A stretch of 64,000 nucleotides of DNA from the sequence record MT884006.2; one strand, given 5' to 3'. This document shows, in pieces, positions 1 to 64,000 of the stretch. The translations under genes and the position numbers were made by a program. This stretch comes from Escherichia phage vb_EcoM_bov9_1. Below the pieces are notes generated by a model. It was not told where the DNA came from. It worked only from the letters and a program-made list of their open reading frames with translations, and ran no database searches. Numbering within the stretch: the stretch's first letter is position 1; the number at the start of each line of letters is the position of its first letter.

Positions 1-1398
1 CAGGCATTCGGTTCTTTCTTAACAGAAGCTGAAATCGGTGGTGACCACGGTTACAATGCTACCAACATCGCCGCAGGTCAGACTTCTGGCGCAGTAACTC
101 AGATTGGCCCAGCTGTTATGGGTATGGTACGTCGTGCTATTCCTAACCTGATTGCTTTCGATATTTGCGGTGTTCAGCCGATGAACAGCCCGACTGGTCA
201 GGTATTCGCACTGCGCGCAGTATATGGTAAAGACCCAATCGCTTCCGGCGCTAAAGAAGCATTCCACCCAATGTATGGTCCAGATGCAATGTTCTCTGGT
301 CAGGGTGCTGCTAAGAAATTCGCTGCTTTGAAAGCAAGTGATACTCTTGAAGTCGGAACTATTTACACCCACTTCTTCCAGGACACTGGTACTGTGTATC
401 TGCAAGCTACAGCAGCTAAACAAATTGATTCAGGTGCATCTGACGCAGACAAATTAGATGCTGAAATTAAGAAACAAATGGAAGCTGGTGTACTGGTAGA
501 AATCGCTGAAGGTATGGCTACTTCTATCGCTGAACTTCAAGAAGGTTTTAACGGTTCTACCGATAACCCGTGGAATGAAATGGGCTTCCGTATCGATAAA
601 CAAGTTATCGAAGCTAAATCTCGTCAGCTGAAAGCTGCTTACTCTATTGAATTAGCACAAGACCTCCGCGCTGTTCACGGTATGGATGCTGATGCTGAAC
701 TGTCTGGTATTCTGGCTACAGAAATTATGCTGGAAATTAACCGTGAAGTTGTTGATTGGATTAACTACTCAGCTCAGGTTGGTAAATCTGGTATGACCCT
801 GACTCCGGGTTCTAAAGCTGGTGTATTTGACTTCCAGGACCCAATCGATATTCGTGGTGCTCGCTGGGCAGGTGAATCCTTTAAAGCTCTGTTGTTCCAG
901 ATTGACAAAGAAGCAGTTGAAATTGCTCGTCAGACCGGTCGTGGTGAAGGTAACTTCATTATCGCTTCCCGTAACGTAGTTAACGTTCTGGCTTCAGTTG
1001 ATACCGGCATTTCTTATGCTGCACAGGGTCTGGCTACCGGCTTTAACACTGATACTACCAAGTCAGTATTTGCTGGTGTTCTGGGTGGTAAATACCGCGT
1101 ATATATCGACCAGTATGCTAAACAGGATTATTTCACTGTAGGTTATAAAGGTCCGAACGAAATGGATGCTGGTATTTACTATGCTCCATATGTAGCTCTG
1201 ACTCCGCTGCGTGGTTCCGATCCGAAGAACTTCCAACCTGTAATGGGATTCAAAACTCGTTACGGTATCGGTATCAACCCATTTGCAGAATCCGCTGCTC
1301 AGGCTCCGGCTTCTCGCATCCAGAGCGGTATGCCTTCTATTCTGAATAGCCTTGGTAAAAACGCTTACTTCCGCCGTGTATATGTTAAAGGTATCTAA
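1..1398 (+). CDS. 23: Major capsid protein gp23, 5'-truncated by window edge
   Basis: Frame 1 open from base 1; translation matches T4 gp23 (AIPNLIAFDICGVQPMNSPTGQVFALRAVYGKDP...RRVYVKGI); stop TAA 1396-1398. Confidence 0.95.
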   Translation, partial: QAFGSFLTEAEIGGDHGYNATNIAAGQTSGAVTQIGPAVMGMVRRAIPNLIAFDICGVQPMNSPTGQVFALRAVYGKDPIASGAKEAFHPMYGPDAMFSGQGAAKKFAALKASDTLEVGTIYTHFFQDTGTVYLQATAAKQIDSGASDADKLDAEIKKQMEAGVLVEIAEGMATSIAELQEGFNGSTDNPWNEMGFRIDKQVIEAKSRQLKAAYSIELAQDLRAVHGMDADAELSGILATEIMLEINREVVDWINYSAQVGKSGMTLTPGSKAGVFDFQDPIDIRGARWAGESFKALLFQIDKEAVEIARQTGRGEGNFIIASRNVVNVLASVDTGISYAAQGLATGFNTDTTKSVFAGVLGGKYRVYIDQYAKQDYFTVGYKGPNEMDAGIYYAPYVALTPLRGSDPKNFQPVMGFKTRYGIGINPFAESAAQAPASRIQSGMPSILNSLGKNAYFRRVYVKGI

Positions 1399-1412
1399 TC
1401 TTTGACGATTTA

Positions 1413-1442
1413 AGGGACCTTCGGGTCCCTTTAGTTGTTTTT
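1413..1442 (+). terminator. Rho-independent terminator after gene 23
   Basis: Hairpin agggaccTTCGggtccct (1413-1430) followed by T-rich tract. Confidence 0.6.
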
Positions 1443-1446
1443 ATGG

Positions 1447-1454
1447 TATAAATA
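1447..1454 (+). promoter_or_regulatory. Late promoter (TATAAATA) for gene 24
   Basis: Exact TATAAATA 28 nt upstream of gene 24 ATG; AGGAAA ribosome-binding site between. Confidence 0.6.
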
Positions 1455-1481
1455 AATCATATAAACCAAAAGGAAAGCGCA

Positions 1482-2765
1482 ATGGCTAAAATCAACGAAC
1501 TTCTGCGCGAATCAACCACAACGAATAGCAACTCAATCGGTCGCCCAAATCTCGTTGCTTTGACTCGCGCTACCACTAAATTAATATATTCTGACATTGT
1601 AGCAACGCAAAGAACTAATCAACCTGTTGCTGCTTTTTATGGTATCAAATACCTTAACCCAGACAATGAATTTACATTTAAAACTGGTGCTACTTACGCT
1701 GGCGAAGCTGGATATGTAGACCGAGAACAAATCACAGAATTAACAGAAGAGTCTAAATTAACTCTCAATAAAGGCGATTTATTCAAATATAATAACATCG
1801 TTTATAAAGTATTAGAAGATACTCCATTCGCTGATATTGAAGAAAGCGACTTAGAGTTAGCTCTTCAGATTGCAATTGTTCTTTTAAAGGTTCGTCTATT
1901 TTCTGACGCAGCGTCAACAAGCAAATTTGAAAGCTCTGATAGTGAAATTGCGGATGCTAGATTTCAGATTAATAAATGGCAAACCGCGGTTAAATCTCGT
2001 AAACTTAAAACTGGTATCACAGTTGAATTAGCGCAAGATTTAGAAGCAAATGGATTCGATGCTCCTAATTTCTTGGAAGATTTGCTTGCAACTGAAATGG
2101 CAGATGAAATCAATAAAGATATTCTGCAGTCTTTGATTACAGTGTCAAAACGCTATAAAGTTACAGGAATTACTGATAGTGGATTCATCGATTTGAGTTA
2201 TGCATCTGCACCTGAAGCGGGTCGTTCATTATATCGAATGGTATGTGAAATGGTTTCGCATATCCAAAAAGAATCAACTTATACAGCAACGTTCTGTGTT
2301 GCTTCAGCTCGTGCCGCTGCGATTCTTGCTGCATCAGGTTGGTTAAAACATAAACCAGAAGATGATAAATATCTTTCACAAAATGCCTACGGGTTCTTAG
2401 CTAATGGTTTACCGCTTTATTGCGATACTAACAGCCCATTAGATTATGTAATCGTTGGTGTAGTAGAAAATATCGGTGAAAAAGAAATTGTTGGATCAAT
2501 TTTCTATGCTCCGTATACAGAAGGTCTTGACTTAGATGACCCTGAACATGTAGGTGCATTTAAAGTTGTTGTTGATCCAGAAAGCTTACAACCGTCTATC
2601 GGTTTATTAGTTAGATATGCTTTATCAGCAAATCCTTATACCGTAGCAAAAGATGAAAAAGAAGCAAGAATAATTGATGGTGGAGACATGGATAAAATGG
2701 CGGGTCGTTCAGATTTGTCTGTTTTATTAGGTGTTAAATTACCAAAAATTATTATTGATGAATAA
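1482..2765 (+). CDS. 24: Head vertex protein gp24
   Basis: 427 aa; N-terminus MAKINELLRESTT; capsid-fold paralogue of gp23 at T4 position. Confidence 0.93.
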   Translation: MAKINELLRESTTTNSNSIGRPNLVALTRATTKLIYSDIVATQRTNQPVAAFYGIKYLNPDNEFTFKTGATYAGEAGYVDREQITELTEESKLTLNKGDLFKYNNIVYKVLEDTPFADIEESDLELALQIAIVLLKVRLFSDAASTSKFESSDSEIADARFQINKWQTAVKSRKLKTGITVELAQDLEANGFDAPNFLEDLLATEMADEINKDILQSLITVSKRYKVTGITDSGFIDLSYASAPEAGRSLYRMVCEMVSHIQKESTYTATFCVASARAAAILAASGWLKHKPEDDKYLSQNAYGFLANGLPLYCDTNSPLDYVIVGVVENIGEKEIVGSIFYAPYTEGLDLDDPEHVGAFKVVVDPESLQPSIGLLVRYALSANPYTVAKDEKEARIIDGGDMDKMAGRSDLSVLLGVKLPKIIIDE

Positions 2766-2770
2766 AACAA

Positions 2771-2794
2771 AGGGACCGAAAGGTCCCTTTTTAT
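2771..2794. terminator. Bidirectional hairpin terminator between gene 24 and rnlB
   Basis: agggaccGAAAggtccct followed by ttttattt; lies between convergent genes. Confidence 0.55.
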
Positions 2795-3802
2795 TTAGCT
2801 CACCAACTCAATCCAAGCTGGACGAAGTACATCTTGTACCATTTTAACTAATTCCTTTTTAATCAAAGAAGGATTATCTGCTTGAGTTAGAGTAATACCT
2901 TCACGAGAAGTTTCTTCCAAAATATCTTGAACAGTTAGCCCCATCACCTTTCCAAAATCCTTTGGACCAATTTCGCCAATTTTAGAAATAACGTTATTTA
3001 CGCGGTTTAGTGTAACGTAACAAGCTAAAATTCCAACCAATTTGTTATCAGCTTCTGATAGTTCAACTTTAGCTTTAATAGGCTTATCAGACTTTTTCTT
3101 TTCACTAAATTTAGAGTTCTTGCATTTAATCGCTACACGAGCACCGTTTGGCAGCCATTTAGGGAAACAAGGCTTCAGAACATAACCTTCTGCAGTATTA
3201 TCACCAATAACATTAGCATCAAATACACAATTATTTGCTTCGACAAGGTCTTCCGATGCCGTAACGTTATAAGCGGCTAAGACGGAATCAAGGTCGTTTG
3301 GAATCATGATAAGAGCATCAAATGTTCCACGTCCAAGCATTGGTGCCATTTTAAAACCAAACGTATTACAGAAATCTTGCATTTCGTAATCACTCATGTA
3401 ATAAGTATCACCGCTTTCCGTGTTTATGATGATATCGAATACATAGAAATCTTTTTCACCGTAGTCAACACCTTTCTGAATTCCACCACCAGCGAATTCA
3501 CCAAAGACTTGATATGTCACCGGCACTGAAGTTGAAATACTGTCCATGACTTCTTGAACGCCTTTAATAGCTTTATCATACTTTTTGAGTACTATTTCAT
3601 AGCCATAAAAATCTTCAGCAGGAAGAATAGGACCAGTACGTTTAGCGCAAGTCACTTTATCACGCTCAATAATCAACGAGAAATTTGTGCCGTGAATCTT
3701 TTCACGAGCTACCCATTCGCCGCCAGTCAATCCCAAGCTGTAAAGTTTTTCAATAAATTTAGAGTTGTAATGATTTTCAAGACTGCTATACTTTTTAAAC
3801 AT
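2795..3802 (-). CDS. rnlB: RNA ligase 2 (Rnl2)
   Basis: 335 aa; [42 protein letters not shown] with lysine nucleotidyltransferase motif KIHGTN. Confidence 0.9.
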
Positions 3803-3811
3803 AATTAATCC

Positions 3812-4090
3812 TCAAAATGTAATTTCTAACCAATCACCATCACGCTGATCACTATTGACTTTAAAGCTAAATCCTTCTTTTCTAAGCCAATCACCAATTT
3901 CTTCAGTAATCAATTTATCGCGAGCAGTACAATAATAACTAAAATGTGTTTTACCTTGTTCAGCTGCTTTATTAGCAAGTTCCGAAAAATCTTTAATAAA
4001 ACACTCTAGCTTAAACTGTTTACTTTTAAGTGCTTTTTCGCGTAATTGATTAGCAAAAGATTCATTTTCATAAAGATCATACTGTTCCAT
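3812..4090 (-). CDS. Hypothetical protein (24.2-like position)
   Basis: 92 aa track ORF, ATG verified, packed in minus-strand operon. Confidence 0.6.
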   Translation of the reverse strand: MEQYDLYENESFANQLREKALKSKQFKLECFIKDFSELANKAAEQGKTHFSYYCTARDKLITEEIGDWLRKEGFSFKVNSDQRDGDWLEITF

Positions 4091-4292
4091 TTTTCACCTT
4101 TTTATTGATATGTCTTTTTCTATAGACAACTTTTTCTCGAGTTTCAAATTTATTCTTAGCAGTCATAGCTCGAGCCCATAATACAGCCACTTCTTTTGCC
4201 TGTAAGTTTAATTCACGAGCAATTTCAATGAATGACTTTCCAGACTCATGAAGAGTAAACACCACAACCTCAGTTCTCATAATCAATCTCAT
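4077..4292 (-). CDS. Hypothetical small protein, possible helix-turn-helix (24.3-like position)
   Basis: 71 aa; SFIEIARELNLQAKEVA resembles HTH; start may be internal ATG at 4280. Confidence 0.5.
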   Translation of the reverse strand: MRLIMRTEVVVFTLHESGKSFIEIARELNLQAKEVAVLWARAMTAKNKFETREKVVYRKRHINKKVKNGTV

Positions 4293-4346
4293 GTTATCGA
4301 GTTGGTGCCATTATATACATCATTTTCTGATTGTGTTTTGTGTGCT

Positions 4347-4376
4347 TTCAAAATGAAGAAAGGGGCCGAAGCCCCT
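4347..4376 (-). terminator. Terminator hairpin after hoc
   Basis: Minus-strand reading gives aggggcUUCGgcccct then U-rich tract. Confidence 0.5.
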
Positions 4377-4381
4377 TATGA

Positions 4382-5512
4382 TTATGGATAGGTATAGATG
4401 ATACCAGTTTCTAAAGCAGTTTTATGAATGATATATCCATTACGCGATTCTTGGACATCAACTTCTGGATAGTCTTTCATCATCTTCTGAAGAGTGTAAC
4501 GATGCAGGTAGTATTTACTATCTGGATCTTCAGTTTTCCAATCTTTACCTTCTTCAGTCATTTTTTGAATTTCATCCATAACCCACCAACCGCACCAGAT
4601 GTAAGCTGAGCTACGGTGTGGAAGAGGATGAACATAAGGTAATTCACCTTCTGGTTCTGGAGCAACTTTATCAGTTACCTGAACTTGACCTTCTGCCGTA
4701 ATAGTTTTGCTATCATAATCAGCAGCAGTAACAGTTGCAGTAACTTCAATAGTTTGACTTCCAATAGATGAGGTATCAACGGTATATACATTAGTTGACC
4801 CTTCTACAGGAGAAGAATCTTTCTTCCATGAATACTCAATTTGCGCTTCTTCTGGAGCATCAGTGACATTAGCAGTAAATGTAGCCGAAGCATCTTGTTG
4901 AACGTTAATAGAAGGAGGAGTCAATGTAACCTGTGGATTCATTGTTTTCTTATTAACCGTTAATGATACTTCATTGGAAGTAACTTCCTTTTCATTGTAA
5001 TTTTCAGCAGTTACTTGGGCTACGCATTTAATTCTTTTTACTCCACTTGTAGTTGGAGTATAGCTAAATGTAGAGTTAGTTTCTCCACCAACTTGTGAAT
5101 CATCTACATACCACTGATACGTAGCAGATGCTCCATCAGGTTGAGAAACTAAGGCAGCGGTAAATTCAACAGCTGTTCCGATTACTCCAGCGTCAGGGCT
5201 ATTAGGAGTTACAGCTAAGGTAGTCGTTTGTGTCTTATTTTGAACTGTGATAGTTGTAGTAGCTTCTGCTGTTTCAGCATCAGTATCTGGAACTGTATTT
5301 GTTGCAACTACTTTAATAGTCTTTTGCCCAGCAGGTCCTTTTAATACATAATCAAAAGTTGCTTCAGCTCCATCTTGTGGAGCATCATCTACAGTCCAAG
5401 CATATGTAATAGTTCCGCCTCCAGTTTCACCACTGGGTGTAGCAGTAAACTGCTGAGTCTGATCTATAACTCCAGTAGGTGTTTTAGGAGTTATATCAAC
5501 TGTAAAAGCCAT
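4382..5512 (-). CDS. hoc: Hoc, highly immunogenic outer capsid protein (Ig-like domains)
   Basis: 376 aa; MAFTVDITPKTPTGVIDQTQQFTATPSG...IIYTYP near-identical to T4 Hoc. Confidence 0.92.
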   Translation of the reverse strand: MAFTVDITPKTPTGVIDQTQQFTATPSGETGGGTITYAWTVDDAPQDGAEATFDYVLKGPAGQKTIKVVATNTVPDTDAETAEATTTITVQNKTQTTTLAVTPNSPDAGVIGTAVEFTAALVSQPDGASATYQWYVDDSQVGGETNSTFSYTPTTSGVKRIKCVAQVTAENYNEKEVTSNEVSLTVNKKTMNPQVTLTPPSINVQQDASATFTANVTDAPEEAQIEYSWKKDSSPVEGSTNVYTVDTSSIGSQTIEVTATVTAADYDSKTITAEGQVQVTDKVAPEPEGELPYVHPLPHRSSAYIWCGWWVMDEIQKMTEEGKDWKTEDPDSKYYLHRYTLQKMMKDYPEVDVQESRNGYIIHKTALETGIIYTYP

Positions 5513-5521
5513 AAGTTATCC

Positions 5522-6202
5522 TTATTTTAATGTTACGAAAGAAGAATTGCGTGTTTCACGAATTAAAACTGATCCATCACGATTAATGTAATAAATTAAG
5601 CTAAATAAAGTTTGGTGTGCTGACGCGTGCTCAAAACTTGTTGGGTGAGATTTCCAATCCGGAGTTTCAGCAATCCATTGATAAATCCACCAAGGAACAG
5701 TGCAGAATCCTGGATTTTTTCCAATCAACTGAAGATTCGGACTAAAGTTTTCCGGAAGAGTAAATACAGACGGCCTTTCAGATTCAATAATCTCAGCTAC
5801 AGCCTGTTCGAATTTTTCTTCAACAAAAGGAGTATCTTCAATCAAAACATCGGTATTTTCAGGAATTTTATCCGTTTCTACTACTTCAATTTTAATGTCA
5901 GATTTAACCGGAGAATCAATCAGAAGTGCTGCTTCTGGATTGACTTCTTCATCGTCATATTTTAACCCCTCTGCAGCATCAGCAGCATCAATTAAGTCTT
6001 TAATAGATAACCCATCAGTCTCCGGCATAGGTTCACTAGCGAGCTTCTGGAGGGCTTCTTCAATATCAACAACGATATTATCAAAAGATTTATTCTTTTT
6101 GACCTTTATACCAAACTGTTCAGCATATTCAGCTAATTTAGCTTTAGCTTCTTTATTATCATCAAGAGCCTTCAGCTCTGCAATATAATCTTTATCTATC
6201 AT
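5522..6202 (-). CDS. inh: Inh, inhibitor of prohead protease gp21
   Basis: 226 aa acidic protein at T4 inh position between hoc and uvsW; ATG verified. Confidence 0.8.
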   Translation of the reverse strand: MIDKDYIAELKALDDNKEAKAKLAEYAEQFGIKVKKNKSFDNIVVDIEEALQKLASEPMPETDGLSIKDLIDAADAAEGLKYDDEEVNPEAALLIDSPVKSDIKIEVVETDKIPENTDVLIEDTPFVEEKFEQAVAEIIESERPSVFTLPENFSPNLQLIGKNPGFCTVPWWIYQWIAETPDWKSHPTSFEHASAHQTLFSLIYYINRDGSVLIRETRNSSFVTLK

Positions 6203-6215
6203 AATATTTCCTCAG

Positions 6216-6223
6216 TATAAATA
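6216..6223 (+). promoter_or_regulatory. Late promoter (TATAAATA) for uvsW
   Basis: Exact TATAAATA 30 nt upstream of uvsW ATG. Confidence 0.55.
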
Positions 6224-6252
6224 TAGATATATTTATTACATGGTATTTAGAC

Positions 6253-7764
6253 ATGACTGACATTAAAGTACATTTTTATGATTTTAGTCACGTGAGAATT
6301 GATTGTGAAGAAAGTACATTTCATGAACTCCGTGATTTCTTTAGCTTTGAAGCTGATGGGTATCGTTTTAATCCGAAATACAAATATGGCCACTGGGATG
6401 GACGAATCCGTCTTTTAGATTATAATCGTCTTCTTCCATTCGGCTTAGTCGGGCAAATTAAAAAGTTCTGTGATAATTTTGGCTATAAAGCCTGGATTGA
6501 CCCGCAAATTAACGAAAAAGAAGAATTATCAAGAAAAGATTTTGATGAATGGCTTTCTAAATTAGAAATCTATTCAGGAAATAAAAGAATTGAACCGCAC
6601 TGGTATCAAAAAGATGCAGTGTTCGAAGGATTAGTTAATCGTCGTAGAATTCTTAATCTTCCAACATCTGCAGGTAAATCTTTAATTCAAGCTTTGCTTG
6701 CGCGATATTATTTGGAAAATTATGAAGGTAAAATTCTTATCATTGTTCCAACAACTGCTCTGACAACTCAGATGGCTGATGACTTTGTTGATTATCGTTT
6801 ATTCAGTCATGCAATGATAAAGAAAATCGGTGGCGGAGCATCAAAAGATGATAAATATAAAAATGATGCACCAGTCGTCGTTGGTACATGGCAAACTGTA
6901 GTTAAACAACCAAAAGAATGGTTCTCACAGTTTGGAATGATGATGAATGATGAATGCCATCTTGCTACAGGAAAAAGTATTTCATCTATCATATCAGGTT
7001 TAAATAACTGTATGTTTAAATTTGGTCTATCTGGTTCATTACGTGATGGCAAAGCCAATATCATGCAGTATGTTGGAATGTTTGGTGAAATATTTAAGCC
7101 AGTAACGACTTCTAAGTTAATGGAAGATGGACAAGTAACTGAGCTAAAAATTAATAGTATTTTTCTTCGCTATCCCGATGAGTTCACTACTAAATTAAAG
7201 GGAAAAACTTATCAAGAAGAAATAAAAATTATTACTGGGCTTAGTAAAAGAAATAAATGGATCGCTAAATTAGCTATTAAGCTTGCGCAAAAAGATGAAA
7301 ACGCTTTTGTCATGTTTAAACATGTATCACATGGTAAAGCTATTTTCGATTTAATTAAAAATGAATACGATAAAGTTTATTACGTATCAGGGGAAGTTGA
7401 TACCGAAACCCGCAATATAATGAAAACCTTAGCTGAAAATGGTAAAGGAATAATTATAGTAGCTAGTTATGGTGTATTTTCTACTGGTATTTCAGTTAAA
7501 AATCTGCATCACGTTGTTTTAGCGCACGGTGTTAAATCAAAAATCATTGTATTACAAACAATCGGTCGTGTATTACGTAAGCATGGTTCTAAGACAATAG
7601 CAACCGTCTGGGACCTCATAGATGATTGTGGCGTTAAGCCAAAATCTGCTAATACGAAAAAGAAATATGTTCATTTGAACTATCTTTTAAAACACGGCAT
7701 TGATCGTATTCAGCGCTACGCAGATGAAAAATTTAATTACGTAATGAAAACAGTTAATTTATAA
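6253..7764 (+). CDS. uvsW: UvsW DNA/RNA helicase (SF2)
   Basis: 503 aa; MTDIKVHFYDFSHVRIDCEE; Walker A NLPTSAGKS; DExH-like MMNDECH. Confidence 0.93.
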   Translation: MTDIKVHFYDFSHVRIDCEESTFHELRDFFSFEADGYRFNPKYKYGHWDGRIRLLDYNRLLPFGLVGQIKKFCDNFGYKAWIDPQINEKEELSRKDFDEWLSKLEIYSGNKRIEPHWYQKDAVFEGLVNRRRILNLPTSAGKSLIQALLARYYLENYEGKILIIVPTTALTTQMADDFVDYRLFSHAMIKKIGGGASKDDKYKNDAPVVVGTWQTVVKQPKEWFSQFGMMMNDECHLATGKSISSIISGLNNCMFKFGLSGSLRDGKANIMQYVGMFGEIFKPVTTSKLMEDGQVTELKINSIFLRYPDEFTTKLKGKTYQEEIKIITGLSKRNKWIAKLAIKLAQKDENAFVMFKHVSHGKAIFDLIKNEYDKVYYVSGEVDTETRNIMKTLAENGKGIIIVASYGVFSTGISVKNLHHVVLAHGVKSKIIVLQTIGRVLRKHGSKTIATVWDLIDDCGVKPKSANTKKKYVHLNYLLKHGIDRIQRYADEKFNYVMKTVNL

Positions 7765-7789
7765 GGGCTTCGGCCCTTTGGAGAAAAAG

Positions 7790-8020
7790 ATGTTACTAGA
7801 ATTTAAACAATTTCTTTATGAAGCTTCTATTGATGAATTTATGGGTAAAATTGCCTCTTGTCAAACATTAGAAGGTTTAGAAGAACTTGAAGCTTATTAT
7901 AAGAAAAGAGTTAAAGAAACTGAATTAAAAGATACTGATGACATCTCTGTGAGAGATGCTTTGGCAGGAAAAAGAGCTGAATTAGAAGATTCAGATGATG
8001 AAGTAGAAGAAAGCTTTTAA
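7790..8020 (+). CDS. uvsW.1: UvsW.1 small acidic protein
   Basis: 76 aa from ATG 7790 (track used TTG 7778); MLLEFKQFLYEASIDEF; GGAGAAAAAG site. Confidence 0.8.
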   Translation: MLLEFKQFLYEASIDEFMGKIASCQTLEGLEELEAYYKKRVKETELKDTDDISVRDALAGKRAELEDSDDEVEESF

Positions 8021-8075
8021 ATTAAAAAAGGCCCAACCAAAAAGGAAGGGCCAAAACTATAGACTAAAGGTCACA

Positions 8076-8243
8076 CTATAGCAAAAGTTGTGTTTCATTT
8101 AATTGTTCTTCCGAACTTTCTGAAACTGGTAGTTCTTTAATGTAATTATAGCAAGGCCCAGGATGTACAGGACCTTTGTCTGTTTCAACAACCAATGCAG
8201 AATCGATTGGAGTTTTACAGACAACACAAATCTTATCTGACAT
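8076..8243 (-). CDS. Small Cys-containing protein, 55 aa, below track cutoff
   Basis: ATG 8243 with GGAGACAATC site; MSDKICVVCKTPIDSALVVETDKGPVHPGPCYNY; late promoter upstream. Confidence 0.45.
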   Translation of the reverse strand: MSDKICVVCKTPIDSALVVETDKGPVHPGPCYNYIKELPVSESSEEQLNETQLLL

Positions 8244-8268
8244 GATTGTCTCCTCTGAATTATATATC

Positions 8269-8276
8269 TATTTATA
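8269..8276 (-). promoter_or_regulatory. Late promoter (TATAAATA on minus strand) upstream of the 55-aa ORF
   Basis: Forward tatttata = TATAAATA on minus strand, 25 nt upstream of ATG 8243. Confidence 0.4.
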
Positions 8277-8496
8277 CAACTCTCATATGCATATCAATGC
8301 CCATATCTTTAGAATAAAAATATTCATCAAGATATCCAGCAAATTTTCCTTTAATATAAAGGACATCTTCACCACACGGGTGGTCGGCCAGGATACGAAT
8401 ATCCTGACGCTTAAGATTATACTTTTTCATTAAGAATTGAATCTCAGTTTCAAATTCTTCTTCATAATTAAAAGCATCATCAATGCTATATCTCAT
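8272..8496 (-). CDS. Hypothetical protein (uvsY.-1/-2-like position)
   Basis: 74 aa; start overlaps uvsY stop (coupling). Confidence 0.6.
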   Translation of the reverse strand: MRYSIDDAFNYEEEFETEIQFLMKKYNLKRQDIRILADHPCGEDVLYIKGKFAGYLDEYFYSKDMGIDMHMRVV

Positions 8497-8909
8497 TATT
8501 TTCCAGCCTCAAATGCTCGCATGTCTTGAATGTGCTTAATAGCAAATCCACGTGATTTAATAGCATCAAGAGCTCCGCTACAGAAATCTAATAAAATCCC
8601 CCAATACTGTAACGAGGTATCAACCTTTAAAACATCCTTATCAGCTGATAGAACTGTCTTCATTTCTGATTTCTCGTAACGATCCATACTAAATTCATCA
8701 CCATCTCCTCGTCCCGAGTAGTAGTCTAATTTAGCTTTAAGAGCAACTTTCTTTTGCGCGTCAATTCTAAGCATTTCCTTTTTAATACTTGAATGCTTAT
8801 TAAGCCATTTACTATATAACATCACATTATTAGCTGCTTCATACTGTAATTTAGTCGAATCTATAAACACATCTTTCTTCAATTCTTCTTGAAGATCTTC
8901 TAATCTCAT
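8496..8909 (-). CDS. uvsY: UvsY recombination mediator
   Basis: 137 aa; MRLEDLQEELKKDVFIDSTKLQYEAANNVMLYSKWLNKH matches T4 UvsY. Confidence 0.92.
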   Translation of the reverse strand: MRLEDLQEELKKDVFIDSTKLQYEAANNVMLYSKWLNKHSSIKKEMLRIDAQKKVALKAKLDYYSGRGDGDEFSMDRYEKSEMKTVLSADKDVLKVDTSLQYWGILLDFCSGALDAIKSRGFAIKHIQDMRAFEAGK

Positions 8910-8949
8910 ATTGTTCTCTATTCAATTGTTATTGGATGGACTTAGATTC

Positions 8950-8975
8950 ATTATACCACGTTTTAACGTGAAGCA
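8950..8975 (-). promoter_or_regulatory. Middle (MotA-dependent) promoter for uvsY
   Basis: Minus strand: AATGCTTCA MotA box, 13 nt, TATAAT -10, in the 25/uvsY intergenic region. Confidence 0.55.
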
Positions 8976-9374
8976 TTATACTCTATTACTAGAAGCCAGT
9001 TGCAGTTTTATCTGCTCAATATCATCAGGGTTATCGATGACCGAAAAACGTATTTCTACTATCAGAGTATAATCATCATAAACGGGTATCACATTAACTG
9101 CTAATTTATCAATACGTGGCTCATAGTTTCTTACTGCGCTTTCGATATTACGCTCAACTGTGTCAGCAGTAAGAGGAGTCATATTTTCAAAAAGCTGGTC
9201 TGATAAATCACATCCAAATTCAGGGTCAAACGGTCTTGAACCTTTTCTTGTTGTAATAATTCCCAAAAGACTGTTTTTAATTGACCTTAATCCAAGTGAT
9301 CTGGAAACGTCTTTGTTCCAATCCATTTTCATTTCCGGGTCAATGTCAGAATAAAGCTTATTAATATTTGACAT
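8976..9374 (-). CDS. 25: Baseplate wedge protein gp25
   Basis: 132 aa; [40 protein letters not shown] matches T4 gp25. Confidence 0.92.
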   Translation of the reverse strand: MSNINKLYSDIDPEMKMDWNKDVSRSLGLRSIKNSLLGIITTRKGSRPFDPEFGCDLSDQLFENMTPLTADTVERNIESAVRNYEPRIDKLAVNVIPVYDDYTLIVEIRFSVIDNPDDIEQIKLQLASSNRV

Positions 9375-10000
9375 TATAGTAACTCAAAGAACTCTTTGAG
9401 GCCTCTTATTACGTGAGCATGGGTTTTTCCACACTCTGGACACTTAATTGGAACAGCCAAATAAACAGTAGGCTTTAAAAGCATATCTTTTATAGCTACA
9501 ATATCTGACTCTGTGATGATAGAATATAAATCTTCTAGTTCCTTTTCATTTAAGTCTTCAACTGGAATGCTTTCCCCGTTAGCATGAATCGTTTCTATGC
9601 ATGATACTATCATGTGGGCTATATTTTTATCATCAAAAATTTTAGGGTATCGGAATTTAATTTTAATGTCACCCAGTGTATACCAGAGGTCTTCTGGCGC
9701 ATCTATTTGTGTATGTAATAGATTTATATGGGTTGGTATTTCAGTTCCACAGGTGCACTTCCAGGAGTTTTCGTGATTAACTTCGCCGAGAGAATGTGCC
9801 CATAAATGAATCAACAATAGTTCTGATTCTTGGCGGTTTAAATCTTTTGCATTTGTGCAGTCTTTGATTAGCTTTTTAACAATTACTTCTACGGAACCAT
9901 TATTTTTGGCAGTAATAAGTTCTAGATATTCTTTAAGAGTAAATGCGCGACAATTGATTATTTTAGAACCAACTCTCACATCAAATTTGTATTCATACAT
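9374..10000 (-). CDS. 26: Baseplate hub subunit gp26
   Basis: 208 aa; position and size match T4 gene 26; start overlaps gene 25. Confidence 0.88.
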
Positions 10001-10022
10001 ATTTTAGCTCCTTTATTTATCA

Positions 10023-10034
10023 TATTTATAAATA
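10023..10034. promoter_or_regulatory. Divergent late promoters for genes 26 and 51 sharing one palindrome
   Basis: tatttataaata is a perfect palindrome: TATAAATA on plus (10027-10034) and on minus (10030-10023). Confidence 0.6.
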
Positions 10035-10051
10035 GAATAAAAGGAGCATCT

Positions 10052-10801
10052 ATGGCAAACATTATTCGTTGTAAATTACCAGATGGTGTTCATCGTTTTA
10101 AACCATTTACGGTAGAAGATTATCGAGATTTTTTGTTAGTTCGAAACGATATAGAACATCGGTCACCACAAGAACAAAAAGAAATAATTACTGATTTAAT
10201 TGATGATTATTTTGGAGACTATCCGAAGACTTGGCAACCATTTATATTTTTGCAGGTATTTGTAGGGTCAATAGGTAAAACTAAAGTACCGGTCACATTT
10301 GTATGTCCAAAATGTAAAAAAGAAAAGACAGTTCCATTTGAAATATATCAAAAAGAATTAAAGGAACCTGTTTTTGATGTAGCTAATGTTAAAATTAAAT
10401 TAAAGTTTCCTTCTGAGTTTTATGAAAATAAAGCAAAGATGATTACTGAAAATATTCATTCTGTTCAAGTAGATGAAATATGGTATGATTGGAAGGAAAT
10501 TAGTGAATCAAGCCAAATAGAACTTGTTGATGCCATCGAGATAGAAACATTAGAAAAAATTCTCGATGCAATGAATCCTATTAATTTAACTCTACATATG
10601 TCATGCTGTAATAAGTACATTAAAAAATACACTGATATAGTAGACGTGTTTAAGCTATTAGTTAACCCAGATGAGATATTTACTTTTTATCAAATTAATC
10701 ACACACTCGTAAAAAGTAATTATAGCTTAAATTCAATAATGAAAATGATTCCTGCCGAGCGCGGATTCGTATTAAAACTGATTGAGAAGGATAAACAATA
10801 A
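10052..10801 (+). CDS. 51: Baseplate hub assembly protein gp51
   Basis: 249 aa; AAGGAG site; divergent from gene 26 as in T4. Confidence 0.88.
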
Positions 10802-11976
10802 TGAGTATGTTGCAACGCCCCGGATATCCAAATCTCAGCGTTAAATTATTTGATAGCTACGACGCTTGGAGTAATAATAGATTTGTTGAATTAGCTGCTA
10901 CTATTACCACATTAACTATGCGGGATTCTCTTTATGGCCGAAATGAAGGAATGCTGCAGTTTTATGATTCTAAAAACATCCATACAAAAATGGATGGAAA
11001 TGAAATAATTCAGATTTCTGTAGCTAATGCAAATGATATTAATAATGTTAAAACACGAATTTATGGATGTAAGCATTTTTCCGTGTCAGTAGATTCAAAA
11101 GGTGATAACATCATTGCTATTGAATTGGGAACTATTCATTCTATAGAAAATCTTAAATTTGGTAGACCATTTTTCCCTGATGCGGGTGAATCTATAAAAG
11201 AAATGCTTGGCGTCATTTATCAAGACCGTACATTATTAACTCCAGCGATAAATGCTATAAATGCTTATGTTCCTGATATTCCATGGACTAGCACATTTGA
11301 AAACTATTTGTCATATGTCAGAGAAGTTGCTCTAGCTGTAGGAAGCGACAAATTTGTATTTGTGTGGCAAGACATCATGGGAGTTAACATGATGGACTAT
11401 GATATGATGATAAATCAAGAACCATATCCAATGATTGTCGGTGAGCCATCTTTAATAGGTCAATTTGTCCAAGAATTAAAATATCCATTAGCATATGATT
11501 TCGTTTGGTTGACTAAATCGAATCCTCACAAACGTGACCCAATGAAAAACGCTACTATCTATGCGCATTCGTTTTTGGATTCTTCATTGCCAATGATTAC
11601 TACAGGAAAAGGAGAAAACTCTATTGTAGTGTCAAGGTCAGGTGCTTATTCTGAAATGACTTATAGGAATGGATATGAAGAAGCTATTCGTCTTCAAACT
11701 ATGGCACAATATGACGGCTATGCTAAATGTTCTACTGTCGGTAATTTTAACTTGACTCCTGGTGTTAAAATTATTTTTAATGATAGTAAAAACCAATTTA
11801 AAACAGAATTTTACGTTGATGAAGTTATCCATGAATTATCAAATAATAATTCAGTAACTCATCTTTATATGTTCACTAATGCAACGAAACTGGAAACAAT
11901 AGACCCAGTTAAGGTTAAAAATGAATTTAAATCTGATACTACCACTGAAGAAAGTAGTTCTTCCAATAAGCAATAA
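10801..11976 (+). CDS. 27: Baseplate hub protein gp27
   Basis: 391 aa; TAATG overlap with gene 51 stop. Confidence 0.9.
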
Positions 11977-12454
11977 AGAAGTTTCTATTCCTAAAATGGG
12001 TCTTAAACATTATAACATTTTAAAGGATGTTAAAGGTCCTGATGAAAATTTAAAACTTCTTATTGATTCTATTTGTCCGAATTTATCACCGGCAGAAGTT
12101 GATTTCGTTTCTATTCATTTATTGGAATTTAATGGAAAGATTAAATCTCGTAAAGAAATAGATGGCTATACTTATGACATTAATGATGTCTATGTATGCC
12201 AAAGATTGGAATTTCAATACCAAGGAAATACATTTTATTTTAGACCTCCTGGAAAATTTGAACAATTTTTAACGGTGAGCGATATGTTATCTAAATGCTT
12301 GCTTAAGGTCAACGATGAAGTTAAAGAAATTAATTTTCTTGAGATGCCAGCATTCGTTTTAAAATGGGCAAATGATATTTTTACAACTTTAGCAATTCCT
12401 GGCCCTAATGGTCCAATAACTGGAATTGGCAATATTATTGGATTATTTGAATGA
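11921..12454 (+). CDS. 28: Baseplate hub distal subunit gp28
   Basis: 177 aa; overlaps gene 27 end; T4 order 27-28-29. Confidence 0.85.
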
Positions 12455-14223
12455 AAAAGCCACAAGAAATGCAAACGATGCGTAGAAAAGTTATTTCAGA
12501 TAATAAACCAACACAGGAAGCGGCTAAATCCGCTTCCAACACTTTATCTGGACTTAATGATATATCTACGAAATTGGATGATGCTCAAGCTGCTTCTGAA
12601 TTAATAGCTCAAACTGTCGAAGAAAAATCGAATGAAATAGTTGGAGCAATTGGTAACGTAGAAAGCGCAGTGAGTGATACTACTGCCGGTTCTGAGTTAA
12701 TTGCTGAAACTGTCGAAATTGGCAACAATATTAATAAAGAAATCGGTGAATCACTCGGAAGCAAATTAGATAAATTAACAAGTTTACTAGAGCAAAAAAT
12801 CCAGACAGCTGGAATTCAACAGACTGGAACTAGTTTAGCCACTGTTGAAAGCGCTATTCCTGTTAAAGTCGTTGAGGATGATACTGCCGAATCTGTGGGT
12901 CCTTTATTACCAGCTCCCGAAGCAGTTAATAATGATCCTGACGCTGATTTTTTCCCTACCCCTCAACCAGTTGAACCCAAACAAGAATCGTCAGAAGAAA
13001 AACAGAAAAAAGAAGCATTTAACTTAAAATTATCTCAAGCTTTAGATAAATTAACAAAGACTGTTGATTTTGGATTTAAGAAATCCATTTCAATTAGTGA
13101 TAAAATATCAAGCATGTTATTTAAGTACACCATAAGTGCTGCTATTGAAGCTGCTAAAATGACTGCAATGATATTGGCTGTTGTTGTTGGAATAGACCTT
13201 TTGATGGTTCATTTTAAATACTGGTCAGATAAATTTTCAAAAGCCTGGGATTTATTTAATACTGACTTTACTAAATTCTCTAGCGAAACCGGAACATGGG
13301 GTCCTTTATTACAGAGCATCTTTGGTTCTATTGATAAAATTAGACAACTTTGGGAAAAGGGAGATTGGGGTGGATTGACAGTAGCTATTATAGAAGGGCT
13401 TGGAAAGGTTCTTTTTAATTTAGGAGAGCTTATTCAATTAGGTATGGCTAAATTATCTGCTGCAATTCTTCGAGTTATTCCTGGCATGAAGGATACTGCT
13501 GATGAAGTAGAAGGAAGAGCACTGGAAAATTTCCAAAATACTACAAATGCTTCTCTTAGCAAAGAAGATCAAGAAAAAGTTGCAAATTATCAATATAAAA
13601 GAATGAACGGAGATCTTGGTCCAATAGCAAAAGGATTAGACAAAATTGCGAACTGGAAAACTCGTGCTTCTAACTGGATTCGTGGTGTTGATAATAAAGA
13701 AGCACTAACGACTGATGAAGAGAGAGCAGAGGAAGAAGAAAAATTAAAGCAACTTTCTCCGGAAGAAGCTAAAATTGCTTTAATGAAAGCTAATGAAGCT
13801 CGTGCTGCTATGAATCGTTTTGAACAATATGCCGATTCAGCTGATATGAGTAAAGACTCAACGGTTAAATCAGTTGAAGCTGCCTATGAAGACCTTAAAA
13901 AACGGATGGATGACCCGGATTTAAATAATTCACCGGCAGTTAAAAAAGAACTTGCTGCTAGATTTTCTAAAATTGATGCTACTTATCAAGAGCTCAAGAA
14001 AAATCAGCCTAATGCCAAACCTGAAACTTCTGCTAAATCACCAGAAGCAAAACAAGTCCAGGTAATAGAAAAGAACAAAGCACAGCAAGCTCCTGTTCAA
14101 CAAGCATCTCCTTCAATCAATAATACTAATAATGTTATTAAGAAAAATACTGTCGTTCATAATATGACACCTGTAACGAGCACGACTGCTCCTGGTGTAT
14201 TTGGCGCGACTGGAGTTAATTAA
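12451..14223 (+). CDS. 29: gp29 baseplate hub / tail length determinator
   Basis: 590 aa; ATGA overlap with gene 28; long helical central region. Confidence 0.9.
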   Translation: MKKPQEMQTMRRKVISDNKPTQEAAKSASNTLSGLNDISTKLDDAQAASELIAQTVEEKSNEIVGAIGNVESAVSDTTAGSELIAETVEIGNNINKEIGESLGSKLDKLTSLLEQKIQTAGIQQTGTSLATVESAIPVKVVEDDTAESVGPLLPAPEAVNNDPDADFFPTPQPVEPKQESSEEKQKKEAFNLKLSQALDKLTKTVDFGFKKSISISDKISSMLFKYTISAAIEAAKMTAMILAVVVGIDLLMVHFKYWSDKFSKAWDLFNTDFTKFSSETGTWGPLLQSIFGSIDKIRQLWEKGDWGGLTVAIIEGLGKVLFNLGELIQLGMAKLSAAILRVIPGMKDTADEVEGRALENFQNTTNASLSKEDQEKVANYQYKRMNGDLGPIAKGLDKIANWKTRASNWIRGVDNKEALTTDEERAEEEEKLKQLSPEEAKIALMKANEARAAMNRFEQYADSADMSKDSTVKSVEAAYEDLKKRMDDPDLNNSPAVKKELAARFSKIDATYQELKKNQPNAKPETSAKSPEAKQVQVIEKNKAQQAPVQQASPSINNTNNVIKKNTVVHNMTPVTSTTAPGVFGATGVN

Positions 14224-14231
14224 GGAATAAT

Positions 14232-15326
14232 ATGGCAATTGTTAAAGAAATAACTGCTGATTTAATTAAAAAGTCCGGTGAGAAAATTTCAGCCGGACAG
14301 AGTACTAAATCAGAAGTAGGAACTAAAACATACACTGCCCAGTTTCCAACTGGGCGTGCTAGTGGTAATGACACTACAGGGGACTTCCAGGTAACAGATC
14401 TATATAAGAATGGATTATTATTTACTGCATACAATATGTCATCTAGGGATTCTGGAAGTCTTAGATCGATGAGATCTAACTACTCTTCTTCATCTTCGAG
14501 TATTTTACGTACAGCAAGAAACACTATTAGTAGTACAGTATCAAAACTATCAAATGGATTAATATCAAATAATAATTCAGGAACAATAAGTAAATCTCCT
14601 ATCGCAAACATTCTTTTACCGAGATCTAAATCTGATGTTGATACATCATCACATAGATTTAATGATGTTCAAGAAAGCCTTATTAGTAGAGGCGGAGGTA
14701 CTGCTACTGGAGTGCTAAGTAATATTGCTTCAACCGCAGTATTTGGGGCGTTGGAAAGTATAACACAAGGTATAATGGCTGATAATAATGAACAGATTTA
14801 TACGACAGCCAGAAGTATGTATGGTGGTGCTGAAAATAGAACTAAAGTGTTTACATGGGATTTGACTCCACGTTCAACGGAAGATTTGATGGCTATTATT
14901 AATATCTATCAATATTTTAACTATTTTTCTTATGGTGAAACGGGTAAATCTCAATATGCTGCTGAAATAAAGGGGTATTTAGATGATTGGTATCGTTCTA
15001 CGTTAATTGAACCTTTATCTCCGGAAGACGCAGCTAAAAATAAAACACTATTTGAGAAAATGACATCGAGTTTAACTAACGTTCTAGTGGTTTCAAACCC
15101 GACAATTTGGATGGTGAAAAACTTTGGTGCAACATCTAAGTTTGATGGAAAAACGGAAATATTTGGCCCATGCCAAATACAGAGCATCAGATTTGATAAA
15201 ACACCCAATGGTAACTTTAACGGATTAGCTATTGCTCCAAACCTCCCTAGTACATTTACTCTCGAGATTACTATGAGAGAAATTATCACGTTAAACCGTG
15301 CTTCTTTATATGCGGGGACTTTTTAA
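14232..15326 (+). CDS. 48: Baseplate tail-tube junction protein gp48
   Basis: 364 aa; T4 order 29-48-54. Confidence 0.88.
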   Translation: MAIVKEITADLIKKSGEKISAGQSTKSEVGTKTYTAQFPTGRASGNDTTGDFQVTDLYKNGLLFTAYNMSSRDSGSLRSMRSNYSSSSSSILRTARNTISSTVSKLSNGLISNNNSGTISKSPIANILLPRSKSDVDTSSHRFNDVQESLISRGGGTATGVLSNIASTAVFGALESITQGIMADNNEQIYTTARSMYGGAENRTKVFTWDLTPRSTEDLMAIINIYQYFNYFSYGETGKSQYAAEIKGYLDDWYRSTLIEPLSPEDAAKNKTLFEKMTSSLTNVLVVSNPTIWMVKNFGATSKFDGKTEIFGPCQIQSIRFDKTPNGNFNGLAIAPNLPSTFTLEITMREIITLNRASLYAGTF

Positions 15327-16291
15327 TGTATTCTTTAGAGGAATTTAATAATCAAGCAATAAACGCAGATTTCCAACGTAATAATATGTTTAGCTGCGTT
15401 TTTGCAACAACTCCATCAACTAAAAGCTCTTCGTTGATAAGTTCAATTAGCAACTTTTCTTATAATAACTTGGGCCTAAATTCAGATTGGTTAGGATTAA
15501 CTCAAGGCGATATTAATCAGGGAATTACCACGCTAATTACAGCTGGCACACAAAAACTGATAAGAAAATCAGGTGTTAGTAAATATCTTATTGGTGCCAT
15601 GAGTCAACGTACAGTTCAAAGTTTATTAGGCTCATTTACAGTTGGTACATATTTAATTGACTTCTTTAACATGGCATATAACTCATCTGGATTGATGATA
15701 TACTCTGTAAAAATGCCAGAGAATAGATTATCCTATGAAACTGACTGGAACTATAATTCTCCTAATATTCGTATAACTGGGAGAGAATTAGACCCTTTGG
15801 TTATTTCATTTAGAATGGATTCAGAAGCTTGTAACTATCGTGCAATGCAAGACTGGGTTAACTCTGTTCAAGACCCAGTAACTGGATTGCGTGCTTTGCC
15901 GCAAGATGTCGAGGCAGATATTCAGGTTAATCTTCATTCTCGCAATGGATTACCTCATACTGCGGTGATGTTCACCGGATGCATTCCAATATCAGTGAGC
16001 GCTCCTGAGTTATCATATGATGGAGATAACCAAATAACTACATTTGATGTTACTTTTGCGTACAGAGTGATGCAGGCTGGAGCAGTTGATAGGCAAGCTG
16101 CGCTTGAATGGCTTGAATCTGCTGCTATAAATGGTATTCAAAGCGTTCTCGGAAATAGTGGAGGTGTTACTGGACTATCTAATTCGCTTTCACGACTCAG
16201 TAGATTAGGGGGAACTGCAGGAAGCATTTCAAACATTAATACTATGACAGGAATTGTCAATTCGCAGAGTAAAATATTAGGAGCAATATAA
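15326..16291 (+). CDS. 54: Baseplate tail-tube initiator gp54
   Basis: 321 aa; TAATG coupling with gene 48. Confidence 0.88.
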   Translation: MYSLEEFNNQAINADFQRNNMFSCVFATTPSTKSSSLISSISNFSYNNLGLNSDWLGLTQGDINQGITTLITAGTQKLIRKSGVSKYLIGAMSQRTVQSLLGSFTVGTYLIDFFNMAYNSSGLMIYSVKMPENRLSYETDWNYNSPNIRITGRELDPLVISFRMDSEACNYRAMQDWVNSVQDPVTGLRALPQDVEADIQVNLHSRNGLPHTAVMFTGCIPISVSAPELSYDGDNQITTFDVTFAYRVMQAGAVDRQAALEWLESAAINGIQSVLGNSGGVTGLSNSLSRLSRLGGTAGSISNINTMTGIVNSQSKILGAI

Positions 16292-16295
16292 CAAT

Positions 16296-16325
16296 GGGGA
16301 CCTTTCGGTCCCCATATTTTTATTT
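16296..16325 (+). terminator. Terminator after the baseplate operon
   Basis: ggggaccTTTCggtcccc followed by atatttttattt. Confidence 0.6.
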
Positions 16326-16610
16326 ACGGAATGAAATGAAAGCAGAAACTGAAGCAACTAAACTGTCTTCAATATAAACTTCAATTTTTACCGGAGCTTC
16401 TGACTCAAATTTACCTGTTACTACACCCTGAAAAATGCTTTCAGTCTGTTCTGGCTTTGAAAAATTTTCAGAAGGGAAAATTCCGAACTTTTTATCTGTT
16501 CCAAAAATTTTAATAAATTCATCGTAAACTGCTTCATTAAAAGCGTTATCAGCAGGAATAACGCCTTCAACTACAAGTTCTTGACCTAAAAAGCGCAAAG
16601 AAGATTTCAT
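16320..16610 (-). CDS. Hypothetical protein (alt.-3-like position)
   Basis: 96 aa; ATG 16610 with GAGGAA site; early promoter directly upstream. Confidence 0.6.
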   Translation of the reverse strand: MKSSLRFLGQELVVEGVIPADNAFNEAVYDEFIKIFGTDKKFGIFPSENFSKPEQTESIFQGVVTGKFESEAPVKIEVYIEDSLVASVSAFISFRK

Positions 16611-16641
16611 TTTGTGTTCCTCATGTTATGTCAGTAAGACT

Positions 16642-16671
16642 ACTATAACACAACATAAGGAACTTGTAAAC
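16642..16671 (-). promoter_or_regulatory. Early sigma70-type promoter
   Basis: Minus strand GTTTACA - 17 nt - TATAGT with TGT extended -10; nearly identical to the alc promoter. Confidence 0.55.
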
Positions 16672-18728
16672 TACATTTTGAACTTTTTAGACATTCCGTT
16701 GATGTTAACCAAAGAAGCTAAGATTTGAGAAACTTCGTTTTCCTCTTCTTTTGATTCTTCTACAAGGAATTGATTAAATCCAGCCATTGGACGAACTTCA
16801 CCAGTTTCCATCAGATGGTCGCCATCATATACTGATTCTTCTAATTGTTCAGAAGGAGGAACGATTGTACCTTCGATTAGATACTTGTTATAAGCAGTTT
16901 CTTTCATCATGTACGTACTTACTTTATTAATCTTCAGTAAAATTCCACGCGGCAAAATAACTTCAGCTTCGGATGGAAATCCTGATAAATGACCTGGAAC
17001 GATAACTTTAACTCGTTCAGCTCCTTTAATTACCATACCTACATTAGTTTCAGCGTCTTCATTCGCATATGTAGAATGACTACCCATATGCATTAAATCT
17101 TCAGCATCAACTGAACCTTCTCCTTCACCAGAAAATACTGCTCCGGAATCATCTAAGGCCATATAATTTTTACCATATTCACCGAAGATATTTGGCTTGA
17201 GTGAAGTAGATACAAAGTTCTTGAAATAGAACATTTTATTTTCTATATTATGACGTAAAGTTTTAAAGGTAACTTCTTGCCCACGATAAAGAGTAGTTCC
17301 TGGAGGAAGAACTGAACCTTTAGAAAATGCAGAATCCAGCGTCTCAATATGTTTAATAGCTCGTTCCATATATTCTTCACGGGTAGAATCAGGTTTACCT
17401 AGAAGGAACGAGTTCATTTCAACATATGAATCTGCGCAATAATCTTCAATTACATCAGACTCAGCCTGAGTTAATCCTTTTGGAGTTACTTCAGTGCTTG
17501 CATATTCATATGCCTGAGCAGCAGATTCATCAATTAATTTATAAATTCCATTCATTACAAATTGAATAATAGCTGTCTTTTCATCTGGTGTAGCTTTAGA
17601 ACCTTTAACTAAATCATTGACAATTTTCTTAATAACATCAAAGCTATTAGAAATATTAATGTCAGCAAGATCGCTTAAAATTTTATCAGTTTTATAATCA
17701 AAGAATTCTTTATTCTTTAAATATTCTTGAGAACCTTGATATGTTATATCGCTCTGCAGCTTGATAGATGGATCGCGTAAACGTGCATGGGCCAATGCAA
17801 TATGATTTCGGAAGCTTTCGAGTTCATAATCACTAGATTTAAAACGAGAAGCACTTCTCATACCACCGATAGCTCCTTTGCTAAAGTTTGAACCAACCTG
17901 AATAACGCCAGAGTTCATTGGTCCTTCTGCTTTATATACCGGAACTTTAGATTCAAACTCTTGATATTTCTTAGCAGCGAAGCTATCACCCTGAAGTGAA
18001 GCATCAACAGTAGAATATTGAGCTTGTGCTGCTAATCGACGACTAATTTTAGTTTTCTGAATAACAGCTTGATCCGTGCGCTTATCATTTTCTAAAGCAA
18101 TAGAAGCAGCAACAGCAACAGCTTTAGGAACAGCATTACCTGTTTTAACGTCTACATAAACATCACCAACCTTTGATTCAACTTTTGTGAATAACTCGGT
18201 TGAAATAGGAGGTACACCTGGAATGTCTTCTAAATTGGCATTTTTACGGTAAACCATAATATATGCGTACTTTTTATCATAATCCCAGATTTCCTTTAAA
18301 AGAACATATCGACCTGCTCCTTTAGTACGTACTAAACGGTCAGCAATAACTTGCATTTGCCGAGCAGCGCCATTTGTTTTACTTTTTAGTACGCGGAATA
18401 AGCATGCATCAATTTTATACTGTTTCATTGTTTGAAGAGCAGTATCAAAAACAGCATTAATGACGCCAATTGGATTTCCACCCAAGTTTTTAAGCTTAAC
18501 TAATGATAGTTTCTCATTAACACCTATCATTACGATATGCATCATTTTGTCGCCTGGCTTAACGTTTTTATTCGTATCACCGCCAGAGGTGTATGTACAA
18601 AATCTAAATCCAGGAAGCACGCTTTCTTCACCTGCTTGAATAGCAAAAATTTGAGGTATTTTATGCTTAGGATTTAAGTTAACAACCGGCGCCGAAGCGC
18701 CGTCAAATAATTCTGTAATAAGTTCCAT
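16671..18728 (-). CDS. alt: Alt-family ADP-ribosyltransferase (head-packaged)
   Basis: 685 aa; N-terminus MELITELFD; ART signature R (TLYRGQ), STS (FVSTSL), ExE (SEAEV). Confidence 0.88.
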   Translation of the reverse strand: MELITELFDGASAPVVNLNPKHKIPQIFAIQAGEESVLPGFRFCTYTSGGDTNKNVKPGDKMMHIVMIGVNEKLSLVKLKNLGGNPIGVINAVFDTALQTMKQYKIDACLFRVLKSKTNGAARQMQVIADRLVRTKGAGRYVLLKEIWDYDKKYAYIMVYRKNANLEDIPGVPPISTELFTKVESKVGDVYVDVKTGNAVPKAVAVAASIALENDKRTDQAVIQKTKISRRLAAQAQYSTVDASLQGDSFAAKKYQEFESKVPVYKAEGPMNSGVIQVGSNFSKGAIGGMRSASRFKSSDYELESFRNHIALAHARLRDPSIKLQSDITYQGSQEYLKNKEFFDYKTDKILSDLADINISNSFDVIKKIVNDLVKGSKATPDEKTAIIQFVMNGIYKLIDESAAQAYEYASTEVTPKGLTQAESDVIEDYCADSYVEMNSFLLGKPDSTREEYMERAIKHIETLDSAFSKGSVLPPGTTLYRGQEVTFKTLRHNIENKMFYFKNFVSTSLKPNIFGEYGKNYMALDDSGAVFSGEGEGSVDAEDLMHMGSHSTYANEDAETNVGMVIKGAERVKVIVPGHLSGFPSEAEVILPRGILLKINKVSTYMMKETAYNKYLIEGTIVPPSEQLEESVYDGDHLMETGEVRPMAGFNQFLVEESKEEENEVSQILASLVNINGMSKKFKM

Positions 18729-18731
18729 GAT

Positions 18732-20825
18732 TTATCCTTGAACGAACTTGTAAGGCATGTTTGTAATATCTATGCAAGACGCAATAATTCCAAGAGATGA
18801 TTCTACTTTCTGTTTAATATTTGATGAAACAAATGATGCAAAGTCAACTCTGTCTTCTATTTCAATATCACCTGTCATTGCAGCCAATTCACCAGTTTCC
18901 ATTAAATGGTCTCCATCATAGATTACCGATTCGGTGAGCTCTTCCGTGGTCATAACTTCAGCTTGAATGAGTTTTGTATTATTAGATGTTGTTCCGTCAT
19001 TATTAGAAGCATCGGTTATTTTATTAACTTTGACCATCAATCCACGCGGTAGAATAACTTCAGCTTCTGTTGCTATTCCGAGACTTCCTGGATATACAAC
19101 ATTAACTTTATGAGCTCCATCAATTGCCCATCCTATTTGAACTTTAACATATTCAGGATTTTCTTTATACGCTCTTATTTCGTTTGGATTAATAGTTATT
19201 CCTTCTTCATTTTTATCAACTGTTAATTCATTGCGAGCTTCTGGTTCTAAAAGACCAATACCAGCATGTGTGATTCCAAAACGTCCAAAAATGATAGGAG
19301 TTAAAGAAGTAGATACAAAATTTCTGAAGTAGAACACTTTATTTTTAACTAACGCTTCATATATAGGAGCAGTCATACTTTGAGCACGATAAACTGTAAT
19401 GCCTTCTGGTATACGGTCACCATTTTCAAAAGCTGAATCTAAGTTATTTATAGCAGATTCAATTTCTTTTTCACTCATTACATCGTATCGTTCTGGATTG
19501 TAACGACCTAAAAGAAGATTATTGATGTCAGTATATCCTGATCCACAATACTCTCTAATGCCGCGCTTTTGCGATGGAGTATATTTAGAACCATCACGTG
19601 CAATGGTAATATCAATCATTGGACCTGCACCAATTCCAGAAAAGCTATAAATCATTCGTTTGAGGAATTTAGTTTTTGCTGCGTTCCAGGAATTTTTAGT
19701 TATTTCTTCCCAGACTTCATCTGGCTGCCCTTTACGAGTTTTATTATGTTTATCAAGCCAATTATCTTTATATTCTTCAAATAATTGATTAACAGCTGCT
19801 GCGTATTTCTCTAAACATTTTATTGAAGTAGTTGGTTCATTTTTAATCGCATTAAGAATTACATCTTTAATTTTTTCAGAAACTTCATTAACCTCACTTT
19901 TTAAAAAGAATTTATAGTCATAGTGAAGTTCATCTGCGGTTCCTTCGGCAATAATTTTTGCTGCCTTAGTTTTAGAAGCTAATGAATTAATTCCAAGCTT
20001 CATTTCTTCTGCTTCGGGAATTAAAGGAGCTGTAGCAGGTTTATTGAAATTAGCTGCGGTAGATTCATATTTCTGGAATAATTCGCTTTCAAATCTAGAA
20101 GATTCTAATGACTGACTTTGTGCAATTGCTCTACGGGAAATTTTAACTTTAACGATAACAGCTTGGTCAGAGCGTTTATCATTTTCTTGTGCAATAGATG
20201 CTGCAATTGCCTCATTTTTAGTTACTTGAGCTCCAGTATCTTTATTGATATAAACATCGCCGACTTTCGATTCAACCTTAGTAAAGAGCTCGGTACTAAT
20301 TTCAGGAACTCCTGGAATGTCTTCTAGTGATACATTTTTGCGATGTATAAGAATATATGCGTACTTTTTATCATAATCCCAGAGTTCCTTAAGAAGGACG
20401 TATCTGCCACCTGAACGACTACGGATAAGTCTATCAGCAATAACTTGAATTTGTCGAGCTTGACCAGCAGTTTTAGACTTAAGAATACGAAGCATACAGG
20501 CATCAATTTTATACTGACGCATCGTCTGCATTGCAACAGTAAAAACTGAATTGATGTAATTAATTGGGCTTGGACCGAGACCTTTTAATTTAGCAATTGA
20601 ACCTTTAGCAGTTAATGTAAAAGGAACAATATGCATCATTTTATCGCCCATTTTTAAATCGCGATTAGTATCACCTCCAGATGTATAGGTACATAAACGA
20701 AAGCCTGGTTGTTCAATTGCATCATCAACATGAACTGAAAAAATTTGTGGTATTTTCTTCTTTGGATTTAAGTTTGTAATCGGAAGAGTAGTATCTTCGT
20801 CAAATAATTCTGTAATAAGTTCCAT
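18732..20825 (-). CDS. Alt-family ADP-ribosyltransferase, tandem paralogue
   Basis: 697 aa; same N-terminal 200 aa pattern; R (TVYRAQ), STS (FVSTSL), ExE (TEAEV); 3-nt gap to downstream alt. Confidence 0.85.
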   Translation of the reverse strand: MELITELFDEDTTLPITNLNPKKKIPQIFSVHVDDAIEQPGFRLCTYTSGGDTNRDLKMGDKMMHIVPFTLTAKGSIAKLKGLGPSPINYINSVFTVAMQTMRQYKIDACMLRILKSKTAGQARQIQVIADRLIRSRSGGRYVLLKELWDYDKKYAYILIHRKNVSLEDIPGVPEISTELFTKVESKVGDVYINKDTGAQVTKNEAIAASIAQENDKRSDQAVIVKVKISRRAIAQSQSLESSRFESELFQKYESTAANFNKPATAPLIPEAEEMKLGINSLASKTKAAKIIAEGTADELHYDYKFFLKSEVNEVSEKIKDVILNAIKNEPTTSIKCLEKYAAAVNQLFEEYKDNWLDKHNKTRKGQPDEVWEEITKNSWNAAKTKFLKRMIYSFSGIGAGPMIDITIARDGSKYTPSQKRGIREYCGSGYTDINNLLLGRYNPERYDVMSEKEIESAINNLDSAFENGDRIPEGITVYRAQSMTAPIYEALVKNKVFYFRNFVSTSLTPIIFGRFGITHAGIGLLEPEARNELTVDKNEEGITINPNEIRAYKENPEYVKVQIGWAIDGAHKVNVVYPGSLGIATEAEVILPRGLMVKVNKITDASNNDGTTSNNTKLIQAEVMTTEELTESVIYDGDHLMETGELAAMTGDIEIEDRVDFASFVSSNIKQKVESSLGIIASCIDITNMPYKFVQG

Positions 20826-20848
20826 GTTATCCTCTCTAGTGTTTATTC

Positions 20849-20856
20849 TATTTATA
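20849..20856 (-). promoter_or_regulatory. Late promoter (TATAAATA) for the Alt paralogue pair
   Basis: Minus-strand TATAAATA 23 nt upstream of ATG 20825; GAGAGGA site. Confidence 0.5.
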
Positions 20857-20862
20857 AAATTA

Positions 20863-20878
20863 AAGGCCCGAAGGCCTT
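20863..20878 (-). terminator. Hairpin after the 61-aa ORF
   Basis: aaggccUUCGggcctt on minus strand followed by AU-rich tract. Confidence 0.4.
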
Positions 20879-20881
20879 TAA

Positions 20882-21067
20882 TTAATAGAGAGCTAAAAGA
20901 GTACGATATACTTCAAACTTTGGACCTTTTTCATATGGATCAAATCTTTCCGTGAATTCATCATATGCTAGTTTATCTGGGAATTCAAGAATAACCTGCG
21001 ATACCGCAGTGGAAACATCTCCACCTTCTTTTTGAGCCACGACAATTGTTTCTAAGTAAGCTTTCAT
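20882..21067 (-). CDS. Hypothetical small protein
   Basis: 61 aa; start overlaps ligase stop. Confidence 0.5.
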   Translation of the reverse strand: MKAYLETIVVAQKEGGDVSTAVSQVILEFPDKLAYDEFTERFDPYEKGPKFEVYRTLLALY

Positions 21068-22527
21068 AAACCAGTTACCTCATGAAAATCGCCAAATACA
21101 TCTTCGAACGTATTAGCTTTAGTTTTATCTTCACGTAAACGAATTGCAATTGGAAGAAATAGCTTAACGTAATCAGTACGTCCATCTAATTTTACCCAGC
21201 CGTTGCATTCGCACTCTAGAATTTTTCCAATATAATAATTTTGGTTTTCCATAATGCGAGTACGGTCAAGTTCATGCGATTTTACGCCGGCTTTATCTTT
21301 TAAGCCTGAACCAGCATTTACTTTAATTTTTCCACACTCTGATTCAAGAATGAAACCACCTGCTTTAGTAGGGTCTTTACGGTGAGGATAAATTCCTACA
21401 ATTTTTAAATCAACATCAATTACTTCTTTAAATTTATAAAGATTTTTTGAACGAGCATTTTCCCATAATCCATCGATATTTTTGAGAATAATACCTTCAA
21501 GACCTTGGTCAATATACTTTTTGTAAATTACCTTAGCTTCATCTAGGTTATTTACTACTTGGTTTTCAATTAAAATTACTTTATCATAGCCTGATGTCAT
21601 TTGTTCTAGTTTAGAAAAACGTACATCATATTTTAAACGAAACGCCGGAAGACCGTATATTTCTACCAACGGAACATAATCCCAGACCTGAAACTTCATG
21701 CATTGAGCTTCTTTTTCTGAAATAGTTCCCTTTAAAGATTTATTAGCGATTCCATTAGAAGTAGTACGTGATTCAGCTACTTCGGCGAATTCTTTAGCTT
21801 TACTAATTTCAGGATAAGCATCAAAAAGAAAATCTAGGCCTTCTGGCTCCTTTTCAACTTGCTCATGGTATACCAATTCGCCATCAATTAACACACCTTC
21901 TGGATGAATCTGGCGAGCTTCTGCAGTCATTTTGATTAACTCTTCTTTGAGAAGATCTAATCCTAGATATTCATTACCAGCTCGTGATAAAAGACGAACA
22001 TCATCTAATTCATCACCTCTGACTTCAGCAAAGCACCGAGCTCCATCAGCTTTTAATTGGGCAAAGGCTGGAAATTTAATATTCTTGCTAATGCCTTTTT
22101 CATCATAAGAACTTGCCAGCATTTGAGGTTGTTCAGGAATTAAACCTGGCCAAACTTTGTTTGCAATAGATACTGATGCACCGCATTCAAGGTCTCGCAT
22201 CATCACCCGACGCAAAACTTCAACATCATCTTTTTTACCGTCAGTAATATATCCAGTTAATTCCTCAATTGCCGCATTTCCAGTCAATTTCCGAGTAGCT
22301 AATGTGAATTCAATGAAGTCAAGCATATCGGTAAGAGTCAACATTCCAAAACTCTGGGTAGCAATACCAGGTTTAGGCCATTTCTTGATATAATACTGTA
22401 ACCCACGAGAATAAGTCAGACGATATACTCGTTTGAGCAATTCATTATCTTTATTCTTTTCAAGAATTGCTTGCTTTTGCTTAGTTGAACCAATAGATGC
22501 TATTTCATTCAGAATTTTAAGAATCAT
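21064..22527 (-). CDS. 30: ATP-dependent DNA ligase gp30
   Basis: 487 aa; MILKILNEIASIGSTKQKQAILEKNKDNELLKRVYRLTY; adenylation motif KADGAR. Confidence 0.95.
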   Translation of the reverse strand: MILKILNEIASIGSTKQKQAILEKNKDNELLKRVYRLTYSRGLQYYIKKWPKPGIATQSFGMLTLTDMLDFIEFTLATRKLTGNAAIEELTGYITDGKKDDVEVLRRVMMRDLECGASVSIANKVWPGLIPEQPQMLASSYDEKGISKNIKFPAFAQLKADGARCFAEVRGDELDDVRLLSRAGNEYLGLDLLKEELIKMTAEARQIHPEGVLIDGELVYHEQVEKEPEGLDFLFDAYPEISKAKEFAEVAESRTTSNGIANKSLKGTISEKEAQCMKFQVWDYVPLVEIYGLPAFRLKYDVRFSKLEQMTSGYDKVILIENQVVNNLDEAKVIYKKYIDQGLEGIILKNIDGLWENARSKNLYKFKEVIDVDLKIVGIYPHRKDPTKAGGFILESECGKIKVNAGSGLKDKAGVKSHELDRTRIMENQNYYIGKILECECNGWVKLDGRTDYVKLFLPIAIRLREDKTKANTFEDVFGDFHEVTGL

Positions 22528-22793
22528 TGTTCATCCTTTAGAGTTTGGTTTACAGCTCTATTATAAATCAATTCATCATTAAGCTCAGTCAAAGACCTGT
22601 GGTACGTGGTTCTAACTTTATTTCCTTGCATCCAGTGCTTGACGTAAATGAAACCTTGCTCTACACATTTTTTAAAAATTCGTTCGTCTTTTTGAGCTCG
22701 GAATTCTGGATTGCATCTAAAAAATTGATTTACGTGACCGTAATCACGTGTAGTATTACCTTCATTTTCATAAATAGTGTAAACGACAAACAT
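22524..22793 (-). CDS. Hypothetical protein (30.1-like position)
   Basis: 89 aa; ATG verified. Confidence 0.55.
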   Translation of the reverse strand: MFVVYTIYENEGNTTRDYGHVNQFFRCNPEFRAQKDERIFKKCVEQGFIYVKHWMQGNKVRTTYHRSLTELNDELIYNRAVNQTLKDEQ

Positions 22794-23629
22794 TAGAATG
22801 CTCCTTGGAAAATATTATCACCACTAGTAGGTCTATTATACAAATACTCTATGCCACCGGGTTTAATATAGTTCCATGTCTGAAACGGATGCGTCTGATA
22901 TGGATGATATAGATTATAAGGATTAAATCCAGGAGTTCTCCAGGTAGTGTTCCAAGGAAAAGAATCATTTTTAATCATCTTTTCAATTACATCTTTTATA
23001 GCTTTTTCACTATCAAAACTTTCTTTATTTTCATTCGATGGAAAAAGCTTATTCTCTACATCATTCCATGTATAAACTCGCTGTGCAGTTTTTGGAATAC
23101 TGTCACGCTCCCCTCGAGCCATCCAATAAACAGGAACATTTAATATTTCACTCGCATGATCGCAGTGGTGAGCGAGATCGTCAATATAACAAATTACGTT
23201 ATATTTCTCTTTTGCCTTTTTGAACAACTCTTCTTTTGAAGAATCATGACCACACATCAATACTTCTGAGAAGGCACCAGGAAAAAGAGCATTCAAATTA
23301 AATTGACGATTCAGCAGAGCGTCAATAGAATCACCCAGTGCTGTAACAGCTACAAAATTATAATCTTCTTTTAATTTGTTAATTACACACAGGGCATCTT
23401 TATATGGAGACAAATAGCGAATAAAATCTGAACGATTATACTTTTCGATTAATTTAACACCAAGTTCTTCATCGCAATTAAAGAGCTTACCAGGAGAAAT
23501 AAATTTTTCGTCCTGAATCATTTTTAAAATATGTTCCAACGGAAGATTATATTTTTGGGCAAAATAAGGAAGGCCCGATTGCCAGCTTAAACACACCCCG
23601 TCAATATCAGTCAAAATAGTAGGCTTCAT
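22793..23629 (-). CDS. HAD-superfamily hydrolase-like protein (30.2-like position)
   Basis: 278 aa; N-terminal DIDGV matches HAD motif I (DxDG[TV]). Confidence 0.65.
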   Translation of the reverse strand: MKPTILTDIDGVCLSWQSGLPYFAQKYNLPLEHILKMIQDEKFISPGKLFNCDEELGVKLIEKYNRSDFIRYLSPYKDALCVINKLKEDYNFVAVTALGDSIDALLNRQFNLNALFPGAFSEVLMCGHDSSKEELFKKAKEKYNVICYIDDLAHHCDHASEILNVPVYWMARGERDSIPKTAQRVYTWNDVENKLFPSNENKESFDSEKAIKDVIEKMIKNDSFPWNTTWRTPGFNPYNLYHPYQTHPFQTWNYIKPGGIEYLYNRPTSGDNIFQGAF

Positions 23630-24084
23630 AGAGAGTCTCTTAATAGGTTTAACACATCAATAAATTCAGCTTCGGTTAGTATTGTATCATCTTTTGTTAG
23701 ACCACTAGCCATGCTATGCTTCAAAATTTTTCCTTTAGAGGCTTGTAAGGCATCACGAAACCCCTTGTTTTGAATCGCTGCTTCAAAATATGCATTTGTA
23801 TACAACTCTTTCCATGCTGCAGAGTATCTTGAAAAGGGAATTCCAAGCCAGAAAAGCGTCCCACGGTCCGCAGCTCTTGCATAAGCTCTTCCACTTTGCT
23901 GGGCGGCCAAGCCGGAGAGCCCAAATATACGTTTTTGTTGTTCAACATTTTTCACCTTGCATCCTTGGAGGAATCCTTCAAGACCTCCGAATTGAATACC
24001 ATCCATGACGAAAGGCCATTGGGCGAAATTACTTAATGCACACGATGGCCATCTAAAATTGCTTCTAATCTCTAACTCAGACAT
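23626..24084 (-). CDS. NADAR-domain (YbiA/DUF1768-like) protein (30.3-like position)
   Basis: 152 aa from ATG 24084 (track used TTG 24090); LSNFAQWPFVMDGIQFGGLEGFLQGCK resembles YbiA core. Confidence 0.6.
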   Translation of the reverse strand: MSELEIRSNFRWPSCALSNFAQWPFVMDGIQFGGLEGFLQGCKVKNVEQQKRIFGLSGLAAQQSGRAYARAADRGTLFWLGIPFSRYSAAWKELYTNAYFEAAIQNKGFRDALQASKGKILKHSMASGLTKDDTILTEAEFIDVLNLLRDSL

Positions 24085-24283
24085 TTTCAATACTTATAAT
24101 TTCAACATCAGCCCAATGACCATAGCAAGGAAGACGAAATTCAACTGGCCAGTTAGGGTCCTTTTCTAATATAATAGACTCAACTTGTGGTTCTTCATGT
24201 TCATCAGTATATGGATTTTTATCTGTTACTTTATATGTGACCTTAATGTACTGAATTCCAAAAATCTTATTAATTATATTCAT
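24077..24283 (-). CDS. Hypothetical small protein
   Basis: 68 aa; ATG verified. Confidence 0.45.
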   Translation of the reverse strand: MNIINKIFGIQYIKVTYKVTDKNPYTDEHEEPQVESIILEKDPNWPVEFRLPCYGHWADVEIISIENV

Positions 24284-24477
24284 ACTAATTCCTTTAATCC
24301 GTAAATAGGAGACAATTCATCACCCATACGAAGGTCTTCATTTCCATCTACCCAGGAAACAATATAAGCCTCTTTTATTTGAACACCACTCCATTTAAAT
24401 GGAGGTAGAACCTTAGAAATTAATCCAGGTATACCAACTCCCTTTAATTCAACAGTTTGACCTAAAAAGAATTTCAT
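24280..24477 (-). CDS. Hypothetical small protein
   Basis: 65 aa; ATG verified; overlaps neighbours at both ends. Confidence 0.5.
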   Translation of the reverse strand: MKFFLGQTVELKGVGIPGLISKVLPPFKWSGVQIKEAYIVSWVDGNEDLRMGDELSPIYGLKELV

Positions 24478-24764
24478 TAGAACCTCATCTGAAAACCATG
24501 CGATTTAACATTACCGCCGCCAATATCAGAAATATTAATTTCACGCGCAATTGAAGGGTCAATGTCAATTTCACGATTAAGTTTAGCGATAGCTAAAGTA
24601 TCACGCCCATTTACTGTACGGAATTCTAAAGGACAAACCACATCAACGTAATTTTTAATCGATTCACTGGTAAGCTGCAAATGAGCAGGAAGGTCTTTAG
24701 GTGCCTTTGAGAAAACCACTTCACAAAAATTTTTGCGGGTGTCAAAATAAGTAGTCATAAACAT
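24477..24764 (-). CDS. Hypothetical protein
   Basis: 95 aa; GAGGAAAATATT site. Confidence 0.55.
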   Translation of the reverse strand: MFMTTYFDTRKNFCEVVFSKAPKDLPAHLQLTSESIKNYVDVVCPLEFRTVNGRDTLAIAKLNREIDIDPSIAREINISDIGGGNVKSHGFQMRF

Positions 24765-24805
24765 AATATTTTCCTCAGTAAGGGGCCGAAGCCCCTCATT
24801 TTATT

Positions 24806-25171
24806 TTAAATATCAAATTCGTTAAGAACTACATCAAAGATTGCTTCAAGATGCTCAGGTTTAGCTCTGTTACTCAGAATATGACGAATCCAAGTTTTAA
24901 CCAAAAGCTTGCGATTATCACCATTCCAGCAAGGATGAGTCCCTAAATCGCGTTGACGAAAATCATCATCTAAAGCGATTTTAAAATTTGAACCTTCCAT
25001 TGTGATTGAAACCGTGATGCCATTTTCAAATCGCATATAAACGTAGTTAGGAGTCATATACTGTTCAATTTCGCATACTGATCCATTTTGATGTTTCCAA
25101 AGGCAAATAGTATCAATAGAACCTGCAATACCATTAGAAACATATTTACGTTCAAAGTTGATGTAGTTCAT
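24806..25171 (-). CDS. Hypothetical protein
   Basis: 121 aa; ATG verified. Confidence 0.55.
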   Translation of the reverse strand: MNYINFERKYVSNGIAGSIDTICLWKHQNGSVCEIEQYMTPNYVYMRFENGITVSITMEGSNFKIALDDDFRQRDLGTHPCWNGDNRKLLVKTWIRHILSNRAKPEHLEAIFDVVLNEFDI

Positions 25172-25239
25172 TTTTGTTCTCCGAGATGTTTAATTGCGGT
25201 ACAGGTATATAATATCATATCCTGTACCAAAGTAAACAA

Positions 25240-25572
25240 TTATTTTACTACTTTCCAGTGCTTCATGTCAAGTTTACCGACTTTTTTCATCTTCTCAATT
25301 AAGCGTTCGGCACGTTGGCGAGCTGTAACATAATACCATTCACCTAATTCATTTTGTTCAATTTTTCCAACGATTACTGTATTCAATTCATAAATCCAAC
25401 CAGTAAAGAAATTATGAACTTGAATTGTAAAGGTGAAATCTGTTCCCATACCTTCTGTTGTTTCTACTTCAATAATATCACCTTCAACTGCCATTAAGAA
25501 CCACATAGTTTCGTTATATTCACCATTGAAGCATTTAGCTTTAACTGCAGCGTTCAGATTAATCGTTTTCAT
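25240..25572 (-). CDS. Hypothetical protein
   Basis: 110 aa; AAGGAGAAT site; early promoter upstream. Confidence 0.55.
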   Translation of the reverse strand: MKTINLNAAVKAKCFNGEYNETMWFLMAVEGDIIEVETTEGMGTDFTFTIQVHNFFTGWIYELNTVIVGKIEQNELGEWYYVTARQRAERLIEKMKKVGKLDMKHWKVVK

Positions 25573-25599
25573 TTTATTCTCCTTTGTTTGTGTAAGATA

Positions 25600-25629
25600 A
25601 TACTATCACAAAGGAACCATACTGTAAAC
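25600..25629 (-). promoter_or_regulatory. Early promoter
   Basis: Minus strand GTTTACA - 17 nt - TAGTAT, TGA extended -10. Confidence 0.5.
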
Positions 25630-25644
25630 AACTTTATGCAATCT

Positions 25645-25678
25645 TTGGAAAATAAAAAAGGACTCCCGAAGGAGTCCT
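25645..25678 (-). terminator. Rho-independent terminator
   Basis: aggacuccUUCGggaguccu then UUUUUUAUUUU on minus strand. Confidence 0.55.
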
Positions 25679-25682
25679 CAAC

Positions 25683-25859
25683 TTATGCTTTCTGCTTACC
25701 AAAACGAGAAGCATCATCTCGAAGAACCGCACGTGCTCGGCGCATGATCTTCTCAACAGTTTGATTGATACGAGAGTTCGACCCACGCTTGTAGCCAGCG
25801 CGTTTAGAATCACCAACTTTCTTTTCAACTGCTTTCTTTGCTTTAGCTTGTTTTGCCAT
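25683..25859 (-). CDS. Small highly basic protein, 58 aa
   Basis: ATG 25859 preferred over track start; MAKQAKAKKAVEKKVGDSKRAGYKRG, Lys/Arg-rich. Confidence 0.5.
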   Translation of the reverse strand: MAKQAKAKKAVEKKVGDSKRAGYKRGSNSRINQTVEKIMRRARAVLRDDASRFGKQKA

Positions 25860-26104
25860 TATAAATTCTCTTTTAAATGAAAATGCAGGACTTATTGGCA
25901 TTGCCTGCGCAAGCCCTCAAGGGGAACATAGGTTTTTGGGTATTTAACGACCAGGATAACCATAAACCCGTCATCATTCACATTCAAGAGGTACACCATA
26001 AAACTGCCGGGGTCTTAAAACTATAATGATTCGCAAATCATTAATCAGACAGTTCGATGGCTCCTCGATTTTAGCTCACACTAAGGCAGTGAATCTCCAA
26101 TAAA

Positions 26105-26353
26105 TTACTTCAATGTTACCACAAAGTGACGAACTGCTTTTCGTGCAGCAGAAGCCAGAGGCTTAGCATACTTAAGTTCATCTTTTTCCTGAAGCTCAGC
26201 AGCTAATGCAGTTTGAGCAGGATTTAGATGTTTGAAATAACGCAGGATTTCAAGAGCTTCGGCTTCAACATCAATAGATGCGCCATAGTTTTCGTGACCA
26301 TTATTCCATGCGTTTCGTTGCAGTTCAAGAGCGTGTTGTAATTGTTTAATCAT
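26105..26353 (-). CDS. rIII: rIII lysis inhibition accessory protein
   Basis: 82 aa; MIKQLQHALELQRNAWNNGHENYGASIDVEAEALEILRYF matches T4 rIII. Confidence 0.85.
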   Translation of the reverse strand: MIKQLQHALELQRNAWNNGHENYGASIDVEAEALEILRYFKHLNPAQTALAAELQEKDELKYAKPLASAARKAVRHFVVTLK

Positions 26354-26492
26354 TTAAAAATTCTCGTTAGAGATTAAAACTCGGTAGTCACGTTCTTCTG
26401 AATTTCATCTTCTTTCGACAGATCTCTCAGTTGTAGACTACCACATAGAATTGTTCGGTTAACTTATTATTCCGACACCCAATTCATATTAT

Positions 26493-26500
26493 TATTTATA
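26493..26500 (-). promoter_or_regulatory. Candidate late promoter (TATAAATA) with 140-nt leader to rIII
   Basis: Minus-strand TATAAATA immediately downstream of gene 31 stop; no ORF in the leader. Confidence 0.4.
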
Positions 26501-26836
26501 TCACTTATAAAGACACGGAATAGCTTTATAGTGACAGGTAACAAATTTTTGTTTAATTTCTTTTGGCTGCTTAAGACCCAGAGCTACAAAAGGATGCGGA
26601 ACGTTTCGAATTTGACCAACTGGAAGAGAAGTCAAATCACCAACTTCGCAGAAACCTTCAGGAACATCAGGACCAACAGAGTGAACTACACACAGTTCAG
26701 GAACTTCACCTTGAACACGTTTACCGATAATAAGTCCTGATTCTGTAACTTCTTCATCACCAGCCTGTGCAGGTTCAGAAACTAAAATAACATATTCACC
26801 GACAGCACGAATTGGTAGCTGTTGTACTTCAGACAT
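26501..26836 (-). CDS. 31: gp31 co-chaperonin (GroES analogue)
   Basis: 111 aa; [49 protein letters not shown]. Confidence 0.93.
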
Positions 26837-26866
26837 CGTTTTTCCTTTTTGTTAACAGATGAATTA

Positions 26867-26891
26867 ATAATAACAAATAATTCTTAAAGCA
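26867..26891 (-). promoter_or_regulatory. Middle (MotA-dependent) promoter for gene 31
   Basis: Minus strand AAATGCTTTA MotA box, 12 nt, TATTAT -10. Confidence 0.5.
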
Positions 26892-26892
26892 T

Positions 26893-27201
26893 TTATTTAC
26901 CAATAAATTGAAGCAAATGCTCAACTTTCATACCATTAACAGAAATCAATTTGTCAATAGAAAAACCTCGCCATGCGCCAAGTTCAACATCAAATACTGG
27001 AATCATGTCAGTAGATTCTTTCCGAGTAGATTCAGTCAATTTACCAGTTTGCATGGTTGGCATAAAGTCTGCATCACGAGTACCTTTCATAGTACGAATA
27101 GTACCATCAGACTTTTCAAAAACTACGTTTGAAACACCCATGGACAATTTGGTTTTCAAAATTTCGCGAATTGCTACTTTCTGCTCAGTTGTCAGTTTCA
27201 T
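26893..27201 (-). CDS. Hypothetical protein (31.1-like position)
   Basis: 102 aa; ATG verified. Confidence 0.55.
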   Translation of the reverse strand: MKLTTEQKVAIREILKTKLSMGVSNVVFEKSDGTIRTMKGTRDADFMPTMQTGKLTESTRKESTDMIPVFDVELGAWRGFSIDKLISVNGMKVEHLLQFIGK

Positions 27202-27438
27202 TTATTTACCTATTACAGTTTTAATATGAGTTGTTCCACGTTCTTTAAGGGTGGAAAGTAATTTTTGGCATTTTTCTAAATCAGATTTCCAACTATACGG
27301 TCTATCAATACAAACCCATTCTGACTTATAATACTGCTTCCATTTAGAGAAAAAATATTTCTTATACTCTACAGCAAATGAAATGTTCTCGTTAGAATAA
27401 GAACTAATTGCTGTGAGCTGTACCAAACGAAATTTCAT
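27202..27438 (-). CDS. Hypothetical protein (31.2-like position)
   Basis: 78 aa; start overlaps cd stop. Confidence 0.5.
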   Translation of the reverse strand: MKFRLVQLTAISSYSNENISFAVEYKKYFFSKWKQYYKSEWVCIDRPYSWKSDLEKCQKLLSTLKERGTTHIKTVIGK

Positions 27439-28019
27439 TATTCACCACAGAATTCGTTGATATTTTCCCAGTTTAACTTATTCAAGTTTTTCTTAGGAAC
27501 ATTAAACACTTCAATACCTGCATTTCGCAGAATATCATCCCAACCAGGTTTATTTTTATCGTATGTTTCGCAATAAACCAGCTTTTTAATTCCAGATTGA
27601 GCTATCGCTTTTGCACAATCTGGACAAGGAGAAAGTGTTACATACATAGTAGCACCTTCAATAGAAGAACCATTTCGTGCAGCAAACAAAATTGCATTTA
27701 GTTCAGCATGAATTTCATTTTTAGATGACCATTCCGAGTGAGCACTACGATGTTCTTTTGCCAAGACAAAACGATCAGTTGAACCAAATGATACGCATTC
27801 AGGCTTATGGCCTTGAATGATAGTATGTTTAGGCTTATTCAACAACCATCCTTGCTCAGCAGCATAATCACAACAGTTCACACCCCCTGCGGGTGAACCA
27901 TTATACCCAGTAGAAATAATACGTCCATTCTTTTCAATTACTGCTCCTACCTTCCAGGAGCAACATTTTGATTCTTGTGATACTAAATATGCAATTTGAA
28001 GTACTGTACTCGCTTTCAT
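27438..28019 (-). CDS. cd: dCMP deaminase
   Basis: 193 aa; zinc-binding HAELNAI and PCPDCAKAI motifs. Confidence 0.93.
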   Translation of the reverse strand: MKASTVLQIAYLVSQESKCCSWKVGAVIEKNGRIISTGYNGSPAGGVNCCDYAAEQGWLLNKPKHTIIQGHKPECVSFGSTDRFVLAKEHRSAHSEWSSKNEIHAELNAILFAARNGSSIEGATMYVTLSPCPDCAKAIAQSGIKKLVYCETYDKNKPGWDDILRNAGIEVFNVPKKNLNKLNWENINEFCGE

Positions 28020-28354
28020 TTCATAATCACCAGATAAGCAGATTTAGCAGTTTCAACACGATAAATTTCGTGACGAAGTTTAGTTATACTTTTAATAACA
28101 GAACTAATTATATTCTGCCCATCTTTAAAGCGGTTTTTCTTGTCAATAAAAATTGCACCAACCATCTTTTTGTGAAGCTCAACTGGATACTTCGTCACAA
28201 TAATAGCATCATATACAGAAGGATGAATACTATTCACCAGAGTGTCATTCATTAAAGTTATTCTAATGAACTGTGCTGTTTCAGAGTCAAGCGCTCTATG
28301 ATCGCCAGTATCATTTTCAAGACAATTATCAATTATATCAGTTAAATTCATCAT
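28016..28354 (-). CDS. Hypothetical protein (cd.1-like position)
   Basis: 112 aa; ATGA coupling with cd. Confidence 0.5.
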   Translation of the reverse strand: MMNLTDIIDNCLENDTGDHRALDSETAQFIRITLMNDTLVNSIHPSVYDAIIVTKYPVELHKKMVGAIFIDKKNRFKDGQNIISSVIKSITKLRHEIYRVETAKSAYLVIMK

Positions 28355-28590
28355 AGTACGCCATACACCCTTTGTGCTTCAACTAATCCATCAAAATCCA
28401 GTTTAAGATGCGATATTTGATCGCCATCGCCTGGATTCACAATTACTAATACTGAACGAGGAGTTTCGGTAATAACACGAACCGATGTTTCAGGAAATCG
28501 TTCAGAAACCTTATTTACCAATTCCTGAGCAAATAGTTTAACTTTTTCTTGGAATTCTTTAACAGTAATTGGTTTTTCACTTAGCAGCAT
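28351..28590 (-). CDS. Hypothetical protein, 79 aa
   Basis: Start moved to ATG 28590 (MLLSEKP) with GAGGAAAACAAA site; track extension runs through a promoter. Confidence 0.5.
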   Translation of the reverse strand: MLLSEKPITVKEFQEKVKLFAQELVNKVSERFPETSVRVITETPRSVLVIVNPGDGDQISHLKLDFDGLVEAQRVYGVL

Positions 28591-28619
28591 TTTGTTTTCC
28601 TCATTTGTTTGGTAGAGCC

Positions 28620-28649
28620 ATAATATCACAACTCTACCGTAAAGTAAAC
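28620..28649 (-). promoter_or_regulatory. Early promoter
   Basis: Minus strand GTTTACT - 17 nt - TATTAT, TGA extended -10. Confidence 0.5.
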
Positions 28650-28651
28650 TA

Positions 28652-28927
28652 TTAAATCGCTTTGAATTCTGCTGTCTGCGATTCAAAACGAATGTCGCCT
28701 TTGATAACTAGCTCAGCATCAAGACCGAATACAACAATGATATGCGCTGAACCTGGATACAACGTAATTGCAATAGAATCCACTTGGTCTGGAAGCAAAG
28801 TATTCAATACATGAGTCACTTGAGCATGAATTCGAAGCTCGGCTGCGTTATCAAGCTTTTCAAACATATTATTAGCGATAATTTGGCTAAACACTACTTC
28901 TACGATTTTAGAGTAAGTCGGAAACAT
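28652..28927 (-). CDS. Hypothetical protein
   Basis: 91 aa; ATG verified. Confidence 0.5.
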   Translation of the reverse strand: MFPTYSKIVEVVFSQIIANNMFEKLDNAAELRIHAQVTHVLNTLLPDQVDSIAITLYPGSAHIIVVFGLDAELVIKGDIRFESQTAEFKAI

Positions 28928-28991
28928 ATTTACCTCACATAATTTTCTTCAAGCCAATTAATAATATCCCAAGTTTCATGGTGCCAAGCCA

Positions 28992-30217
<1,226 letters not shown>

Positions 30218-30220
30218 TTA

Positions 30221-30451
30221 TTATTTCTCAACCAATGATTGAATATAATCATGCAAGTCTTTAGATGCTTTACCCCACTTATTTTGGTATTCATTTTTAA
30301 GATTAGCCCGAGATTGAGCTAATAAAACATCATTAGTTGGAGGTAAAGATTCTAATCGTTGAATCTGGCGTCCATAAATCATTGCAGCCATCTCGGATTC
30401 ATAAATCAATCCTTTGAGATGTTCAAATTGATGCCATGAAATCATTTGCAT
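30221..30451 (-). CDS. Hypothetical protein
   Basis: 76 aa; ATG verified. Confidence 0.5.
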   Translation of the reverse strand: MQMISWHQFEHLKGLIYESEMAAMIYGRQIQRLESLPPTNDVLLAQSRANLKNEYQNKWGKASKDLHDYIQSLVEK

Positions 30452-30741
30452 TTATCCTCTTTTAGCTCTTGACGATAATAACATATCATAGTTTTTTGGT
30501 CATGTACATATCGTTTTACATCATTAAGCCAAATACGAAATTCCTGGGAATCTTCAAATGGCATACCGACCCAAGCTTTACCATCAATAACTTTAACTTG
30601 CCAAGATAGTTTAGCTTCATCATATGACTTTATTTGTACAGGCCAATTAGGATGAACTGTTTCTTTCTTTACTTCTAGAGGCTTTGTCGAACAACCAACT
30701 AGAAGACCAATAGATAATATTACTGCTGATAGTTTAATCAT
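30442..30741 (-). CDS. pseT.2: Outer-membrane spanin (lipoprotein, Rz1 equivalent)
   Basis: 99 aa; signal peptide plus lipobox LVGC; ATGA coupling to upstream i-spanin. Confidence 0.7.
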   Translation of the reverse strand: MIKLSAVILSIGLLVGCSTKPLEVKKETVHPNWPVQIKSYDEAKLSWQVKVIDGKAWVGMPFEDSQEFRIWLNDVKRYVHDQKTMICYYRQELKEDKCK

Positions 30742-31091
30742 TTAGAAAGGTCCTGGATGTCTTCTGCGAACTTGTTGAAGGAGTTGTTGATTTGTTTTTC
30801 AACCAATCCTGGCTTATGAGCCACCACATCCGCCTTCTTTGCGTCTTTGCGCAGTTTTTCATTTTCACGCTCAATAGCAGCAATTGCCTCACGATTTTTA
30901 TTATTCATCGCATCAATATAATTATACTGAATTCGCAAATTATTTAATGCTAAAGCGTTTTCATTGGCTGTTTTTGTAATTTCGGTAACTGATGTTTCTA
31001 ATCTTTCTACCTTATTTTTTAAAATAATAGATGTTCCGCCAAATGCTATTACAAGTAATAGCAATCCAGCTGTAAAATTACTTACATGCAT
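30738..31091 (-). CDS. pseT.3: Inner-membrane spanin (Rz equivalent)
   Basis: 117 aa; N-terminal TM helix then coiled-coil-like region; directly precedes the lipoprotein. Confidence 0.65.
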   Translation of the reverse strand: MHVSNFTAGLLLLVIAFGGTSIILKNKVERLETSVTEITKTANENALALNNLRIQYNYIDAMNNKNREAIAAIERENEKLRKDAKKADVVAHKPGLVEKQINNSFNKFAEDIQDLSK

Positions 31092-31585
31092 AAAGTTTTA
31101 ATAACCTCTATAATATCGTCTTGAGAAAGACCGTTAATTAAAATATGATGTTCAGCTGGAGATTTAGAAATTTTAAAGCATGCCTCAACATCTTCTGCCA
31201 TATCCGATGCACTACGATTTGGATTACTAATACCAAGGCGGTGTTTTCCCGTCAAAGGATTAACGATGATATAGCATTTGCAGCTATTGATATGAACATT
31301 AGGTTGAGTCTGATTAATGAACACTTCACAATCATACTTAGCGAGTTGATTTTCTAAAAAGACTTTCATCTCTTCAACCGCATCAGGAAGCATATCACGG
31401 GCTTGCTCAAGACGACGATTTCGATATTCTTTAATGGTCGTTTTCCGCTTGACTTGCTTAGCTAAATCTTTCTTAAGATCGGTGATATATCCAACTCGAC
31501 GATTTCCTTTAAATACAGAAATCCCATCTGTAGTATCACCGTATGCTTCAACGACCATTTCAGTAGTAATAAGCTGCAAATCCAT
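31082..31585 (-). CDS. alc: Alc, inhibitor of host transcription on cytosine DNA
   Basis: 167 aa from second ATG; MDLQLITTEMVVEAYGDTTDGISVFKG matches T4 Alc. Confidence 0.85.
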   Translation of the reverse strand: MDLQLITTEMVVEAYGDTTDGISVFKGNRRVGYITDLKKDLAKQVKRKTTIKEYRNRRLEQARDMLPDAVEEMKVFLENQLAKYDCEVFINQTQPNVHINSCKCYIIVNPLTGKHRLGISNPNRSASDMAEDVEACFKISKSPAEHHILINGLSQDDIIEVIKTLCM

Positions 31586-31616
31586 CATAAAGTCCTCATG
31601 TTATGTCAGTAAGACT

Positions 31617-31646
31617 ACTATAACACAACACGAGGGACTTGTAAAC
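31617..31646 (-). promoter_or_regulatory. Early promoter for alc
   Basis: Minus strand GTTTACA - 17 nt - TATAGT, TGT extended -10, then GAGGA site. Confidence 0.55.
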
Positions 31647-31649
31647 AGC

Positions 31650-33230
<1,581 letters not shown>

Positions 33231-33237
<7 letters not shown>

Positions 33238-33260
33238 AATAAAATGGGCCTTACGGCCCA
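33231..33260 (-). terminator. Hairpin with U-tract between nrdB and denA
   Basis: ugggccGUAAggccca then UUUUAUUAUG overlapping denA start. Confidence 0.45.
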
Positions 33261-33264
33261 CTCC

Positions 33265-34443
33265 TTAAAAGTATTTTTTAAAACTCATCATAACTTTATC
33301 ATCAACATCATTATCAATCTGTGCAACAAGATAAGATGACAGTTCTACTTCTTGTGGCGCGGATTGAACATTATCAGAATTAAGATATTCACGAATCCAA
33401 GGATATGGATGTTTAACCGGAGCATCGGTAATTGGGCATGGAAGACCGCACTGTTTCATACGAGATACAGTTAAGTAATCAATAAAGCTCCACATGCTAT
33501 TTGTATTTAATCCAGGAACATCGCCATCTTTAAATAAATGAACTGCCCAATCTTTTTCTTGGCGGTTAACTTCCATGAAAATATCAACTGCTTCTTGTTC
33601 ACACTCTTGAGCAATTTTAACCCATTCATCGCCATCAGTACCAGATTGAAGTTGACGAATAATATATTGGGTGCCTTTAAGGTGAAGCTGTTCATCGCGT
33701 GCAATGAACTTCATAATCTTGGCATTACCTTCCATGATTTCCATGTTTTTATGGAAGTTAAAGGTACATGCGAAAGATACATAAAAACGAATAGCTTCCA
33801 ATGCGTTGATTACATGCAAACAGAGGTAAAGAGATTTCATTAGCTCATGCTTCCAATATGTCTCATGCTCAATAGCATCTTCAATAACGTCTTCGTCTGC
33901 ATTAATTTCTTTTTGGTATTCGATATCAGCTTTAGCGTTTTCCCAATAACGAGTTTTAATCAGAACATCATCATAATAACGTCCAATGGATTCAGCACGT
34001 TTCATAATAGCTTCATCTAATACAATTTCATCAAATACCTTCGATGGATCAGTATAAAGATTTCGCATGATATGTGTATATGAACGGCTGTGAATAGTTT
34101 CACTAAAAGTCCACGTAGCAACCCATGTATCAAGGCTTGGGTCTGAAATTAATGACATAAGTACAGCAGACGGCGCACGACCCTGAATGCTATCCAAAAG
34201 TGATTGATACTTCAGGTTATTAGTAAAAATATTTTGCTGATACTGAGGAAGCTTATTAAACTGTGCAGCATCCATCATTAAGTTTACTTCTTCAGGCCGC
34301 CAGAAAAATGATAATTGCTTTTCGGTCAAATCTTCAAAAACTTTATGGCGTTGAATATCATAACGCGCAATACCAAGACCTGAACCAAAAAACATAGGTT
34401 CTTTTAAAACATCAACTGGATTTGTATTAAAAACTGTAGACAT
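33265..34443 (-). CDS. nrdB: Ribonucleotide reductase small subunit NrdB, uninterrupted
   Basis: 392 aa from ATG 34443 (TAATG coupling to upstream ORF); continuous ORF, no intron. Confidence 0.9.
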   Translation of the reverse strand: MSTVFNTNPVDVLKEPMFFGSGLGIARYDIQRHKVFEDLTEKQLSFFWRPEEVNLMMDAAQFNKLPQYQQNIFTNNLKYQSLLDSIQGRAPSAVLMSLISDPSLDTWVATWTFSETIHSRSYTHIMRNLYTDPSKVFDEIVLDEAIMKRAESIGRYYDDVLIKTRYWENAKADIEYQKEINADEDVIEDAIEHETYWKHELMKSLYLCLHVINALEAIRFYVSFACTFNFHKNMEIMEGNAKIMKFIARDEQLHLKGTQYIIRQLQSGTDGDEWVKIAQECEQEAVDIFMEVNRQEKDWAVHLFKDGDVPGLNTNSMWSFIDYLTVSRMKQCGLPCPITDAPVKHPYPWIREYLNSDNVQSAPQEVELSSYLVAQIDNDVDDKVMMSFKKYF

Positions 34444-35174
34444 TAATTTTTCCTCTTTAAAATTCTGCCGTGTTTCCAACCTGGCGGTATAATATCATCT
34501 TTACCTATAAGCGTGCATTCACTTCCATTATTAATCCATTTCTTACCACGAATTCCTTTATAATCTCTTGGTTTTATTTTGTCAAACTTTGCATCAAGTT
34601 GATATGCCCATCTAAATCCATAGGCATATTGAAATTTACCCTCAGCACAATATTTGATATTTGACCCGTTTCCATTAACTGACCGGGACGCTTCCGCGAT
34701 AGAGTGAAATGTTTCTATAAAATCCCCATCTAATGAGAATTTATGTATTTCGATAGATGGACATGCATACCTATTCACGTTTGATACATGTTGTTTAGTT
34801 TCGTTTTTATGATGCTTGCCTAACATTCCTCTAGGATGAGGATTATTTTTCCAATATTTCTTAAAGAAATCAGAATTAGCTTTAGCAAATAATTTTCTGT
34901 GCAAGCTATACAATCTGTTATTAATTCTATTACCAGCTTTATCTGTTGCCATTAACGTTAACGCAGAGGCAAGCCCAAAATGGCCTTCATTTATCTTACA
35001 TAGTAATAGATGCGCTATAAAATGTTCTCTAGCTGTTAATTCAACTAAATTTTCTTTATCATCAGAACCTCCCATGCATTTAGGGACTATATGATGTGTC
35101 TCTTTATATTCGGATAAAGGTTCCCGAGCCTGAGCTCGGGAAATTAGGTCATTATAGATTTTTTGATAATTCAT
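34443..35174 (-). CDS. Free-standing HNH endonuclease (MobE-like position between nrdA and nrdB)
   Basis: 243 aa; HNH motif HHIVPKCMGGSDDKENLVELTAREH; start overlaps nrdA stop. Confidence 0.8.
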   Translation of the reverse strand: MNYQKIYNDLISRAQAREPLSEYKETHHIVPKCMGGSDDKENLVELTAREHFIAHLLLCKINEGHFGLASALTLMATDKAGNRINNRLYSLHRKLFAKANSDFFKKYWKNNPHPRGMLGKHHKNETKQHVSNVNRYACPSIEIHKFSLDGDFIETFHSIAEASRSVNGNGSNIKYCAEGKFQYAYGFRWAYQLDAKFDKIKPRDYKGIRGKKWINNGSECTLIGKDDIIPPGWKHGRILKRKN

Positions 35175-37438
35175 TACAATTTACACGCTGCACAATCGTC
35201 GGCTTTAGGAGTTTCTATTTCATAATCATCAGTACCAGAACCATCACGGGTATTATGATAATAGAAATTTTTAATGCCATAATACCATCCGTATAGCATG
35301 TCATCAATCATTATTGACATTGGAACCTTTCCTTTTGGAAAAATCTGCGGGTCATAGTATGTATTAGCTGAAGCTGATTGACATACCCATTTCAGCATAA
35401 TAGCTACTTGCGTAAGATAAGGTTTATTACCTTTCTTAGCTAATTTCCATGTATAATCATAGAGGTCTATGTTATGCTCAATATTGGGCACGACTTGATT
35501 AAAGGAGCCCTCTTTTGATTCTTTAACAGAGACTGGTCCACGTGGAGGCTCGATACCGTTTGTACTGTTAGAAACTTGGGAAGATGACTCACATGGCATA
35601 AGTGCTGATAATGTGCTATTACGGATGCCAAAGAGCTTAAGGTCTTCCCGCAGCGACGACCAGTCACAAACGTATTTTGGAGCTGCGATTTGGTCAATCT
35701 TTTTATTGTACCAGTCGATAGGTAATTCGCCTCGAGACCAACGAGTGTCTGAATAATATTCGCAAGGTCCTTTTTCTTTGGCGAGCTTAATGGATGCTTT
35801 AATGAGTCCATACTGCAATCTCTCAAATAGTTCATGTGTTAAATCGTTAGCATCTTCATAAGAAGCAAAATTACTTGCCAGCCAAGCTGCATAGTTAGTA
35901 ACACCTACGCCAAGGTTTCGACGCTTTTTAGCTTTTTCTGCTTCAGGAACTGGATATCCTTGGTAGTCCAAAAGATTATCAAGAGCACGAACTTGGACTT
36001 CTGCCAATTCATTAATTTTATCTTGGTCTTGCCAATCGAAGTTATCTAACACAAATGCAGATAATGTACACAATCCAATTTCAGCATCAGGACTATTCAC
36101 ATCATTTGTTGGAATAGCAATTTCACAACACAAGTTACTCTGACGAATAGGTGCCTTTTCACGAATAAATGGAGTATAGTTATTCGTATTATCAATGAAC
36201 TGTACATAAATCCTTGCTGTTCCTGATCGTTCAGTCATGAGCAATTCAAACAGTTCACGGGCTTTAATACGCTTTTTGCGAATATTAGGGTCTTTTTCTG
36301 CGGCTTCGTATAATTCACGGAAACGGTCTTGGTCTTTAAAATAAGAATAATAAAGCTCGCCACCCATTTCGTGTGGACTGAACAAAGTAATGTAGTCGTT
36401 CTTTCCAAAACGTTCCATCATTAGGTCATTCAGTTGAACGCCATAATCCATATGACGGATACGGTTTTCTTCTACGCCTTTGTTATTTTTCAAAACGAGA
36501 AGATTTTCAACTTCCAAATGCCAAATAGGATAATAAGCAGTAGCAGCGCCGCCACGAATTCCACCCTGTGAGCATGATTTAACTGCAGTCTGAAAATGTT
36601 TCCAAAAAGGAATAACACCAGTATGGCGTACTTCACCTGTGCCAATCTTAGAACCTTCGGCACGAATCATACCAACGTTAATACCAATTCCAGCGCGTTT
36701 GGAGATATATTCAACAATTGAAGCAGAAGCCTTATTGATAGACTTTAATGAATCACCTGCCTCAATAACAACGCATGAACTAAACTGCCGAGTTGGAGTA
36801 CGGCAACCAGCCATAATAGGAGTTGGCAGTGAAATCTGTCGAGTAGATACTGCTTCATAAAAACGGATAACGTGTTTTAATCTATCAACAGGTTCATCTT
36901 GATGCAATGCCATTCCAATAGTCATAAATGCAAACTGTGGAGTTTCATAAATTTGACCAGTGGTTTTATCTTTAACTAGATATTTTTCTTTTAATTGCAT
37001 CGCCCCGGAATAAGTAAATTCCATATCCCGCTCATGCTTAATTTTTGATTCTAAAAATGTAATTTCTTCGGCAGAATATTTTAACAACAATTCAGGGTCG
37101 TATTTACCTTCATTTACACAGTAAGAAATATGATCAATAAATGAACGTGGTTCATACTGCCCATAAACATGCTTACGAAGAGCGAACATTAAACAGCGTG
37201 CAGCTACATATTGATAATCAGGCTCTTCAACTGAAATAGAATTCGCAGCAGCCTTAATTACAATAGTTTGAATGTCATCAGTTGTCATTCCATCACGGAG
37301 ATATGATTTAATATTTTCATATAATTCATAAGGATCTACAGATGTTCCTTCAGCTGCCCAAGATAAAACTTTAATAATTTTTTGCGGGTCAAAGCTCTGA
37401 GAAACACCACTACTTTTGATAACATTAATTAATTGCAT
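35174..37438 (-). CDS. nrdA: Ribonucleotide reductase large subunit NrdA
   Basis: 754 aa; ATP-cone N-terminus and class I catalytic core. Confidence 0.95.
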   Translation of the reverse strand: MQLINVIKSSGVSQSFDPQKIIKVLSWAAEGTSVDPYELYENIKSYLRDGMTTDDIQTIVIKAAANSISVEEPDYQYVAARCLMFALRKHVYGQYEPRSFIDHISYCVNEGKYDPELLLKYSAEEITFLESKIKHERDMEFTYSGAMQLKEKYLVKDKTTGQIYETPQFAFMTIGMALHQDEPVDRLKHVIRFYEAVSTRQISLPTPIMAGCRTPTRQFSSCVVIEAGDSLKSINKASASIVEYISKRAGIGINVGMIRAEGSKIGTGEVRHTGVIPFWKHFQTAVKSCSQGGIRGGAATAYYPIWHLEVENLLVLKNNKGVEENRIRHMDYGVQLNDLMMERFGKNDYITLFSPHEMGGELYYSYFKDQDRFRELYEAAEKDPNIRKKRIKARELFELLMTERSGTARIYVQFIDNTNNYTPFIREKAPIRQSNLCCEIAIPTNDVNSPDAEIGLCTLSAFVLDNFDWQDQDKINELAEVQVRALDNLLDYQGYPVPEAEKAKKRRNLGVGVTNYAAWLASNFASYEDANDLTHELFERLQYGLIKASIKLAKEKGPCEYYSDTRWSRGELPIDWYNKKIDQIAAPKYVCDWSSLREDLKLFGIRNSTLSALMPCESSSQVSNSTNGIEPPRGPVSVKESKEGSFNQVVPNIEHNIDLYDYTWKLAKKGNKPYLTQVAIMLKWVCQSASANTYYDPQIFPKGKVPMSIMIDDMLYGWYYGIKNFYYHNTRDGSGTDDYEIETPKADDCAACKL

Positions 37439-37755
37439 AAGTCCTCAACTTGAAAATCGTCTTTAAACAATCGGTTAACTATATGAGCTATTATATCACC
37501 ATGACACGGCTTTGGTTTACATGTGCATCCTAGCCTCATTCCACGTAAAGGCTCTAAATGTGCTTTAGTTATTTCTCCGGATTTAATTCGACGTATAAAA
37601 TCTTTTTTGAATAATTCAATGGCAGCCTCCCGGCTGCCAGCATCTTTACCGACGTAATTTCCCCAAAATGTACCACGGTGAATATTAACATCAAAGTCGG
37701 ATTTATATTTATTCACTACCCGGCATAGACGGCCCGCGCGGTAATAGTTCGTCAT
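37429..37755 (-). CDS. Hypothetical protein (nrdA.1-like position)
   Basis: 108 aa; ATG verified; Cys/His cluster CTCKPKPCH. Confidence 0.55.
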
Positions 37756-37972
37756 ATTGTTTTTCCGTTAAAACAGTAATATCATAATAACAATCTGAAG
37801 AAGTTTTAACTGTAGAAATTTTATTGTCAAAATACTCACGAGTCATTTTATGAGTATAATATTTTTTGCCATAAATGATAATAGGCTGTTCTGGCCCTGG
37901 AACTTCTAACTCGCTTGGATTAGGAAGTGTAAAAAGAACAACACCAGAAGTATCCTTAAATCGTAAAATCAT
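37709..37972 (-). CDS. Hypothetical protein (nrdA.2-like position)
   Basis: 87 aa from ATG 37972 with GAGAGGATAT site (track used TTG 37984). Confidence 0.5.
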
Positions 37973-37995
37973 ATATCCTCTCAATTAAATTAAAA

Positions 37996-38856
37996 TTACA
38001 CCGCCATCTTTCCTTTCAAGACACCATGGGACTGATAATCTTTGAGAACGAAATCTCGTGCTGTCATATATTCAGTTAACCAATACATTTGAGTTTCAGT
38101 ATCGCATTGACTGAATCCATTAGGCCAATTAATACTAAGTTTGCATAGATCCATAGGAGTTCTATTTAATATCTCTTTGCATTGCTCAATATGGTTAGAA
38201 TAAATGTGTGTATTACCACCCGAGAATACCAAATCGCCCGGAACTAGTTCACACATATCAGCAACAATATGCAAAAGAGCAGCATAACTCGCGATGTTAA
38301 ATGGAAGACCGAGGAAAACATCTACCGAACGTTGATACCATTGGAGGTCAAGGTATCCGTTACGCACATTAAACTGATAGAACATATGACAAGGAGGTAA
38401 TGCCATCTGCTTGAGTTCAGCTGGATTCCATGCCGACACAATTTGACGCCTATCGTTGGGAAATGTTTTAATACGATTAACAACTTCTACAATTTGATCT
38501 ACACCACCAAAATCACGCCACTGTTTTCCGTAAATTGGACCAAGTTCACCGCTATGATAACCTAAGTCTTTGGCCTGGTTTTCGTAGTTTTCATCCCAAA
38601 TTGTTTTTCCTGCAATTAAAGATCCATGAGTACGTTGACGTAAATCATTTACGTTAGTACTTCCTGATAAGAACCACAATAACTCAGAAATACATGCATT
38701 CCAGGCGAGCTTCTTAGTCGTTACTGCAGGAAAACCTTTAGTTAAATCCCAGCGTAATTTAGTACCGAACAAAGCAATTGTTCCTGTGCCTGTTCGGTCA
38801 TCAGTTTCATAGCCATTTTCAAAAATGTCTTTAATTAAATCTTGGTATTGTTTCAT
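37996..38856 (-). CDS. td: Thymidylate synthase, uninterrupted
   Basis: 286 aa continuous; MKQYQDLIKDIFENGYETDDRTGTGT; active-site PPCH; no intron. Confidence 0.95.
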   Translation of the reverse strand: MKQYQDLIKDIFENGYETDDRTGTGTIALFGTKLRWDLTKGFPAVTTKKLAWNACISELLWFLSGSTNVNDLRQRTHGSLIAGKTIWDENYENQAKDLGYHSGELGPIYGKQWRDFGGVDQIVEVVNRIKTFPNDRRQIVSAWNPAELKQMALPPCHMFYQFNVRNGYLDLQWYQRSVDVFLGLPFNIASYAALLHIVADMCELVPGDLVFSGGNTHIYSNHIEQCKEILNRTPMDLCKLSINWPNGFSQCDTETQMYWLTEYMTARDFVLKDYQSHGVLKGKMAV

Positions 38857-38900
38857 TTAGTACCTTATATAAATTATAATACATTTTATGAAGCTAATAA

Positions 38901-39248
38901 TCAATACGGTTTAGCATCAAATTTTCTTTCAATTTCAGGCGTAAAATACAATTCTTTACCACGCTTGGAAAAGCGACCAATAATATGATAATTATTCTCA
39001 TCAAACGTGATATTGCCGATATCCATAGCTTTCAACCAAATATCGATATTTCTGTCAAGCTTTATATCAAAATTCCAATACGGAGAACTATTACCGAAAA
39101 TACTACAAGCGGATTCAGTGAAACAACTGCTATAAATCTTGTCTTTAGGAACTACTAATTGATAGACGCCTTTAATAAACTGAGGACCCTGCCAATTTGG
39201 TTGTTTCGCGTCTTTTTCTAATAGAATAGGGTAATAATTAAAATTCAT
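38901..39248 (-). CDS. Hypothetical protein inserted between frd and td
   Basis: 115 aa; ATG verified; no motif recognised. Confidence 0.55.
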   Translation of the reverse strand: MNFNYYPILLEKDAKQPNWQGPQFIKGVYQLVVPKDKIYSSCFTESACSIFGNSSPYWNFDIKLDRNIDIWLKAMDIGNITFDENNYHIIGRFSKRGKELYFTPEIERKFDAKPY

Positions 39249-39267
39249 ATTTTCCGTCAGTGTTATT

Positions 39268-40094
<827 letters not shown>

Positions 40095-40102
40095 ATTATC
40101 TC

Positions 40103-40438
40103 CTAATATAAAGGATCGGGAACATATCCACTGGCTTTAATCATTTTGATTAACGTTAGCAGTCCTTTATTAACTGCTTGTGAGATTTCATTAAAAACTT
40201 CATCACTAAAAAGTTCTAGCACACCCTTCTGAACTTTTAATTTACAGCCAACAATTTCGTCATCGCCTATAGTAAATTCGTTTCCGCCAATTCCACCGAA
40301 AAACTTAATTACGCCAGTTAACTGTGTTCCACGAGAATATGGGTCGTGTGATAAAGTAATATGAGTCACCCCAGGTACAGTTTTAAATTGACAGCGGATG
40401 TTTACTTGAGCAATTCCAGTTACATGAATGTCAGACAT
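40103..40438 (-). CDS. Hypothetical protein (frd.2-like position)
   Basis: 111 aa; ATG verified. Confidence 0.55.
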   Translation of the reverse strand: MSDIHVTGIAQVNIRCQFKTVPGVTHITLSHDPYSRGTQLTGVIKFFGGIGGNEFTIGDDEIVGCKLKVQKGVLELFSDEVFNEISQAVNKGLLTLIKMIKASGYVPDPLY

Positions 40439-40448
40439 AATATTTTCC

Positions 40449-40691
40449 TCAAACAGACTTTTTCACAATTTTCCAATCAGCTTTAAACTGATCAACGTCA
40501 GAATGGTAAATCCAGAATCCTGCGCTTTCTCCATCCTCATAAAGAGGGCATCCATCGCATTCATCTTCCCATCCCATATCACGCAAAAGACGTTCAGCTT
40601 TTTCAACAAGTTCAGAATCTTTACCGATGATATTAAAATACCATTTACCTCTAACTTCTGAATCTTTAATGCTCTGACGTTGTAATCTCAT
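40449..40691 (-). CDS. Hypothetical protein (frd.3-like position)
   Basis: 80 aa; AGGAGAAT site; early promoter upstream. Confidence 0.55.
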   Translation of the reverse strand: MRLQRQSIKDSEVRGKWYFNIIGKDSELVEKAERLLRDMGWEDECDGCPLYEDGESAGFWIYHSDVDQFKADWKIVKKSV

Positions 40692-40716
40692 TTTATTCTC
40701 CTTAGTTGATAGGGTA

Positions 40717-40746
40717 ATAGTATCACACTACTACCCTTCTGTAAAC
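40717..40746 (-). promoter_or_regulatory. Early promoter
   Basis: Minus strand GTTTACA - 17 nt - TACTAT, TGA extended -10. Confidence 0.55.
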
Positions 40747-41126
40747 TACTTTTTGAAAGTTTTTCGCAAAAGTTCAATGATTTCGTCTACATTATTTTCG
40801 TCAACAATGCAGTGAATTTTTGTTACGCCAGAAACCTTGTCTTTGACTTCATCTTCTTCAGAAGTCGGTTCTTTATACTCACGAAAACAATGAAATTCAT
40901 CTTCGCAAATTTCTAAAAGTCTATCTTTGAGGTAAAAATGCTTTCCATTAGCACATTCAATATGTTTTACCGCTTTAAATCCATTAGTAAAGAAAACTTC
41001 TTTAACTTCAAACCACCCGCCATTTTCTCGAATAATTTTAACTATTGACGCGTTGGATCGTGGGCTATAATTAATAAATGTATCAATAAGTCTTGGAACA
41101 AGTTCATACTTTTTGCCAATATACAT
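40746..41126 (-). CDS. Hypothetical protein, 126 aa, possible accessory insert
   Basis: ATG verified; GAGGAAAACG site; hairpin upstream. Confidence 0.55.
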   Translation of the reverse strand: MYIGKKYELVPRLIDTFINYSPRSNASIVKIIRENGGWFEVKEVFFTNGFKAVKHIECANGKHFYLKDRLLEICEDEFHCFREYKEPTSEEDEVKDKVSGVTKIHCIVDENNVDEIIELLRKTFKK

Positions 41127-41170
41127 TACGTTTTCCTCATTTTAACGGGGCTGTAATAGCCCCTTGATAA

Positions 41171-41401
41171 TTATTGTTCAATCAGTCCCATGTAAAATTC
41201 TGCATCTTCAGAATCCATGCCGTCACAATACTCATTAGCCATAAAGCGGGTGAGGTCTTCAAGAGGACCTTCAATGACAATAGAAAAATTGCAATAATTG
41301 GGATCATCGTGAATACTTGTGATACTAAGTTCAGGATAACGATTACGAATAATTTCTTCAATATATTCAAAATCAACGATGTCAATATCAACTTTAGCCA
41401 T
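41171..41401 (-). CDS. Hypothetical acidic protein, 76 aa, possible accessory insert
   Basis: Start moved to ATG 41401 ([11 protein letters not shown]) with AGAGGAAAA site; early promoter upstream. Confidence 0.5.
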
Positions 41402-41435
41402 ATTATTTTCCTCTTTAATCATCAGCAGTATTGCC

Positions 41436-41505
41436 GATAGTTGTATAGTACCACAGTATGCTTTGGTTGTAAACCGTTTTGTGAAAAAATTTTTGAAATA
41501 AAAAA
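41436..41505. repeat. 70-bp exact repeat, copy 1 (contains an early promoter)
   Basis: Identical to 58059-58128; both followed by different GC hairpins. Confidence 0.8.
41445..41474 (-). promoter_or_regulatory. Early promoter inside repeat copy 1
   Basis: Minus strand GTTTACA - 17 nt - TACTAT, TGG extended -10, A/T-rich upstream element. Confidence 0.55.
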
Positions 41506-41524
41506 GGGGACCTCTAGGGTCCCC
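41480..41524 (-). terminator. Terminator after gene 32
   Basis: ggggacccUAGAggucccc then UUUUUUAUUUCAAAAAUUUUUU on minus strand. Confidence 0.65.
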
Positions 41525-41546
41525 AATTAATTAGTAATATAATCTA

Positions 41547-42455
41547 TTAAAGGTCATTCAAAAGGTCATCCAGGTCCGTGTCATCAGCACTAGATGAACT
41601 GCCAGAGCTTGAGCTCATAAAATCATCTTCAGTTTTTGTTTTGAAGTCATCAACATTGAATGCATCCAAATCATCAGCAACTTTATCAGCTTTCTTAGCG
41701 GCAGTTGCTGCGGCACCGCCCATAGCAGCAGTTCCCATAACTTGACTGAACTTAGTGTTCAGTTCTTCAAACGATTTGAATTTATCTTTAGAAGTCATTT
41801 CAGAAAGATCAACCATTTGTTCGAACAGTTCTTTCTGGAAAGATTCATCATCAATGTTTGGAATCGCAGATTGATTCAGGAATTTAGATTCGTCGTAGTT
41901 ACTAAAACCAGAAACTTGTTTAACTTTCAGTACAAAGTTAGCACCTTCCCACGGACAAGTTACATCAACCGGAGTTTCACCCATTTCAACATCAACTGCA
42001 ATCATTGCATTGATTTTATCCCAGATTTTCTTACCGAAGCGGTATTTAAATACTTTACCTTCATTTTCTGGAGCAGCTGGGTCTTTTACTACAAGAATGT
42101 TAGCCCAGTAAGAAGTTTTACGTTTAACAAGACCGTACTCTTTATTGTCAGTGTTATACAAATCATTTTTACTGATGTACTGACATACTGGACAAGAATC
42201 GTAATCACCGTGAGTAGATGAACAGTTTTCGATATACCATTTACCATTTTTCTTGAAACCGTGATTTACAAGAATTGCGAATGGTGCTTGTTCATCATTT
42301 TTAGACGGAAGAAAACGAATTACTGCTTGACCGTTACCCGCATTGTCGAGTTTCAGTTTCCACTCGCCTTTATCTTCAGAAGAAAAACCACCTTTATTTC
42401 CAGCCAGTTTAGCCATTTGTGCAGCGAGTTCAGCAGTAGATTTACGTTTAAACAT
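41547..42455 (-). CDS. 32: gp32 single-stranded DNA-binding protein
   Basis: 302 aa; [50 protein letters not shown]; zinc ligands and acidic Ser/Asp tail. Confidence 0.95.
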
Positions 42456-42546
42456 TTTTATTTCCTTTTTAATTTAATTAACAGTTGGTGCTATGACGAT
42501 GTATGACCTCATAGCTGGTCAGTGAGATAATTATAATCTATTTATA
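42456..42546 (-). promoter_or_regulatory. Gene 32 leader: late promoter plus UUAAA-repeat translational operator
   Basis: Minus-strand TATAAATA (42539-42546); leader ends UUAAUUAAAUUAAAAAGGAAAUAAAAAUG as in the T4 gp32 operator. Confidence 0.5.
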
Positions 42547-42554
42547 ATAAGCAA

Positions 42555-43208
42555 TTAATACTTACAAGATTTCACAGTTTCAATGAAAACATTTTTAGCT
42601 TTCTGTGAATCAATATTTAAAATTTTTCTATAAGCCTTTAACTTTATAGAATAATTATTCCAGACTAAATTATCAGTCTGTTCATCATGTTTATCAATTA
42701 TATTTAAAAACGAATCAAGCAAGATAAACGTTTCAAACGAAATTATGTTCGATTGAAGCAGTTTAAAAATATAACTTGATTGAACTTTTGGATTATATTC
42801 AAAGATTTCTTTAAAAGCAGAAACTTCAACTTTTTTACTAAAATAATAAATGTTGCGAATATCTTCTTCAAACTTAAATTTAATTTGCTTTAAGCGTCCG
42901 ATATATTCACGATAAAACACAAGTGCATCAGCGTCAGAGATGTCACCAATCCAAGCATCTTGGTTAGCAACCAAATTACTTATAAAGATTAAAGCAAGTT
43001 CCTTTAATTTATATTTTTCTGATAACTTCTGGAAAAAATACTTATCCCTTCGCTTTTGATAAGCGGCATCAGACACCCGCATGCACCAATTATACTTAAT
43101 AACATCATACTTTCCATTCATATGTTGTTTTATCATTAAGTATAATTTATAAACTGATTTACCATCAATGTATCTTTCACCACCAGCAGGCATGCGGAGT
43201 TTAATCAT
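42555..43208 (-). CDS. 59: gp59 helicase loader
   Basis: 217 aa; MIKLRMPAGGERYIDGKSVYKLYLMIKQHMNGKYDVIKYNWCMRV. Confidence 0.92.
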   Translation of the reverse strand: MIKLRMPAGGERYIDGKSVYKLYLMIKQHMNGKYDVIKYNWCMRVSDAAYQKRRDKYFFQKLSEKYKLKELALIFISNLVANQDAWIGDISDADALVFYREYIGRLKQIKFKFEEDIRNIYYFSKKVEVSAFKEIFEYNPKVQSSYIFKLLQSNIISFETFILLDSFLNIIDKHDEQTDNLVWNNYSIKLKAYRKILNIDSQKAKNVFIETVKSCKY

Positions 43209-43543
43209 AGTAGAAAATCTAATGTATTAGTTTTTTCACAACGAACAACAGAAGGACGTAAAAGATTTTCGTCAATAGCTTCTGACTGAATTTTTTCAAT
43301 TATACCCGAAGGAATAAATTTAGCAAATTGAGTTTCAGGAATAGAATTTTCTTCTAGGAATGCTGTTGTAGCTTCAAGATAACTCATTCCAAACTCTTCT
43401 ACCATTTTTTCAATAATAAATCCATTTTCTTGACGATCAAGAAGCTTTGCTATTTCATCCTTTTCTTTCTTGATTGAAAGTTCTTTTTCTGAAAGACCGG
43501 TCTCATCGACCGGACGAATATCATTTAGAGAAAACTGTGTCAT
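43205..43543 (-). CDS. 33: gp33 late transcription co-activator
   Basis: 112 aa from ATG 43543; MTQFSLNDIRPVDETGLSEKEL. Confidence 0.88.
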   Translation of the reverse strand: MTQFSLNDIRPVDETGLSEKELSIKKEKDEIAKLLDRQENGFIIEKMVEEFGMSYLEATTAFLEENSIPETQFAKFIPSGIIEKIQSEAIDENLLRPSVVRCEKTNTLDFLL

Positions 43544-43790
43544 AAAGTTCAACTACCTCTTCAGTTTCAGCTTCAAACACATCACGGTTATCTTTATGAT
43601 ACAAAGCTAACAGACGATTAAACATCTTACCATCAACGCCAAGTTCATCTTTAGCACGAATTCGAATATCTTTAATCAGTTCATTATAACCGGAAATTTT
43701 CAGTTTATGATCAGATGCTTCTTTAATAAATTTAGCCAAGTCTTCGCCATGGATAGCTTCATCAAATTCAACCATTTCTTTTTTAGCCAT
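43521..43790 (-). CDS. dsbA: DsbA double-stranded DNA-binding protein
   Basis: 89 aa; overlaps gene 33 start; T4 order rnh-dsbA-33. Confidence 0.85.
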   Translation of the reverse strand: MAKKEMVEFDEAIHGEDLAKFIKEASDHKLKISGYNELIKDIRIRAKDELGVDGKMFNRLLALYHKDNRDVFEAETEEVVELYDTVFSK

Positions 43791-43798
43791 TATTCACC

Positions 43799-44716
43799 TC
43801 AAAATTCATTAATGCTATTAGTTAATTTAGAAAGACCCGCTTTTACAAAATATGAATAAATTTTGCCACGCGGTGGTAATTTATATGAATTATAGTAATT
43901 CACAATGTTTGAAGCAATATTATCAGGAATATAATCAAAATCAATTAGAACTAAATTTTCTTTATAACGATTATATTCAGATTCTGTGAGAAGCACCTTA
44001 GCTTGCTCACGGTCATTAGCAATGGCTTCAACGATTGAAGTTTTCATTGAAGGAGTTCGTTCACCTTCAACTCTGGTAAACCAAAAGTCAGATCGTACTT
44101 TAACTGAAGCAACGTTATCCTTTTTGTCGCCTTTAAGGATTTTAGTCATACAGTCAATTTCAGCAGAACCGTTTTTAATTTTAACCCATTTCTTATGCAT
44201 CGGCGACCATTGCTTGACATTTGGATATTTGTGAAGCTGCGTAAAGTCACCATCCGACGAAATGATTAAAATCTTATGTCCTTCTAAAGAGAACTTTTTA
44301 ACAAGAACGGCAATATGGTCATCTGCTTCATACTTATCAATATCCATAACAATGTATGGCATATAAGCTTTCAATTCATCTATAACTTTATGACTGGATT
44401 CAAAATAACCTTCCCAGTCCCAAGTAGATTCTTCTCGTGCTTTTCCACGGTTTTTCTTATAATAATAAGCGAAATCACGACGCCAATATCCAGATTTCGC
44501 ATTATCAATACACAGTACAATTTTAGTGTATCCAAGAGTTTTTGCTTTTTTGACATTAAACTTAATTGAGTTCAATATCAAATGACGAACCATTGATAAA
44601 TTAATTTTTTCTTTATCTGGGAAGTTTACCAAAGCAGTTGAAAGCGCAATTTGACTAAAGTCAATTAAGCAAATTCCTTCTTTGTAATCTTCATCCAGCA
44701 TCATTTCTAAATCCAT
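43799..44716 (-). CDS. rnh: RNase H (5'-3' exonuclease, FEN family)
   Basis: 305 aa from ATG 44716 (track used TTG 44731); MDLEMMLDEDYKEGICLIDFSQIALS. Confidence 0.9.
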   Translation of the reverse strand: MDLEMMLDEDYKEGICLIDFSQIALSTALVNFPDKEKINLSMVRHLILNSIKFNVKKAKTLGYTKIVLCIDNAKSGYWRRDFAYYYKKNRGKAREESTWDWEGYFESSHKVIDELKAYMPYIVMDIDKYEADDHIAVLVKKFSLEGHKILIISSDGDFTQLHKYPNVKQWSPMHKKWVKIKNGSAEIDCMTKILKGDKKDNVASVKVRSDFWFTRVEGERTPSMKTSIVEAIANDREQAKVLLTESEYNRYKENLVLIDFDYIPDNIASNIVNYYNSYKLPPRGKIYSYFVKAGLSKLTNSINEF

Positions 44717-44778
44717 ATGAACCTCGTTCAATTAGTGAGATTTCTATTATATACCATCCAAATCTTAAAGTAAACAAG

Positions 44779-44786
44779 TATAAATA
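44779..44786 (+). promoter_or_regulatory. Late promoter (TATAAATA) for gene 34
   Basis: Exact TATAAATA 34 nt upstream of ATG; AGGAGCC site. Confidence 0.6.
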
Positions 44787-44820
44787 CTTATTATTGAAAA
44801 CACAATAGGAGCCCGGGAGA

Positions 44821-47800
44821 ATGGCCGAGATTAAAAGAAAGTTCAGAGCAGAAGATGGTCTGGACGCAGGTGGTGATAAAATAATCAACGTAGCTTTAGC
44901 TGATCGTGCCGTAGGAACTGACGGTGTTAACGTTGATTACTTAATTCAAGAAAACACAGTTCAACAATACGATCCAACTCGTGGATATTTAAAAGATTTT
45001 GTAATCATTTATGATAACCGCTTTTGGGCTGCTATAAATGATATTCCAAAACCGGCAGGAGCTTTTAATAGCGGACGCTGGAGAGCATTACGTACCGATG
45101 CTAACTGGATTACAGTCTCATCTGGTTCATATCAATTAAAATCCGGTGAAGCAATTTCGGTTAACACCGCAGCTGGAAATGACATCACGTTTACTTTACC
45201 ATCTTCTCCAATTGATGGCGATACTATCGTTCTCCAAGATATTGGAGGAAAACCTGGAGTTAACCAAGTTTTAATTGTAGCTCCAGTACAAAGTATTGTA
45301 AACTTTAGAGGTGAACAGGTACGTTCAGTACTAATGACCCATCCAAAGTCACAGCTAGTTTTAATTTTTAGTAATCGTCTGTGGCAAATGTATGTTGCTG
45401 ATTATAGTAGAGAAGCTGTAATTGTAACACCAGCGAATACTTATCAAGCGCAATCAAATGATTTTATCGTACGTAGATTTACTTCTGCTGCACCAATTAA
45501 TGTTAAACTTCCAAGATTTGCTAATCATGGCGATATTATTAATTTCGTTGATTTAGATAAACTGAATCCACTTTATCATACAATTGTTACTACATACGAT
45601 GAAACGACTTCAGTACAAGAAGTTGGAACTCATTCCATTGAAGGCCGTACATCGATTGACGGTTTCTTGATGTTCGATGATAATGAGAAATTGTGGAGAT
45701 TGTTTGACGGGGATAGTAAAGCGCGTTTACGCATTATAACGACTAATTCTAATATTCGTCCAAATGAAGAAGTTATGGTATTTGGTGCGAATAACGGAAC
45801 AACTCAAACAATTGAGCTTCAGCTTCCTACTGATATTTCCGTTGGTGATACTGTTAAAATTTCCATGAATTACATGAGAAAAGGACAAACAGTTAAAATC
45901 AAGGCTGCGGGCGAAGATAAAATTGCTTCTTCAGTTCAATTACTGCAATTCCCAAAACGCTCAGAATATCCGCCTGAGGCTGAATGGGTAACAGTTCAAG
46001 AATTAGTTTTTAACGGTGAAACTAATTATGTTCCAGTTTTGGAGCTTGCTTACATAGAAGATTCTGATGGAAAATACTGGGTTGTGCAACAAAATGTTCC
46101 AACTGTAGAAAGAGTAGATTCTTTAAATGATTCTACTAGAGCAAGATTAGGCGTAATTGCTTTAGCTACACAAGCTCAAGCTAATGTCGATTTAGAAAAT
46201 TCTCCACAAAAAGAATTAGCAATTACTCCAGAAACGTTAGCTAATCGTACTGCTACTGAAACTCGCAGAGGTATTGCAAGAATAGCAACTACTGCTCAAG
46301 TAAATCAGAACACAACATTCTCTTTTGCTGACGATATTATCATCACTCCTAAAAAGCTGAATGAAAGAACGGCTACTGAAACTCGTAGAGGTGTTGCTGA
46401 AATTGCTACGCAGCAGGAAACTAATACAGGAACCGATGATACTACAATCATTACTCCTAAAAAGCTTCAAGCTCGTCAAGGTTCTGAATCATTATCTGGT
46501 ATTGTAACTTTTGTATCTACTGCAGGTGCTACTCCAGCTTCTAGCCGTGAATTAAATGGTACGAATGTTTATAATAAAAACACTAATAATTTAGTTGTTT
46601 CACCTAAAGCTTTGGACCAGTATAAAGCTACTCCAACACAGCAAGGTGCAGTAATTTTAGCAGTTGAAAGTGAAGTAATTGCTGGACAAAGTCAACAAGG
46701 ATGGGCAAATGCTGTTGTAACGCCAGAAACGTTACATAAAAAGACATCAACTGATGGAAGAATTGGTTTAATTGAAATTGCTACGCAAAGTGAAGTTAAT
46801 ACAGGAACTGATTATACTCGTGCAGTCACTCCTAAAACTTTAAATGACCGTAGAGCAACTGAAAGTTTAAGTGGTATAGCTGAAATTGCTACACAAGTTG
46901 AATTCGACGCAGGCGTCGACGATACTCGTATCTCTACACCATTAAAAATTAAAACTAGATTTAATAGTACTGATCGTACTTCTGTTGTTGCTCTATCTGG
47001 ATTAGTTGAATCAGGAACTCTCTGGGACCATTATACCCTTAATATTCTTGAAGCAAATGAGACACAGCGTGGTACACTTCGTGTAGCTACACAGGTTGAA
47101 GCTGCTGCAGGAACATTAGATAATGTTTTAATAACTCCTAAAAAGCTTTTAGGTACTAAATCTACCGAATCACAAGAAGGTGTTATTAAAGTTGCAACTC
47201 AGTCTGAAACTGTGACTGGAACATCAGCAAATACTGCTGTATCTCCAAAAAATTTAAAATGGATTGTGCAGAGTGAACCTACCTGGGCAGCTACTACTGC
47301 GGTAAGAGGTTTTGTTAAAACTTCATCTGGTTCAATTACATTCGTTGGTAATGATACAGTAGGTTCTACACAGAACTTAGAGCTATACGAGAAAAATAGC
47401 TATGCAGTATCACCGTATGAATTAAACCGTGTATTAGCAAATTACTTGCCATTAAAAGCAAAAGCTGCTGACACGAATTTATTGGATGGTCTAGATTCAT
47501 CTCAGTTCATTCGTAGGGACATTGCACAGACGGTTAATGGTTCACTAACCTTAACCCAACAAACGAATCTGAGTGCCCCTCTTGTATCATCTAGTACTGC
47601 TACGTTTGGTGGTTCAGTTTCGGCAAATAGTACATTAACTATTTCTAATACTGGTACGTCTTCTTCTCGATTTACATTTGAGAAGGGCCCTGCTTCTGGT
47701 AGTAATGCTGATTCTGCATTGCATGTTCGTGTATGGGGTAATAAGTACAGCGGCGGTTCTGATGTAACTCGCGCAACGATTATAGAATTCTATGATGCTT

Positions 47801-48693
47801 CCGGCACTCATTTCTATTCTCAAAGAGATACGTCAAATAATGTGTTGTTCAACATTTCAGGTACAATGCAATCAGTCCATGCTAGCGTTCGTGGTGTTCT
47901 GAACGTTACAGGTGTCTCAACATTTGGTAGATCAGTTACTGCTAATGGTGAATTCATCAGCAAATCATCGAATGCTTTCAGAGCAATTAGTGGTGATTAT
48001 GGATTCTTTATTCGCAATGATGCTGCTAATACCTATTTTATGCTCACTGCATCAGGTGATCAGACTGGCGGATTTAATGGATTACGTCCTTTGGCTATTA
48101 ATAATGCATCTGGCCAAGTAACGATTGGTGAAGGCTTAATCATCGCCAAAGGTGCTACTATAAATTCAGGTGGTTTGACTGTTAACTCGAGAATTCGTTC
48201 TCAGGGTAATAAAACATCTGATTTATATACCCGTGCGCCAACATCTGATACTGTAGGATTCTGGTCAATTGATATTAACGATTCAGCCACTTATAACCAG
48301 TTCCCGGGTTATTTTAAAATGGTTGAAAAAACTAATGAAGTGACTGGTCTTCCATATTTAGAACGTGGCGAAGAAGTTAAATCTCCTGGTACACTGACTC
48401 AGTTTGGTAACACACTTGATTCGCTTTACCAAGATTGGATTACTTATCCAACAACTCCAGAAGCGCGTACCACTCGTTGGACCCGCACATGGCAGAAAAC
48501 CAAAAATTCTTGGTCAAGTTTTGTTCAGGTATTTGATGGAGGTAACCCTCCTCAACCGTCTGATATCGGTGCTTTACCATCTGATAATGCTACAATGGGT
48601 AATCTTACTATTCGTGATTTCTTACGAATTGGTAATGTTCGCATTATTCCTGACCCAGTGAATAAAACTGTTAAATTTGAATGGGTTGAATAA
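44821..48693 (+). CDS. 34: Long tail fibre proximal subunit gp34
   Basis: 1290 aa; internal repeated ATETRRG-IAT motifs; T4 order 34-35-36-37. Confidence 0.93.
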   Translation: MAEIKRKFRAEDGLDAGGDKIINVALADRAVGTDGVNVDYLIQENTVQQYDPTRGYLKDFVIIYDNRFWAAINDIPKPAGAFNSGRWRALRTDANWITVSSGSYQLKSGEAISVNTAAGNDITFTLPSSPIDGDTIVLQDIGGKPGVNQVLIVAPVQSIVNFRGEQVRSVLMTHPKSQLVLIFSNRLWQMYVADYSREAVIVTPANTYQAQSNDFIVRRFTSAAPINVKLPRFANHGDIINFVDLDKLNPLYHTIVTTYDETTSVQEVGTHSIEGRTSIDGFLMFDDNEKLWRLFDGDSKARLRIITTNSNIRPNEEVMVFGANNGTTQTIELQLPTDISVGDTVKISMNYMRKGQTVKIKAAGEDKIASSVQLLQFPKRSEYPPEAEWVTVQELVFNGETNYVPVLELAYIEDSDGKYWVVQQNVPTVERVDSLNDSTRARLGVIALATQAQANVDLENSPQKELAITPETLANRTATETRRGIARIATTAQVNQNTTFSFADDIIITPKKLNERTATETRRGVAEIATQQETNTGTDDTTIITPKKLQARQGSESLSGIVTFVSTAGATPASSRELNGTNVYNKNTNNLVVSPKALDQYKATPTQQGAVILAVESEVIAGQSQQGWANAVVTPETLHKKTSTDGRIGLIEIATQSEVNTGTDYTRAVTPKTLNDRRATESLSGIAEIATQVEFDAGVDDTRISTPLKIKTRFNSTDRTSVVALSGLVESGTLWDHYTLNILEANETQRGTLRVATQVEAAAGTLDNVLITPKKLLGTKSTESQEGVIKVATQSETVTGTSANTAVSPKNLKWIVQSEPTWAATTAVRGFVKTSSGSITFVGNDTVGSTQNLELYEKNSYAVSPYELNRVLANYLPLKAKAADTNLLDGLDSSQFIRRDIAQTVNGSLTLTQQTNLSAPLVSSSTATFGGSVSANSTLTISNTGTSSSRFTFEKGPASGSNADSALHVRVWGNKYSGGSDVTRATIIEFYDASGTHFYSQRDTSNNVLFNISGTMQSVHASVRGVLNVTGVSTFGRSVTANGEFISKSSNAFRAISGDYGFFIRNDAANTYFMLTASGDQTGGFNGLRPLAINNASGQVTIGEGLIIAKGATINSGGLTVNSRIRSQGNKTSDLYTRAPTSDTVGFWSIDINDSATYNQFPGYFKMVEKTNEVTGLPYLERGEEVKSPGTLTQFGNTLDSLYQDWITYPTTPEARTTRWTRTWQKTKNSWSSFVQVFDGGNPPQPSDIGALPSDNATMGNLTIRDFLRIGNVRIIPDPVNKTVKFEWVE

Positions 48694-48701
48694 GAGGTAT
48701 T

Positions 48702-49817
48702 ATGGAAAAATTTATGGCAGAGTTTGGACAAGGATATGTCCAAACGCCATTTTTATCGGAAAGCAATTCAGTAAGATATAAAATAAGTATAGCGGGTTCT
48801 TGCCCGCTTTCTACCGCAGGACCATACGTTAAATTTCAGGATAATCCTGTAGGAAGTCAAACATTTAGTGCAGGTCTTCATTTAAGAGTTTTTGACCCTT
48901 CCACGGGAGCATTGGTTGATAGTAAGTCATATGTTTTTTCGACTTCAAATGATACTACATCAGCTGCTTTTGTTAGTTTCATGAATTCTTTTTCAAGCAA
49001 TAGACTTGTTGCCATATTAACTAGCGGAAAGGTTAATTTTCCTCCTGAAGTAGTATCTTGGTTAAGAACGGCAGGAACATCTGCTTTTCCATCTGATTCT
49101 TTATTGTCAAGATTTGATGTATCATATGCTGCCTTTTACACTTCTTCTAAAAGAGCTATCGCACTAGAGCATGTTAAACTGAGTAACAGAAAAAGCACAG
49201 ATGACTATCAAACTATATTAGATGTAGTATTTGACAGTTTAGAAGATGTTGGAGCGACAGGATTTCCTAAAAGAACATATGAAAGCGTTGAGCAATTTAT
49301 GTCAGCTGTTGGTGGAACTAATAACGAAATTGCACGTCTACCTACAGCATCTGCAATAAGTAAACTTTCTGACTATAATTTAATTCCTGGAGATGTTCTT
49401 TATCTTAAAGCACAACTATATGCTGATGCTGATTTACTTGCTCTTGGAACTACAAATATATCTATCCGTTTTTATAATGCATCAAATGGATATATTTCCT
49501 CGACACAAGCTGAGTTTACCGGACAAGCTGGGTCTTGGGAATTAAAAGAAGATTATGTAGTTGTTCCTGAAAATGCAGTAGGATTTACGATATACGCACA
49601 GAGAACTGCACAAGCGGGTCAAGGCGGTATGAGAAATTTAAGCTTTTCTGAAGTGTCAAGAAATGGCGGCATTTCAAAACCTGCTGAGTTTGGCGTCAAT
49701 GGTATTCGAGTTAATTATATCTGCGAATCTGCTTCACCTCCAGATATAATGGTACTTCCTACGCAAGCATCGTCTAAAACTGGTAAAGTGTTTGGGCAAG
49801 AATTTAGAGAAGTTTAA
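48702..49817 (+). CDS. 35: Long tail fibre hinge protein gp35
   Basis: 371 aa; AGAGG site. Confidence 0.88.
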   Translation: MEKFMAEFGQGYVQTPFLSESNSVRYKISIAGSCPLSTAGPYVKFQDNPVGSQTFSAGLHLRVFDPSTGALVDSKSYVFSTSNDTTSAAFVSFMNSFSSNRLVAILTSGKVNFPPEVVSWLRTAGTSAFPSDSLLSRFDVSYAAFYTSSKRAIALEHVKLSNRKSTDDYQTILDVVFDSLEDVGATGFPKRTYESVEQFMSAVGGTNNEIARLPTASAISKLSDYNLIPGDVLYLKAQLYADADLLALGTTNISIRFYNASNGYISSTQAEFTGQAGSWELKEDYVVVPENAVGFTIYAQRTAQAGQGGMRNLSFSEVSRNGGISKPAEFGVNGIRVNYICESASPPDIMVLPTQASSKTGKVFGQEFREV

Positions 49818-49822
49818 ATTGA

Positions 49823-49848
49823 GGGAGCCTTCGGGCTCCCTTTTTCTT
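49823..49848 (+). terminator. Terminator after gene 35
   Basis: gggagccTTCGggctccc then tttttcttt. Confidence 0.6.
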
Positions 49849-49856
49849 TATAAATA
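49849..49856 (+). promoter_or_regulatory. Late promoter (TATAAATA) for genes 36-37
   Basis: Exact TATAAATA 24 nt upstream of gene 36 ATG. Confidence 0.6.
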
Positions 49857-49879
49857 CTATTAAAATAAAGGGGCATACA

Positions 49880-50536
49880 ATGGCTGATTTAAAAGTAGGT
49901 TCAACAACTGGAGGCTCTGTCATTTGGCATCAAGGAAATTTTCCATTGAATCCAGCCGGTGACGATGTACTCTATAAATCATTTAAAATATATTCAGAAT
50001 ATAATAAACCACAAGCTGCTGATAACGATTTCGTTTCTAAAGCTAATGGTGGTACATATTTAAATAAAGTAATTTTTAATAAAGGAATGACTGTTCCTGG
50101 TGCTGGGTCAGGTGACAACGGTATTTTTGCCGGTCCTGGTGATAATGCCACATATGATACTACAAATATGGATATTGTTTCATGGTATGGTATCGGCTTT
50201 AAATCATCACAAGGGGCAGCAGGTAGAACTGTAGTAATTAACACACGAAACGGAGATATTAGCTCAAAGGGTGTAATTGAAGCATCACAAATACGCGCAA
50301 CTTCGTTATCACCAGTAAATAATTATGACCTTACGAGAAAAGATTATGTTGATGGAGCAATAAATATTGTTACAACAAATGCAAACTCTAGAGTATTACG
50401 CTCTGGAGACACTATGACAGGAAATTTAACTGCGCCAAACCTTTTTTCACAGAATCCTGCATCTCAACCCTCGCATGTTCCACGATTTGACCAAATCGTA
50501 ATTAAGGATTCTGTTCAAGATTTCGGCTATTATTAA
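49880..50536 (+). CDS. 36: Long tail fibre distal connector gp36
   Basis: 218 aa; AAAGGGG site. Confidence 0.85.
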   Translation: MADLKVGSTTGGSVIWHQGNFPLNPAGDDVLYKSFKIYSEYNKPQAADNDFVSKANGGTYLNKVIFNKGMTVPGAGSGDNGIFAGPGDNATYDTTNMDIVSWYGIGFKSSQGAAGRTVVINTRNGDISSKGVIEASQIRATSLSPVNNYDLTRKDYVDGAINIVTTNANSRVLRSGDTMTGNLTAPNLFSQNPASQPSHVPRFDQIVIKDSVQDFGYY

Positions 50537-50544
50537 GAGGACTT

Positions 50545-53500
50545 ATGGCTACTTTAAAACAAATACAATTTAAAAGAAGCAAAACTGCAGGAGCACGTCC
50601 TGCCGCTTCAGTATTAGCCGAAGGTGAATTGGCTATAAACTTAAAAGACCGTGTACTTTTTACTAAAGATGACCAAGGAAATATTATTGATCTGGGTTTT
50701 GCTAAAGGCGGTAGCATTGACGGGAATGTTATTCATATAGGAAACTATAATCAAACTGGTGATTATACTTTAAATGGCACCTTCACTCAGACAGGTAATT
50801 TTAATTTAACTGGTATTGCTCGAGTAACTCGCGATATTATTGCCGCCGGGCAGATTATGACTGAAGGCGGAGAACTTATTACAAAAAGTTCAGGTACAGC
50901 ACATGTTCGTTTTTTCGATGGCAATAGTCGCGAACGTGGAATCATTTATGCCCCGGCTAATGACGGTTTAACTACACAAGTACTTAATATCAGGGTTCAA
51001 GACTACGCCGCTGGTGATGAAAGCACCTATGCATTTTCGGGCAGTGGACTATTTACTTCACCTGAAGTATCAGCATGGAAATCTATTTCGTCTCCGCAAA
51101 TTCTGACTGATAAAGTTATTACAAATGGGAAGAAGACCGGCGATTATGATATCTATTCATTAGCAAATAACACTCCATTGGCAGAAAGCAAAACGGCTAT
51201 TAACCACCTCCGTGTTATGCGAAATGCCGTAGGATCTGGTATATTCCATGAAGTTAAAGATAACGACGGGATAACCTGGTACGCCGGTGATGGGTTAGAT
51301 GCCTATCTTTGGTCGTTTACCTGGTCCGGTGGATTGAAAGCAGGCCATTCTATTTCTGTTGGTACTCCTGGTGGCAATAAAGGATACTCTGAATTAGGGA
51401 CTGCTTCAATTTCTCTTGGTGATAATGATACTGGATTTAAATGGCATCAGGATGGATATTTCCATACAGTAAACAACGGAACAAGAACTTTCATTTACGG
51501 TCCTGCGGAAACACAAAGCCTTAGAAAAATGGTTATGGGTTATTCTCCGGATGGTGTTCTTATGACAACGCCACCGACAGAAAACTATGCTTTGGCTACT
51601 GTTGTTACTTACCATGATAATAATGCATACGGCGATGGTCAAACACTTTTAGGATATTATCAAGGTGGTAATTACCATCATTATTTTCGCGGTAAGGGTA
51701 CTACAAACATTAATACTCACGGCGGTTTGTTAGTTACTCCAGGTAATATTGATGTTATTGGCGGTTCTGTTAATATCGATGGTAGAAATAATGCTTCTAC
51801 ACTGATGTTTAGAGGTAACACAACTGGTAGTAGTTCAGTTGATAATATGACAATTTCCGTTTGGGGCAATACGTTTACTAATCCTAGTGTAGGTAATCGT
51901 AAAAACGTCATGGAAATTTCTGATGCAACTAGCTGGATGAGTTATATTCAAAGACTTACTACTGGCGAAGTAGAAATGAACGTTAATGGTTCATTTGAAT
52001 CATCTGGTGTTACTGCTGGAGATAGAGGAGTTCACACAACAGGTGAAATTTCATCTGGAGCAGTGAATGCTCTTCGTATTTGGAACGCAGATTATGGAGC
52101 CATTTTTAGACGTTCAGAAGGAAGTCTTCATATTATTCCAACTGCTTATGGCGAAGGCAAAGATGGCGATATTGGTCCACTTCGCCCATTTAGTATGGCT
52201 TTAGATACTGGTAAAGTTACTATTCCAGATTTACAATCAAGTTACAATACGTTCGCTGCTAACGGTTATATTAAATTTGTTGGTCATGGAGCGGGTGCCG
52301 GCGGTTATGACATTCAATATGCTCAAGCGGCTCCTATTTTCCAGGAAATTGATGATGATGCTGTAAGCAAATATTATCCTATTGTTAAACAGAAGTTTTT
52401 AAACGGTAAATCTGTTTGGTCTTTAGGTACCGAAATTGAATCAGGTACATTCGTTATTCATCATCTGAAAGAAGATGGTTCACAAGGCCATACATCAAGA
52501 TTTAATATGGATGGTACAGTTAATTTCCCTGATAATGTTCTGGTCGGTGGTGGTGAAGCTGCTATTGCTCGTAATGGTAATATTTTCTCGGATATTTGGA
52601 AAACGTTTACTTCTGCAGGCGACGTAACTAATATTCGCGATGCAATAGCTACTCGTGTTGCCAAAGAAGGTGATACGATGACCGGCACTCTTTGGATTAA
52701 TAAAGATGCTGCTGGAATAGTTCTTAATCCTCCTTTGGCCAGTGATTCATCATTTATTCGTTCCGATACGGCCGGGGTCAATAATTGGTATATTGGTAAA
52801 GGCGGTGCCGACAATGGTCTAGGTTTTTACAGTTATGTTACACAAGGCGGTGTATATATAACAAATAACGGAGAAATATCACTTTCTCCTCAAGGACAAG
52901 GAACATTTAATTTTAATAGAGACCGCCTCCATATAAACGGTACACAATGGACCGCACATCAAGCTGGTGACTGGGCTAACCAATGGCGTCAAGAAGCACC
53001 GGTATTTGTAGATTTTGGTAATGTCGGTAATGATAGTTATTATCCTATTATTAAAGGAAAATCCGGTATTACTGATGAAGGATACATATCTGGTGTAGAT
53101 TTTGGTATGCGACGCATTACTAATACATGGGCACAAGGTATTATCCGTGTAGGTAATCAGGAAAACGGTTCCGACCCACAAGCTATCTATGAATTTCACT
53201 CTAATGGTACTTTTTATGCTCCGAGCTTACTTAAGAGCGGTAGAGTATCAGCTGGTGGTGGTGACCCTGCATGGGGCGGGCCGTGTATTGTACTTGGAGA
53301 TAACGATACCGGTTTGCTTTGGGAAAACGATGGTATTTTCAACGCATATGCAAACGGCCAAGGTGTGTTTAGTTTTAGACCTGGTTTAGCTCAGACATTC
53401 GGTGATGTTAACTTCCACTGTAATGCAGGTATGTATGTTCGTGATAACATTGATGTTAACGACGTTTATATTCGTTCTGATATTCGTTGTAAGTCGGAAA

Positions 53501-53796
53501 TTAAGCTTATTAAGAACGCTCAAGAGAAATCTAAACTATTGGGCGGTTATACTTATCTGGTTAAAAACTCTGTTACAGACGAAGTTAAACCGTCCGCAGG
53601 TTTAATTGCTCAGGAAGTTCAAGAAGTATTACCTGAACTTGTTTCTGAAGATAAAGAGACCGGACTGCTTCGTTTGAACTATAACGGTATTATTGGTTTA
53701 AATACAGCTACAATCAACGAGCATACAGATGAAATCAAGGAATTGAAATCTGAAATTGCTGAATTGAAAGCATTAATTAAATCATTGATAAAATAA
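50545..53796 (+). CDS. 37: Long tail fibre distal subunit gp37 with C-terminal auto-cleaving chaperone-like domain
   Basis: 1083 aa; N-terminus MATLKQIQFKRSKTAGARPAAS; C-terminal SDIRCK motif and coiled-coil tail (53476-53793). Confidence 0.9.
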   Translation: MATLKQIQFKRSKTAGARPAASVLAEGELAINLKDRVLFTKDDQGNIIDLGFAKGGSIDGNVIHIGNYNQTGDYTLNGTFTQTGNFNLTGIARVTRDIIAAGQIMTEGGELITKSSGTAHVRFFDGNSRERGIIYAPANDGLTTQVLNIRVQDYAAGDESTYAFSGSGLFTSPEVSAWKSISSPQILTDKVITNGKKTGDYDIYSLANNTPLAESKTAINHLRVMRNAVGSGIFHEVKDNDGITWYAGDGLDAYLWSFTWSGGLKAGHSISVGTPGGNKGYSELGTASISLGDNDTGFKWHQDGYFHTVNNGTRTFIYGPAETQSLRKMVMGYSPDGVLMTTPPTENYALATVVTYHDNNAYGDGQTLLGYYQGGNYHHYFRGKGTTNINTHGGLLVTPGNIDVIGGSVNIDGRNNASTLMFRGNTTGSSSVDNMTISVWGNTFTNPSVGNRKNVMEISDATSWMSYIQRLTTGEVEMNVNGSFESSGVTAGDRGVHTTGEISSGAVNALRIWNADYGAIFRRSEGSLHIIPTAYGEGKDGDIGPLRPFSMALDTGKVTIPDLQSSYNTFAANGYIKFVGHGAGAGGYDIQYAQAAPIFQEIDDDAVSKYYPIVKQKFLNGKSVWSLGTEIESGTFVIHHLKEDGSQGHTSRFNMDGTVNFPDNVLVGGGEAAIARNGNIFSDIWKTFTSAGDVTNIRDAIATRVAKEGDTMTGTLWINKDAAGIVLNPPLASDSSFIRSDTAGVNNWYIGKGGADNGLGFYSYVTQGGVYITNNGEISLSPQGQGTFNFNRDRLHINGTQWTAHQAGDWANQWRQEAPVFVDFGNVGNDSYYPIIKGKSGITDEGYISGVDFGMRRITNTWAQGIIRVGNQENGSDPQAIYEFHSNGTFYAPSLLKSGRVSAGGGDPAWGGPCIVLGDNDTGLLWENDGIFNAYANGQGVFSFRPGLAQTFGDVNFHCNAGMYVRDNIDVNDVYIRSDIRCKSEIKLIKNAQEKSKLLGGYTYLVKNSVTDEVKPSAGLIAQEVQEVLPELVSEDKETGLLRLNYNGIIGLNTATINEHTDEIKELKSEIAELKALIKSLIK

Positions 53797-53799
53797 TAA

Positions 53800-54609
<810 letters not shown>

Positions 54610-54641
54610 TTTTTGAATAAATATCCTTAAAAGGAGGGTCT

Positions 54642-55298
54642 ATGGCAGCACCTAGAATATCATTTTCGCCCTCTGATATTCTATTTGGTGTTCTAGATCG
54701 CTTGTTCAAAGATAACGCTACCGGGAAAGTTCTTGCTTCCCGGGTAGCTGTCGTAATTCTTTTGTTTATGATGGCGATTGTTTGGTATAGGGGAGATAGT
54801 TTCTTTGAGTACTATAAGCAATCAAAGTATGAAACATACAGTGAAATTATTGAAAAGGAAAGAAATGCACGCTTTGAATCTGTCGCCCTGGAACAACTCC
54901 AGATAGTTCACATATCATCTGAGGCAGACTTTAGTGCGGTGTATTCTTTCCGCCCTAAAAACTTAAACTATTTTGTCGATATTATAGCATATGAAGGAAA
55001 ATTACCTTCAACAATAAGTGAAAAATCACTTGGAGGATATCCTGTTGATAAAACTATGGATGAATATGCAGTTCATTTAAATGGACGTCATTATTATTCC
55101 AACTCAAAATTTGCTTTTTTACCAACTAAAAAGCCTACTCCCGAAATAAACTACATGTACAGTTGTCCATATTTTAATTTGGATAATATCTATGCTGGAA
55201 CGATAACCATGTACTGGTATAGAAATGATCATATAAGTAATGACCGCCTTGAATCAATATGCGCCCAGGCGGCCAGAATATTAGGAAGGGCTAAATAA
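54642..55298 (+). CDS. t: Holin T
   Basis: 218 aa; MAAPRISFSPSDILFGVLDRLFKDNATGKVLASRVAVVILLFMMAIVWY; single TM then periplasmic domain. Confidence 0.92.
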   Translation: MAAPRISFSPSDILFGVLDRLFKDNATGKVLASRVAVVILLFMMAIVWYRGDSFFEYYKQSKYETYSEIIEKERNARFESVALEQLQIVHISSEADFSAVYSFRPKNLNYFVDIIAYEGKLPSTISEKSLGGYPVDKTMDEYAVHLNGRHYYSNSKFAFLPTKKPTPEINYMYSCPYFNLDNIYAGTITMYWYRNDHISNDRLESICAQAARILGRAK

Positions 55299-55571
55299 TT
55301 ATTTGTTCGTATACATCTCTAGATATCGATATACACCCTCAAAACCCTCGTTGAATTCGTCGATGAGGGTTTTCTTATCTTCTTGAGTTAATTCAGAAAC
55401 AATTTTACGGAATGAATTCTGATTTAATTTTCTACCTTCATGTGTTACTCCAATCTCATTCAGAAATGCAATAAAATTAGCACGATTTTCAACAATATCT
55501 TCTCTGGAAAATTTAATCAAAATAGACGCAACAGTAATAATTTCACGAACTGTATCAATATTTTTATTCAT
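55299..55571 (-). CDS. asiA: AsiA anti-sigma70 factor
   Basis: 90 aa; MNKNIDTVREIITVASILIKFSREDIVENRANFIAFLNEIGVTHEGRKLNQNSF. Confidence 0.92.
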   Translation of the reverse strand: MNKNIDTVREIITVASILIKFSREDIVENRANFIAFLNEIGVTHEGRKLNQNSFRKIVSELTQEDKKTLIDEFNEGFEGVYRYLEMYTNK

Positions 55572-55583
55572 TAACTATACCAC

Positions 55584-55736
55584 TCAATTAGTTGACTTTG
55601 TTATAATATCATCAGACGCTTGATTTGTAAACTGGTCTGTGTTATTTTCTTCAAAAATTTTTTCTACGAATTCCTTGAACGACTTACGTTCCTGAGCTAC
55701 ATTATGCTCGATTACTTTTTCAAGATTATGACTCAT
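55584..55736 (-). CDS. Small ORF, 50 aa (asiA.5-like position), below track cutoff
   Basis: ATGA coupling to arn stop; MSHNLEKVIEHNVAQERKSFKEF. Confidence 0.45.
   Translation of the reverse strand: MSHNLEKVIEHNVAQERKSFKEFVEKIFEENNTDQFTNQASDDIITKSTN
55603..55632 (-). promoter_or_regulatory. Early promoter for asiA
   Basis: Minus strand GTTTACA - 17 nt - TATTAT, TGA extended -10; inside the 3' end of the 50-aa ORF. Confidence 0.5.
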
Positions 55737-56011
55737 TCGAAATAATCTTCAATTTCATAATCATGGACGTAAATCATTATAGTTTTTAATACATCATCAA
55801 TACTTTTTCCTGGAGCTGGAATTACGTAAAAATATCCTGCTTTTGAAATGTCTTTATAAGTTCCAATCAAGAAATCATTATTCTCGAGATGTAATTCTTC
55901 AACTAATTCATTAACAATTGAGTGGTATAAATTTGGTAGAAACTTATATAGCTTTTCTAGAATATCAATTTTGATTGTGTATTGAACCACAGACTGAGAA
56001 TCAATAATCAT
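55733..56011 (-). CDS. arn: Arn, anti-restriction nuclease inhibitor
   Basis: 92 aa; MIIDSQSVVQYTIKIDILEKLYKFLPNLYHSIVNELVEELHLENNDF. Confidence 0.88.
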   Translation of the reverse strand: MIIDSQSVVQYTIKIDILEKLYKFLPNLYHSIVNELVEELHLENNDFLIGTYKDISKAGYFYVIPAPGKSIDDVLKTIMIYVHDYEIEDYFE

Positions 56012-56120
56012 AGACCTTCCCCTTATGTTTCTGTTTGCGATTAGATTCTTTAAACGCTTTCTTCTTATCCTTATGAACAGAAGCTTTATTAAAATTATGT
56101 TTTGCGACTAAATTGTTCAT
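56001..56120 (-). CDS. Small basic ORF, 39 aa, below track cutoff
   Basis: ATG 56120; MNNLVAKHNFNKASVHKDKKKAFKESNRKQKHKGKVYDY; fills a gap that holds a gene in T4. Confidence 0.35.
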   Translation of the reverse strand: MNNLVAKHNFNKASVHKDKKKAFKESNRKQKHKGKVYDY

Positions 56121-56313
56121 AATGCTGAATTACCTCTCTTAAACATTTGCATGTGAATGAGAACTTTTTAGCTACACCACATTCAAATATATGTTCTCTT
56201 AAATCACGTGTATCAGTATATCCCATCTCAACAATAAAATGCCTTATTAGATTTTTATCTTTATCATTGAGAGAATTAAAATAATCGGATTTTGAATTAA
56301 TTTCCCTGGCCAA
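56095..56313 (-). CDS. Hypothetical protein, start uncertain
   Basis: 72 aa only with TTG start (GAAGGTGA site); first ATG gives 43 aa. Confidence 0.4.
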   Translation of the reverse strand: MAREINSKSDYFNSLNDKDKNLIRHFIVEMGYTDTRDLREHIFECGVAKKFSFTCKCLREVIQHYEQFSRKT

Positions 56314-56593
56314 ATTGAATCACCTTCAGTTGACGTTTTAGTTCTTTTATCATTTCTTCGTTCATCGCAATATAAAGATCGCGTAAAGCAGGTTTTAACA
56401 TTCCATTTACTGGAGAACTAAATGGGCATACATAATCTTTTCCTACGAGCTTTTTAGTTAATTCCATGTCACAAAACTGAAATGCTGGTTCATTGGCATA
56501 AATTCCCCAATTAGTTGACATCATTTTATTGGCATATTCTAATGCCTGGATTTGATTAGTAATTCCGTCAATTTGAAACTTTTTAATATTCAT
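56297..56593 (-). CDS. Hypothetical protein
   Basis: 98 aa; ATG verified. Confidence 0.55.
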   Translation of the reverse strand: MNIKKFQIDGITNQIQALEYANKMMSTNWGIYANEPAFQFCDMELTKKLVGKDYVCPFSSPVNGMLKPALRDLYIAMNEEMIKELKRQLKVIQFGQGN

Positions 56594-57054
56594 TAGTAAA
56601 GGTCCTCAGAGTAAAGTTCTTTTTCACTACCACCGCGTTCAATACGTACTTGTCCAGCGTAAGTTGCAATAATCATTGCTTCTTCACGTGTCCAATAATT
56701 ACTATATTGGTCAATAAACCCTTGGTCATCATCACAAACTTGCTGAGTAACTAATTGCGGTTTAACTACATCTAAAACTTCTGCCATATCTTTAGAATAA
56801 TGACGAGCACCCGGAATAATAAGAGTTCGTCCATCTTTTAATTTAAAACGGTTGGCTGCGCAAACAATTCGTCGTTGATACTTTTGGTTTTCATCCCAGT
56901 ATGCAGACTGCCAGCAAATTTCAGGAACTTCTTTCAGAATATCTTCTTCTGTGCATTTATAACCATGTGCTTTAAATTTTTGAACAAGACTTTCTGGAGT
57001 CTCACGAGATAAAGGAACATTCAACATTTTTAAACGATTAATAAATGGGTTCAT
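56593..57054 (-). CDS. Hypothetical protein
   Basis: 153 aa; ATG verified. Confidence 0.55.
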
Positions 57055-57380
57055 TTAAACCATCCTTTAATACGCTGCCACAAAGTTTTCTGTTGAGCTT
57101 TGTTAACACCAATTGAGCGAATAACTGGTTGAGATTCCTGGAATTCTTTATAATCAGCAAGGTAAATTTCGTAAGCTGCATCCGTAAATGAACTTATCGC
57201 TGCCATAAAATTATTGCGAATACCTACTGGAGCATCTTTACTTTCACGAATAATCATGTATTTACCAGTCTTAATCTTTACAATAGTTCCAAGATAAGCT
57301 CCATGGTACCAAATATCCCAACCCTCTTGAGTAGGTTCTGCACAACGACGAAGTTCATTGACAATTTCTAACTTGTTCAT
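57051..57380 (-). CDS. Hypothetical protein
   Basis: 109 aa; ATG verified. Confidence 0.55.
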
Positions 57381-57390
57381 TATTTATTCC

Positions 57391-58026
57391 TCACAGTTCA
57401 GATGCTACAGTGATTACTGCTTCAATGTTTTCTGCCGAGCGTTTAATATCAAGATACACATTACCGTTTTTAGCGATTTTACATGACATTCCGATGTCAG
57501 TAAATTTCTGAATATGGTGTTCCATCATTTTGTATCCAAAAATTCGCATATTTCCATTGTTGTTAATTTCAAAATTACGAATTCCGTGAGTGCGTTTTTC
57601 TAAAATAGCGAGATAGTTACTACGATAAGTTTCAACCTTTTTAAGAACAAATCCATTTTCATCTAAAAGTTTTAACATGAAGTCTTTATCTTCTTCCATA
57701 TCGGAAGTAATCTCACGAGCTTTACGAGTTGCTCGTTTTTTCAGCAGTTCCGGAGCATTTTCCTGCGCGTATAAAGTTGCTGCATTTGAAATAATATCCT
57801 GAGCTTCACCAGTAATGATTAATCCATCACCAGATTTCTCCACCAGGCCTTTTTTAATCAATACCCCAATATTACTATTAACTACTGCGTTACCTAAATC
57901 TGGATGCACCTCACGAACTTCTGCAGCTGTAATGAAATCTTTCTTAGCAATGGTAATTAAAATCGCAGCAGTTTTTTCATTCAGAACATCGTTAGAAGCT
58001 TTGATGATGTAAGTTACTTTAGACAT
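57391..58026 (-). CDS. motA: MotA middle-promoter transcription activator
   Basis: 211 aa; MSKVTYIIKASNDVLNEKTAAILITIAKKDFITAAEVREVHPDLGNAVV. Confidence 0.93.
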   Translation of the reverse strand: MSKVTYIIKASNDVLNEKTAAILITIAKKDFITAAEVREVHPDLGNAVVNSNIGVLIKKGLVEKSGDGLIITGEAQDIISNAATLYAQENAPELLKKRATRKAREITSDMEEDKDFMLKLLDENGFVLKKVETYRSNYLAILEKRTHGIRNFEINNNGNMRIFGYKMMEHHIQKFTDIGMSCKIAKNGNVYLDIKRSAENIEAVITVASEL

Positions 58027-58058
58027 TTTTTAATCTCCGTAATTCTGTATCAGTAGTT

Positions 58059-58128
58059 GATAGTTGTATAGTACCACAGTATGCTTTGGTTGTAAACCGT
58101 TTTGTGAAAAAATTTTTGAAATAAAAAA
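58059..58128. repeat. 70-bp exact repeat, copy 2 (contains motA early promoter)
   Basis: Identical to 41436-41505. Confidence 0.8.
58068..58097 (-). promoter_or_regulatory. Early promoter for motA
   Basis: Minus strand GTTTACA - 17 nt - TACTAT, TGG extended -10. Confidence 0.6.
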
Positions 58129-58150
58129 AGGGAGAGCCTCGGCTCTCCCT
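58110..58150 (-). terminator. Terminator after gene 52 and the small ORF
   Basis: agggagagccGAGGcucucccu then UUUUUUUAUUUCAAAAAUUUUUU on minus strand. Confidence 0.6.
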
Positions 58151-58154
58151 AAAA

Positions 58155-58304
58155 TTACTGCATGACTGTGATAACTGTCATGATAACACGTTGAATTCCG
58201 AACGCAAGAAGACCTCCTGCTACGGCTGGAACAACGCCTAAACCCGCCAGTAAAATGCTACCAGATACTAATGCAGCGCTTGTAATACCAATGAATGGAC
58301 TCAT
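58155..58304 (-). CDS. Small hydrophobic peptide, 49 aa, below track cutoff
   Basis: ATGA coupling with gene 52 stop; MSPFIGITSAALVSGSILLAGLGVVPAVAGGLLAFGIQRVIMTVITVMQ. Confidence 0.4.
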   Translation of the reverse strand: MSPFIGITSAALVSGSILLAGLGVVPAVAGGLLAFGIQRVIMTVITVMQ

Positions 58305-59629
58305 TTGATTTCCTCTAAATCTTTAGTGTATTCAGTAACTACATCAGTAGTTTTCCAATATTCGTTTTCTTCTTTTTTAGCTTTAGCTTCTTCAGCAAGT
58401 TTCTTTGCTTCATCGGAAGTCATATGAAAAATATTCATTCCAACTAGTTTATCAACATAAGAAGAATACATATCGATTTTCGAAAGTTCTTCGGTCAGTT
58501 CTTTACGAGTTTTACCCTGTACAACAATTTCACCTGAAATTACTTTCTTAATGAAATGCGCCTTGGCAAAGGCTAAACGAAAAGCTGACTCAGTTTCTTT
58601 AATTTTGTTATCAATTCGTTTTTGGACATAAGTTTTACGAACTTCAACGAAGTCTTTAATTAAATCAACTACGTTATCGTAAACTTGTAGTTTTCCTTTC
58701 TCATTAATAACCGTAATATTCTGAGAACGACGCTCAATCAATCCGAAGTCTTTCATAATTTTTGCATGGCGTTCTTCTTCGTTATCGCTCAAAGAGTATT
58801 CTTTGCGGAATTTAACTTTAAAGCCAAAACCATGCTCACCACAAGCATCATCCCATGTAATGAAGCCCTTATCTTCAAGCGGGTCTAAGATTTTACTCAC
58901 ATAAGTTTCGCGATCATACTTATATGGAATCTCAGTGATATGCATTTGGGTTCGTGAAGTAAACTTGTACGTTCCACGAATTTCATATTGACCGTCAATC
59001 TCAACGACTTCACCGCGAAATTCTGGGAATTCTACCTTCGGTTTAGTTACTTTCTTTCCTTGAAGAGCTTGCAGTACAGCTTTCTTGACAGAAGAAACAC
59101 TATGAGGAAGAATGTAAGTTGCATAACCAGTTGCAATACCGGAAACGCCATTAAGAAGAACAGTAGGAATAATAGGCAAATAGAAAGCAGGCGGAATGTG
59201 TTCTTTATCTTGATGTACTGGAGCATATTCAGTATCTTTATATACGTTATAGAAATTTTTACTTACACGAGCAAAAATATAACGACTTGCTGCTGCTTTT
59301 TGAACAGTACGAGAACCAAAGTTTCCTTGACCATCTAACAGAGGAAAGTTATTATTCCAAGTGTTAGCCATCAAAGCCCCCGCATCTTGTGCAGAGTTTT
59401 CACCATGATGATATCCAAGGTCCGCTACACCACCTGCAATAGAAGCGAGTTTGTGAAACTTATCTTTATTTCCTCGTGCCAAATCAAGAGCTCGAGCAAT
59501 AACAAATCGTTGAACTGGCTTAAATCCATCAATCATATTTGGAATGGCACGATTTTCAACCGTGTACATAGCATAAGCCAATGCTTCATTATCAATGATA
59601 CTTTTTAAATCGCGATTATTCAGTTGCAT
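58301..59629 (-). CDS. 52: DNA topoisomerase II medium subunit gp52
   Basis: 442 aa; MQLNNRDLKSIIDNEALAYAMYTVENRAIPNMIDGFKPVQRFV (GyrA-like breakage-reunion domain). Confidence 0.93.
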   Translation of the reverse strand: MQLNNRDLKSIIDNEALAYAMYTVENRAIPNMIDGFKPVQRFVIARALDLARGNKDKFHKLASIAGGVADLGYHHGENSAQDAGALMANTWNNNFPLLDGQGNFGSRTVQKAAASRYIFARVSKNFYNVYKDTEYAPVHQDKEHIPPAFYLPIIPTVLLNGVSGIATGYATYILPHSVSSVKKAVLQALQGKKVTKPKVEFPEFRGEVVEIDGQYEIRGTYKFTSRTQMHITEIPYKYDRETYVSKILDPLEDKGFITWDDACGEHGFGFKVKFRKEYSLSDNEEERHAKIMKDFGLIERRSQNITVINEKGKLQVYDNVVDLIKDFVEVRKTYVQKRIDNKIKETESAFRLAFAKAHFIKKVISGEIVVQGKTRKELTEELSKIDMYSSYVDKLVGMNIFHMTSDEAKKLAEEAKAKKEENEYWKTTDVVTEYTKDLEEIK

Positions 59630-59633
59630 AAAT

Positions 59634-59774
59634 TTACCATACTAGTGAATGTAGTGCCATAATAACATCAGAAATGAAAAGCACGACTTGAATTAATCCG
59701 AACATTACTCCATAATATAGTGCTACCAATAAAGTAGCAAGGGCTAATGAATAGCCCAAGATTTTCTTAATCAT
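59634..59774 (-). CDS. Small hydrophobic peptide, 46 aa, below track cutoff
   Basis: MIKKILGYSLALATLLVALYYGVMFGLIQVVLFISDVIMALHSLVW; start overlaps upstream small ORF stop. Confidence 0.35.
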   Translation of the reverse strand: MIKKILGYSLALATLLVALYYGVMFGLIQVVLFISDVIMALHSLVW

Positions 59775-59925
59775 TAGTAGATAACAACACAAATGTTAAA
59801 TATGCACACATACCCTGAGCTAAAGCTTGCGAAAACACACTGCTGGCATCAATACAGATAGTTAAAACACATGCTACTATCCAACAAATAAATGAAATAA
59901 CTCCTAATAATTTTGCAATATTCAT
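59767..59925 (-). CDS. Small hydrophobic peptide, 52 aa, below track cutoff
   Basis: GAGGAAAATAT site; MNIAKLLGVISFICWIVACVLTICIDASSVFSQALAQGMCAYLTFVLLSTND. Confidence 0.4.
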   Translation of the reverse strand: MNIAKLLGVISFICWIVACVLTICIDASSVFSQALAQGMCAYLTFVLLSTND

Positions 59926-60012
59926 ATTTTCCTCACTGGTGTCCGAAGACGCCTTTAGTTTTAAGATTATTACGATAGAATTGCATCACGTGTTCGTTGT
60001 GGAAATTACTCA

Positions 60013-60471
60013 TTAATATGCCTGCAAAACGAATTTAAAATTATCAGCCAACATACGGTTCATTTCTTCAAGTGTTTGATACTCAGAATGATGATTACGA
60101 GTAAACGCTAAAGCTAACTGTCCTTTTCCAAATCCCGTCGTCAGAGGTTTCATCTTAGAAGCAGGCAGATAAAATACTGTGTATGGAACATTGTTATTTG
60201 CAATAGTACGTGCAAGCTGAGACCGACGTTGACGAATATGACTTAGAACTGCGCTGAATCCTTGCTTAGAACGCTGATTACCTACATAAAATCGTGCAGA
60301 CACACATGGATTACTAAATGGACGACCATCTAATTTACTTACTAAAAAGTAAAATCCAGGTTTAGATAAAATATCTTTGTGTGGAACTCCCAAAAACCAC
60401 TCACCACCCTTGATTGTACCAATAACAGTAGCGCCCGCATTATTCAAATCAGTAACAGTCATATATTTCAT
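60013..60471 (-). CDS. ndd: Ndd nucleoid disruption protein
   Basis: 152 aa from ATG 60471; [28 protein letters not shown] matches T4 Ndd. Confidence 0.9.
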
Positions 60472-60529
60472 ATTAATTTCCTCTAAATTATTTTCTACTC
60501 CAAGGCCGCATGAATACGCGGCCATTAAA

Positions 60530-60745
60530 TTAATCGTCGCAGTCGACGCTCAATTCCCAAAACTCTTCTACAGTATAAGTTTCAGTATCATTTTCAATAC
60601 AGAAACGTTCATTACTGTTATTTGCTAAAGTAGCATTAACTGCCGGTTTCTCGCTAGTGCTCTTAAGAGGTGAAATACGAATTAACTGATCACCGTTATC
60701 TAAACAGAAAATTTCACCAACTTTTACATCTTTAAAACTTTTCAT
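60530..60745 (-). CDS. Hypothetical protein
   Basis: 71 aa; ATG verified. Confidence 0.5.
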
Positions 60746-60860
60746 AATTCACCTCAAGGAGTATAAAATCCAAATGCAGTTGTTGACCATCCCATCCAAT
60801 ATGGAAAATTTGCACCGATGTAGAACATAAAAATATAAAACCAACCGCTCAACAAATTCA

Positions 60861-61058
60861 TCATTTTACACCATTCCAAATTGTTTCAACTACGGATTTT
60901 AAACCGTTTTGATGAATATCCATTCCGACTACCGCCATCAAATAGATTCCAACTACAACTGAACCTAAGGCAAAAATCAGCATGAAAATGAATAAAGCCG
61001 GAAAAATATTATCGAAAAACCATTCAATAAATGTAAAAGCACTGCGTTTACGCTTCAT
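60861..61058 (-). CDS. Small membrane protein, 65 aa
   Basis: Start moved to ATG 61058 with GAGGAAAATAT site; hydrophobic core FIFMLIFALGSVVVGIYLMAVVG. Confidence 0.5.
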   Translation of the reverse strand: MKRKRSAFTFIEWFFDNIFPALFIFMLIFALGSVVVGIYLMAVVGMDIHQNGLKSVVETIWNGVK

Positions 61059-61065
61059 ATTTTCC

Positions 61066-61179
61066 TCACATAAATCCAAAGTAAACGTTTAATACATCAA
61101 TCATTAAAACGATTGGGAATATACTCAAAACTATTAGTATTATAACTACATTCCATATAGCTTTAACAATCTTTTTCAT
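61066..61179 (-). CDS. Tiny membrane peptide, 37 aa
   Basis: ATG 61179 with GGAGGA site just downstream of an early promoter; MKKIVKAIWNVVIILIVLSIFPIVLMIDVLNVYFGFM. Confidence 0.45.
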   Translation of the reverse strand: MKKIVKAIWNVVIILIVLSIFPIVLMIDVLNVYFGFM

Positions 61180-61207
61180 TTTCTGTTCCTCCGTAGTTGA
61201 TAGGGTA

Positions 61208-61237
61208 ATAGTACCACGGAAGAACAGTCTTGTAAAC
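61208..61237 (-). promoter_or_regulatory. Early promoter
   Basis: Minus strand GTTTACA - 17 nt - TACTAT, TGG extended -10. Confidence 0.55.
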
Positions 61238-61243
61238 AACTTT

Positions 61244-61342
61244 TTAAAAATATTCGTAATAAATGTGAATACCAATCACCACTGCTGAAACCTGTGCAAC
61301 CCACCACGCACAAGCAATAAGTACAGAATTCAAAATTTTCAT
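61244..61342 (-). CDS. Tiny hydrophobic peptide, 32 aa
   Basis: ATGA coupling to upstream tiny ORF; MKILNSVLIACAWWVAQVSAVVIGIHIYYEYF. Confidence 0.3.
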   Translation of the reverse strand: MKILNSVLIACAWWVAQVSAVVIGIHIYYEYF

Positions 61343-61425
61343 AATAACCTCATCACAAAAGTAAATGTTAAACAAATTAATGGAATACTAATTAACCAAA
61401 CAAAACACCACCATAATGAACTCAT
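61339..61425 (-). CDS. Tiny hydrophobic peptide, 28 aa
   Basis: ATGA coupling to upstream 87-aa ORF; MSSLWWCFVWLISIPLICLTFTFVMRLL. Confidence 0.3.
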   Translation of the reverse strand: MSSLWWCFVWLISIPLICLTFTFVMRLL

Positions 61426-61685
61426 AGTTCAATCTCAGCGATTTTCATTTCATTACTATTAATAGCCTCTTTAAGACTATCCGAAAGAATTACATTCCAG
61501 TGGTCATTCATATGACCATTAACTAAGCGTGTAATTTCTTCAGGAGTTGAAAAATAAGGCTGATCAGACTCCCAATGCGATAATCCTAAGCGAGTATAAA
61601 TCATACCTTCATCATCGCTAGAATATTCAACTGACACAAACTCATCAGTTATTTTATGCTTAGCATAATAAAATTTAAATTTCAT
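61422..61685 (-). CDS. Hypothetical protein, 87 aa
   Basis: Start moved to ATG 61685 (track used TTG 61694). Confidence 0.5.
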   Translation of the reverse strand: MKFKFYYAKHKITDEFVSVEYSSDDEGMIYTRLGLSHWESDQPYFSTPEEITRLVNGHMNDHWNVILSDSLKEAINSNEMKIAEIEL

Positions 61686-61690
61686 TTTAC

Positions 61691-61897
61691 TCAATAATCC
61701 GCTAAAAGATCAACGATTGCATCACGAAGACACTTATTTGCAATACGTTTAAGAGCAATTTCAGTTTCTGGAGCATTTTGAATAATCATCGAATTCAACT
61801 CAGCCTCAGCAAACTGAAGTTCTTTAACTAATTCAGCTTTATATTTTCCTTGCCCTTTCTTAGCTTTTGCTCGTTTTAATTCAGCTGTAGTAAACAT
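61691..61897 (-). CDS. Hypothetical protein, 68 aa
   Basis: Start moved to ATG 61897 with GGAGAAT site; track extension runs through an early promoter. Confidence 0.5.
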   Translation of the reverse strand: MFTTAELKRAKAKKGQGKYKAELVKELQFAEAELNSMIIQNAPETEIALKRIANKCLRDAIVDLLADY

Positions 61898-61931
61898 TTT
61901 ATTCTCCAAATCCGTATCAGTTGATAGTTGT

Positions 61932-61961
61932 ATAGTACCACAGTCCTTGTGGTATGTAAAC
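61932..61961 (-). promoter_or_regulatory. Early promoter
   Basis: Minus strand GTTTACA - 17 nt - TACTAT, TGG extended -10; related to the 70-bp repeat. Confidence 0.55.
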
Positions 61962-61977
61962 TGTTTTGTGAAATTTT

Positions 61978-62535
61978 TTAAATGGAAAGATACCATCCAT
62001 TGTAGTTGCTTTTTCTTACAACCTTACGAAGGTCTTCTCTGTCACCGATGAACTTCGGAGTGTACTGGATGACACCTGGATGAATTTCTTTAGTGTTGAA
62101 TATAATTATACAGTCAGCGACTTGATGATTTAGAATGGGCCCTAGATTTATTCCAGAACCGTATGGATACTCTCCGCTGCATCCTGTTGTTACAGAAATC
62201 CAACGTGAGTCAGTTTGGTGTGTCTTAACTTCTACACGAAGCCCGCAGTATCTTGGATGCGCCAATACATCCCATGCGTATGTATACGGGTCATTAACAT
62301 CTTCTTGACCTTTATTGACATATCCGCTTAGCCAATCTGCCACAAAAAACTCTGCGTACACAGCGATACGGCATCTTTCGATAACTTCTGCCTTATCTTG
62401 ATTTGGATTTTGCTTTAAAGAGTATCTTACAGTATCAGCAATTTTGACCTTCATTTCACTGGTCAAGTCACTGTTCGATAGGGTAAATGTCGGAATCTGA
62501 AATAGTCTCTGTAACCCAGGATTCGTTTTCTGCAT
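61978..62535 (-). CDS. denB: Endonuclease IV
   Basis: 185 aa; MQKTNPGLQRLFQIPTFTLSNSDLTSEMKVKIADTVRYSLKQNPNQD. Confidence 0.9.
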   Translation of the reverse strand: MQKTNPGLQRLFQIPTFTLSNSDLTSEMKVKIADTVRYSLKQNPNQDKAEVIERCRIAVYAEFFVADWLSGYVNKGQEDVNDPYTYAWDVLAHPRYCGLRVEVKTHQTDSRWISVTTGCSGEYPYGSGINLGPILNHQVADCIIIFNTKEIHPGVIQYTPKFIGDREDLRKVVRKSNYNGWYLSI

Positions 62536-62797
62536 TTAAACTTTCCTTTTTACCACTAAGATAAGCGTTATACACTTTAAGAGTACCATAGTAAATTCGA
62601 TCATTTTCATCTAAAGAATTACGATCAAGTTCATCGAGATTCTTTTTGTCCATGACTATAACATCATTGCAGTAAAGAACTCCAAGTTTTTCATGCCCAA
62701 ACTCGAATTTATTGCAGTACACAATATTAGCATAATGATTACCATGTAGAGAAATTTCTTTTATGTCGGAATCACCGATATTCATACAATAAATCAT
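62468..62797 (-). CDS. Hypothetical protein (denB.1-like position)
   Basis: 109 aa; AAGGTAAATT site; overlaps denB start by 68 nt. Confidence 0.5.
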   Translation of the reverse strand: MIYCMNIGDSDIKEISLHGNHYANIVYCNKFEFGHEKLGVLYCNDVIVMDKKNLDELDRNSLDENDRIYYGTLKVYNAYLSGKKESLNAENESWVTETISDSDIYPIEQ

Positions 62798-62804
62798 AAT
62801 TTAC

Positions 62805-62829
62805 CTTAAAACAAAAGGGCCGAAGCCCT
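62805..62829 (-). terminator. Hairpin with U-tract
   Basis: agggcUUCGgcccu then UUUUGUUUUAAGG on minus strand. Confidence 0.4.
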
Positions 62830-62838
62830 CTTTTACTT

Positions 62839-63033
62839 TTACTTGAATTGTGCAATTCTTTTCTCTAGACATTCAGCATAAGATTTCATTGAGATGAACT
62901 GTGAAAGTAGCAGTTCTTGCTCAACTGCACTAACTGTTAGAAACTTTGTGCTTTCTAAAAATTTGCTCAGTGCATTAATTTTGAGCATTAATTGATCGTA
63001 TTCTTCTTTTACTCGTGCTTGATAACCTAACAT
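62839..63033 (-). CDS. Hypothetical small protein
   Basis: 64 aa; ATG verified; AAGGAAAATTATG site. Confidence 0.5.
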   Translation of the reverse strand: MLGYQARVKEEYDQLMLKINALSKFLESTKFLTVSAVEQELLLSQFISMKSYAECLEKRIAQFK

Positions 63034-63061
63034 AATTTTCCTTAGTTAAGGGCCGAAGCCC

Positions 63062-64000
63062 TTATTTAAATTGTTCAGTAACGTCTTCAACTACTTCGTA
63101 TTGACAGGTACGCATTTTAGCATCGTTGTAATCAATCGGAATTGATACTACATCGCGAGGATGAACTTTAACTTTTACAACTCGACTAGTTGAACCACCG
63201 AAGTGACGAATATAAGATTTAGAACATACATGCAAACCGCGAGAACAAGTTTGTGTATCATCGTCATTTACGCGAGTACGCGGCATTTTAACTACTTTAC
63301 CAGGACTGTTATCAAAAGTGTTTGAGTGACAATCAAAGTAATTGCTACGAACTACTTTCCAAGCATAGAAGTAACCATCTTCTGTAATTTCAATATCGTT
63401 TGCTACCAAGAAATCAAAAAGTCGAGATACCGCTTTCTGGCTTGGGTTTTCCAGCAGATTTTCCAAGAACGGAAAATAAAATTCAAAGTTTTCGCCTTTT
63501 TCCATCGAATCAAGAATACGATCAACCAAACCAGACCGCAATTCAATATTTTGATAGAATAAGCTTCCACCTTCAATTCGAACATCGCCGGAAATATATT
63601 TTTCAACAGCGCGGCGAACATTAATTTTTTGTGCTGCTTCTTCCAGCTTATCCGCTACGAGCAGATTAAGAATTTCCTGGAAGTTTGAATGAGTATTAGG
63701 TGTTGCATTATAAGTTACACCATCAACAGTAATCGAAATGAATTTTTTAGATGCATTCCAAATAATGTCAGATTTAGCAACTGGAGCAATAACTGCATCG
63801 CTATTAACTTTAACTGTAATATCACCGCTAATAGTAATTTTAGAGTGTTTAGCTTCTTCAGCATTTTTCAAAACACGACGGATTGTATCAACCGATACAC
63901 CTTGCCAATCAGCCAATTCCTGCTGAGTATAATTACCGCTTGAATACAGTTTAACAATTTCAGCTTGTTCGTTTTTGGTCAGGCATTTAATATTGTACAT
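63062..64000 (-). CDS. rIIB: rIIB protein
   Basis: 312 aa; MYNIKCLTKNEQAEIVKLYSSGNYTQQELADWQGVSVDTIRRVLKN; ATG is the last three bases of the window. Confidence 0.9.
   Translation of the reverse strand: MYNIKCLTKNEQAEIVKLYSSGNYTQQELADWQGVSVDTIRRVLKNAEEAKHSKITISGDITVKVNSDAVIAPVAKSDIIWNASKKFISITVDGVTYNATPNTHSNFQEILNLLVADKLEEAAQKINVRRAVEKYISGDVRIEGGSLFYQNIELRSGLVDRILDSMEKGENFEFYFPFLENLLENPSQKAVSRLFDFLVANDIEITEDGYFYAWKVVRSNYFDCHSNTFDNSPGKVVKMPRTRVNDDDTQTCSRGLHVCSKSYIRHFGGSTSRVVKVKVHPRDVVSIPIDYNDAKMRTCQYEVVEDVTEQFK

Follow-up and report, generated by a model that had tools for sequence, protein, structure and literature searches.

Why does the T-even phage vb_EcoM_bov9_1 carry two Alt-family ADP-ribosyltransferase (ART) genes side by side, and do the two products act on the same host proteins? 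The window analysed here is a stretch of 64,000 nucleotides from this Escherichia phage (MT884006.2), and its sequence matches that of Escherichia phage vb_EcoM_bov10K1 (Tequatrovirus) at 100% identity. Both genes lie on the minus strand and were defined by their ORFs, family matches, and alignments. The upstream gene, hereafter called copy A, encodes 697 residues (18732–20825), and the downstream gene, copy B, encodes 685 residues (16671–18728). The TAA stop codon of copy A (18734–18732) is separated from the ATG of copy B (18728–18726) by 3 nt (18729–18731); the ORF list and the direct reading of this junction bear out the adjacent arrangement described in an earlier note on this DNA. The pair is positioned as in the T4 Alt family, with gene 30/alt.1 on one side and alt.-3/gp54 on the other. 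We propose, with a probability of roughly 75%, that this locus is a late two-gene operon encoding two paralogous, arginine-type mono-ADP-ribosyltransferases of the T4 Alt family, which would be co-packaged and would modify different targets.

Both copies match Pfam PF03496 (ADPrib_exo_Tox; E 9e-38 for copy A and 2e-20 for copy B), and both match the ‘Alt-like’ phrog_802 across their full lengths, while the NCBIfam search gave no matches and PADLOC found no defence-system match for copy A, copy B, or the alt.-3 homologue. The alignment places the catalytic motifs at R480, S505-T-S507, and E587-A-E589 in copy A, and at R482, S507-T-S509, and E587-A-E589 in copy B. The catalytic R, S, S, E, and E residues are invariant in the family alignment of 20 sequences, and the full R/S-T-S/E-x-E signature that had been read in both proteins is thus intact. 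Given the E-x-E motif, the substrate residue of both copies is presumably arginine. The Alt family belongs to the Alt/VIP2 clade of the R-S-E ARTs; the same signature and the catalytic fold are common to the R-S-E enzymes C3 exoenzyme, VIP2, iota Ia, CDTa, Vis, and Certhrax, and a Foldseek search with the AlphaFold2 model (mean pLDDT 75.5) matched Vis, C3, Certhrax, CDTa, VIP2, and iota (E 8e-9 to 1e-4). A sequence search of the PDB returned binary-toxin ARTs as its only matches, all of them weak, and no Alt protein with a solved structure. The N-terminal adaptor with a degenerate ART fold, which is a feature of the binary toxins VIP2, iota Ia, and CDTa, was not found here. The architecture of both copies consists of a 6-residue N-propeptide, an Alt-specific alpha/beta domain of ~240 residues, a helical middle region, a C3/VIP2-like ART domain, and a C-propeptide, which begins at a conserved L-x-E motif followed by S..YDGD.

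How far do the two proteins resemble each other? BLASTP aligns copy A with copy B at 42% identity (E 1e-160), and this identity is unevenly distributed: 68% in residues 1–240, 15% in residues 241–414, 39% in the ART domain, and 44% in the C-terminal propeptide. The copies also diverge in the loop between S-T-S and E-x-E, with an insertion of ~40 residues. The shared N-terminal domain noticed earlier is therefore confirmed. The accompanying statement that the central and C-terminal regions differ stands for the helical middle and extends to the S-T-S/E-x-E loop, but the C-termini as such are not the main divergence. The middle region and the loop insertion, which are the likeliest substrate-selecting regions, are essentially unrelated between the copies. 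At the DNA level, the N-domains of the two copies are 71–73% identical and share a single exact tract of 29 nt at the 5′ end; recent gene conversion between them was rejected on this basis. A conversion in the more distant past, or co-evolution of the domains with a component of the head, may possibly underlie the similarity of the N-domains within the genome.

Which copy corresponds to T4 alt, the question that the earlier note had left? By its sequence, copy A is the alt orthologue. Overall, it is 70% identical to T4 Alt (NP_049811), and its Alt-specific N-terminal domain (residues 1–240; 20106–20825, minus strand) agrees with T4 Alt at 243 of the 244 aligned residues. After residue 557, the C-terminal 140 residues are 85–95% identical, and the N- and C-termini as such reach ~99%. 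The identity amounts to ~30% in residues 245–417, ~30% in the loop 515–556, and 57% in the whole effector part, as compared to 99% in the flanking genes, and we therefore assign the central and catalytic cassette of copy A to a T2-type allele. This allele is the commoner one in the database, with 351 phage records for T2-type A versus 175 for T4-type A. T4 Alt (gpAlt) is an NAD+–arginine ADP-ribosyltransferase that is packaged in the head at ~40 copies, and copy A shares with it the locus, the promoter, the hairpin, the catalytic motifs, and the gp21 sites. The ART-coding segment of copy A (18900–19590, minus strand) is 85–95% identical at the nucleotide level to the alt gene of Dhakavirus IME281, as against 55–72% for the remainder of the locus, and we interpret this segment as a recombination tract. 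The ART tract in common with Dhakavirus offers one example for the idea of effector-cassette swapping.

Copy B, the paralogue of copy A, is in turn the intact form of the T4 pseudo-ORFs alt.-1 and alt.-2 (NP_049810 and NP_049809). These pseudo-ORFs correspond to the 5′-terminal 347 nt of copy B with ~96% nucleotide identity, and they follow alt with a 3-nt spacer and a Shine-Dalgarno sequence that both agree with those of copy B. As compared to copy B, T4 has a 1-nt deletion that shifts the frame near codon 54, and a further 1,699 bp are missing between two copies of the 9-bp direct repeat CTAAAAAGT. In the window, the two repeats lie on the minus strand at 18381–18389, where the deletion in T4 is bounded upstream, and at 16682–16690, where it is bounded downstream. 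In addition, the alt.-1 and alt.-2 PHROGs match copy B with E 2e-40, versus E 1e-21 for copy A. The T4 RefSeq note explains alt.-1/alt.-2 by an old duplication that covered only the first part of alt; contrary to this note, the comparison shows them to be the remnant of a full-length gene left by a deletion. The deletion junction is present in 91 phage records (T4 and 90 others), and copy B is therefore dispensable at least on some hosts.

How would the two genes be expressed? The T4-type late promoter consensus TATAAATA is located at 20849–20856 (minus strand), 23 nt upstream of the copy A ATG. There is no late-promoter consensus between copy A and copy B, in agreement with the proposal that one late promoter precedes both genes, and this lack of a consensus of its own for copy B points to cotranscription, in which both copies would be transcribed from 20849–20856 in the late, gp55-dependent mode of the Alt family. 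The consensus is not enriched above chance within the window (12 found versus 9 expected), and its weight therefore rests on its position and on its conservation in T4, where both the hairpin and TATAAATA before alt are identical to those before copy A. Transcription of T4 alt is late in the transcriptome and proteome data (PMC9697503). The hairpin (20858–20883, minus strand), with an AAAGGCC-UUCG-GGCCUUU core followed by a U-run, is a likely terminator of the gene 30/alt.1 transcript, as judged from its folding (-14.4 kcal/mol, z -3.6) and conservation; phage Moon has an annotated terminator at the equivalent position. A second copy of the late consensus is found inside the copy A gene (19445–19452).

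Direct reading of the sequence locates the Shine-Dalgarno sequence of copy A, GAGAGG, at 20831–20836 (minus strand), and that of copy B, AAGGA, at 18735–18739 (minus strand), within the final codons of copy A. RNA folding of the junction between the copies gave no significant structure. Copy B would be translated separately, with AAGGA as its ribosome-binding site and a start codon 3 nt past the copy A stop. A scan of the region for sigma-70 promoters and terminators yielded no candidate above the shuffled expectation, and none that was convincing between copies A and B. Directly past copy B, a sigma-70-like promoter (TTTACA, a 17-nt spacer, and TG-TATAGT; 16642–16670, minus strand) has 10/12 matches and is kept in T4. 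It would drive the alt.-3 homologue separately, and would therefore mark the 3′ limit of the alt operon.

Next, we consider how the two proteins might reach the host. In T4 Alt, the cleavage sites of the prohead protease gp21, ITE-6 and LTE-619, have been mapped by mass spectrometry (PMC5694885). The predicted gp21 sites are ITE-6 in both copies, LTE-632 in copy A, and LEE-631 in copy B, and the C-terminal sites align with LTE-619. The predicted mature proteins span residues 7–632 in copy A (70.1 kDa) and run from Leu7 to Glu631 in copy B (69.1 kDa). Moreover, E631, Y634, D635, G636, and D637 are invariant among the 20 family sequences. Both copies retain the N-terminal MELITE propeptide, and this, together with the L-x-E site aligned with LTE-619, strengthens the view that the proteins are packaged in the head. 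The literature search found annotation-level remarks on copy B; neither virion proteomics nor transcript mapping or enzymology of it turned up for any phage. Considering the propeptides and the divergent effector parts, we infer on good grounds that copy B would be packaged and would have a separate target. In the proposed sequence of events, copies A and B would enter the prohead core via their shared N-terminal part, and gp21 would trim both ends of each protein. The two enzymes would then be injected with the DNA, and would ADP-ribosylate different host proteins.

The T4 internal proteins Ip1, Ip2, and Ip3 provide a purely functional analogy: they are co-packaged, co-injected, and cleaved by gp21 at an N-propeptide, each inhibits a different GmrSD variant, and their presence varies among the T-even phages (PMC12373910). 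In contrast to Alt, they are small, non-enzymatic, and unrelated in sequence, and they are present at ~360 copies per head, versus ~40 for Alt.

Is the tandem pair a peculiarity of this phage? Phage T2 (MH751506.1; AYD82792 and AYD82791) has the same 697- and 685-residue proteins and the same 3-nt gap, with 97–98% protein identity for both genes. The T2 record labels the counterpart of copy B ‘alt.-1’ and calls it a hypothetical protein. The copy B type is found at an identity of at least 80% in 402 phage records, and in ~400 records copy B has 95–99% protein identity in single, uninterrupted tblastn pieces; it is present in about three quarters of T4's genus, which counts ~540 genomes, and deleted in T4 itself. 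The pair also occurs in Dhakavirus (IME281) and Moonvirus (Moon). Across Tequatrovirus, Dhakavirus, and Moonvirus, the ART domains split into separate A and B lineages, and the Tequatrovirus B domain is 55% identical to that of Dhakavirus B and 50% to that of Moonvirus B, as compared to ~39% to any A. The tandem pair is the common ancestral state of the T-even phages. The dN/dS values among bov10K1, T2, and Sfk20 are 0.035–0.060 for both genes, and both copies are under strong purifying selection.

These observations allow the alternative roles of copy B to be weighed. It might be a redundant back-up or dosage copy with the same substrates as Alt, namely Arg265 of the RNA polymerase alpha subunit and others. 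The architecture, the arginine-type E-x-E motif, and the propeptides are indeed common to both copies, T4 Alt is known to be promiscuous (Depping 2005), and T4 is fully viable without copy B. However, the ART domains are just 39% identical and the middle regions 15%, the A and B lineages have stayed separate across genera, with the Tequatrovirus B domain 50–55% identical to the other B domains and ~39% to A, and a dN/dS of ~0.05 in both copies is unexpected for a purely redundant one. We therefore consider redundancy unlikely, although the arginine-specific E-x-E motif in both copies may allow their targets to overlap.

The idea that copy B is made late, stays unpackaged, and acts in the producing cell, for instance by modifying proteins of the host or the phage at a late stage, or in superinfection exclusion, is more improbable still. 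ModA and ModB illustrate that T4 ARTs can work outside the virion, and the literature search turned up no direct evidence of copy B in virions. Nevertheless, copy B keeps the same MELITE propeptide as Alt, even in its DNA over 29 nt, the Alt N-domain at 68% identity, and the C-terminal processing motif, L-x-E followed by S.YDGDHLMETGE. None of these has an obvious role outside the prohead, which argues against the unpackaged form. Finally, the destruction of the gene in T4 and 90 other records, and the RefSeq view of alt.-1/alt.-2 as an old partial duplication, might suggest a decaying duplicate or an incipient pseudogene. This is contradicted by the intact, full-length reading frame with its catalytic residues, by the 95–99% protein conservation across ~400 records, and by the selection analysis (dN/dS 0.035–0.06 at dS ~0.23), and we regard it as very nearly excluded.

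How, then, might two presumably co-packaged ARTs come to differ in their targets? Evolution of the Alt proteins is modular: the N-domain follows the phage lineage and is similar between the paralogues of one genome, while the effector part is a cassette that is exchanged among alleles and even across genera. We tentatively suggest, with somewhat less than even confidence, that copy B is a second head-packaged, injected ART with its own host target, and that the N-domain of ~240 residues is a lineage-matched capsid-delivery adaptor for effectors that are swapped by recombination. The target of copy B is possibly a defence or translation component. A conserved delivery part with an exchangeable effector part is a pattern typical of arms-race effectors, and suggests that copy B may matter only on particular hosts. 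If copy B is indeed packaged and has its own target, then decades of work on T4 ‘alteration’ would account for only one of the two ARTs that T-even phages normally inject.

The tandem pair itself is already known and annotated, and our result mostly confirms the existing annotation. In many genomes, RefSeq names the two genes ‘Alt-like RNA polymerase ADP-ribosyltransferase’, alt paralogues were noted in a comparative paper of 2006, and a genome paper of 2026 already suggested functional divergence for the same pair. The model phage T4 is the exception; it carries a mere deletion remnant, and for this reason copy B seems to have escaped experimental study so far.

A search with the N-domain against 1.84 billion representative proteins matched only 69 clusters, and PF03496 is present in 57 of the 66 relatives that were scanned. 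Fusion of the N-domain to other effectors was accordingly rejected at the sequence level; in two of the 66 (P0183 and P0184), the rest of the protein is without a Pfam match. Beside PF03496, the close homologues carry a precomputed match to PF26846, which we assume to be the N-terminal domain. Other myoviruses encode large, uncharacterised proteins with distantly similar folds, and some of these proteins are annotated with Zeta-toxin, ParB, or deaminase domains; if these fold matches are real, then the N-domain adaptor would serve effectors beyond ARTs.

The window is a segment of a Tequatrovirus genome, and a 4.8-kb region within it shares 100% identity with Escherichia phage vb_EcoM_bov10K1 (MT884007.2) and 96-98% with hundreds of further T-even-like phages. 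On the minus strand, the DNA ligase gene, gp30 (21064-22527), is followed by an alt.1 homologue (20882-21067; Pfam PF24647 'Phage_blade', E 7e-28), which is only 77% identical to T4 alt.1, whereas the genes around it match T4 at 99%. A hairpin followed by a U-run (20858-20883, -14.4 kcal/mol, z -3.6), the T4-type late promoter consensus octamer TATAAATA (20849-20856), and the Shine-Dalgarno sequence GAGAGG (20831-20836) then precede two Alt-family genes, copy A (697 aa, 18732-20825) and copy B (685 aa, 16671-18728), which are separated by a 3-nt spacer (18729-18731). Downstream, on the same strand, lie a sigma-70-like promoter (TTTACA, 17-nt spacer, TG-TATAGT; 16642-16670) and an alt.-3 homologue (16320-16610; Pfam DUF5498, 99% identical to T4). 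A bidirectional terminator (16294-16315) closes the cluster, and baseplate gene 54 converges on it from beyond. All of the coordinates and lengths in the earlier note proved correct.

That note had ascribed a complete R / S-T-S / E-x-E signature to both genes, and the Pfam, PHROG, and motif analyses bear this out. PF03496 matches copy A (E 9e-38) and copy B (E 2e-20), and the PHROG 'Alt-like RNA polymerase ADP-ribosyltransferase' covers both end to end. The catalytic motifs are R480 / S505-T-S507 / E587-A-E589 in copy A and R482 / S507-T-S509 / E587-A-E589 in copy B, and these residues are invariant in an alignment of 20 family members. The AlphaFold2 model of copy B (mean pLDDT 75.5) consists of four parts: a predicted alpha/beta N-domain (residues 11-240), an all-helical middle region (residues ~250-470), an ADP-ribosyltransferase (ART) domain (residues ~480-625), and a low-confidence C-terminal tail. 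In the PDB, Foldseek matched this model only to R-S-E ARTs (Vis, C3, Certhrax, CDTa, VIP2, and iota). Judged from sequence, both copies are complete ADP-ribosyltransferase genes, and the product of copy B is probably active. In pairwise comparisons among bov10K1, T2, and Shigella phage Sfk20 (dS 0.14-0.25), dN/dS is 0.04-0.06 for copy A and 0.035-0.06 for copy B. Therefore, purifying selection maintains each gene.

By its position and its ends, copy A is the orthologue of T4 alt. The N-terminus matches T4 Alt at 243 of 244 aligned residues, and the identity beyond residue 557 is 85-95%. Between these ends, the identity is ~30% at residues 245-417, rises to ~70% over the initial half of the ART domain, and is again ~30% in the loop of residues 515-556, even though the flanking gp48, gp54, and alt.-3 match T4 at 99%. 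The interior is an allele differing from that of T4. By tblastn at an identity of at least 80%, 351 phage records contain this 'T2-type' interior and 175 the 'T4-type'.

What does copy B correspond to in T4? Its counterpart is the ORFs alt.-1 and alt.-2 together. The T4 DNA is ~96% identical to the first 347 nt of copy B, including the stop / 3-nt / ATG junction, and a 1-nt deletion causes a frameshift in the T4 counterpart. After the 347-nt match, the T4 sequence skips straight to the final 20 nt of copy B. The skip is bounded by two copies of the 9-bp direct repeat CTAAAAAGT (window 18381-18389 and 16682-16690), so exactly 1,699 bp are missing from T4. According to the T4 RefSeq note, alt.-1/alt.-2 arose long ago by duplication of the initial part of alt. 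We reject such a partial duplication, because the comparison with copy B identifies them as what is left of a full-length paralogue. The exact deletion junction (T4 position 7060-7160) is present in 91 phage records, environmental isolates among them; HY03, vB_EcoM_F1, G8, SG1, RB55, and RB59 are independently isolated carriers. Its occurrence in many independent phages therefore marks the loss of copy B as a circulating natural allele, rather than a laboratory-strain artefact. An essentially intact copy B was found in 402 records, including the classic phages T2 and RB7 (tblastn, at least 80% identity, mostly 95-99%, in single pieces), and it occurs beside either A allele, as in G3G7 and SHFML-11.

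The tandem pair, which our analysis confirms, is already known and is of modest interest. Nolan et al. 2006 described T4 alt.-1/alt.-2 and ORFs in RB49 and 44RR as paralogous alt duplications, among them a full-length one in 44RR (PMC1524935), and existing records label the pair with names such as 'Alt-like RNA polymerase ADP-ribosyltransferase (x2)', 'alt_1 / alt_2', and 'NAD(+)--arginine ADP-ribosyltransferase (x2)'. A 2026 genome paper proposed functional divergence of these two genes, which is in essence how the earlier note interprets them. Our literature searches turned up no experiments on copy B. To what was known, the present analysis makes small additions: it traces exactly how T4 alt.-1/alt.-2 originated, measures selection on both genes, and describes their modular, cassette-like pattern of evolution.

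In T2, the two genes of the pair encode 697 and 685 aa and lie 3 nt apart, the second bearing the label 'alt.-1', hypothetical protein. Dhakavirus IME281 has a pair of 694 + 707 aa, also 3 nt apart, and Moonvirus Moon one of 697 + 707 aa. In contrast, Krischvirus ECD7 carries alt and, directly after it, a free-standing 274-aa ART (4365-5189), which is another outcome of duplication at the alt locus. This ART has an E-C-E motif and lacks the Alt-specific N-domain (~240 residues). The segment-wise identities reveal a modular pattern. The N-domains of A and B within one genome are 66-68% identical (60% in Moon), as compared to 46-47% when Tequatrovirus is aligned with Dhakavirus, A with A or B with B. 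The ART domains of Tequatrovirus and Dhakavirus are 94% identical for A and 55% for B; the identity is 50% between the Tequatrovirus and Moon B copies, and ~39% between any A and any B. The middle regions of A and B (9-21%) are not really alignable, and the flanking baseplate proteins of Tequatrovirus and Dhakavirus are 61-66% identical. At the nucleotide level, a ~700-bp ART-coding tract in copy A (window ~18900-19590, minus) is 85-95% identical to IME281 alt, as compared to 55-72% for the remaining locus, which indicates that the catalytic cassette of A was probably exchanged between genera fairly recently. Recent gene conversion might account for the similarity of the A and B N-domains, and in each gene the start codon and the 8-9 initial codons (MELITELFD) fall within a 29-nt exact repeat (window 18701-18729 and 20798-20826). 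However, outside this repeat the sequences coding for the two N-domains share only 71-73% identity, and recent conversion is therefore not the explanation. The repeat itself possibly reflects a nucleotide-level constraint at the translation start or propeptide, or micro-conversion.

T4 Alt is a late protein (PMC9697503). About 40 copies are taken into the prohead core, where the gp21 protease cuts Alt at ITE-6 and, by mass spectrometry, at LTE-619, and the trimmed protein enters the host along with the DNA (PMC9026906, PMC5694885). Both copies retain the N-terminal MELITE and, in alignment with LTE-619, an L-x-E site (LTE-632 for A and LEE-631 for B), after which comes an invariant S..YDGD..ME.GE motif; mature A is predicted at 70.1 kDa and mature B at 69.1 kDa. 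The hairpin and TATAAATA upstream of copy A are the same as in T4. Between A and B, we found no late consensus, and sequence scanning and RNA folding yielded no convincing promoter or terminator; copy B has its own ribosome-binding site, AAGGA, within the final codons of A. From these features taken together, we infer a late operon with co-packaging and co-injection, which supports the interpretation in the earlier note of late, head-packaged effectors. A single bicistronic late transcript would carry A and B, and both proteins would be packaged in the head, processed at both ends, and injected together. They may then ADP-ribosylate arginines of different host proteins. A second exact TATAAATA lies inside copy A (19445-19452, minus), 717 nt 5′ of the copy B start; with 12 occurrences in the window against 9 expected, the octamer shows no enrichment, so this one may be due to chance.

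Other neighbouring genes are also connected with ADP-ribosylation. T4 mutants with a C-terminally extended Alt.-3 escape the CmdTAC defence system, the toxin of which is an mRNA ADP-ribosyltransferase (PMC11618068). A homologue of T4 gene 30.3 (Pfam PF08010) is located at 23626-24090 (minus); gene 30.3 encodes AdfN, a NADAR ADP-ribosylglycohydrolase that reverses the DarT1 DNA modification (PMC11825919). Thus, several genes linked to conflicts over ADP-ribosylation lie together in the stretch bounded by 30.3 and alt.-3.

The N-domain is rare by sequence: a search of 1.84 billion representative proteins matched only 69 clusters, and of the 66 relatives scanned, 57 contain an ART domain. Among predicted viral structures, Foldseek matched it to the Alt proteins of other T4-like phages and, with lower scores (E 1e-10 to 1e-4, TM ~0.4-0.6), to large, uncharacterised proteins from other myoviruses, some few of which carry Zeta-toxin, ParB, or deaminase annotations. 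A general delivery role for the N-domain is a lead from these models, not a result. In the representative search, two proteins, P0183 (485 aa, E 3.5e-8) and P0184 (541 aa, E 8e-7), match the N-domain weakly and have no Pfam domain in the remainder; they possibly join an N-domain to non-ART cargo.

Follow-up and report, generated by a model that had tools for sequence, protein, structure and literature searches.

We conclude with high confidence that gene 30.3 of the T4-like phage (Tequatrovirus) analyzed here is adfN, whose product is predicted to counteract the host toxin DarT1, that the adjacent gene 30.2 encodes a putative HAD phosphomonoesterase lying outside the anti-DarTG1 mechanism, and that the adjacency of the two genes reflects synteny anchored on the DNA ligase gene. 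The DNA under study is a single stretch of 64,000 nucleotides, referred to as the window. Both open reading frames that a first-pass annotation had placed at 22793-24084 were found there on the minus strand and correspond exactly to genes 30.2 and 30.3. The following features of the window are considered:

16671-18728, minus strand: first of two tandem Alt-like ADP-ribosyltransferase genes, 685 aa (PF03496, E = 1.8e-20)
18732-20825, minus strand: second tandem Alt-like ADP-ribosyltransferase gene, 697 aa (PF03496, E = 9.3e-38)
21064-22527, minus strand: gene 30, ATP-dependent DNA ligase (PF01068, E = 3e-32; T4 annotation)
22524-22793, minus strand: gene 30.1 (DUF3045), 89 aa, separating 30.2 from the ligase gene (PF11243, E = 2.9e-63)
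22793-23629, minus strand: gene 30.2, 278 aa, predicted HAD-superfamily phosphatase
23626-24084, minus strand: adfN (T4 gene 30.3), 152 aa, predicted NADAR-fold DNA ADP-ribosylglycohydrolase (PF08010 and T4 orthology)
24077-24283, minus strand: gene 30.4, 68 aa, immediate upstream neighbor of adfN (phrog_2042)

The T4 gene order is kept in this region, with all genes on the minus strand: an alt-like gene, alt.1, 30, 30.1, 30.2, 30.3 and 30.4, followed by 30.5 to 30.8. Genes 30.3 and 30.2 are neighbors in the early cluster next to the ligase gene. Transcription of the cluster on this strand runs in the order 30.7-30.6-30.5-30.4-30.3-30.2-30.1-30 with overlapping stops and starts: over 8 nt between 30.4 and adfN, in ATGA between 30.3 and 30.2, and in TAATG between 30.2 and 30.1. 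Along transcription the HAD gene is thus downstream of the NADAR gene, and not upstream as the earlier description had it. The ATG at 24084 opens the 152-aa reading frame; initiation at a TTG in the same frame, two codons further 5', would yield a protein of 154 aa. Promoter-like sites in 20800-26600 are no commoner than in shuffled sequences (24 against 19.5 +/- 4.0), so no internal promoter can be claimed for adfN. The ~2-kb region around genes 30.2 and 30.3 is 100% identical to that of Escherichia phage vb_EcoM_bov10K1 and has matches in 727 phage records, nearly all of them T-evens of Escherichia, Shigella or Yersinia. The two ADP-ribosyltransferases that the first-pass annotation had counted in the same genome are the tandem Alt-like genes listed above.

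The 152-aa protein aligns end to end with T4 gp30.3 at 95% identity (144/152) and matches the family PF08010 (Phage_30_3, 'Bacteriophage protein GP30.3') over profile positions 1-138 of 138, with E = 3.4e-67 and 225 bits (cut-off 36). Its assignment to the NADAR superfamily had originally been proposed from the likeness of the peptide LSNFAQWPFVMDGIQFGGLEGFLQGCK, which was confirmed as residues 17-43 of the protein, to a string from E. coli YbiA, and a search against NADAR models had been suggested as a check. The single sequence gave no match to the Pfam NADAR model PF08719 at E up to 1, no NADAR match in NCBIfam and no match among PDB sequences, but this part of the check is overturned by the family profile and the fold. 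An alignment of 44 homologues of gp30.3, reaching down to 35% identity, was used to build a family profile; 20 of the 44 members match PF08719 (best E = 1.5e-7), and the sole match of the profile among PDB sequences is to residues 29-83 of YbiA (2b3w), FSNFAAWPIKVDGKTWPTSEHYFQAQKF, with E = 0.0034. The YbiA string quoted in the first place is therefore genuine, and the likeness goes beyond chance. Some members of the family carry the JGI name 'YbiA (DUF1768 family)'.

The AlphaFold2 model of the 152-aa protein (pLDDT 93.3, pTM 0.88) recovers the NADAR fold, a helical core flanked by small beta-hairpins. In a Foldseek search of the PDB, a probability of 1.0 was obtained by this model only for the three solved NADARs, namely YbiA (2b3w), which is the best match (E = 9.6e-6, TM 0.66), a Phytophthora NADAR with ADP-ribose (8bau) and the Geobacter lovleyi NADAR (8bat); the next match has E = 2.2. 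LSNF (residues 17-20), E36-G-F-x-Q40 and H123 are invariant among the 44 family members, of which at least 90% also have K43. The catalytic Glu and Lys of the family, E36 and K43 in T4 numbering, are both kept on alignment (LEGFLQGCK), and H123, at the end of the predicted last strand (120-123), is the His that replaces the Glu or Asp of other NADARs. The C-terminal helix (138-151) is intact in the model. Eight substitutions lead from the T4 protein to that of the window (R51K, A64S, S67A, Q72A, V82I, P89A, V120I and I125M), none of them at a conserved or catalytic position. Membership in the NADAR superfamily is hence upheld by family profiles, by the modeled fold and by E36, K43 and H123. 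Given the 95% identity to T4 AdfN together with intact E36, K43, H123 and C-terminal helix, the 152-aa protein is assigned, from sequence and model, as the adfN orthologue and a NADAR-superfamily enzyme.

Early expression of the NADARs of T4-like phages, together with that of ADP-ribosyltransferases, was noted by Iyer, Burroughs and Aravind (PMC9503650). [quoted passage not shown] T4 gene 30.3 was renamed adfN, for anti-DarT factor NADAR, by Johannesman et al. (Nat Commun 2025, PMC11825919), who reported that deletion of adfN makes T4 sensitive to DarTG1, that purified T4 AdfN removes ADP-ribose from DarT1-modified DNA, and that E36A and K43A reduce the rescue conferred by adfN. In the same study, RB69, whose own allele is frameshifted, inactive and without the last 15 residues, was rescued by adfN in trans; AdfN(T4) was inactive in uninfected cells and rescued T5 and Bas25 weakly, and another T-even protein was postulated (PMC11825919). 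Independent support for the role of adfN comes from HIDEN-SEQ, a T4 transposon-sequencing preprint (10.1101/2025.11.20.689424). In the comparison of control and DarTG1 hosts in its Data S6, the mean reads of 30.3 fall from 261.0 to 0.7 (log2FC -7.25, q = 0); without DarTG1, adfN is non-essential, with 27 of 28 TA sites hit.

The anti-DarT role suggested for the 152-aa protein is thus correct and already published: it has been demonstrated experimentally for the 95%-identical T4 AdfN (PMC11825919, PMC11125620), from which both the function and its mechanism are transferred here by orthology. In this mechanism, host DarT1 would ADP-ribosylate guanines in the infecting phage DNA and thereby block replication, and AdfN, as a glycohydrolase of minimal NADAR fold, would cut the N-glycosidic bond that joins ADP-ribose to guanine, so that ADP-ribose is set free and the template can be replicated again. 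E36 and K43 would bind and activate the ribose, with H123 standing in for the Glu or Asp of other NADARs.

Comparison with known NADARs places the window gene closest to T4 adfN, which has the same position between 30.4 and 30.2, the same E36, K43 and H123, and the same C-terminal helix. The closest clade to the phage NADARs is formed by the DarG1-type NADARs of DarT1-NADAR toxin-antitoxin systems (PMC11825919). These antitoxins, represented by that of Geobacter lovleyi (8bat), have the fold and the hydrolysis of guanine-N2-ADP-ribose on DNA in common with AdfN, whereas AdfN is an orphan without an adjacent DarT and without the N-terminal extension, carries His where they have Asp in the last strand, and fails to neutralize DarT1 in uninfected cells. 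E. coli YbiA (2b3w, PF08719) and AdfN have the motifs [LF]SNF and E-x-x-x-Q-x-x-K in common, but the two proteins are only 18% identical and the last strand of YbiA carries Glu. YbiA has been tied to riboflavin-intermediate N-glycosidase activity and to swarming, and gives no protection from DarT1 in vivo (PMC11125620).

The 278-aa product of gene 30.2 is 97% identical to T4 gp30.2 and belongs to PHROG 420. It was aligned with its family, comprising 37 homologues, all from T4-like phages. The four HAD motifs can be recognized as D8-I-D10-G-V (I), T96 (II), K132 (III) and D150-D151 (IV), where D8, D10, G11 and K132 are invariant among the 37 homologues and T96, D150 and D151 are kept in at least 90% of them. 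The DIDGV motif on which the HAD assignment had been founded is thus real and occupies residues 8-12. As for the HAD models against which the protein was to be checked, no above-threshold match was obtained in Pfam or NCBIfam, including the NT5C model PF06941. Sub-threshold matches were found among the relatives, to PF00702 in 11 of 37 (best E = 3.5e-4), to PF06941 in six (E = 1.2e-4 or weaker) and to HAD_2 in six. Two matches to thiamin-pyrophosphokinase (E = 0.11 and 0.012) are far below the cut-offs and were discarded as chance. The best match of the gp30.2-family profile in the PDB is mouse cytosolic 5'(3')-deoxyribonucleotidase (2jao, E = 0.015, residues 5-102 only); in this alignment the nucleophile position of 2jao, mutated there (D12N), corresponds to D8, and its W16 to the Phe after motif I.

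The AlphaFold2 model of gp30.2 has good confidence from residue 1 to about 190 and again in a helix at 207-220, with disorder from 228 onwards. It shows a Rossmannoid HAD core fold (residues ~1-195) with a cap insertion, a C1 helical cap at ~12-90. The tail (228-278) is of low confidence, rich in Trp, Pro and aromatic residues, and carries a GG-IEYL-YN-RPT motif. Tails are hypervariable among the relatives and fall into several types, each with its own short conserved terminal motif. A profile search of 5.8 billion proteins for cellular relatives of gp30.2 retrieved proteins of T4-like phages only; among the relatives listed, no HAD-type Pfam family is on record, the sole precomputed Pfam assignment being DUF3045 on P0120. 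A literature search on gp30.2 and gene 30.2 found nothing relevant.

With four motifs, a C1-capped HAD fold in the model and sub-threshold family matches, the prediction of gp30.2 as a HAD-superfamily hydrolase is secure, and by sequence the protein represents a phage-specific HAD family outside the current models. At the level of subfamily it is NT5C-like at best, and the structural matches do not separate NT5C from other C1-cap HADs. The closest known proteins are the NT5C 5'(3')-deoxyribonucleotidases (PF06941; cdN/mdN 2jao, 2i7d and 1q92; S. epidermidis 3bwv), from which gp30.2 differs in being below the Pfam threshold, in belonging to a phage-only family and in an extra 80-aa C-terminal extension. 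Because of the C1 cap, which is most like that of the 5'(3')-deoxyribonucleotidases, a small nucleotide-like compound is the most likely substrate of gp30.2. Judging from the HAD motifs, it would be a Mg2+-dependent phosphomonoesterase with D8 as the nucleophile (aspartyl-phosphate) and D10 as the general acid/base.

The most conserved feature of the neighborhood of gp30.2 is its linkage to the DNA ligase gene. In 72 of the 77 gp30.2 loci analyzed, the ligase gene follows on the same strand at a distance of at most 2 kb, and in 66 of at most 500 bp; of the 63 loci beyond the close T-even group, 58 have it. Gene 30.1, which separates the two in the window, occurs in only 30 of the 77 loci. This linkage may mark a functional partnership or only a position inherited beside a core gene.

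One form of such a partnership would have gp30.2 heal DNA ends as a 3'-phosphatase, or act as some other phosphatase of nucleic acids, and so prepare or clear substrates of the adjacent ligase in a conserved heal-and-seal unit of two genes. We regard this as unlikely in view of the C1 helical cap. Small molecules are the usual substrates of those HAD enzymes that have a cap, and macromolecules those of the capless Pnkp type. The sequence and structure matches of gp30.2 to dNMP nucleotidases are also the better ones, and T4 already has a phosphatase for nucleic-acid ends in PseT, whose 3'-phosphatase domain is capless, unlike gp30.2, and aligns with it over only ~126-129 residues. Moreover, 30.2 is fully dispensable, unlike the essential ligase (HIDEN-SEQ), and a position beside a core gene can be inherited as synteny without functional coupling. 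A broader proposal regards gp30.2 as a coupled partner of the T4-type ligase, kept immediately upstream of it throughout the Straboviridae, which either heals phosphorylated ends or clears a nucleotide by-product and uses its hypervariable aromatic tail as a lineage-specific docking peptide; together with the separate suggestion, taken up below, that 30.4 and not 30.2 may be the T-even potentiator of AdfN, this proposal is improbable. We retain the reading of gp30.2 as a putative phosphomonoesterase for a small nucleotide-like substrate, which is dispensable in the laboratory and takes no part in the anti-DarTG1 mechanism; its adjacency to adfN would reflect that both genes sit in one syntenic block with the ligase gene as its anchor.

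According to Data S6 of HIDEN-SEQ, exactly two T4 genes are significant on DarTG1, 30.3 and 30.4, the latter (log2FC -1.79, q = 0.014) being the only gene besides 30.3 that is conditionally depleted; 30.4 is left undiscussed in the text of the preprint (10.1101/2025.11.20.689424). The gene is confined to enteric T-even phages (719 records), and a search of the 63 more distant gp30.2 loci found it in none. This distribution parallels the activity of AdfN(T4), which is reported to be specific to T-even phages, and is what a potentiator role for 30.4 would draw upon. A simpler explanation of the depletion is that insertions in 30.4 affect adfN, whose start it overlaps, through polarity or translational coupling.

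The first-pass annotation had combined the NADAR and HAD genes into a plausible anti-defence or nucleotide-repair module. In such a module the HAD enzyme might, for example, process the ADP-ribose set free or phosphate products of it, or be the missing T-even factor of AdfN. The genes do overlap (ATGA) within one apparent transcription unit, each family is found in ~1,450-1,500 phage records and the two are distributed alike over the genera, a further T-even protein has been postulated for AdfN(T4) (PMC11825919), and RB69, which was rescued by adfN, has a 30.2 gene. In the HIDEN-SEQ data, however, insertions in 30.2 are unaffected by DarTG1 (Data S6: reads 271.5 to 249.8 over 71 TA sites, log2FC -0.12, p = 0.61, q = 1). 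Gene 30.2 is likewise non-essential on K-12 (72/72 sites hit) and neutral in M9 minimal medium (log2FC -0.10). The same DarTG1 table, with 30.3 and 30.4 as its only significant genes, leads us to reject gp30.2 as the potentiating factor of AdfN.

Genomic context points in the same direction from both sides. Among 80 AdfN-family loci from viral contigs, a gp30.2-type HAD is encoded within 10 kb in 21, and none in the other 59. Clustering of the same-strand neighbors within 3 kb in these 80 loci revealed no AdfN-specific partner: the families that travel with AdfN are genes of the ligase block only (gp30.2 in 20 loci, ligase in 20 loci). A further 20-locus cluster of 54-aa ORFs was rejected as a partner, because these ORFs lie out of frame within the NADAR gene. 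Seen from the HAD side, a NADAR gene lies within 10 kb in 37 of the 77 gp30.2-family loci, directly adjacent in 20, and is absent from 40. In a synteny baseline made up of the 63 loci that fall outside the close T-even group, NADAR is linked in 24 loci, that is, no differently from the unrelated accessory ORFs 30.5 (23) and 30.7 (24). Since both families are near-core in T4-like phages (1,509 and 1,438 phage records, with matching genus profiles), their co-occurrence is explained without functional coupling. The two-enzyme module is thus largely refuted by transposon sequencing and contradicted by comparative context, and we consider it very unlikely; the reading that remains is an anti-DarT1 adfN beside a HAD gene that would owe its place to ligase-anchored synteny.

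Alt and Mod enzymes modify protein arginines, and protein arginine ADP-ribosylation is, to our knowledge, not among the substrates of NADARs. It is accordingly hardly plausible that AdfN chiefly reverses or tunes ADP-ribosylation by the phage's own transferases (Alt-like, ModA/ModB) or removes ADP-ribose from RNA guanosine, even though adfN lies 3-7 kb from two Alt-like genes, T4-like NADARs are expressed early with ADP-ribosyltransferases (PMC9503650) and NADARs remove G-ADPr from RNA in vitro (PMC12945103), since a direct genetic phenotype on DarTG1 exists, adfN is non-essential without DarTG1, and alt insertions are neutral on DarTG1 (log2FC -0.01, HIDEN-SEQ).

That T4 gene 30.3 undoes the DarT1 modification of phage DNA was shown experimentally in 2024-2025, and to this the present analysis adds no new biology. 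For the annotation of T4-like genomes such as this one, it means that the HAD neighbor 30.2 should not be annotated within an anti-DarT module.

The best-kept neighbour of the gp30.2-type HAD phosphatase gene is the DNA ligase gene. In vb_EcoM_bov9_1 the two occupy 22793-23629 (HAD) and 21064-22527 (ligase), both on the minus strand. In a sample of 77 loci from very divergent T4-like phages (L082-L158), the HAD gene lies immediately upstream of the ligase gene in 72, and it is accompanied less often by genes for Alt-like proteins (56), rIII (53), NADAR proteins (37) and 30.1 (30). The T4 annotation stretch that was compared holds one alt gene at the corresponding position, whereas vb_EcoM_bov9_1 carries two in tandem:

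16671-18728, minus strand: Alt-like ADP-ribosyltransferase paralogue 1, 685 aa
18732-20825, minus strand: Alt-like ADP-ribosyltransferase paralogue 2, 697 aa

The gp30.2 proteins themselves vary at the C-terminus, where the protein of vb_EcoM_bov9_1 has a tail that is disordered in its predicted model:

22793-22945, minus strand: gp30.2 tail, residues about 228-278

Among 120 homologues (P0106-P0225), 58 possess tails of 40-140 aa with a high content of Trp, Pro and aromatic residues, and about half lack the tail and are ~200 aa long. Several types of tail occur, distinguished by a short conserved terminal motif of their own: G-x-G-IEYL-xx-QPT (the type found in vb_EcoM_bov9_1), DLRAYY, LLNKV-ANDS, ALLGMASLPIITG and SLRA[ST]F. 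Such tails resemble docking peptides specific to each lineage. Separately, one homologue from a Logan assembly (P0120, 302 aa) appears to be a fusion of gp30.2 to gp30.1 (DUF3045, PF11243), consistent with either read-through at the TAATG junction or an assembly error.

The C-terminus of AdfN is also variable. It is the same in vb_EcoM_bov9_1, T4 and RB32; many other T-even alleles, including those of T2, T6, RB55 and RB68, match the vb_EcoM_bov9_1 protein at ~94% identity over residues 1-144 only, and therefore their final 8 residues differ. Since the C-terminal helix is important for activity, this allelic variation may be functionally relevant. The adfN gene further contains a predicted out-of-frame ORF:

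23721-23948, minus strand: predicted 75-aa ORF, wholly within adfN in another frame

Its T4 counterpart is annotated as 30.3' ("internal translation, in a different reading frame"), and 13 close T-even loci keep this putative ORF uninterrupted; a separate putative out-of-frame ORF of 54 aa recurs in 20 distant AdfN genes.

Two signals were found upstream of these genes:

25679-25658, minus strand: strong terminator-like hairpin between 30.9 and 30.8 (9-bp stem, GAGGACTCC...GGAGTCCTT, then a T-run)
25271-25242, minus strand: sigma-70-like site upstream of 30.7 (TTGACA-18-TAAAAT, 11/12 match)

Together they suggest a single transcription unit from 30.7 through the ligase gene; the total of promoter-like matches across this region was not above chance. 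The gene preceding adfN within it is 30.4:

24077-24283, minus strand: gene 30.4, 68-aa ORF, 8-nt overlap with the adfN start

According to the supplementary table of the T4 transposon-sequencing (HIDEN-SEQ) preprint (10.1101/2025.11.20.689424), 30.4 (log2FC -1.79, q = 0.014) and adfN are the only T4 genes significantly depleted on the DarTG1 host; 30.4 was without effect in M9, and the text of the preprint does not discuss it. Gene 30.4 occurs only in enteric T-evens, with 719 records versus 1,509 for the AdfN family. Its depletion could be a polar effect on adfN; alternatively, 30.4 could be a candidate for the additional T-even protein postulated to be needed for full activity of T4 AdfN (PMC11825919).

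Follow-up and report, generated by a model that had tools for sequence, protein, structure and literature searches.

A small gene conserved between frd and td in T4-like phages and apparently deleted from phage T4

In phage T4 (NC_000866) the dihydrofolate reductase gene frd (145109-145690) and the thymidylate synthase gene td (start at 145112) share a 4-nt ATGA overlap; that the two genes overlap in T4 was correctly stated in an earlier note on the DNA studied here. T4 also has several small reading frames in this part of its genome: frd.1 (DUF5417), frd.2, frd.3, nrdA.1 and nrdA.2 are frames of about 75-130 aa, on the same strand as their neighbours and packed among frd, td and nrdA. We analysed a stretch of 64,000 nt from Escherichia phage vb_EcoM_bov9_1 (record MT884006.2), hereafter the window, in which a small frame of the same kind, ORF115 (X), lies between frd and td. 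Unlike X, the five T4 frames are present in T4, and we found no sequence similarity between them and X. Hundreds of T4-like genome annotations in fact already include X, as a hypothetical protein grouped in PHROG 1928; in RB51 it is named RB32ORF229c. PHROG 1928/RB32ORF229c and X are the same protein, with 97-100% amino acid identity and the same position between frd and td, and nothing differs between them.

The features of the region are listed below in gene order, with their positions in the window.

41547-42455, minus strand: gene 32, first in the gene order of the region
Between gene 32 and frd, minus strand: five small ORFs
39268..39849, minus strand: frd, dihydrofolate reductase, 193 aa, upstream neighbour of X, 92% identical to T4 Frd
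39266..39274, minus strand: direct repeat copy 1, TAAATGAAA, spanning the frd stop codon
39249..39267, minus strand: frd-X spacer, 19 nt, with a GGA(A) Shine-Dalgarno-like element 5-7 nt upstream of the ATG
38901..39248, minus strand: ORF115 (X), 348 nt, ATG start, 115 aa plus stop; PHROG 1928 match, the counterpart of RB32ORF229c and homologous proteins; the predicted fold is alpha/beta, with a long beta-hairpin at the C-terminus
38857..38900, minus strand: X-td spacer, 44 nt, with GCTTCA (MotA-box-like), TATAAT (-10-like) and AAGG (td ribosome-binding site)
38851..38859, minus strand: direct repeat copy 2, TAAATGAAA, spanning the td start codon
37996..38856, minus strand: td, thymidylate synthase, 286 aa, no intron, downstream neighbour of X
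Between td and nrdA, minus strand: nrdA.2-like and nrdA.1-like ORFs
35174-37438, minus strand: nrdA, last in the gene order of the region

The earlier note had described a 348-nt ORF with an ATG start between frd and td, flanking gaps of 19 nt and 44 nt, and a td gene devoid of intron. This description holds in every respect: the translation equals the protein quoted there, the gaps are found at 39249-39267 and 38857-38900, and td is an uninterrupted frame of 286 aa.

We then considered how widely X is distributed. The 751-bp stretch that comprises X and both gene ends is 100% identical to that of Escherichia phage vB_EcoM_G50, a Tequatrovirus, and the window itself belongs to this genus. By megablast, the 751-bp X region is present at full length in 355 of the 536 phage records with any match, including those of T2, RB32, RB14, RB51, RB9, RB27, RB33 and RB3. 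When the X protein was used in a tblastn search, matches were obtained in 579 records, with an identity of at least 90% in 362 of them and below 60% in the other 217. The latter belong to other genera, the hosts being Klebsiella, Enterobacter, Citrobacter, Serratia, Edwardsiella, Salmonella and Erwinia. As denominator we took the 1067 records that encode a T4-type Frd, of which 515 have a Frd at least 80% identical to that of the window; X is thus carried by about 70% of the genomes at Tequatrovirus level; among all those that have a T4-type frd, the proportion is at least 54%.

At least six other named Tevenvirinae genera have, in the frd-td interval, diverged homologues of X (25-45% identity), which retain an alignable length and the invariant residues. 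An exhaustive HMM search of 1.84 billion representative proteins gave only about 20 X clusters (at 50% identity), all of 95-116 aa, and the family is therefore confined to T4-like phages. A word-indexed protein search with X returned close relatives only. Two longer HMM matches, P0021 and P0023, were rejected as homologues, being repetitive false positives.

In 25 contexts out of 26 we found the X homologue flanked by frd and td; the 26 comprise 19 family-bearing loci, the Marfavirus Kpn BM7, five metagenome loci and the one exception. The loci sampled, either annotated or raw, include those of Kanagawavirus (Q7622, PEi20), Moonvirus (Moon), Klebsiella phage Hyena_ER38, Marfavirus (Kpn BM7), CHI14 and EcS1, together with 15 IMG/VR contigs and four metagenomic homologues. 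The exception is a distant homologue, P0024, encoded away from frd and td on a 13-kb ENA metagenome contig (k141_230232; L027 1248-1577). It immediately precedes an RlaP-type (PF10127) nucleotidyltransferase gene, and a RegB_T4 homologue is encoded about 3 kb downstream; no other member of the family was found away from the frd-td interval.

Two tandem copies, X1 and X2, are usually present in the interval, except in Tequatrovirus and the Hyena-type Klebsiella phages. X2 (for example Q76222_00263, CPT_Moon253 and BM7_CDS0257) belongs to the same PHROG as X and is detected by the X-family profile with E values from 1e-9 to 1e-18, the match being weaker (about 1e-6) in one locus, L016. It resembles X by its place in the same interval and by its Q-x-x-W, H-G-x-Y and G-R-F-x-K-x-G motifs, keeping Q16, W19, G27, Y29, G91, R92, F93, K95 and G97, but differs from X by some 20 extra residues inserted behind the conserved Trp, by the lack of conservation of N79 and by its absence from Tequatrovirus. 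No paralogue of X was found elsewhere in the window or in the T4 region. Consecutive genes of the series frd, X1, X2 and td have overlapping start and stop codons in the other genera, as annotated in Kanagawavirus, Moonvirus and Klebsiella phages. A further small gene, ORF68 (68 aa, PHROG 9550), which is unrelated to X, is located directly before td in Kpn BM7 and in three other loci (L012, L013 and L015), where the gene order is frd, X1, X2, ORF68, td. In Yersinia phage fPS-65, ORF68 (L002 1657-1863) occupies the slot that corresponds to 38857-39267 in the window, and its start and stop codons overlap frd and td.

Within Tequatrovirus, megablast revealed three spacings between the end of frd and the start of td: 751 bp when X is present, 542 bp with ORF68 and 336 bp in the T4 type. 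The 542-bp allele is found in 147 phage records, such as those of fPS-65, pSs-1 and Nami, and the 336-bp allele in T4 re-sequencings, RB55 and FL12; RB59 and vB_EcoM_112 also give an unbroken match to a 50-bp junction probe. The number of T4-type records is an estimate obtained by subtraction, namely a few dozen, mostly T4 re-sequencings plus RB55, RB59, vB_EcoM_112 and FL12; junction probes of 80 bp or 50 bp are unusable for counting, since their halves match X-bearing genomes through a shared 9-bp repeat.

The breakpoints of the alleles coincide exactly with gene boundaries. When the 415 bp between the two copies of TAAATGAAA were removed in silico, we obtained the T4 frd/td junction, base for base, and the size difference between the 751-bp and 336-bp alleles is also 415 bp. 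Because this deletion reproduces the T4 junction and because X is found at the same site in outgroup genera, the T4 state is very probably the derived one, the T4 junction being a deletion and X an ancestral resident, a polarity opposite to that of an insertion. RB69 (Mosigvirus; L024 6384-6971 and 5527-6387) also has a direct 4-nt frd/td overlap as in T4, and no X, suggesting that X was probably lost more than once. The RB69 junction implies either a second independent loss or an exchange of the junction between lineages.

In the earlier note X was taken for an inserted ORF, at a classic place for a mobile or accessory gene in an operon that lacks the td intron. One part of this proposal stands, since X is a real ORF that is absent from T4 and is accessory, in the sense that it is dispensable: T4, RB69 and the ORF68-only class do without it. 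The other part does not, since a homologous ORF is conserved at the junction in most relatives, including about 70% of the Tequatrovirus-level records, and the insertion is thereby refuted. A link between X and the absence of the td intron was also rejected. Indeed, a Tequatrovirus genome of 169,650 bp (IMG/VR UViG 2974742932; L008 3394-5267) has X together with a split td, whose intervening sequence of about 1 kb is at the position of the T4 intron, and fPS-65 has the td intron together with ORF68; X is therefore independent of the intron.

Two other features of the region were observed. The td allele of the window is a mosaic, residues 1-183 being 91% identical to T4 Td and residues 184-286 about 60%, with a switch close to the insertion site of the T4 td intron; in the last 170 nt or so, nucleotide identity goes down to 30-60% in an ungapped comparison. 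Compared with other X-bearing phages, td shows a dS of about 0.9-1.1, as opposed to about 0.2 in frd and 0.24-0.36 in X. On the other side, immediately upstream of frd, two ORFs on the minus strand (39849-40094 and 40103-40438) encode proteins of 81 aa (PHROG 3183) and 111 aa (PHROG 3566) and have no counterpart in the frd regions of T4 and RB69; in the metagenome loci the counterpart of the 111-aa ORF is 107-110 aa long (Pfam DUF7247). Since these ORFs are also missing from T4, T4 is reduced on both sides of frd in comparison with this phage.

We propose that the ancestral interval held up to three small genes, in the order frd, X1, X2, ORF68, td. Of these, X1 would be the only one retained in some Tequatrovirus lineages (the window, T2, RB32 and about 70% of the genus) and ORF68 the only one in others (about a quarter), while T4 and a few close relatives would have kept none. 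The T4 type would be the product of a 415-bp deletion between two 9-bp repeats, one containing the frd stop and the other the td start. We consider it very likely that X is, as this account supposes, a vertically inherited gene of the Tevenvirinae frd-td operon.

The pattern of substitutions was analysed against four other Tequatrovirus alleles. The dN/dS ratio of X is about 0.03, with 13-18 synonymous and 2-3 non-synonymous differences; in the same comparisons it is 0.10-0.19 for frd and 0.11-0.15 for td, X being tighter than both. By this measure X behaves as a genuine gene under strong purifying selection. The idea that X is untranslated and merely an open spacer could appeal to its GC content (33%), slightly lower than that of its neighbours, but it has to face, besides this dN/dS ratio, protein homologues that keep the conserved motifs down to 25% identity, a confidently predicted fold, a conserved Shine-Dalgarno-like element and the rarity of such a frame, 115 sense codons remaining open by chance with p ~2e-4 at the composition of the window (36% GC). 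We regard its probability as negligible. Pairwise X distances track Frd distances (r = 0.89), as would be expected if the two were inherited vertically together. From genus to genus, X is the fastest to diverge, with mean distances of 0.67 for X, 0.51 for Frd and 0.25 for Td, and among distant pairs X distances correlate weakly with those of Frd and Td (r = 0.34-0.39).

X is on the same strand as frd and td, and no terminator-like site was observed between the three genes. The only such site in 37900-41600 is located just after gene 32, so X is most simply read as part of one transcription unit with frd and td. The 19-nt frd-X spacer is conserved, 1-nt indels aside, in five other Tequatrovirus loci, and the 44-nt X-td spacer is nearly invariant in six loci. 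A sigma-70 scan of the latter gave a score of 9/12 (TTGATT-17-TATTAT), and we consider this spacer as a candidate promoter and ribosome-binding site for td. Inside frd, about 220 nt upstream of X, another sigma-70-like site (39470-39497, minus strand; TTGACC, 16-nt spacer, TATAAT) scores 11/12. It was rejected as a dedicated X promoter, both hexamers being weaker in T4, fPS-65 and Bas41 (e.g. TTGATC ... TGTAAT), and is probably a lineage-specific site or a chance match.

At the protein level, X matches the PHROG 1928 profile with E = 9.3e-36, residues 4-111 being aligned with profile positions 2-125 of 126. No credible match was obtained in Pfam, NCBIfam, PADLOC or PDB sequences, either with the single sequence or with a 23-member profile; the Pfam matches among the 23 family members concern single members only, at E 0.011 or weaker. 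The earlier note had recognised no motif in X, and this was confirmed, PHROG 1928, which has no assigned function, being the only match; the protein and HMM searches that it suggested led to no functional family. In the literature we found no relevant study on the X ORF or the frd-td junction.

In an alignment of 23 family sequences, Q16, W19, G27, G91, K95 and G97 are invariant, and L9, Y29, N79, F93 and F102 nearly so. X has all the motifs of PHROG 1928, namely Q16-x-x-W19, (K/H)G(I/V)Y and G91-R-F-x-K95-x-G97. The invariant positions of the 23 sequences include no His, Asp, Glu, Cys or Ser, which argues against X being a conventional enzyme. The members are rich in aromatic residues and have a pI of 6.8-9.4. 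AlphaFold2, run with an 18-sequence alignment, gave a confident model of X (pLDDT 85.7, pTM 0.79), in which several short strands are accompanied by a single helix (68-76), and a long hairpin at the C-terminus (86-104) displays the GRFxKxG motif at its tip. The structure prediction and fold search that had been suggested thus provided a confident model, and its comparison with solved structures revealed no structural analogue (orphan fold).

What kind of protein X may be was weighed against several alternatives. T4 does not have X, its neighbourhood contains I-TevI in td with MobE and SegG nearby, and a 9-bp direct repeat flanks the X cassette, all of which would suit a mobile insertion, X being a free-standing homing endonuclease or a remnant of one. 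Public annotation points the same way: the X homologue bas41_0068 of phage FriedrichZschokke (L003 1501-1848) is labelled 'putative homing endonuclease', and so is a feature beside frd in Klebsiella phage ValerieMcCarty04. Other records label X 'dihydrofolate reductase' or 'glucose-1-phosphate adenylyltransferase', and none of our searches backs any of the three labels. No family member matches GIY-YIG, HNH, LAGLIDADG, PD-(D/E)xK or NUMOD, a search of X for an endonuclease, transposase or integrase signature was negative, and no His, Asp, Glu or Cys is invariant in the family. With 115 aa, X is below the size of known free-standing phage homing endonucleases. It is strongly purified by selection and is found at the same locus in at least seven genera, with distances that track Frd, and not with the sporadic distribution and the phylogeny decoupled from the flanks that are expected of a homing endonuclease. 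As for the 9-bp repeat, it is made of the frd stop and td start contexts and fits a microhomology deletion. I-TevI, SegG and MobE are, like X, variably present between conserved genes of the region; unlike them, X has no nuclease or DNA-binding domain, is much smaller, occupies one fixed locus and is conserved in sequence. The homing-endonuclease reading fails every feature that can be tested on the sequence and is largely refuted; what probability we leave to it is very small.

Taken as a whole, the explanation towards which we lean is that of an ancestral operon gene encoding a non-enzymatic binding or adaptor protein. That the partner of this small protein would most likely be Frd/Td or the dNTP complex is a tentative proposal, which we make with low confidence. 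A partner-binding protein is favoured because selection on X is tight, because its position is fixed with overlapping codons and because it has no conserved residues of catalytic type. X would be made at the same time and in similar amounts as Frd and Td, as suggested by the uninterrupted path between the genes and, in other genera, by the start and stop codons that overlap those of its neighbours. Its conserved surface would be formed by the Q-x-x-W loop and the basic tip of the beta-hairpin, G-R-F-x-K-x-G, kept in both paralogue groups. Through this surface X, small and mildly basic, might engage a conserved partner, Frd/Td or the phage deoxynucleotide-synthesis complex, and tune thymidylate and folate cycling; as such a role would not be essential, X could be lost. 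Several observations speak against an adaptor: T4, RB69 and the ORF68-only phages do without X, the P0024 homologue is outside the operon and X diverges quickly between genera. Moreover, since T4-like genomes broadly share their gene order, the position next to frd and td is weak evidence of a shared function. Many small early ORFs of T4 turn out to encode host-takeover or counter-defence proteins, and X might be one of these, resident in the frd-td interval and unrelated to nucleotide metabolism. X is a small protein that phages can do without, the slot being filled by X, by ORF68 or by nothing. It belongs to a single phage subfamily, the 1.84 billion representative proteins containing no more than about 20 clusters of it at 50% identity; it also has an orphan fold, diverges quickly from genus to genus and has one homologue outside the operon. 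However, a dN/dS of 0.03 within Tequatrovirus, below the values of frd and td, is atypical of arms-race genes, and the position of X is stable, with start/stop overlaps with frd and td across genera. PADLOC gave no match either, this library being one of defence and not of anti-defence proteins. An arms-race effector is less likely than a partner-binding protein, and we judge it rather doubtful. X could also be a single-stranded DNA- or RNA-binding protein, perhaps a regulator of translation or mRNA stability for td/nrd, acting via an exposed Trp and the basic beta-hairpin. The conserved residues W19, Y29, F93, R92 and K95 are on beta elements, the family is mildly basic and aromatic-rich, and the weak, noise-level structural matches of X are enriched for OB, S1, CSD and PC4-type ssDNA/RNA binders. 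Yet the model of X gave no significant superposition on OB-fold, cold-shock or PC4-like binders, and we consider this role unlikely.

The direct significance of X is small, as it is an ordinary conserved hypothetical gene that was already annotated. What the locus does indicate is that T4 is an atypical reference at frd-td, and that absence from T4 is not to be equated with insertion in its relatives. A modest interest remains in a strongly constrained family with an orphan fold, located between two central enzymes of nucleotide metabolism in most Tevenvirinae. It is because of its absence from T4 that the family was never studied; the function of X could conveniently be investigated in T2 or RB32.

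A more specific form of the adaptor reading can be drawn by analogy with bifunctional DHFR-TS, although we hold it to be improbable: X, or the X1-X2 pair elsewhere, would be a non-covalent adaptor of novel fold bridging dihydrofolate reductase and thymidylate synthase. If this is true, X would be a functional analogue of the protozoan DHFR-TS junction, promoting the channelling of dihydrofolate and methylene-tetrahydrofolate in the phage dNTP factory, and would have been overlooked for decades because the model phage T4 deleted it. X differs from that junction in being a separate polypeptide without sequence or structural similarity to it, and T4 works without X. The likeness is in the arrangement: the domains of the protozoan enzyme follow the order DHFR, junction, TS, which is mirrored by the gene order DHFR, X, TS, and X is predicted to be co-expressed with both enzymes.

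Follow-up and report, generated by a model that had tools for sequence, protein, structure and literature searches.

A predicted early promoter ahead of frd.3 and another ahead of motA, 16.6 kb apart in the genome of a Tequatrovirus, share an identical stretch of 70 nucleotides, and we consider it highly probable that these twin promoter-early stem-loop (PeSL) cassettes were made identical by ectopic, short-patch transfer of a promoter segment. The DNA analysed, referred to below as the window, is a stretch of 64,000 nucleotides equal to the final 64 kb of our reference record, bov10K1 (MT884007.2; record position = window position + 102364). The 70-mer is a direct repeat at an offset of 16,623 bp. 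It occurs only twice in the whole window, and a match of this kind was obtained in 0 of 100 shuffled sequences, confirming the exact repeat at two distant loci that a first-pass annotation had reported. At the left end identity stops at ..attgcc|GATAG versus ..gtagtt|GATAG, where the leaders differ; at the right end it stops where the hairpins differ, and allowing one extra A lengthens the match to 75 nt at 99%. Beyond the 70 nt the flanks of both copies are unrelated, except for a GGGA shifted by one base.

How are the two copies built? All genes around them lie on the minus strand. Read on this strand, each copy runs from a terminator U-tract through an A/T-rich UP region, the -35 element TTTACA, a 17-nt spacer and a TG-extended -10 element, TACTAT, into the start region (Table 1). 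The repeat begins as the U-tract of the preceding terminator, so that the U-tract of the gene 32 terminator consists of the first bases of copy 1, and it ends about 9 nt past the -10 element. An early promoter had been claimed for each copy, and TTTACA-N17-TACTAT with its TG is indeed found in both, with ttttttatttcaaaaattttttcacaaaacgg as the A/T-rich stretch directly upstream of TTTACA. T4 early promoters form a UP/-35/TGn/-10 class, and motA is an early gene (PMC2988021); all four elements of this class are present in both copies. The fPS-65 site orthologous to copy 2 is annotated as 'predicted early promoter'. Both exact copies are intergenic, copy 1 separating gene 32 from frd.3 and copy 2 separating motA.1 from motA, and a Shine-Dalgarno sequence (SD) lies 5–9 nt ahead of the ATG.

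Table 1. Promoter, terminator and gene features at the two exact copies and the three diverged copies (window coordinates).
Feature	Position	Strand	Basis
Repeat copy 1, frd.3 early promoter (predicted)	41436..41505	-	sequence, promoter scan
Copy 1 U-tract and A/T-rich UP region	41474-41505	-	
Copy 1 -35, TTTACA	41468-41473	-	
Copy 1 17-nt spacer, allele M, accaaagcatactgtgg	41451-41467	-	
Copy 1 TG-extended -10, TACTAT	41445-41450	-	
Copy 1 start region, acaactatc	41436-41444	-	
Gene 32 intrinsic terminator hairpin (predicted) GGGGACCCTAGAGGTCCCC, 7-bp stem (6 GC)	41506..41524	-	terminator scan; folding -14.3 kcal/mol
Gene 32, ssDNA-binding protein; gene ended by copy 1 hairpin (predicted)	41547..42455	-	
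frd.3 leader, locus-specific, with SD (ggcaatactgctgatgattaaagaggaaaataat)	41402..41435	-	
frd.3 homologue, predicted to be driven by copy 1; ATG at 41401	41171..41401	-	
Repeat copy 2, motA early promoter (predicted); elements as in copy 1	58059..58128	-	
Copy 2 -35	58091-58096	-	
Copy 2 spacer, allele M	58074-58090	-	
Copy 2 -10	58068-58073	-	
Intrinsic terminator hairpin (predicted) AGGGAGAGCCGAGGCTCTCCCT after motA.1/gene 52, 9-bp stem (6 GC)	58129..58150	-	terminator scan; -19.4 kcal/mol, z -5.2
motA.1, gene upstream of copy 2 terminator	58155..58304	-	
motA leader, locus-specific, GGAG SD (aactactgatacagaattacggagattaaaaa)	58027..58058	-	
motA, predicted to be driven by copy 2; ATG at 58026	57391..58026	-	
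Early promoter (predicted) before frd.1 homologue, directly after frd.2 stop codon; 40/70 identity to repeat	40717..40745	-	promoter scan
Early promoter (predicted) before ndd.4 homologue; 41/70 identity	61208..61236	-	promoter scan
Early promoter (predicted), spacer allele N, just downstream of denB; 49/70 identity	61932..61960	-	promoter scan

The first-pass annotation had each copy followed by a different GC-rich hairpin. The hairpins are locus-specific, as claimed, but the functional strand is the minus strand: because the local genes lie on it, each hairpin stands upstream of its promoter and would be the intrinsic terminator of the preceding gene. Both loci show the intrinsic-terminator pattern of a GC-rich stem and then a U-run, the T-runs after the hairpins being TTTTTTATTT and TTTTTTTATTT. 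A terminator is annotated at the gene 32 site in the G2133 and OE5505 records, and at the motA.1/52 site in those of G2133, OE5505 and fPS-65; a search for Rfam families in 39000-64000 found none. With promoter and terminator activity predicted from sequence, each copy reads as a terminator plus early-promoter PeSL cassette. A factor-independent terminator would end the upstream unit (gene 32, or 52/motA.1), and its U-tract would run into the UP region of a strong, sigma-70-dependent early promoter serving the next unit (frd.3 and onwards, or motA and onwards).

Two further features of these promoters deserve mention. The predicted 5' end of the frd.3 transcript (41402-41440, minus strand) folds into an 8-bp stem (-8.9 kcal/mol, z -4.25); the T4 stem contains a C.A mismatch and no compensating change, and its conservation is doubtful. 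On the plus strand the M spacer (41451-41467 and 58074-58090) reads GTATGCTTTGG and resembles the MotA-box core TGCTTT. The strict MotA box WWWTGCTTTR has no match in the M spacer, and its 8 matches in the window are at the chance level (9 expected); the Hinton review (PMC2988021) makes no mention of motA autoregulation. To call the M spacer a MotA box is speculation.

Diverged copies had been reported near 40717, 61208 and 61932. All three are real, each a minus-strand match to the promoter pattern TTTACA-N17-TACTAT, with the identities of Table 1 taken from an ungapped scan over 70 nt. Calling them the same module is right for the promoter but not for the stem-loop: the strong GC hairpin with a T-run is confined to the two exact copies, and at the three diverged ones the terminator scans found no terminator, with at most a weak AT-rich stem visible by eye. 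The diverged copies, at frd.1, ndd.4 and denB, sit among small ORFs; copy 1 follows the core gene 32, and copy 2 precedes motA. The family of the 70-mer occupies 5–6 places per Tequatrovirus genome.

Why should two promoters 16.6 kb apart be identical base for base, spacer included? We tabulated the spacers in bov10K1, T4, RB14, G2133, OE5505, ACG-C40, ECML-134, IME537 and fPS-65. The T4 (NC_000866.4) motA promoter matches the repeat at 69 of 70 positions, and the T4 frd.3 promoter at 60 of 70, with all differences inside the 17-nt spacer (agcataaagctttatgg in T4, accaaagcatactgtgg here). The observed distribution of alleles over loci and genomes is as follows. At the frd.3 promoter, allele M is carried by bov10K1, RB14 and, with one change, G2133; allele F by T4; allele X (tccttgtccttccatgg) by OE5505, ACG-C40, ECML-134 and T2; and an N-like allele, resembling the promoter just downstream of denB, by IME537. 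The motA/motA.1 promoter has M or near-M in all tabulated phages except OE5505 (M being named for bov10K1, T4, RB14, G2133, ACG-C40 and fPS-65), and OE5505 carries F there, after motA.1. Outside the window, the nrdC.10 promoter has allele F in both T4 and bov10K1; in T4 it is annotated as 'early promoter 54.4', with -10, -35 and a terminator of its own. The twin of the frd.3 promoter is thus the nrdC.10 promoter in T4 and the motA promoter in the window phage.

Could functional constraint alone, with selection holding both promoters at one optimal sequence and no transfer of DNA, account for this pattern? The consensus of T4 early promoters is unusually long (PMC2988021), and in every genome sampled the two loci agree exactly in the blocks on either side of the spacer, as constraint would predict. 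Yet viable phages carry at least four unrelated spacers (M, F, X and N-like) at the frd.3 promoter, the same spacers are found at other loci without a base changed, and the other family members are only 57–70% identical. Since one locus functions with any of four unrelated spacers, convergence cannot explain identical 17-nt spacers at different loci; DNA must therefore have moved between cassettes. We regard constraint alone as barely credible, and the exact identity appears to reflect ectopic short-patch recombination rather than promoter constraint. A C/T variant in the UP region gave no significant within-genome concordance (5 of 7 genomes).

In which direction did the spacer move? Of about 500 Tequatrovirus-type records, 30 (~6%; exact-word megablast) contain an exact match to the 30-mer that spans the junction of the M spacer with the frd.3 leader; they come from several named species and hosts and include RB14, CrRp10, N2 and IsaacDaniel. 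Leader-anchored 72-nt and hairpin-anchored 96–98-nt BLAST queries, whose counts are only estimates since part of the alignments extend across mismatched spacers, give X as the majority allele at frd.3 (roughly 290–336 records) and F there in roughly 47–116, an M-type match of at least 95% at the motA locus in 330 of 502 records, and an F-type match of at least 95% at motA.1 in 19 of 507 (~4%). From this census, with M common at motA and at ~6% at frd.3, we infer transfer from motA to frd.3 as the parsimonious direction. The record T4_ev240 was considered as an evolved T4 with a laboratory-acquired M and rejected, its local layout being bov10K1-like (no segG, extra ORFs); no paper describing T4_ev240 was found.

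The boundaries of the exchanged patch bear on the molecular pathway. These are about 30 nt of identity on one side (U-tract/UP to ~-38) and 17 nt on the other (GGTACTATACAACTATC); beyond them lie a locus-specific hairpin and a locus-specific leader. A patch bounded by such short identities, with locus-specific sequence outside, points to short-patch, non-reciprocal events. The two promoters would be paralogues in which ~30 nt upstream and 17 nt downstream of the variable spacer are common to all Tequatroviruses, and in a lineage including the window phage a motA-type M spacer would have replaced the resident frd.3 spacer, leaving 70 nt of identity. The likely agent is the phage's own machinery for recombination and replication, acting by ectopic homologous recombination that is non-reciprocal and confined to a short patch; gene conversion, template switching in recombination-dependent replication, and cassette insertion followed by excision leaving a chimeric promoter are the candidates. 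A reciprocal crossover would lose 16.6 kb of essential genes, and only conversion products would survive. Blocks of ~30 and 17 nt are below the length usually assumed for efficient homologous recombination. T4 recombination needs less than 50 bp of homology, and in the PeSL model insertion and excision of a cassette leave a chimeric promoter (PMC2839356). The conserved blocks might also act as portable homology for gain and loss of small gene modules beside such promoters.

Did the event take place in the lineage of the window phage itself? A single, ancient origin of M at frd.3 is conceivable, with ordinary phage-phage exchange bringing it to the window phage. That there was no recent ectopic event, the M-type frd.3 promoter being an old allele of the Tequatrovirus pool acquired by recombination with a co-infecting relative, is a serious contender that we place a little short of an even chance. 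It would fit the spread of the exact M/frd.3-leader junction over 30 records, the M allele of RB14, whose frd.3 is 99% identical to that of the window, and the strong mosaicism of Tequatrovirus genomes in frd.2 and frd.3. Such an exchange explains arrival only, however; the first motA-type spacer at frd.3 still needs an ectopic transfer. The two copies agree at 70/70 positions in the window phage, as against 69/71 in RB14 and 64/72 in G2133, which is compatible with later re-homogenisation. An assembly artefact, with the repeat collapsed or copied by the assembler, has a negligible chance: the same M-type frd.3 promoter with the same flanks is found in independent genomes (RB14, CrRp10, N2, IsaacDaniel and others) and both copies lie inside unique, collinear flanks, even if the BYEP01 and IME537 records do show odd deletions exactly at cassettes that are possibly assembly errors.

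In BYEP01 and IME537, terminator/promoter DNA between gene 32 and frd.3 is missing, by deletions of 134 bp and ~83 bp, respectively, and gene 32-frd.3 fusion ORFs are annotated. The BYEP01 deletion starts exactly at base 1 of the repeat, and the motA locus of IME537 is without U-tract, UP region and -35. These cassette losses could be real deletions or assembly artefacts at repeated sequence.

Ectopic short-patch transfer, our preferred reading, relies on general homology. Could a dedicated mobile element have carried the cassette instead, be it a miniature transposon, a homing-endonuclease co-conversion tract or the target of a site-specific recombinase? A homing endonuclease gene, segG, does lie beside gene 32 in T4, OE5505 and ACG-C40, and Citrobacter phage CF1, a member of another genus, has a similar cassette in unrelated gene surroundings. 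The 70-mer, however, has neither terminal inverted repeats nor a target-site duplication, bov10K1 lacks segG, and Arbiol et al. found no dedicated recombinase (PMC2839356). Moreover, the exchanged unit is a sub-part of a promoter between paralogue-conserved blocks, as expected of homology-driven exchange, and we judge a mobile element very unlikely. The interval 42518-42554 is the empty segG site, at which T4, OE5505 and ACG-C40 carry a 623-bp insertion between genes 59 and 32.

Are the repeats also sites of gene shuffling? The first-pass annotation had proposed that the exact copies mark recombination breakpoints. It was right as to the kind of process, given the same 17-nt spacers at different loci in different phages; its gene-shuffling part is borne out only partly, as comparison with relatives supports a breakpoint at copy 2 but not at copy 1. 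ACG-C40 and OE5505 diverge from the window right after ...acaactatcaa of copy 2, where a 345-bp module is inserted. It comprises a new leader, a 75-aa ORF and a second promoter, and is flanked by a 23-nt direct repeat, CTATCAAATAAATGAACTGAAAC. The 75-aa ORF has at least 95% identity in 138 records; the idea that this extra ORF of OE5505 and ACG-C40 is a paralogue of frd.3 was discarded on comparison. At copy 1, in contrast, 480 of 510 records and each of the six relatives compared have an undisturbed gene 32/frd.3 junction. In a 100-bp identity profile, the nearest relative did not change at either of the exact copies. The region 40870-41370 (frd.2 and mid frd.3) is mosaic, with 64–83% identity to T4, ACG-C40 and ECML-134 and 99% to RB14 in parts, whereas the neighbouring gene 32 is uniformly conserved (93–100%); the change falls inside genes, not at the repeat. 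Nor can the exact copies be a shuffling pair with each other, since a crossover between them would delete 59, 33, rnh, genes 34-38, t, asiA and motA (16.6 kb, tail-fibre genes included).

Promoter-adjacent indels are observed at the diverged family members. Immediately downstream of the 40745 promoter there is a 71–84-bp small-ORF indel in T4, OE5505, ACG-C40 and ECML-134, and immediately upstream a 258-bp replacement in G2133. Which gene follows the 61960 promoter varies among relatives, with three different ones observed, and the interval 61236-61960 measures 724 bp in the window and RB14, 279 bp in T4 and ~510 bp in others. By these alignments, all three diverged copies adjoin indels or gene replacements in relatives. 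Against six relatives, 4 of 9 indel sites outside the tail-fibre genes abut promoters of the family.

A broader generalisation is tentative, and we think it rather improbable as formulated: early-promoter cassettes of Tequatroviruses would draw on a pool of sub-modules (hairpin, UP/-35 block, spacer, -10/start block, leader/SD) that are interchangeable across the genome, and ectopic conversion over very short patches, joined within the ~30-nt and 17-nt blocks, would reshuffle them. The frd.3 promoter would be a frequent recipient, because for each of the M, F and N-like spacers a 'home' promoter exists elsewhere. Such reassortment might depend on a specific activity at the cassettes, not on bulk recombination. 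If such a pool existed, promoter swapping would be a regular, possibly selectable means of retuning early-gene expression, and frd.3 could come under motA-like control, the M spacer having a MotA-box-like core TGCTTT on the opposite strand.

Several cassettes beyond the frd.3 and motA pair bear on the same family. The nrdC.10 early promoter (bov10K1 record ~52575, outside the window; T4 U76612.1), with its F spacer in both phages, has a third hairpin (GGGAGCCTTCGGGCTCCC) and shares its leader, base for base, with the 61960 promoter of the window (caactgatacggatttggagaataaaatg). In Citrobacter phage CF1 (Moonvirus), a t32-type hairpin, an F-like spacer and a nrdC.10-type leader together make up a cassette that shares 86% identity with the repeat and hairpin. 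Its neighbours are an ADP-ribosylase gene on one side and a small ORF on the other, a context unrelated to gene 32/frd.3, and its composition shows that sub-modules reassort beyond the genus. A scan of IMG/VR for the t32 hairpin returned 3 contigs only, too few for a survey.

The window holds a second near-identical promoter pair, at 16618-16671 and 31593-31646, 15 kb apart and alike at 51 of 54 nt. On the minus strand, -35, spacer, -10, 5' UTR and SD are all common (GTTTACAAGT..TGTTGTGTTATAGTAGTCTTACTGACATAACATGAGGA). One copy stands before a small ORF beside alt-like genes and the other before an alc homologue, and the pair seems to be a further instance of what is seen with the 70-bp repeat. 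Next to the first copy of this pair, at 16671-18728 and 18732-20825 (minus strand), lie tandem ORFs of ~2.06 and 2.09 kb, 71–80% identical in patches at a spacing of ~2094 bp, which are probably alt-like paralogues; in the part of the T4 record fetched, the equivalent position has one alt gene.

What do the twin cassettes add? They offer a case, at base resolution and with population counts, in which T4-like cassettes, beyond marking gene gain and loss, also appear to exchange internal segments between loci many kilobases apart. The PeSL model would gain a concrete test case, with the motA, nrdC.10 and denB-proximal promoters as putative donors, the frd.3 promoter as putative recipient, and a tract bounded by identities of 17–30 nt; for the 345-bp module with its 23-nt flanking repeats, formation of a mini-circle would be expected. 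In practical terms, identical 70-mers 16.6 kb apart are a hazard in the assembly and engineering of therapeutic-type phages. The underlying biology is already in the literature, and the general significance is modest.

How do these cassettes compare with known systems? The closest are the PeSLs of PST and T4. As described by Comeau, Arbiol & Krisch 2014 (PMC4122927), these have TTTACW-N17-TAYWAT with a stem-loop just upstream and an A/T-rich upstream region, followed by an SD and a start codon. The window cassettes come from the same phage group and agree in consensus, in stem-loop placement, in the A/T-rich upstream region and in the order of SD and start codon, so that the likeness to PeSLs first suggested for them holds in layout and consensus. 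The exchange given there as an example (T4 ndd.4/.5 versus PST ORF268/269) concerns the region of the window's 61236 and 61960 promoters. The text consulted makes no mention of the gene 32/frd.3 or motA cassettes, nor of spacer-only exchange between distant cassettes. Unlike the PST/T4 PeSLs it describes, copy 1 adjoins a core gene and shows no gene-content plasticity.

The PeSLs of RB49 and phi1 (Arbiol et al. 2010, PMC2839356) are composite repeats of promoter and terminator conserved over ~100 bp, proposed and partly shown to serve as homology for excision and insertion of small cassettes, giving rise to chimeric PeSLs. The 345-bp module with 23-nt direct repeats in ACG-C40 and OE5505 fits this excision/insertion model. 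Their promoters are near-perfect TTGACA/TATAAT, and their G(n)-loop-C(n) stems are variably placed, often between -35 and -10; in the window cassettes, by contrast, the hairpins are locus-specific and outside the repeat, which leaves the stem-loop out of the homology that the cassettes share. In the T4 early promoters reviewed by Hinton 2010 (PMC2988021), orthologous sites have the same elements, and motA is early; the class consensus predicts an identity of ~57–70% between members, not 70/70 including an unconstrained spacer.

At the internal-protein (IP) loci of T-even phages (Repoila et al. 1994, in the summary given by PMC2839356), early-promoter elements are tied to replacement of small genes among these phages; the IP loci lie outside the window. 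Similar in principle are Botstein-Campbell 'linkers' and integron-like cassettes, in which short conserved sequences direct exchange to intergenic positions where it is tolerated, the gene arriving with its expression signals, but the window cassettes differ from the integron-like ones in having no integrase or attC-type site, and general homologous recombination is presumed. By layout and consensus, the twin cassettes of the window belong to the published PeSL kind of the T4/PST group, and exchange at the level of the spacer, with the frd.3 promoter as a putative recurrent recipient, is a useful refinement of this kind that will not surprise specialists.
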